Source: Cyanophyceae cyanobacterium (GTDB taxonomy: Bacteria > Cyanobacteriota > Cyanobacteriia > Cyanobacteriales > JBHJGN01). Taken from it: DNA of 21,340 nucleotides. The notes under the pieces are model-generated. The model searched no databases, was not told the DNA's origin, and was given only the letters and a program-made list of their open reading frames with translations. Where the stretch lies: assembly GCA_050331735.1 (NCBI GenBank), contig JBHJGN010000089.1:1-21340 (forward strand). The letters run 5' to 3'. Each line of letters begins with the position of its first letter. Positions within the stretch are counted from its first letter, which is position 1. Positions 1 to 21,340 of this stretch are shown in pieces. The position numbers and the translations under genes are program-made.

Positions 1-57
1 TTCTATCGCCAAGCATTGCTTAGCTTTGCCGGATATTTTCATCTCTAGCACCAACAT
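1..57 (-). CDS. tnpB: 5' end (19 codons, truncated by window edge) of a probable IS200/IS605-family RNA-guided endonuclease TnpB
   Basis: The minus strand from ATG at 57 reads MLVLEMKISGKAKQCLAIE and stays open to position 1. This resembles the N-terminus of cyanobacterial TnpB (MLVLEYKxxGKxxQYxAIDEAIRT-like, from memory). SD-like AAGGGAG lies 6 nt upstream, and the ORF starts 110 bp inside an IS605-type left end. Confidence 0.75.
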   Translation of the reverse strand, partial: MLVLEMKISGKAKQCLAIE

Positions 58-167
58 AGACTTCTCCCTTAACAGCATAAGCCTCTGCAAGCTGACTCAC
101 GGCGCCTCAAGCCGCAATCGTATTCATCCAACGGCTAAAGCACGTTGGCTTTCTACTTCACAGCTCG
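1..167 (-). mobile_element. Left end of an IS200/IS605-family insertion sequence (IS1341-like, tnpB-only layout), running off the window
   Basis: Minus strand: TTAC (171-168) | CGAGCTGTGAAGTAG (15 nt) | AAAG (152-149) | hairpin CCAACG-T-GCTTTAGC-CGTTGG (148-128). This has the same cleavage tetramer, guide tetramer and spacing as the IS608 left end. Confidence 0.8.
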
Positions 168-244
168 GTAAGGTTGGAGAGCGTTGTTAGTTGCGGTCAT
201 CCCTGAGTAGGATGTCAGAACTGGTGTAAGCAACCACAATTTTC

Positions 245-250
245 TACAAT
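245..250 (+). promoter_or_regulatory. Putative -10 element (TACAAT) for the CBS-nblB genes
   Basis: TACAAT, a 5/6 match to TATAAT, 33 nt upstream of the ATG at 284. No clear -35. Confidence 0.35.
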
Positions 251-283
251 AGGTTCACCCCTTGAGAAACACCTTCAACCTCC

Positions 284-742
284 ATGACTAAATCTGTTGC
301 CGACGTCATGACCCCCGGTCCAGTAACGGTCAAGTCGCAAGCGCCTTTGAGTGAAGCGATTAAAATTTTGGCGGAGCAATCTTTTAGCGGACTTCCGGTA
401 GTGGATACAGCCGGAAAGCTAGTCGGCGTGATCTCGGAAACAGATTTAATGTGGCAAGAAACGGGAGTAGACCCGCCGCCTTACATTATGTTTCTCGATA
501 GCGTGATCTATCTGCAAAACCCGGCTCGGTATGAGAAGGAAATTCATAAAGCCCTCGGGCAAACCGTTGCCGAAGTGATGAACGACAAACCGATTAGCAT
601 CAGACCCAATCAAACTTTACGGGAAGCGGCGCATTTGATGCACGAAAAGAAGATTGGGCGTTTGCCTGTCGTTGATCCTCGTAACGGTCAAGTGGTTGGA
701 ATTCTCACCCGTGGAGATATTGTTCGGGCGATGGCAGAATAA
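284..742 (+). CDS. Tandem CBS-domain (Bateman module) protein
   Basis: Two CBS repeats (VADVMT...SGLPVVD...LVGVISETDL and VAEVMN...GRLPVVD...VVGILTRGDIV); 152 aa. Confidence 0.92.
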   Translation: MTKSVADVMTPGPVTVKSQAPLSEAIKILAEQSFSGLPVVDTAGKLVGVISETDLMWQETGVDPPPYIMFLDSVIYLQNPARYEKEIHKALGQTVAEVMNDKPISIRPNQTLREAAHLMHEKKIGRLPVVDPRNGQVVGILTRGDIVRAMAE

Positions 743-765
743 ACCAATTTTATGAAGGAACTACT

Positions 766-1425
766 ATGAACGTTACACCTGAAGCCGTTCAACAATTACT
801 TGATTCTGAAGACTACGGCGAACGTATCCGGGGAATCAACCAGCTCCGTCAGCTAGAATCAAAACAGGCTTTTGAGATGATTCAGCCTTTGGTAACCGAT
901 AAAAATACCCGAGTTCGCTATGCAGCGGTCAGTCAGTTTGATACGTTAGGACAAAACGATTTAGAGCAATCTTTATCTCTGTTGCGCGATCGCCTCCTCA
1001 ACGACCCCGAACCCGACGTGCAGGCTGCTGCCGCTGATGCCTTGGGAGGACTCCAAATTGCCGAGGCCTTTGATGACCTAGAGCATCTCTATCATCAAAC
1101 GTCAGAGTGGCTGATTCAGTTTAGTATTGTGGCCGCTCTCGGCGAAATGGGAGAGCCTCGCGGCTTCGACCTGCTCAAAGAAGCTTTAGACTCCAATAAC
1201 AACCTGATCCAAACGGCAGCCATTAGTTCCCTGGGTGAACTCGGTGACGAACGGGCTATTCCTCTCATTGTTCCTTTCGCCAGCGATTCCGACTGGCAAA
1301 TTCGCTACCGTCTTGCGCAAGCGTTAGGCAAACTTAGGGGGCCAAATTCCCAAGGAACCTTAGAAAAGCTGTCTCAAGATGAAGTCGAACAGGTGGCGGA
1401 CGAGGCGAGAAAAAATTTGGCCTAG
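766..1425 (+). CDS. nblB: Phycobilisome degradation protein NblB (PBS-lyase HEAT repeats)
   Basis: HEAT/PBS-lyase repeats (RVRYAAVSQ, DPEPDVQAAAADALGGL, EWLIQFSIVAALGE, DWQIRYRLAQALG). The N-terminus MNVTPEAVQQLLDSEDYGERIRG is typical of NblB. SD-like AAGGA upstream. Confidence 0.8.
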   Translation: MNVTPEAVQQLLDSEDYGERIRGINQLRQLESKQAFEMIQPLVTDKNTRVRYAAVSQFDTLGQNDLEQSLSLLRDRLLNDPEPDVQAAAADALGGLQIAEAFDDLEHLYHQTSEWLIQFSIVAALGEMGEPRGFDLLKEALDSNNNLIQTAAISSLGELGDERAIPLIVPFASDSDWQIRYRLAQALGKLRGPNSQGTLEKLSQDEVEQVADEARKNLA

Positions 1426-1577
1426 TCTGCTCCGGGCGCAAGCGACTAACGGCGAGAACATTTGTCAGATTTTGGTTGTTGAGATCCGGCTTTTTGCTTT
1501 AAACTTTTCTACTAGCAATGAGCATTTAAGCATTTAAGCCCCTCCTTGAGGAAAGCTTTTACCGCCATAGATTAACC

Positions 1578-2690
1578 GTGCGAGAGCCGATTGTCCAGAT
1601 TTCTCTAATCGCCGTCTTCGGGGCAGCAGTCCCCTTCCTATCGGCAACGGCCTTTGAGCCGCTGCCTGTGAAGCTGGCTCAAGCTAAATTCTTGAGCAGC
1701 CAGACACAGCCGCAGCAGCTTAACGAGCTACTGCGCAGAGGACGCGAATACGCAGACGCGGAGGATTTTGAAAGCGCTATTGCCATTTATCAACAGGCAG
1801 CCGCTTTAGACCGGAGCAACCCCAAAATTCACTCTGGAATTGGCTACCTCCAAGCACAGCAGGGAAACTACGCAGCAGCAGCGAAAGCTTATCAGCAAGC
1901 AGTCCTCCTCGATCCTGGCAATGCTGATTTTTACTATGCTTTAGGATATAGCCTCGCCAAGCTAGAAGACAACGCCAATGCTGCCATTGCTTTTTATCGA
2001 GCGGCAGAGCTAGAACCTGACAATGTTAAGCATCAGCTCGGATTAGGCATCGTTCTGCTGCGGCAGGAAGACTACGATGGAGTGATTAAGACTTATAGGC
2101 GAGTGCTCGCTCTCGATCCCGATAATCTCGACGCTTACGGAGCGATCGCCACTGTTTTACTTAAGCAGGAACAATATCGAGAAGCCGTTGGGTTTCTGCG
2201 ACAGGCAACGGCTCAGTTTCCCAACAGCACCGCTCTCCGACTACAGCTAGCAAACGCCTTGTTTAAGCAAGGCAGCACCCAAGCTGGTTTAGCCACTCTA
2301 CAAGAGGTCAAGCGGCTTGAGCCTCGCAATCTGCAAGTCCAGTTAGCGATCGCCAGAATCCTCCGCGACCGCCAAGATCTTGACGGAGCATTAACTGCGT
2401 ATAAAAGAGCTGCGGCCCTTCAGCCTCAATCAGTAGAAGCTCAGGCAGAAATCGGCGAAATTATGCTGGAGAAGCAAGACTACCTTCAGGCTGTCGTCGC
2501 CTATCGGCGCTTGGTAGAGCTGATCCCCGATAATCCTGCGGCCTATCATAATTTAGGCGTAGCTTTAAAGGCTAGAGAAAGAAACCGCGAGGCAACTGAG
2601 GTGTTAGAGAAAGCCCGCGATCTGTATCAGCGTCAGGGTGATACAGCAGGGGTTGGGCAGGTAGAGGTGCTGCTTGAAGAGTTGCAGTAG
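1578..2690 (+). CDS. Tetratricopeptide-repeat protein with hydrophobic N-terminal signal/anchor
   Basis: Many tandem ~34-aa repeats (A..Y..A..LDP.N....Y.LG). Hydrophobic residues 5-25. GTG start, exact start uncertain. Confidence 0.88.
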   Translation: MREPIVQISLIAVFGAAVPFLSATAFEPLPVKLAQAKFLSSQTQPQQLNELLRRGREYADAEDFESAIAIYQQAAALDRSNPKIHSGIGYLQAQQGNYAAAAKAYQQAVLLDPGNADFYYALGYSLAKLEDNANAAIAFYRAAELEPDNVKHQLGLGIVLLRQEDYDGVIKTYRRVLALDPDNLDAYGAIATVLLKQEQYREAVGFLRQATAQFPNSTALRLQLANALFKQGSTQAGLATLQEVKRLEPRNLQVQLAIARILRDRQDLDGALTAYKRAAALQPQSVEAQAEIGEIMLEKQDYLQAVVAYRRLVELIPDNPAAYHNLGVALKARERNREATEVLEKARDLYQRQGDTAGVGQVEVLLEELQ

Positions 2691-2697
2691 ACCGGTG

Positions 2698-2719
2698 CGG
2701 AACGGGGAAAGGGGAAAGG
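2698..2719 (+). repeat. STRR-like GGGGAAA repeat element, copy 1
   Basis: CGGAACGGGGAAAGGGGAAAGG, 7 nt after the TPR gene stop; 21/22 identical to the reverse complement of 3967-3988. Confidence 0.7.
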
Positions 2720-2754
2720 CAGGTTGATAGCTTTGGGCGACACAAAAAGCTGGA

Positions 2755-3846
2755 TTAGAGATAGTTTTGCAGAATCTCGGCGGTGGCTTGTCCGGTCTTT
2801 TGCCAGGAAAATTGCTTGGCCTGCTTCAGGCCGAGGCGGCTGAGGTGCGATCGCACCGGGGCCTCTTCTGCTAATGTGGCGATCGCCCCCGCAATTTCTG
2901 AGGTGCTGTAAGGATCGACTAAAAGAGCCGCATCTCCAGCAACTTCGGGTAAGGAAGATACGTTAGAGGTCATCACGGGAGTGCCACAGGCCATTGCTTC
3001 GAGAACAGGAAGACCAAATCCTTCCCAAAGTGACGGGAATACTAAAGCGGTCGCGTTACGTATCAGCGTGGGTAATTGGTCTTCAGGAACATAGTCTAGA
3101 AACCGGACGCGATCGCTAAGCCCTAACTCCTCGACCTGTGTTTGTAAGTGTGGAGTGTAGCGGCGGTCGGGGGCTCCAGCTAGCCACAGTTGATAATCGC
3201 CGCACCGGACGCTGGCGAAAGCCTGAATCAAGCGGTGCAGATTTTTGTGGGGATTGTGGCGACCAACGTACAAAAAGTAGGGAGTGCTAGAGATTTGACG
3301 AGAGGAGCCGGAAAAAAAACGCTCGGCATCGTAAGCAAGCTGGATGGGAGTAATTTTGCCAGCGGAGATTCCGTAAAAATCAGCGATATCCCGAGCCGTT
3401 GCCGTAGAGTTACAAATAATGTGTTCAGCTTGTGCCAGCACTTGAGGAACGTAGGTGCGGCAGTAATAGGTTAACGAGGACCGTTGCGGAAACCGCAGCG
3501 GAATTAAATCGTGAACCATCACGACGGCACAACAGCGACGATAGAGAGGCGCTTCAGGAACCGGAGAAAACAGCAGAGAAGCCTCAAGCTGACGAAAAAT
3601 GGAAGCTAGCCGAAACTGAGTCCACCACAAACGGCGGGCATGACCTTTTGCTCCATACTCGGGGGACAGATTGCCCGGAATCCGATGACAGCAATACCCA
3701 GCAATCTGCTTAGCTGCTAGCAGTGTTGGCTGAAGTGGCTGTAGATGAGGCAGTAGGCTTGTCGCATAGTGACTAATCCCTGTCGGCTGAGCCAGCAGCA
3801 CAGAAAGGTTAATGAGCAACGGATTGGTAGCCGTTTTTTCTACCAT
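2755..3846 (-). CDS. GT4-family glycosyltransferase (MtfB/mannosyltransferase-like)
   Basis: Motifs [17 protein letters not shown] and [22 protein letters not shown] (E-X7-E). Confidence 0.92.
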
Positions 3847-3851
3847 GTAGC

Positions 3852-3883
3852 TTGTTGATGGTTGATGGTTAATTGTTCATTGT
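3852..3883. repeat. Degenerate heptamer tandem repeat (STRR-like)
   Basis: TTGTTGA TGGTTGA TGGTTAA TTGTTCA TTGT, about 4.5 units, 5 nt upstream of the GT4 start codon. Confidence 0.7.
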
Positions 3884-3966
3884 CTTCTAATGGGCTTGTT
3901 TGTCTCTCGTTCTTCAAGAATTGCCTGAGAGTAGATGCTGAGTAACGAGTTAAAGCTAATATCTTC

Positions 3967-3988
3967 CCTTTCCCCTTTTCCCGTTCCG
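3967..3988 (-). repeat. STRR-like GGGGAAA repeat element, copy 2
   Basis: Minus strand CGGAACGGGAAAAGGGGAAAGG, 6 nt after the wzt stop codon. Confidence 0.7.
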
Positions 3989-3994
3989 GAGGAA

Positions 3995-4753
3995 CTAGTT
4001 CTCCTTTCCCCGTCCTCCCAGGACACTTTCTAAATAGGCATCCACTACTTCATTCGCCTGTCCAAGCATTCTCACTTTTCCTTGCTCTAGCCACAGTACG
4101 CAGTTACAGGAGTGGCGCACAAAATCCAAATCGTGAGACACTAGCAAAATTGTCACCGAATCCTGCCAAAATTTTTGCATCCTTTGCTGACATTTACTCT
4201 TAAACTTCTCGTCCCCTACCGACAACACTTCATCGAGAATTAGAATGTCCGGCTGGGTGTCGGTGGCGATCGCAAATCCTAGCCTTGCGACCATTCCTGA
4301 AGAGAGGGCTTTTACAGGAGCCAAGGCATACTCTTCAAGTTCAGCAAACTCTAAAATCAAGGGGATTCTTTGCCGGATTTCCCGTCGAGAGAAACCGAGC
4401 ATAACTCCGTACATAACAATGTTGTCAGTAACCGACAAGTTCTCGTCAAAGCCTGCCCCAAGTTCGATGAGCGGCGCAATCTCTCCGCGGACTCGCACCT
4501 GCCCTTTCGTCGGACGTAGAATTCCACAAATGACTTTAAGTAACGTCGATTTGCCGGAACCGTTGGCACCAATGATGCCTACTTTCTCTCCAGGCTGAAT
4601 GGCAACATCAATATTGTTGAGGACTAGCTTCTTAGCTGGTTGGCGGTATTTGCCTTCGACAACGGTGAGCAGTGTCTTCTTGAGATCGTAAGAAAATTCT
4701 TCTTGGGTTCTCCGCCACAGGGAAACGTTGCTTAGTTGAATTACTGCTGCCAT
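3995..4753 (-). CDS. wzt: Polysaccharide ABC exporter ATP-binding subunit (Wzt/RfbB/TagH-like), no C-terminal carbohydrate-binding domain
   Basis: Walker A GANGSGKST, LIELGAGF, signature LSSGM, Walker B ILILDE, H-loop VSHD; 252 aa. Confidence 0.9.
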   Translation of the reverse strand: MAAVIQLSNVSLWRRTQEEFSYDLKKTLLTVVEGKYRQPAKKLVLNNIDVAIQPGEKVGIIGANGSGKSTLLKVICGILRPTKGQVRVRGEIAPLIELGAGFDENLSVTDNIVMYGVMLGFSRREIRQRIPLILEFAELEEYALAPVKALSSGMVARLGFAIATDTQPDILILDEVLSVGDEKFKSKCQQRMQKFWQDSVTILLVSHDLDFVRHSCNCVLWLEQGKVRMLGQANEVVDAYLESVLGGRGKEN

Positions 4754-4799
4754 TGACTAAAACATTCGTGGAGAGCCTTGACTTTGAAGAGCGGGAGCC

Positions 4800-5597
4800 T
4801 TACAGCAAATCCATAAACTGGGGTTGCCACATCCGAAAGCAAGTCCAGCCAAACCCTAACAGTATTAAAGCACTAATCCCTGACTGTCCGATCAGCACGA
4901 TATCTGGCACTTCTCCAGAAAGAGAAATCTGGCGAATACTCTCGATAATAGGAAGCAACGGGTTCAAGAGCAAAAACAGCTTCACGCTAGCAGGCACAAT
5001 TTCTGCTGGATAGAAAACGGGCGAAGAAATCCAGAGGACAAACGTGACTAGCTCATAAAAATAAGGCAAGTCCCGAAAGAATACGTAGAGACTACTGACT
5101 AAAAAACCAATGCCAACACAGACCAATACCAAGAAAAACAGAGGAAAAAGGAGAAAAATTAGATTAAGCAGGCTCTGTGACTTGATTACAGTCATGACGG
5201 CCAGTAGAGGCAGCATCCCCACCGAAAACTGAAAAACATTGGCTCCTACCTCCGCAACGGGAAAGACGCTCACTGGTAACCGAATTTTATTCAGTAAAGA
5301 GCCGTTATCGACAACGCTCACTAAAGCTTGAGTGGTTGCTCCGTTAAAAAAATGAATCACGACCAAGCCGGTAAAGGCAGCCAGCACATAGTTAACCATT
5401 GAGTTATCGTAGTAAGCTGAAAAGGCCGCACCAAAAATTGCTGTATATAATCCCGTCATGATCAGCGGATTGAGCAGAGACCAGTACACTCCTAAAAAAG
5501 AACCCCGGTAGCGAACTTTGAGATTGCGCTCTACTAAAACAGTCATTAGCTCCCAATATTTGTGTATTTTCAGCGCTGGAAAGACAGTTTGACTCAT
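4800..5597 (-). CDS. wzm: Polysaccharide ABC-2 exporter permease (Wzm/RfbA-like)
   Basis: LKVRYRGSFLGVYWSLLNPL, FFRDL, SPVFYP and LNPL motifs; about 6 TM segments. ATG at 5597 preferred over the ORF-track start at 5624. Confidence 0.9.
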   Translation of the reverse strand: MSQTVFPALKIHKYWELMTVLVERNLKVRYRGSFLGVYWSLLNPLIMTGLYTAIFGAAFSAYYDNSMVNYVLAAFTGLVVIHFFNGATTQALVSVVDNGSLLNKIRLPVSVFPVAEVGANVFQFSVGMLPLLAVMTVIKSQSLLNLIFLLFPLFFLVLVCVGIGFLVSSLYVFFRDLPYFYELVTFVLWISSPVFYPAEIVPASVKLFLLLNPLLPIIESIRQISLSGEVPDIVLIGQSGISALILLGFGWTCFRMWQPQFMDLL

Positions 5598-5787
5598 CAC
5601 TAAAATTATTAAATTGGGAGGCAATTATACCTGATTGACTACGATTGTGTCGAATGACGGGCCATGAGTTTCGTTCAATTCTCAGTATCTAGAGTCGGTG
5701 ATCGTTTTAGCTTCCCGAGCATCATCATGGAGGGGACAGATTCAGGTAAACTGATGAATGGTTCATTGCAAGAGTAAATAGGCAGGA

Positions 5788-5982
5788 ATGGAAATCGGGC
5801 AAAAAGTTAAAGTTTATCGCTTAAGAGATAGAGTCGCTTCTAACATTATTGATAAACTAGGCAAAATCGGCACCATCAGAGACTTTAAAATGACCGACGG
5901 TAGCGGCGTTGGTGTGATCGTAAGATTTGAAGACAATAGCGCCACTTGGTTTTTTGAAGACGAGATTAAGCCAGTTGGGTAG
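5788..5982 (+). CDS. petP: Cytochrome b6f-associated subunit PetP (DUF2862)
   Basis: 64 aa, MEIGQKVKV.RLRDRV...KMTDGSG.G..V.F.D...TWFFEDE pattern; SD-like AGGCAGGA. Confidence 0.88.
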   Translation: MEIGQKVKVYRLRDRVASNIIDKLGKIGTIRDFKMTDGSGVGVIVRFEDNSATWFFEDEIKPVG

Positions 5983-5997
5983 TAAAAATAAGAAACA

Positions 5998-7092
5998 ATG
6001 GCTTTGATTTTAACTTTTTTAGGCACAGGCAACAGCGATCGCACCACCGTGGCGATCGCCGCTGCCAAACAGTTTGCCTCCCTAGGCGATCGCGTCCTCT
6101 TGGCCGGACAAGATCCCGGACCGGCTTTAGATCTGCTCCTTGGAGCAACGCTGTCTTCAGAGCCCGTAGCGGTCAACCCAAACCTCTCTGCTGTCAAGCT
6201 ACGGGCAACGAGCTTGCTGGAGCAAAGCTGGGAAGAAGTCAAAAAACTAGAGGCTCAGTACCTCCGCTCTCCTACCCTCAAGAATGTCTACGGTCAAGAA
6301 CTCGGCATTCTACCGGGAATGGATAGTGCGCTGGCCTTGAATGCCCTGCGAGAGTACAACAGTAGTGGTCAGTACGATGTGATCGTCTATGACGGAACTG
6401 GTGATCTGCATACGCTGCGAATGTTAGGAATCCCAGAAGTATTTAGCTGGTATATCCGCCGTTTCCGTCAGGTGTTTGTTGATTCAGATTTGGGGAAAGC
6501 GATTACTCCGTTTATTCAACCCGTCAGCGGAGCGATTCTCAACGTAGCTTGGAATGCTGACAGCTTTAATCAACCAACCAATCAAGCCGATCAGCTCCTT
6601 GAAGAAGGCAAAGCGGCTTTAGCCGATCCGAACCGCGTGGTAGCTTACCTGGTAACGACTGACGAGCCGGTAGCGATCGCTACGGCTAAATATTTATGGG
6701 GAAGTGCTCAGCAGGTTAATCTTACCGTTGGCGGGGTTCTCCTCAATGGCTCAGAAGTGACAGAAGCACTCGTGAACGAATTTGCTCCTCTGACTCTGAC
6801 CTCTATTCCTCGTCGCGCTAACGAAGACTGGCAGCCGCTGATGGAAGCAATGCCTAACTTCCAAGATGTAGCTCAGGCGCCTAAACCCATCTCGATTGAG
6901 GTGGCAGCTCGTCAGGTACGGGTATTTCTCCCCGGTTTTGACAAAAAGCAGGTCAAGCTCACCCAGTACGGACCAGAAATTACGATCGAAGCCGGAGACC
7001 AGCGCAGAAACATTACCTTACCACCTTCTTTAAGCGGTCAATCGGTGAAAGGCGCTAAATTCCAAAACGGTTATCTGATTATTTCGCTTTAG
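5998..7092 (+). CDS. ArsA/Get3-family ATPase-like protein with C-terminal alpha-crystallin-like domain (Get3d / All4481-like)
   Basis: MALILTFLG N-terminus, QELGILPGMDSAL, YDVIVYDG, and C-terminal LPGFDKKQVKLTQYGPEITIEAGDQRRNI...AKFQNGYL. The P-loop is atypical (GTGNSDRTT). Confidence 0.88.
   Translation: MALILTFLGTGNSDRTTVAIAAAKQFASLGDRVLLAGQDPGPALDLLLGATLSSEPVAVNPNLSAVKLRATSLLEQSWEEVKKLEAQYLRSPTLKNVYGQELGILPGMDSALALNALREYNSSGQYDVIVYDGTGDLHTLRMLGIPEVFSWYIRRFRQVFVDSDLGKAITPFIQPVSGAILNVAWNADSFNQPTNQADQLLEEGKAALADPNRVVAYLVTTDEPVAIATAKYLWGSAQQVNLTVGGVLLNGSEVTEALVNEFAPLTLTSIPRRANEDWQPLMEAMPNFQDVAQAPKPISIEVAARQVRVFLPGFDKKQVKLTQYGPEITIEAGDQRRNITLPPSLSGQSVKGAKFQNGYLIISL
6035..6093. repeat. Cluster of three HIP1 palindromes (GCGATCGC)
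   Basis: Copies at 6035, 6052 and 6086. Others seen at 986, 2142, 2346, 2847, 2879, 3109, 4266, 6673, 7964, 8466, 10943, 13223, 14326, 14780, 15920, 17577, 17712 and 18303 (21 in total by eye, about 1 per kb). Confidence 0.92.
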
Positions 7093-7272
7093 ATTACTAA
7101 ATATATCTAAACAAGGACTAGCTCCTCCAGTAAATCACCTTCTGGCTACACTAAAGGAGATTCATTCTCCTGACTGCATCGCATCGTTCCAACGAGAACG
7201 ATTTGGCTGGCAGTAGATTGCCAACGCCATTAAGCGCCCCGTTAATGCCTACCCGTATCTTTAATCGAAGCG

Positions 7273-8268
7273 ATGTCTAATCCCTCTAACCAAAGTGATG
7301 GTCTAGACCAACCAAACCGCAGTGCCAAGACGCGCCAACTGTTGGGCATGAAAGGAGCTGCACCTGGAGAAACTTCAATTTGGAAAATTCGGCTCCAGCT
7401 TATGAAGCCGATTACCTGGATCCCTCTGATTTGGGGGGTGGTTTGCGGTGCTGCCTCTTCGGGTAACTATGCCTGGACCTTAGAAGATATCGTGAAATCC
7501 GCTACCTGTATGCTACTGGCAGGCCCTTTATTGGCAGGATATACCCAAACAATCAACGATTTCTACGATCGGGAAATAGATGCCATTAATGAGCCTTACC
7601 GCCCTATTCCATCTGGCGCTATTTCCATTCCCCAAGTGGTTAGCCAAATTCTGGTGCTGCTACTGGGTGGACTTGGCATCGCCTACTTCCTCGACCGCTG
7701 GGCAGGGCATCCTTTTCCCACGATTACCTGTATTGCCCTGGGAGGGTCGCTGCTGGCCTACATCTACTCTGCACCGCCTCTCAAGCTCAAGAAGAACGGC
7801 TGGTTGGGCAATTACGCCCTTGGCGCTAGCTATATCGCCTTGCCTTGGTGGGCAGGACAGGCTTTATTTGGCGATCTCAACTGGAAAATTGCGGTTTTAA
7901 CTCTAATCTATAGCCTCGCTGGGCTGGGAATTGCGGTGGTAAATGACTTTAAAAGCGTTGAGGGCGATCGCCAGCTTGGCTTAAAATCTTTGCCAGTGAT
8001 GTTCGGCGTGAATACCGCCGCCTGGATCTGCGTATTGATGATCGATCTATTTCAGGCTGGGATCGGCGCGTACTTAATTTTTGGGCTGCACGAAAACCTC
8101 TATGGTTCCCTGCTGCTGCTGCTCACTATTCCGCAAATTACCTTTCAAGATATGTACTTTCTGCGCGATCCGCTGGAGAACGACGTAAAGTACCAAGCAA
8201 GCGCTCAACCTTTCCTGGTATTGGGAATGTTGGTCGCTGGTTTAGCCATCGGTCATGCGGGAGTTTAA
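7273..8268 (+). CDS. chlG: Chlorophyll synthase ChlG (UbiA prenyltransferase family)
   Basis: RQLLGMKGA, IRLQLMKPITWIPLIWG, NDFYDREIDAINEPYRPIPSG, NDFKSVEGDR, DVKYQASAQPF. Confidence 0.97.
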   Translation: MSNPSNQSDGLDQPNRSAKTRQLLGMKGAAPGETSIWKIRLQLMKPITWIPLIWGVVCGAASSGNYAWTLEDIVKSATCMLLAGPLLAGYTQTINDFYDREIDAINEPYRPIPSGAISIPQVVSQILVLLLGGLGIAYFLDRWAGHPFPTITCIALGGSLLAYIYSAPPLKLKKNGWLGNYALGASYIALPWWAGQALFGDLNWKIAVLTLIYSLAGLGIAVVNDFKSVEGDRQLGLKSLPVMFGVNTAAWICVLMIDLFQAGIGAYLIFGLHENLYGSLLLLLTIPQITFQDMYFLRDPLENDVKYQASAQPFLVLGMLVAGLAIGHAGV

Positions 8269-8285
8269 CCAGAGAGAGTGCTCGG

Positions 8286-9449
8286 TTAGCTTAACTGCTG
8301 ATAGACTTCAATCATCTGTTGAGCGATTGCCCTCCAGCTATACTGTTCCTGAACTAATCTTCGGGCATTTTCTCCGCGTTCCTGTCTAGCTTGAGAATCT
8401 AAAAGCGCCTGTCGCAACGCGTTCGTGAGCTCTTCCACGCGACAGGGAGTAATCCATCCCGCTTGGCGATCGCTCACCGTCTGCCAAATGTGGACCTGAT
8501 CGGAAATGACGACAGGAGTTCCCACCGCCATTGCTTCTGCCACCGCAATCCCAAAGTTTTCATAGTAAGACGGCAGCACGAACAGATCCGCATCTTGCAG
8601 TAGCCCCAACTTTAACTCGCCTTCTACAAATCCCGTCACGGTTGCTCGTTTGCTCAATGGAGAAGACTGCACCCGCTGCTGTATCGCTCTTTCGTAGTCT
8701 GGATCTTGAGGATTAGCACCCGCCAGCACAAACTGGAAGTCTAACTCTTCTGCCAATTGTTCTAGCGCCGGAATCAGCAAGTCTAGTCCTTTTTTGGGAT
8801 CGATGCGGGACATAAACAGCACTAAAGGTCGAGCGACTGCAATCCCTAAGTGGGCCCGTGCCTGTCCCTGTGGTAGTGGAGGAGAAAGCTGCACTCCCAA
8901 AGGAATGACCACATCTCTAGTGTGGGTGCCAAACCGCTCAGAAATTTTGGCCTCTTGAACGCTGGTAAAATGGATGCCAGCAGCTCCGGCTAAGTTCGGT
9001 TTCTCTAGAAAAACACCATAAAGCTGTTTGAGCCGACGTTTCTTTTGCAAATCTGCCGGATCGAGAGTGCCCAGAGGACGCAGCAGATAGGGAAGCTGTT
9101 GAGAACGGGCTACTGTCGCAGCAGCGGTACTTACCGGGGAAAACAGCGCATGGATATGAGCGATATCGTATTCTTCCGCGTGGCTTCTTAACCATCGCAA
9201 TAAGCCCCAGGAGAACTTGTAGCGACGAAACGGAGAACAGCGAAAATAAATTGTTCGATAGCCGTTCTGTTGAATTGGTTTTTCCAGCGGTACATCGAGC
9301 GGCGGCTGGCCTGCATCTCCATTAGAATCGGTAGTAATCAGCGTTACATCCGCCCCGAGAGTAGCTAACGCCTCAGACAGCCCCAGCACCATCTGGCTAG
9401 GACCACCGTAGACAAGAGAGACAGAAGGAACAATTTGTAAAATTCGCAT
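8286..9449 (-). CDS. hpsP: GT4 glycosyltransferase, hormogonium-polysaccharide HpsP-like
   Basis: MRILQIVPSVSLVYGGPSQMV, LFMSRIDPKKG, SYYENFGIAVAEAMA; last gene of the hpsL-N-O-P run. Confidence 0.8.
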   Translation of the reverse strand: MRILQIVPSVSLVYGGPSQMVLGLSEALATLGADVTLITTDSNGDAGQPPLDVPLEKPIQQNGYRTIYFRCSPFRRYKFSWGLLRWLRSHAEEYDIAHIHALFSPVSTAAATVARSQQLPYLLRPLGTLDPADLQKKRRLKQLYGVFLEKPNLAGAAGIHFTSVQEAKISERFGTHTRDVVIPLGVQLSPPLPQGQARAHLGIAVARPLVLFMSRIDPKKGLDLLIPALEQLAEELDFQFVLAGANPQDPDYERAIQQRVQSSPLSKRATVTGFVEGELKLGLLQDADLFVLPSYYENFGIAVAEAMAVGTPVVISDQVHIWQTVSDRQAGWITPCRVEELTNALRQALLDSQARQERGENARRLVQEQYSWRAIAQQMIEVYQQLS

Positions 9450-9470
9450 GGTGTAGCTGCTAGAGCCTGC

Positions 9471-10643
9471 CTACTGCGTTAACTCCTGATAAAAATCTAG
9501 CTGCTGTCTTGCCAGCGCTCGGTTGGTGTAGTTTTTCATCGCCCTCTCATACCCCATCTGCGCTAGCTGCTGGGTTAGCTGCGGTTGCTCAATTAACTGC
9601 TGGATACAGTGCTGAAGTGCCTGAGCATCCCCTTCGGGAAAGATTAGCCCCGTGTTGCCAATCACGTTTGGGATTTCTCCAGAGTCAGAACCAAGTACTG
9701 GCACTTTACAAGCCATAGCCTCAATGAGGACGTGACCAAACTGTTCTTTCCAGCCAGCAGCGGTGAGGGTTTTGAATTTCGCGGTGGTTTCAGAGGGCAG
9801 CACTAGCGTACTCATGACATTTATGTAGCGGCTTACCTGGTCGTGAGGAACGCTTTCAACGATAATCAGTCGCTCCTCAATTCTTGCCTGCTTGGCTTTC
9901 TCTAAAATAGTCTCTTTCAGCGGACCTCTTCCCAGCAGCAGCAGTTTCCAAGGCAGTGCTAACTCTTTTAAGGCATCAACTAAAGTCAACAGCCCTTTTT
10001 CTTCTACAAATCGACCGACAAAACCAACCACAAATTCATCCGGTTCAATCCCTAGTTTAGAGGCTAACTCTAGCTCAGTACGGGGACAAAATAGCTCTTC
10101 ATCGACCCCTAGCTGCGGCATCACTTTGATCGGACCCCGAAAACCATGCTCCCTGAGAATGTCTGCTCCATCTTGGTTTCCAGAGATGATCCCGTCAGTC
10201 TGCTGCAAATTAAATCTTTCTAGCCAAGAAACGGGAAACTTAGAAGAATAGGGCAAATTCCACCAGGTAAAAAACAGATTTTTCGCCTTCAATCCGAGCA
10301 GTTTGTTGAGAGTAATGAGCTGGGCGTAGCCTAACGCCTTCGCTCCCTGTTCGACTTGAATAATTTGCGGTCGAAACTGCTGTAATAATTGAACGATGTC
10401 GAATCCAAAGGTCAGTAAGCCTTGGTTATTTTGACTAAAGTTCCCTAGGGGCACTACCCGAAAACTGCCGTCACTCCAAGGCTGCGACTCTACGAGCTTG
10501 TTTTGTACACCACCAGGATGCCAGCGCTGAGGAACGACAACTGTCACTTCAGTGTTTGGTTCTAGCTGCGCTAGTTGACGGAGTTTTTCGCAGTTTAGCT
10601 TCACAATATAGGTATGACTGGCAACAAGAATTTTCATCGTCAT
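9471..10643 (-). CDS. hpsO: GT4 glycosyltransferase, HpsO-like
   Basis: MKILVASHTYIV.LNCEKL, FVGRFVEEKG, WKEQFGHVLIEAMAC. Start may be 10637. Confidence 0.8.
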   Translation of the reverse strand: MTMKILVASHTYIVKLNCEKLRQLAQLEPNTEVTVVVPQRWHPGGVQNKLVESQPWSDGSFRVVPLGNFSQNNQGLLTFGFDIVQLLQQFRPQIIQVEQGAKALGYAQLITLNKLLGLKAKNLFFTWWNLPYSSKFPVSWLERFNLQQTDGIISGNQDGADILREHGFRGPIKVMPQLGVDEELFCPRTELELASKLGIEPDEFVVGFVGRFVEEKGLLTLVDALKELALPWKLLLLGRGPLKETILEKAKQARIEERLIIVESVPHDQVSRYINVMSTLVLPSETTAKFKTLTAAGWKEQFGHVLIEAMACKVPVLGSDSGEIPNVIGNTGLIFPEGDAQALQHCIQQLIEQPQLTQQLAQMGYERAMKNYTNRALARQQLDFYQELTQ

Positions 10644-10646
10644 GAT

Positions 10647-11672
10647 TCAACCGCTCACTAATTCCGTTGCCGCTCTTGCGATGATTTCTGTATCTTGCTC
10701 GGTGTAAACCTGCCCGCTGTGCCAGCTTCCCTGAACGGCAGTTTTTACTGCATCCAAAAATCCCAGACCATAGAAGACCCCGCGAGGGAGCACTTTCAGC
10801 GGAGAGCCTCCCTTGTTGCAGGGTGGATTTCCTAATACGTGGCAGTCAAAGAGCTTGGCGTATAGTCGTAGCTGTTGACCTGGGGTGAGGTTTTTGAGCG
10901 CCATCAAAAAGTGGTTGTGATAAAAAGTAATCTGATACTTCAGCGATCGCGTACTAATATCATGACAACCTCCGGTCTCTTCCCCCAGATGGATGAGGTT
11001 TGCTGCTGGATCGTACCAAATCTGATACCCAGATTGGCGCAGCCGTAGGCAAAAATCTGACTCTTCCCGAACGGCACTGCCTCGAAATCGCTCATCAAAC
11101 CAAACCCCATATTGAGTAAAAATGGAGCGTCGAAACGACATATTGCAGCCCCGAGCAGAAATGACTCGCTGCGGCTTAACGGTATGAACCAGATCGATAT
11201 AATACCAGGCAATGCCTGGGTCCATAGCTTGAGCTGGCAGCTCTTCTATCGTGTAAGCTTCCTCGGCATTGGCTTTCGCTGAGTCTGCTAGCTTCATTCG
11301 ATCAAAGACTCGTCCTGCCACTGCACCTACTTCTTGACGCTCATAATTACGAGCATGAGCTTTCAGATAGTCCGCTGGCAGTTTGACGTCATCATCAATA
11401 AAAAGAACGATATCTCCTTGAGCGCGTCGGACTCCATAGTTTCTCGCCCCAGGAAGACTCGCCCAGCTAACCCGGAACCAGTTGATTTTTCCAGCTTGCG
11501 ACAATTGTTCCAGACTTGCTTGGGTCTGAGGCTGGTGGATTGGCGTCTGGTCAACAACCAAAACTTCAAAACTGGGATAGTCCTGCGCTAGAACGTCCTC
11601 TAAAGTTTCTCGTAAAGGCTCTTCCCGCCCATAGGTCGGAACAATGACAGAGATCGAAGGCCAGTTAGTCAT
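10647..11672 (-). CDS. hpsN: GT2 glycosyltransferase, HpsN-like
   Basis: ISVIVPTYGRE, ARNYG, FIDDD (DxD), RGCNMSFRR, REESDFCLR. ATG at 11672 avoids overlap with hpsL. Confidence 0.8.
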   Translation of the reverse strand: MTNWPSISVIVPTYGREEPLRETLEDVLAQDYPSFEVLVVDQTPIHQPQTQASLEQLSQAGKINWFRVSWASLPGARNYGVRRAQGDIVLFIDDDVKLPADYLKAHARNYERQEVGAVAGRVFDRMKLADSAKANAEEAYTIEELPAQAMDPGIAWYYIDLVHTVKPQRVISARGCNMSFRRSIFTQYGVWFDERFRGSAVREESDFCLRLRQSGYQIWYDPAANLIHLGEETGGCHDISTRSLKYQITFYHNHFLMALKNLTPGQQLRLYAKLFDCHVLGNPPCNKGGSPLKVLPRGVFYGLGFLDAVKTAVQGSWHSGQVYTEQDTEIIARAATELVSG

Positions 11673-11688
11673 TGGTTTAATCCTAAAG

Positions 11689-13419
11689 TTACGTACTAGG
11701 ACGATAGGCTGCACGTCGCCTGAATTTCTTCAGACCTCTTCTGGTCGCCTGCGGTATTTTTTCTTGAATAACCTTGAGTTGCTCTTGCCTCTCTAGGGCT
11801 GGCAGTTTTAAAACAACTCCGGCAAAGAACCAATAGTAAACTGCTACCGGATCGGTATCTAGAGGATACCAGTAAGGAAAGAAGCTAATAATTAGAATAA
11901 ATACCCAAAAGCTCGAGCCATAGCTGCGCAGTGTTGATTCATGCACTGAGCGTTGCTTTGTGTAGGTAACGTAGCTTAGATGAGCGACAAAGACCAAAAA
12001 CGCAATCAGCCCCGCATAACCGATCTCATACAGCAGTTTGGCATGAAACGTTTCAATTAGAGCCACTTCGCCAAAGAGACGCGTCGAATTGGTGGCTTTT
12101 CCTAAACCACGACCCAAAATTCCTCTTTGGTTTTCTGCTGCATAAGCGAGTTGATTTTGAATGAAGAGGTGAGGCGGAGAAGCGTTCCAGCGAGCAACGA
12201 AACTGTCAACTCGGCTTTGAACAATGTCTGGATTGTTGACTGCTACAATTCCCAACACCAAAGCCAAGCCAATGCCAATCGGAATAAATCTTTTGAGATT
12301 AGTCACTTGACCAGTCAGAAATAGGAGGGCAACAATGATACCTGGAACTAACGCTAAAGCTAGTCTCTGACCAGAAATAACGGCGTTCATAAAAATTAAG
12401 GCCATCCCCGCTAATCCTCCTATTCGCCAGCGAAAGGACGGATCGCTAAAGGCAGTGGCAAAACAAACCGCTCCATTGGCAACCAAAAACCAAGCCCAGT
12501 GCCAGGGAGAAACAAAGGTTCCCGGCAGACGAATTTGGCCTTGGGAAGGGCTATAGAGCAAAGCTCCTCCCACAAAACATCTTCCCTCCAAACTGGGTCT
12601 AAACAGATCGCCACCGACTGCTCCTCGGGTACCCACGCAGCGACCGCTTTCTAAAAAGGAGTACTGAATTAAGCCAAGAACGCAGCAAATAATTGCGAGC
12701 ACTAAGAGTAGACGACCCAAGAACACGAGCTGCTTTTTGTCTTCCAGCAAATAGTAAGCACAAAAGATCAGAGGAATGTAGCCGAGTAAGACTTTGAGTC
12801 CCGCCACACCATGCAGAAAAGGACTCCCCGACCGACAAGGAATGCTGATGACGATCCCCTGCGAGTCAAGCAGGTACGAACCATCGGGATTGCGGAGAAA
12901 TCTCTCACTGAGGCTACTGCAATCGGGCAGAAATTCCTGGGAACCGTTAACGATAAAAAGCGTTAATAAGCTAGCGAAGAACAGCAGCCCTAAGGTAGGC
13001 AAGAGCTTATTCTCCACCAGGATTGGTCGATTTTTACGCTGACACTCAAGGAGCAATCCCAATAAAGCGGGAATATAGAAAGCATCCTTAGCTAACTGAA
13101 AAGCGGCGTTTCCTCCCCCAATCCAGTAGGTCACGGTTCCGCTAAACGGCATGTAAATGAGAAACGCCCAAACAGCCAGCCGCGGGTATTGAAACGAAAA
13201 TAGCAGCATGGGGACGATCATTGCGATCGCCAAGCCAAACTTCGGTTCGGTAAGGATTGCCAGAGGAAGCCCGCATAACACTCCCAAAAACAGGCCCACG
13301 GCAATCGTCGTCATGACTTTTTGCTGCTTTTCCCGCGCTGCTCTTTTTTGTGCTAAACGCTCTTTATGGCTGAGACGGGGCGGCTCAGGCTGTTTTCCTC
13401 GCTTCTTTGATTTGACCAT
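11689..13419 (-). CDS. hpsL: Polytopic membrane protein HpsL-like (Wzy/O-antigen ligase-like fold)
   Basis: More than 10 hydrophobic segments; IRLPGTFVSPWHW, ISGQR, GRGLGKATNS, ETFHAKLLYEIG and YPLDTDPVAVYYW motifs; heads a run of three glycosyltransferases. Confidence 0.78.
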   Translation of the reverse strand: MVKSKKRGKQPEPPRLSHKERLAQKRAAREKQQKVMTTIAVGLFLGVLCGLPLAILTEPKFGLAIAMIVPMLLFSFQYPRLAVWAFLIYMPFSGTVTYWIGGGNAAFQLAKDAFYIPALLGLLLECQRKNRPILVENKLLPTLGLLFFASLLTLFIVNGSQEFLPDCSSLSERFLRNPDGSYLLDSQGIVISIPCRSGSPFLHGVAGLKVLLGYIPLIFCAYYLLEDKKQLVFLGRLLLVLAIICCVLGLIQYSFLESGRCVGTRGAVGGDLFRPSLEGRCFVGGALLYSPSQGQIRLPGTFVSPWHWAWFLVANGAVCFATAFSDPSFRWRIGGLAGMALIFMNAVISGQRLALALVPGIIVALLFLTGQVTNLKRFIPIGIGLALVLGIVAVNNPDIVQSRVDSFVARWNASPPHLFIQNQLAYAAENQRGILGRGLGKATNSTRLFGEVALIETFHAKLLYEIGYAGLIAFLVFVAHLSYVTYTKQRSVHESTLRSYGSSFWVFILIISFFPYWYPLDTDPVAVYYWFFAGVVLKLPALERQEQLKVIQEKIPQATRRGLKKFRRRAAYRPST

Positions 13420-13493
13420 TCCCCAACTTTTGGATCTTTTCCCTCGATTTTGGCATAGAAATTTGAGAAATCTCAGTCTCTCAACAAAGAATT

Positions 13494-13548
13494 GTTCGGC
13501 GCGGACTCATATATCTTACCGGTAGGATAGGCACAGTTCGCGCCGAAC
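13494..13548. other. 55-nt intergenic inverted repeat / hairpin between glmM and hpsL
   Basis: GTTCGGCGCGGACT (13494-13507) pairs with AGTTCGCGCCGAAC (13535-13548); inner stem TATCTTAC/GTAGGATA. Confidence 0.7.
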
Positions 13549-13605
13549 GGGTCAAGGACATCATGGCAGAATCACTGCTCACTACTGCGCTCTTCAGTCG
13601 TGGAA

Positions 13606-15039
13606 TTATGCTCCCAGATGCTGCTGCACTTCTTGCACAAGCTGCTGACTCCAGTAGCTGGCACTCTCAAACTCAGCCGCTTCGACCATGACACGAATGA
13701 CGGGTTCGGTCCCAGACGCTCGGACTAAAATTCTTCCTGTCTCTCCAAGCGCTGCCTGAGCGCTATCAATGGCTTTCTGCACCGGGTGGCACTCTTGCCA
13801 GCGACTGCGGTTCTCTTCGCTGACGCGCACGTTGCTGAGAATTTGCGGATACGTCTGAAAACTCTGTTCGACGAGCTCTGCCAGCGACGCACCGGCTTGA
13901 CAAATTAAGGCAGTAAGATGTAAAGCCGTTTGAATTCCATCTCCAGAGATGCCGTAATGATGACAAATAATATGACCAGACTGCTCTCCCCCCAACATTG
14001 CTCCCGTTTGCCACATCTGTTCCTGAACGTGTTGGTCGCCAACGGCTGTCCGAATCAGTTGGCCGCCTTCTGCTTGCCAAGCTCGTTCAAAACCCAAATT
14101 AGCCATGACTGTAGCCACAATTAAATTTTCAGGCAGTTGATTGTGTTCCTTGAGGTGCTTCCCCCACAAATAGAGAATGTAGTCTCCATCAACGATTCGT
14201 CCTTGGGAATCAACAGCAATGACTCGATCTGCATCGCCATCAAAAGCAACTCCTAAAGACGCTTGGTGAGTTCTAACGGCGGCTTTAAGCGGCTCTAGAT
14301 GAGTTGAGCCACAGTGAACATTAATGCGATCGCCCCTGGGCTGGTTGTGGAGAGCCACGACTTCAGCTCCTAAAGAGGCAAAAATTGTCGGAGCTAGCTC
14401 CACCGCGGCTCCCCAGGCTAGATCCAGCACAATTCGCATGTTGGTGAAATCCACTTGTGATAGCGAGCGCTTCAAAGCCTGCCCATATTCTGTAACGAGA
14501 GCAGGACGATGACGATACTGACCCCAGTTTGCATTCGTACTAGGGCGAGGAGCGCTATCGGCACTTCTCAACTGTGCTTCGATTTGACCCGTCAAAAAAG
14601 CCGACAACTTCTTGCCGTTTTCGCCAAAAAACTTAATGCCGTTATCTGCTGGCGGATTATGACTAGCGGAAATCATAATGCCCCCGATCGCCTCGGTAAC
14701 GCTTGTAAGGTACGCTACACAAGGAGTTGGGCACAGTCCGAGGTTCCACACCTCCACTCCGGCTGAGGTGAGTCCAGCGGCGATCGCCATAGCGAGCATA
14801 TCGCTGGAAGTTCTTGAATCTTGACCGACAATGACGGGGCCCAGGGCGGTTGCCGACGCCTGGAGAACTTTTCCTGCGCAAAACCCCACGTGGAGAACGA
14901 AGGAGGGAGTCAGCAGCGCTCCGGCTTGACCGCGAATGCCATCGGTTCCAAACAGACGCTTAGGGAGAACCAAAGGCGGTTTCTGAATGGAGAAGTCGGT
15001 GCGTTCGATGGGCTGCTCCCGGAATGGCGATATCGTCAT
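13606..15039 (-). CDS. glmM: Phosphoglucosamine mutase
   Basis: LFGTDGIRG, catalytic MISASHNP, metal loop [32 protein letters not shown] at 15039 preferred over 15060. Confidence 0.93.
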
Positions 15040-15147
15040 AATGCAATCCTCACACAACATTCATTTGACACGTGTTCAACCGTTCATTCTAAAGGCAGTA
15101 AGCTGATTTAGTTTCTTGAAACTCTGTTCCTTGGGCTGCGCTTCACG

Positions 15148-15176
15148 GTTCTGCTAGATCCTAAATCTGGCAGAAC
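15148..15176 (-). terminator. Hairpin downstream of the 99-aa gene (possible terminator or stabiliser)
   Basis: GTTCTGCTAGAT-CCTAA-ATCTGGCAGAAC, 11/12 complementary, 17 nt after the stop codon; no U-tract. Confidence 0.4.
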
Positions 15177-15193
15177 AGTAAGCAAGTCCCTGG

Positions 15194-15493
15194 TTACACT
15201 CCTGCTGCCTGTAGCAGAGGCTGCATCTCTTCCCACGTTAATCCTTGCTGGATATATACAGGTTTTTCTGGATCGTAGGGGCTGGCTACTCTATCTATGT
15301 TCAGGATTTGAGCCCCGTCTGCTAGTACTGGTATCTCGGGGTCAAATGCCGTTGGATTGACAAGAGAGCTAGAAAAGCCTCGAAAAATGGCAATCTTGTC
15401 AAGTTCCCCCTCTGTTTGGGTTGTAACAATCAAAACCTCTTGTGCTCGCTGAGCGGTATACTGCTCCAGTCTTTTCCCGATTGAGTTAGCCAT
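15194..15493 (-). CDS. Conserved cyanobacterial hypothetical protein (99 aa)
   Basis: RLEQYT...EVL...IFRGFSSSL..PTAFDPE.PVL...IDR...PY.P..P.YI..GL.W pattern; starts 5 nt after the upstream gene's stop, suggesting an operon. Confidence 0.8.
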   Translation of the reverse strand: MANSIGKRLEQYTAQRAQEVLIVTTQTEGELDKIAIFRGFSSSLVNPTAFDPEIPVLADGAQILNIDRVASPYDPEKPVYIQQGLTWEEMQPLLQAAGV

Positions 15494-15498
15494 GCTGT

Positions 15499-16089
15499 TT
15501 ACTGCTCTAAGGCAGAACGTCCTTGTTTACCCAGCCGCACTACCACAAAGTAACCGAAGTAGAGAGCATAAACAATTAAGCCCACAAATCCTAAAAATCC
15601 TAAAAATCCGGTCGAGGAGTGAGGGTGAACGAACTGTTTGTAGAGTCGCGGTGCCTCTAGCCAGACTTGACACGCTGGGGTAGCGATTGCTCCATCAAAA
15701 GCGCAAGAAAGAAAGGGGATGGTGAACAGCGCCCCCAAACCACAGTAGATTGTTGCCGCCCAGCGCCAGGCTGTCAGCACCAGCTTCAGCGCACTGCGAG
15801 GCTGTTCTCTGATTTCCTCGTTAATATCTGCCCAAAACCACAGGGACACCGGAATCAGAATTCGCGCCCCAATGCTTACCCAAAAGCTGAAGGGCCAAGC
15901 GAAAATCATCAAATAGACAGCGATCGCTAGCAAACTCGCCACTCGCCAGTAGATAATCAATAGACGCTCAATGGCTTCTGCTCTTTTAACAAATGCCCAC
16001 GCTAGCAGAATAATCGGTGCAATCACCGTAAATAGCACGGCTAATCGGTAGTCTGTCCACACCAAAGGACGAAGCCAGGTGTCTTCCAT
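15499..16089 (-). CDS. DUF3177-like membrane protein
   Basis: LVWTDYRLAVLFTV, IYWRVASLLAI, SLWFWADINEEI and RLGKQGRSA motifs; about 5 TM segments. Confidence 0.8.
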   Translation of the reverse strand: MEDTWLRPLVWTDYRLAVLFTVIAPIILLAWAFVKRAEAIERLLIIYWRVASLLAIAVYLMIFAWPFSFWVSIGARILIPVSLWFWADINEEIREQPRSALKLVLTAWRWAATIYCGLGALFTIPFLSCAFDGAIATPACQVWLEAPRLYKQFVHPHSSTGFLGFLGFVGLIVYALYFGYFVVVRLGKQGRSALEQ

Positions 16090-16218
16090 GGTTCTATTCT
16101 TGAAATTATTTTTTCTAATCTTACAATTTCCAGCAAAGTCAGAGCAGAAAGTCGGCAGCGAGAATTAATCCAAATTTTCACCTCTAAAAATTTCTTGGCG
16201 TTGGCAACACAAGTCAGC

Positions 16219-16263
16219 AAAAAACAAAGCAGTAGAGACTTACCTAAATAAATCTCTACTGCT
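16219..16263 (-). terminator. Rho-independent terminator of cp12
   Basis: Perfect 11-bp stem AGCAGTAGAGA (16228-16238)/TCTCTACTGCT (16253-16263), followed on the minus strand by TTGTTTTTT; about 50 nt after the cp12 stop. Confidence 0.75.
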
Positions 16264-16315
16264 ACTGCTCCCTCACTGTATTGTGACTAGCTTCGTAAGC
16301 TCCATGCTGGAAAGC

Positions 16316-16540
16316 TTATTCGTCGTAAACTCGACATTCGTCAGCATCAGGATTCTCGTCACAATAGCGCTCAAGAGAGGTTTTCTTGGGTTGCCGTTCG
16401 CGTTGGTGCGAGGCCTCCGCCTGTAATTCTTCTACAGAGTCCCAAGCAGCAGCGCACTCAGGAGACGAGTCTCCCGATGTTGAACAGGCATTTCTCGCTT
16501 CTTCGCGCTCTCTTTCGATTTGTTCTTGGATGTTAGTCAT
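16316..16540 (-). CDS. cp12: Calvin-cycle regulator CP12 (canonical form)
   Basis: 74 aa with N-terminal Cys pair, AWDSVEEL core and C-terminal YCDENPDADECRVYDE; SD GAGGAG upstream. Confidence 0.95.
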   Translation of the reverse strand: MTNIQEQIEREREEARNACSTSGDSSPECAAAWDSVEELQAEASHQRERQPKKTSLERYCDENPDADECRVYDE

Positions 16541-16783
16541 AACTCCTCTAATTCCAGCGATTGTTTGATGATTAGGAATCGTTGTTAATCTTATCTATCT
16601 TAACAACAGATTGAGAAGGGGATAACTCTCAAGACGATAAACAACGATTGATTTGAGTTATACCTTGAATAACAACTGAAGTCCCTAAAGTGCTTACATC
16701 TTTGAGTCATTTAAGTCTTCCTCAAGACACAATCTACTCCAGAGATACTTCGGTTTTTGGCGATTTAAGGAGCTGTTATTAAC

Positions 16784-18025
16784 ATGGTGGATCAAATTCA
16801 GTGGGTCAATGCGCTATCTACTCGTGCTTCTTTAGAAGCCGCCGTCATCGAGGTGGTAGAGCAGGTTCAACAGTCAATATCAGAGGTTCCAGATTTAGGA
16901 ATTGTTTTTATTTCCTCTGCCTACGCTAGCGAATACTCTCGGCTAGTCCCTTTGCTGATCGAGCATCTGCCTCTGCCAATTATAATTGGCTGTGGCGGCG
17001 GCGGTATTGTTGGTATGCCAGATCTCAAGCAAGTGCTAGAAGTGGAATTTGAATCGGCACTCAGCCTCAGTGTTGCTAAATTACCCAGCGTGACTGTTGA
17101 GGCTTTTCATTTTACCGCGTCAGAGTTACCGGATTCAGATAGTTCTCCAGAAGCCTGGACAGCATTGGTTGGAGTTCCAGCTCACCAAAACCCTCAGTTT
17201 ATTCTGTTGAGCGATCCGGCTTCTCAAATCAACAACTTGCTAGAAGGACTAGATTTTGCCTATCCAGAAGCGGCTAAAGTCGGAGGATTAGCAAGTTCCG
17301 GCTCTCTGGGCATGCCCAGCGGCTTGTTTTGCTACTCCAAGAAGCATCCAGAACAGCATTTTTATCGCGAGGGGACTGTTGGAGTGGCTCTTAGCGGCAA
17401 TCTGGTTGTCGAAACGATTGTTGCTCAGGGGTGCCGTCCGATTGGCCAGCCCTATCTTATCAACAAAGGAGAACGGAACATCGTCTTTGAGCTCGCTAAA
17501 ATGGAAGCTGACTCAGGCCCCTCTTACTATTCGCCATTGGAGGCGCTGCGAGAAACGGTTCAGAATCTTAGCGAACGCGATCGCGCCCTAGCGCAGCATG
17601 CTTTGTTTGTCGGAGTGGTCAGAGACGAATTTCAAACGACCCTTGAGCAAGGCGATTTTTTGATTCGGAATTTGCTCGGAGTCGATCCAAAGCTCGAAGC
17701 GATTGCGATTGGCGATCGCGTCCGTCCAGGACAGCGCATTCAGTTTCACCTCCGGGATGCTCAAACGTCGGCGGAGGACTTAGAGCTGTTGCTTCAGGCT
17801 TATCAACGCAAACCTAGCGCCCCTAAAGGCGCTCTCCTCTTTTCCTGTTTGGGTCGGGGAAAAGCTTTGTACGGGCGACCCAATTTTGACTCAGAGATGT
17901 TTCGCCGCTATTTAGACAATATTCCTTTAGGAGGATTTTTTTGTAGCGGTGAAATTGGTCCTGTCGGCGGCAGAACTTTTCTCCACGGGTACACATCAGC
18001 CTTTGCTATTTTTAGCCAGCCCTAG
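16784..18025 (+). CDS. FIST-domain (FIST_N + FIST_C) signal transduction protein
   Basis: IGCGGGGIVG, KVGGLAS, VAQGCRPIG, FLIRNLLGVD, LFSCLGRG, GFFCSGEIGP, LHGYT; SD AAGGAG. Confidence 0.88.
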   Translation: MVDQIQWVNALSTRASLEAAVIEVVEQVQQSISEVPDLGIVFISSAYASEYSRLVPLLIEHLPLPIIIGCGGGGIVGMPDLKQVLEVEFESALSLSVAKLPSVTVEAFHFTASELPDSDSSPEAWTALVGVPAHQNPQFILLSDPASQINNLLEGLDFAYPEAAKVGGLASSGSLGMPSGLFCYSKKHPEQHFYREGTVGVALSGNLVVETIVAQGCRPIGQPYLINKGERNIVFELAKMEADSGPSYYSPLEALRETVQNLSERDRALAQHALFVGVVRDEFQTTLEQGDFLIRNLLGVDPKLEAIAIGDRVRPGQRIQFHLRDAQTSAEDLELLLQAYQRKPSAPKGALLFSCLGRGKALYGRPNFDSEMFRRYLDNIPLGGFFCSGEIGPVGGRTFLHGYTSAFAIFSQP

Positions 18026-18065
18026 CTCAAACCGATAGGTTGGATGAGGAGGAAACACGCCTGGT

Positions 18066-19163
18066 CTACAGTTCAATCGTGGTGTGATTGTCAATTTGTG
18101 CCGGGTGACAGTCGTCATCAATAGCCCCAAACTGCTCTAGATAGTGGCGCACTGATTCTGGAAAAGTGGAAAAATTAAACACAGTATCTCCCGCTGCGAT
18201 ATCAGCCCAAAAGTAGCGCAGCCGAGGAGCTAGAGAGTGAGCTTCTGCTAAAGAGAGCTTGAGCGGAGAATCGGTTAAGAGTCTGGTCATAAACGGCAAT
18301 GAGCGATCGCCCATCCATTCTCGCGAACTCCGCTGCAAATCCGCTGCTTCTGGAACTGCTCTAACCCAATAGGATTTAACGTTCAACTGCGTTTTTCCCT
18401 CGTAGGATTGCCAATGCAGAATTCGATAGGGATGAGGATAACTGACTAAAGAGCCCGTCGTAATTTCGTATAAATCTCCGGAGCGAGCAATGTCCTGAAC
18501 GTGGAGATGGCCCGTCAACACTAGCTTCACTCCATATTTTTCGAGCATCTGCCGCAGCAGCAAAGCGTTATCTAGCATGTAGCGCTGTCCTAGCTGGTGA
18601 TGAGATTGTCCGGGTAAATGTTCGAGCACGTTATGATGCACCATTACCAGGATGAACTGATGCTGAACCTTTTCCAGAACCTGCTCTAGCCAAAGCAACT
18701 GCTCCTCATCAAGACAACCAAGCTGTTTACCGTTAGCATCAAATTGATTTGAATTGAGGGCAATGAGCTGAACCCCTGGCAGGAGTTCGCAGGTGTAGTA
18801 GAGCTTGTGGGGATTGGTATAGCCAAATTGACGATAGAAGTGGGGAAAATCCTGCAGACCGATTGAGTGGTCATCAGCCCACAAACACGGCACATCGTGA
18901 TTGCCGGGAATTACATAAACGGGGAAAGGCAGAGCTTCTAATCGGTGCTGTAACCAGCGATGATTTTCCGGCTCTCCGTGTTGCGTTAAATCTCCTGGGA
19001 TCAGCAGAAAATCTAGAGCGAGCTGTTTCAAGTGCGTCAAAACTGTTTCGAGCGCTGGAATACTAAATTCCACTAAATGAAAGCGACTAGGATGATTCCA
19101 AATAGTTTCGGGCAAAGCAATATGGGGATCGCTAAGGATGGCAAACCGAAAATCAATATTCAT
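18066..19163 (-). CDS. Calcineurin-like metallophosphoesterase (CpdA/Icc-like)
   Basis: All five motifs present: SDPH, GDLT, GNHD, HHN, GHLH. Confidence 0.9.
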   Translation of the reverse strand: MNIDFRFAILSDPHIALPETIWNHPSRFHLVEFSIPALETVLTHLKQLALDFLLIPGDLTQHGEPENHRWLQHRLEALPFPVYVIPGNHDVPCLWADDHSIGLQDFPHFYRQFGYTNPHKLYYTCELLPGVQLIALNSNQFDANGKQLGCLDEEQLLWLEQVLEKVQHQFILVMVHHNVLEHLPGQSHHQLGQRYMLDNALLLRQMLEKYGVKLVLTGHLHVQDIARSGDLYEITTGSLVSYPHPYRILHWQSYEGKTQLNVKSYWVRAVPEAADLQRSSREWMGDRSLPFMTRLLTDSPLKLSLAEAHSLAPRLRYFWADIAAGDTVFNFSTFPESVRHYLEQFGAIDDDCHPAQIDNHTTIEL

Positions 19164-19598
19164 TTCTTATCTGAGCGAGTAAAAAACCTGTTGCTGAACA
19201 TTATTAATTATTGTTGAAAACGAGACTAAGAGTAACAACCTTGCCTGCGTTTTTCCTAGTCTATGACTTGTTTAGGCGTCAACAACGAGCCCGAATCGCA
19301 AGCAGCCACGCCAGTGGTCGACCGCAGCGATCAACCCGATAGAGAAGGTCACTTTGTCTCAGAACTAAAGAGTAATTTAGTCTTCTAATCTGTCACGAAG
19401 GAATCTCATCACGGTTTTGAGTTGAAAGTTGCCTCCACTAAACGGTTTTTAAGCTTCCTGAGATTGCTAAAAATCGCTGTCGGAGCTTTATATCTAACGA
19501 GAGCAGGCTTCTAATCGCTTAAACAGCTATTGTCCAAGTATAGCTGCTACGCTAAGCAGTATCCTTAGTAAACTGAGCAACGCGAGGAGATCATTTAT

Positions 19599-20237
19599 TT
19601 GTCAAAAGCTAGAGTTCGTCAACACGTTAATCCACTGAGCCAACCTTATCAAGTTCCGGTAATTGTTCCTGATTGGACTGAGATTTATCCAGCCTCTCAA
19701 CCGCTACATCTTGATATTGGTTCTGCTAAAGGTAAGTTTCTTCTTCAAATGGCTCAGTTACAGCCACAAAAAAATTTTCTTGGAGTCGAAATTCGCAAAT
19801 CCTTGGTACTGGAAGCGAATCTAAAGCGCGAGCACTTAGAGCTGCCCAATCTTTATTTTCTCTTCTGCAACGTTAATGTTTCTCTAAACCTGATTCTTAG
19901 TTCTTTACCAACAGATATCTTACAAATTGCAACAATTCAGTTTCCCGATCCCTGGTTTAAGCACAAACACGTCAAAAGACGAGTCGTGCAGCCAGAGTTA
20001 GTTGAAATCTTGGCTCAGTATCTAGTCGAGGGAGGATTTGTCTTTCTCCAGTCCGACGTTCAAGCTGTCGCGCAAGAAATGAGTCAGCGCTTCAACAGCC
20101 ATCGTGCTTTTCAGAAACAACATCAAAGTCCGTGGCTAGCGGCTAATCCGTTACCGGTGCCAACAGAACGAGAGCAATCTACGCTAGCTCGTGGGGAGCC
20201 TATTTATCGTAGTTTGTTCAGCAAGAGCCGTGCTTAG
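19599..20237 (+). CDS. trmB: tRNA (guanine46-N7)-methyltransferase
   Basis: RVRQHVNPL, LDIGSAKG, GVEIR, FPDPWFK, QSDV, PTERE; TTG start with SD GAGGAG. Confidence 0.93.
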   Translation: MSKARVRQHVNPLSQPYQVPVIVPDWTEIYPASQPLHLDIGSAKGKFLLQMAQLQPQKNFLGVEIRKSLVLEANLKREHLELPNLYFLFCNVNVSLNLILSSLPTDILQIATIQFPDPWFKHKHVKRRVVQPELVEILAQYLVEGGFVFLQSDVQAVAQEMSQRFNSHRAFQKQHQSPWLAANPLPVPTEREQSTLARGEPIYRSLFSKSRA

Positions 20238-20260
20238 TCATGCTTGTCGGTTCTCTAGAT

Positions 20261-21133
20261 TCAACCGTGAACGTCTAATTTCATGCTCAGATCTAGCCAA
20301 GTTGAGCGAGTAATAGGAGCGCTACTGGAAATGTAGTCGATGCCTGTTTGAGCAATGCGACGAAGCGTTTGAAGAGTGACGTTGCCTGAAGCTTCGATCT
20401 TCACCCGTTTGCTCCGCTGACGAACTACCTGAACAGCCTTCTTCATCTCCTCGACAGACATATTGTCAAGCATAATAATATCGGCTTCCTGAATGAGAGC
20501 TTCTTCTACTTCGGCTAAGGTATTTGTCTCTACTTCGATAGTTAACGGATAGGGAATCGTCTGTCTGAGGCGGGCTATGGCCGGTCCGATGCCTCCTGCG
20601 GCTTGAATGTGATTGTCTTTGATCATTATGGCATCGTCTAATCCAATCCGGTGATTGACGGCTCCTCCAACTGTAGTCGCGTATTTTTCTAAAATTCTTA
20701 ATCCCGGAGTGGTTTTACGAGTATCTACAAGCTGAACGGGTAAATCTGCAATGGTATTTACATAGCGACGAGTTGCTGTAGCGATACCGCTTAAGTGCAT
20801 CGTTAAATTTAGAGCCAGTCTTTCTCCTGTGAGTAATGCGTCGAGAGGGCCCTGTAGATGAGCAATTTTCTCTCCAGGAGTAACGTGAGCTCCCTCAGCA
20901 ATAGCAGTGACAAAATTAACTTGGTTGTTTAGCAGAAAAAAAACTCGCTCGGCAATTTTTAAGCCCGCGATCATTCCGGCTTCTTTCGCAATCCAGACAG
21001 CACTGCCGGATTTTGATGTTCCGGCCAACAGTCCATCTGTTGTGCGATCACCCCGACCAATGTCTTCTAACAACCACTGATGCAGTAGCGGATCGACCAC
21101 TATCCAAGAAGGAAAGAATGCCGAAGTTTTCAA
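20261..21133 (-). CDS. nadC: Nicotinate-nucleotide diphosphorylase (carboxylating), QPRTase
   Basis: EDIGRGD, GERLALN, SGIATAT, DTRKTTPGLR, NHRIGL.D.IMIKDNH, EVE, MLDN, EASG; TTG start. Confidence 0.95.
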   Translation of the reverse strand: MKTSAFFPSWIVVDPLLHQWLLEDIGRGDRTTDGLLAGTSKSGSAVWIAKEAGMIAGLKIAERVFFLLNNQVNFVTAIAEGAHVTPGEKIAHLQGPLDALLTGERLALNLTMHLSGIATATRRYVNTIADLPVQLVDTRKTTPGLRILEKYATTVGGAVNHRIGLDDAIMIKDNHIQAAGGIGPAIARLRQTIPYPLTIEVETNTLAEVEEALIQEADIIMLDNMSVEEMKKAVQVVRQRSKRVKIEASGNVTLQTLRRIAQTGIDYISSSAPITRSTWLDLSMKLDVHG

Positions 21134-21216
21134 AACTCTTCTCCGTCTTTAAGTTTGTTTCTCAGAATCAATTTACCTTAAATCCCGATCGGTTCTTGGC
21201 TGAGAGGAGGGCAGGG

Positions 21217-21266
21217 AAAATTTTTTCGGATCAAGAGTTGACACCAAGAGAGGAAGTAGTTAAAGT
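21217..21266 (+). promoter_or_regulatory. Strong sigma70-type promoter with UP element, probably for an rRNA operon
   Basis: AAAATTTTTT (21217-21226), TTGACA (21238-21243), 17-nt spacer, TAAAGT (21261-21266). Confidence 0.75.
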
Positions 21267-21305
21267 AGTAAATGCGCGGTTGAGAGCACCTCAGCGACAG
21301 CGCCC

Positions 21306-21317
21306 GAACCTAGACAA
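21306..21317 (+). promoter_or_regulatory. BoxA-like antitermination motif of an rrn leader
   Basis: GAACCTAGACAA resembles cyanobacterial rrn boxA (GAACCTTGA(A/C)AA, from memory). It follows a GC-rich hairpin (GCGC-GGTTGAG...CTCAGCG-ACA-GCGC). Confidence 0.6.
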
Positions 21318-21340
21318 CCAAATCGTTTGAGAGCCAAAGC

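Follow-up and report, generated by a model that had tools for sequence, protein, structure and literature searches.

The first 171 bases of the window raise two questions: what kind of DNA stands upstream of a gene for a CBS-domain protein (PF00571), and why the contig begins where it does. The window is the whole stretch of DNA that was analyzed, 21,340 nucleotides long, and comprises positions 1-21340 of contig C89, with window base 1 at the contig start. The best explanation is that bases 1-167, read on the minus strand, are very probably the left end of an IS608-type IS200/IS605 insertion sequence that likely carries tnpB as its sole gene and would be moved in trans. The CBS-domain gene is located 112 nt downstream of this left end, i.e., the left end lies upstream of the gene.

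Layout of the left end

Closely related left ends occur on three further contigs of the same genome (C30, C9, and C3), which allows the parts of the end to be compared across four copies. The original prediction described, on the minus strand, TTAC, 15 nt, AAAG, a bulged hairpin, a Shine-Dalgarno sequence, and an ORF leaving the window, and this layout is correct to the base. The individual features, in the order in which the minus strand is read, are as follows.

168..171, minus strand: TTAC, the left cleavage/target tetranucleotide (CL); flanking DNA outside the element, homology break in four of four copies
153..167, minus strand: linker CGAGCTGTGAAGTAG, 15 nt, element positions +1 to +15, between the cleavage site and the guide
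149..152, minus strand: AAAG, the left guide tetranucleotide (GL), positions +16 to +19, at the 5' foot of the hairpin
128..148, minus strand: subterminal imperfect palindrome (IPL), CCAACGTGCTTTAGCCGTTGG = CCAACG(T)GC-TTTA-GC-CGTTGG, from its fold and a compensatory change in the C3 copy
126..127, minus strand: AT, the position of the IS608 base-triplet bases, directly 3' of the hairpin
58..127, minus strand: remaining left end and tnpB 5' leader (70-nt leader), 99% identity with C30 and C9
64..68, minus strand: Shine-Dalgarno sequence GGGAG, by sequence reading
1..57, minus strand: first 19 codons of tnpB, MLVLEMKISGKAKQCLAIE; ATG at 57-55, open to base 1 and stopped by the contig end

The span from the element boundary to the ATG (bases 58-167) measures 110 nt. 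In the alignment of the four copies, the linker at 153-167 is identical in C89, C30, and C9 and carries one change in C3, while the guide AAAG is constant in all four. Within the leader at 58-127, C30 and C9 each have one extra G relative to the window copy. A 19-codon fragment at a contig edge normally goes uncalled by ORF annotation.

The hairpin at 148-128 consists of 6 + 2 base pairs with T142 bulged and a TTTA loop. Upon DNA folding, it is the minimum-energy structure at -6.4 kcal/mol (z = -2.36), with 5 of 200 shuffled sequences being equally stable. Taken alone, this stability is modest; the left end is beyond chance because the same end recurs as a repeat and not because of the fold energy alone. 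A possible second left-end hairpin at approximately 115-101 pairs poorly in the window copy and was dropped as a part of the left end on that basis. Scanning bases 1-400 of the window for promoter and terminator consensus sequences returned 0 promoters (no sigma-70-like site) and 0 terminators.

Repeat copies and the boundaries of the element

C30 and C9 both begin with a 99%-identical copy of window bases 33-171, and C3 contains an internal, 89%-identical copy of bases 99-171. A four-way alignment places the onset of homology exactly at TTAC in every copy (C89, C30, C9, and C3) and shows unrelated flanks upstream; the original prediction had expected other copies to break homology at TTAC, and all four do. 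Among C89, C30, and C9, left-end identity is 99-100% across some 140 nt. In the C3 copy, a C-G pair of the upper stem is replaced by A-T, with both sides altered and the hairpin kept, as in a compensatory change. In this copy (C3:48813-49792, locus L004), the same left-end module is joined to a truncated and frameshifted tnpB from another lineage (MKTLKFKLYDNKRN...). Judging from the C3 copy, end modules seem to have been exchanged between tnpB cargos.

The position of the contig start follows from how the genome was assembled. Contig ends of this genome overlap mutually by 141 bases, which is the signature of a k=141 graph assembly. The start of C89 lies exactly 141 nt beyond a private SNP of this copy at position 142; the assembler therefore halted at the point from which this copy no longer differs from the others. 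No other contig of the genome overlaps the start of C89 to continue it leftwards, and a tblastn search of the 19 residues against the genome finds three left ends only, with the tnpB body absent from the assembly. Because the smallest contig in the genome is 2321 nt, a short interior repeat contig was probably dropped from the assembly. The right edge of the window is also a repeat boundary, with the last 141 nt (21200-21340) common to the start of C50. Outside this genome, a left-end pattern scan of public genome contigs gave 0 matches, and searches of public metagenome contigs with the ORF-start pattern and with a back-translated N-terminus pattern gave 0 matches each.

Both boundaries of the element can be read on a sister copy that spans contigs C30 and C39. 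On C30, the flank is an EamA-family ORF (PF00892, E 2e-13) directed into the element, with ...TVGL as its last residues at TTAC. On C39, positions 1-259 comprise a TnpB tail (THRCQCGCVLDRDENPARNIL...) followed by a right end, namely GAAT, a hairpin CCCACGT...ACGTGGG (C39:223-251), and ATTGTCAA, after which the flank begins. Aligned with three EamA homologues from three same-order genomes, the fragment on C30 ends at residue 229, 197, and 228, respectively, and the flank on C39 resumes at residue 230, 198, and 229. The gene is thus split between adjacent codons in three of three homologues, which indicates that C30 and C39 represent either side of a single insertion, made without loss or duplication of sequence. 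The junction codon CTT, formed by the final C of TTAC and the TT that follows TCAA, encodes Leu and agrees with LPIML in all three homologues.

These junctions support boundaries of the form TTAC / element ... TCAA / with no target duplication, as read on the sister copy C30/C39 rather than on the window's own copy. The reading frame alone also fits both boundaries shifted by 4 nt, and it is the Leu match together with the family chemistry that favors the boundaries given here. The element boundary at 167/168, as originally proposed, is supported by this copy, whose left (C30) and right (C39) junctions split the EamA gene precisely.

Several further observations concern the sister copy and its surroundings. 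The EamA gene split by the sister copy (C30:138-608, C39:260-540) is a decaying pseudogene: a 1-nt frameshift interrupts its 3' part near homologue residue 264, and stop codons precede the conserved region. At C39:100-145 (locus L034), a 46-nt near-perfect palindrome (CCGCCAGTTGTTTTCCGGAG...CTCCGGAAAACAACTGGCG) is inserted in the region of the tnpB tail and guide RNA, where it shifts the frame of the last ~17 tnpB codons and sits in an unpaired stretch of the 3' structure. Related palindromes are found at C79:22714-22760 and C8:1781-1813, and the insert looks like a small mobile palindrome. Two right-end junctions, one at C39:256-263 and a second one in sequencing run X1, both read TCAA and then TTCC before diverging; the common TTCC may reflect chance (1 in 256) or a preference that extends beyond the tetranucleotide. 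Two mutually identical contig starts, C45:1-141 and C70:1-141 (...GTATGTCAA), in which one frame reads ...PRQLSLFEW with a clamp-motif-like tail, were considered as partner right ends and rejected, being 85% identical to the 3' end of the IS605 element on C16 and hence of another family.

The repeat copies also bear on whether a mobile element is present at all. A hairpin that arose by chance or serves regulation of the CBS-domain gene from an upstream position, accompanied by a spurious short ORF, would be compatible with the moderate advantage of the hairpin over the shuffled sequences and with the lack of any relative showing an empty site: bases 1-171 of the window were searched in 60 relatives, the nearest of which are genomes of the same order, and none matched. 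However, the same 140 nt stand at two other contig ends with unrelated flanks, the first 74 nt lie inside C3, one copy interrupts an EamA gene precisely, and up to 15 of the 19 residues at the start of the ORF match TnpB N-termini. The repeat copies, the EamA split, and the common break at TTAC refute the non-mobile reading, the probability of which is negligible.

The tnpB gene, the right end, and the supply of transposase

That the ORF leaving the window is the start of a tnpB, as first proposed, is borne out by its likeness to TnpB N-termini. Its 19 residues are identical at 15 positions to a 391-aa TnpB in locus L046, which came from a locus search with the protein P0134, and at 14 positions to P0134 itself (MLVLEMKIYAKHKQCLAMD, 391 aa); three other TnpBs share 13 of 19. 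The near-invariant N-terminal columns of TnpB (M1, E5, K7, G10, K11, Q14, A17, and I18) are all kept in the window peptide. P0134 and the L046 protein are the nearest relatives, and both contain the PF01385 and PF07282 domains; P0134 additionally aligns to the ISDra2 TnpB structures with an E value of 1.4e-34.

Two other searches lead to TnpB as well. A pattern search for the guide and hairpin in 401 genomes of the order found 3 genomes besides the element's own. In one of these, at locus L029, a 97%-identical guide and hairpin (a 31-nt match) is followed by a 405-aa TnpB with PF01385 and PF07282, which starts MFVLEYKLRGKESQYRAID and whose clade shares 10-12 of 19 identities with the window peptide. 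Among the best 120 relatives of the L029 protein, 110 share at least 7 of the 19 starting positions with the window peptide. The independent query, a 53-aa frame of the C39 tail, retrieves TnpBs of 383-421 aa, the N-termini of which are the best matches to the window peptide. The C39 tail and the window head therefore point, in independent searches, to the same TnpB clade. The sole C-terminal piece in the element's own genome, a 35-residue C39 tail, scores 19.2 bits against PF07282, with the cut-off at 26.3. The evidence for the RuvC D-E-D triad and the Zn ribbon comes from domain matches in the relatives and from the C39 tail, the window covering the 19 N-terminal residues.

The element appears to contain tnpB and little else. 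In 11 of 11 relatives, the distance from the ATG to TCAA is 1225-1228 nt and is taken up by tnpB and a 51-nt tail, and the tnpB stop in the C39 tail likewise lies 51 nt before TCAA. The Y1 HUH transposase (TnpA) is not encoded in the left end. The original prediction held that no tnpA fits, and it was right in this: 110 nt precede the ATG, and all 11 relatives carry tnpB alone. The element is therefore a non-autonomous derivative.

An autonomous element, with a tnpA further inside, downstream of tnpB and in a part lost from the assembly, would gain from a greater length. If the 864-nt and 645-nt contigs of the run containing this DNA do not overlap, the element would measure ~1.69 kb or more vs the 1.34 kb expected, i.e., some 350 nt more than its relatives. 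Yet 350 nt is short for a tnpA of ~400-480 nt plus its signals (the genome's own frames encode 134-161 aa), and none of the genome's eight PF01797 matches lies at a contig end of this repeat. Together with the organization of the relatives and the matching tail of C39, this makes an autonomous element highly improbable.

The right end is structured. Across 12 sequences (C39 and the 11 relatives), the final 230 nt share a consensus structure with 53 base pairs, 18 of which show compensatory changes, that ends at TCAA. This conserved 3' structure fits a right-end guide RNA (omega RNA or reRNA). An Rfam search over 33,014 bases at E <= 0.01 gave 0 matches. On the opposite side of the element, 9 of 13 left ends of relatives passed a script filter for TTAC, 8-19 nt, AAAG, a hairpin, and ATGAA; four distinct stem sequences occur among these hairpins. 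L027, L054, L055, and L050 failed the filter; visual inspection reveals TTAC...AAAG in L054 and L050 and GTAC in L055.

The number of ends present was estimated from the single run that contains this DNA and is possibly its source. A contig over the 5' part of the element, which extends 723 nt past window base 1, has a depth of 207 vs 51 in the flank, and the C39-type right end has a depth of 84-98 vs 53; these contig depths are rough. They suggest ~4 left-end copies vs ~2 C39-type right ends, and the window copy may be truncated or incomplete. In the same run, a second right-end junction is seen whose 30-letter flank is absent from the genome bin.

The excess of left ends over right ends raises the possibility that the window copy is a dead 5' fragment that retains the left end and some of tnpB, lacks its own right end, and would neither move nor produce a guide RNA. 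A BLAST search of the genome with C39:1-400 detects no further right end, and on C3 this left end is fused to a tnpB of another lineage that is decayed and truncated. On the other hand, the near-identity of the C89, C30, and C9 left ends suggests recent copying, and the bin is incomplete for repeats, as illustrated by the second right-end junction that it lacks. A dead fragment is thus a possible but rather unlikely state of the window copy.

As a non-autonomous IS608-type element, the insertion would be mobilized in trans by a Y1 transposase encoded elsewhere. The genome contains eight PF01797 (Y1_Tnp) matches, of which four are apparently intact (on C16, C61, C55, and C38), two contain a stop, and two are partial. 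The four intact tnpA genes have left-end hairpins unlike that of the window element. The left hairpins nearest to it, CCCACG.GCTT(T/C)AGCCGTGGG, with one base pair different, accompany the tnpA genes of C37 and C15. Each of these has one in-frame stop (TAG in C37:74716-75069 and TGA in C15:47718-48071), with Y1 frames that are otherwise well conserved. None of the eight PF01797 matches in the genome is an intact tnpA with a hairpin matching that of the window element.

A variant of the tnpB-only reading envisages an element of ~4 near-identical copies that depends on a non-cognate TnpA for its movement, or on TnpB-guided homing as the main route of maintenance and copying, and that carries an extra unseen insert of ~350 nt or more compared with the 11 relatives. 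This variant is improbable.

The genome also harbors a second left-end family, found at C37:74653, C94:37267, C11:144037, C15:48135, C38:32396, and C43:1260, with the hairpin CCCACG.GCTT(T/C)AGCCGTGGG and with ATAG or ACAG as the guide; the stop-bearing tnpA genes of C37 and C15 belong to this family. It adjoins ATAC in six of six copies. For the copies with ATAG, the change from AAAG/TTAC to ATAG/ATAC matches the covariation expected from the A+17:T-4 pair and would constitute an internal control of the end code.

Proposed mechanism and comparison with known systems

By analogy with characterized members of the family, a TnpA dimer would bind both hairpins on the top strand, and the AAAG and GAAT guides would pair with TTAC and TCAA, respectively, to position cleavage. 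A single-stranded circle would then be excised and pasted 3' of another TTAC. Transcription of the last ~230 nt would yield the omega RNA or reRNA, with the DNA just past TCAA as the guide. TnpB and its reRNA would cut the empty donor joint (the TAM TTAC and the old flank), and recombination would restore the element. TTAC is, on sound grounds, the predicted TAM of this TnpB.

Reading bases 1-167 as a transposon left end explains why C89 starts at window base 1 and identifies the 167 nt upstream of the CBS-domain gene as transposon DNA and not a promoter. The element also offers a readable case in which the target TTAC, and with it the likely TAM of a compact, ~391-aa cyanobacterial TnpB, can be predicted from the guide/cleavage code of IS608; the ATAG/ATAC family in the same genome serves as a natural control. 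It is an ordinary member of the known IS200/IS605 kind and leaves knowledge of the family unchanged.

Published descriptions of IS608 from Helicobacter pylori (PMC3201880, PMC5934647) give TTAC as the cleavage motif and AAAG as GL; the A+16:T-3 and A+17:T-4 pairs engage in triplets with an A and a T immediately downstream of the hairpin. The right-end guide (GR) is GAAT, and the right cleavage motif (CR), TCAA, lies inside the IS. Measured against these descriptions, the window element likewise has CL TTAC outside the element, a cleavage site 19 nt from the hairpin foot, and a bulged subterminal hairpin followed by AT. The IS608 geometry that had been proposed for it is exact, with GL at +16 to +19 as in PMC5934647. 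The sister copy on C39 adds GR GAAT and CR TCAA inside the element, and the insertion occurs 3' of TTAC with no duplication. The traits of the IS608-type IS200/IS605 group found here are subterminal palindromes, insertion at a fixed tetranucleotide without duplication (in the sister copy), and the guide/cleavage pairing rule. On C39, the end of TCAA is 8 nt away from the foot of the right hairpin, compared with the 10 nt stated for IS608. Unlike IS608, the window element lacks a tnpA, has 110 nt before tnpB, and resides in a cyanobacterium. Its hairpins are presumably unrelated in sequence to those of IS608.

The ISDra2 TnpB of Deinococcus radiodurans (PDB 8BF8, 8EX9, 8EXA, and 8H1J) offers a structural reference, to which P0134 aligns over residues 17-370. 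In the relatives and C39, the conserved structure of the 3' terminus extends up to the cleavage site, as expected for a right-end reRNA. According to PMC8612924, the TAM of ISDra2 equals the transposon target motif, TTGAT, from which the TTAC predicted for the window element differs; at the protein level, identity to ISDra2 TnpB is presumably low.

The closest counterparts are the tnpB-only IS200/IS605 elements of cyanobacteria, annotated as the "RNA-guided endonuclease InsQ/TnpB family" and present, for example, in Lusitaniella coriacea, Pleurocapsa sp. PCC 7319, and several Pleurocapsales MAGs. Their N-terminus, MLVLEMKI..KQCLA, shares 13-15 of 19 residues with the window ORF, and their left ends similarly consist of TTAC, 8-19 nt, AAAG, a hairpin, and ATGAA. 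As in C39, their tail reads ...AWGDETAILA..., GTTTTGTC..GAACCAAGAAT-hairpin-(A/G)TGTCAA. In contrast, the left hairpin of the window is nearer to that of another TnpB clade, represented by L029. With the hairpin near the L029 clade and the ORF nearer to a different one, exchange of end modules and tnpB cargo is suggested for the window element when it is set beside these relatives.
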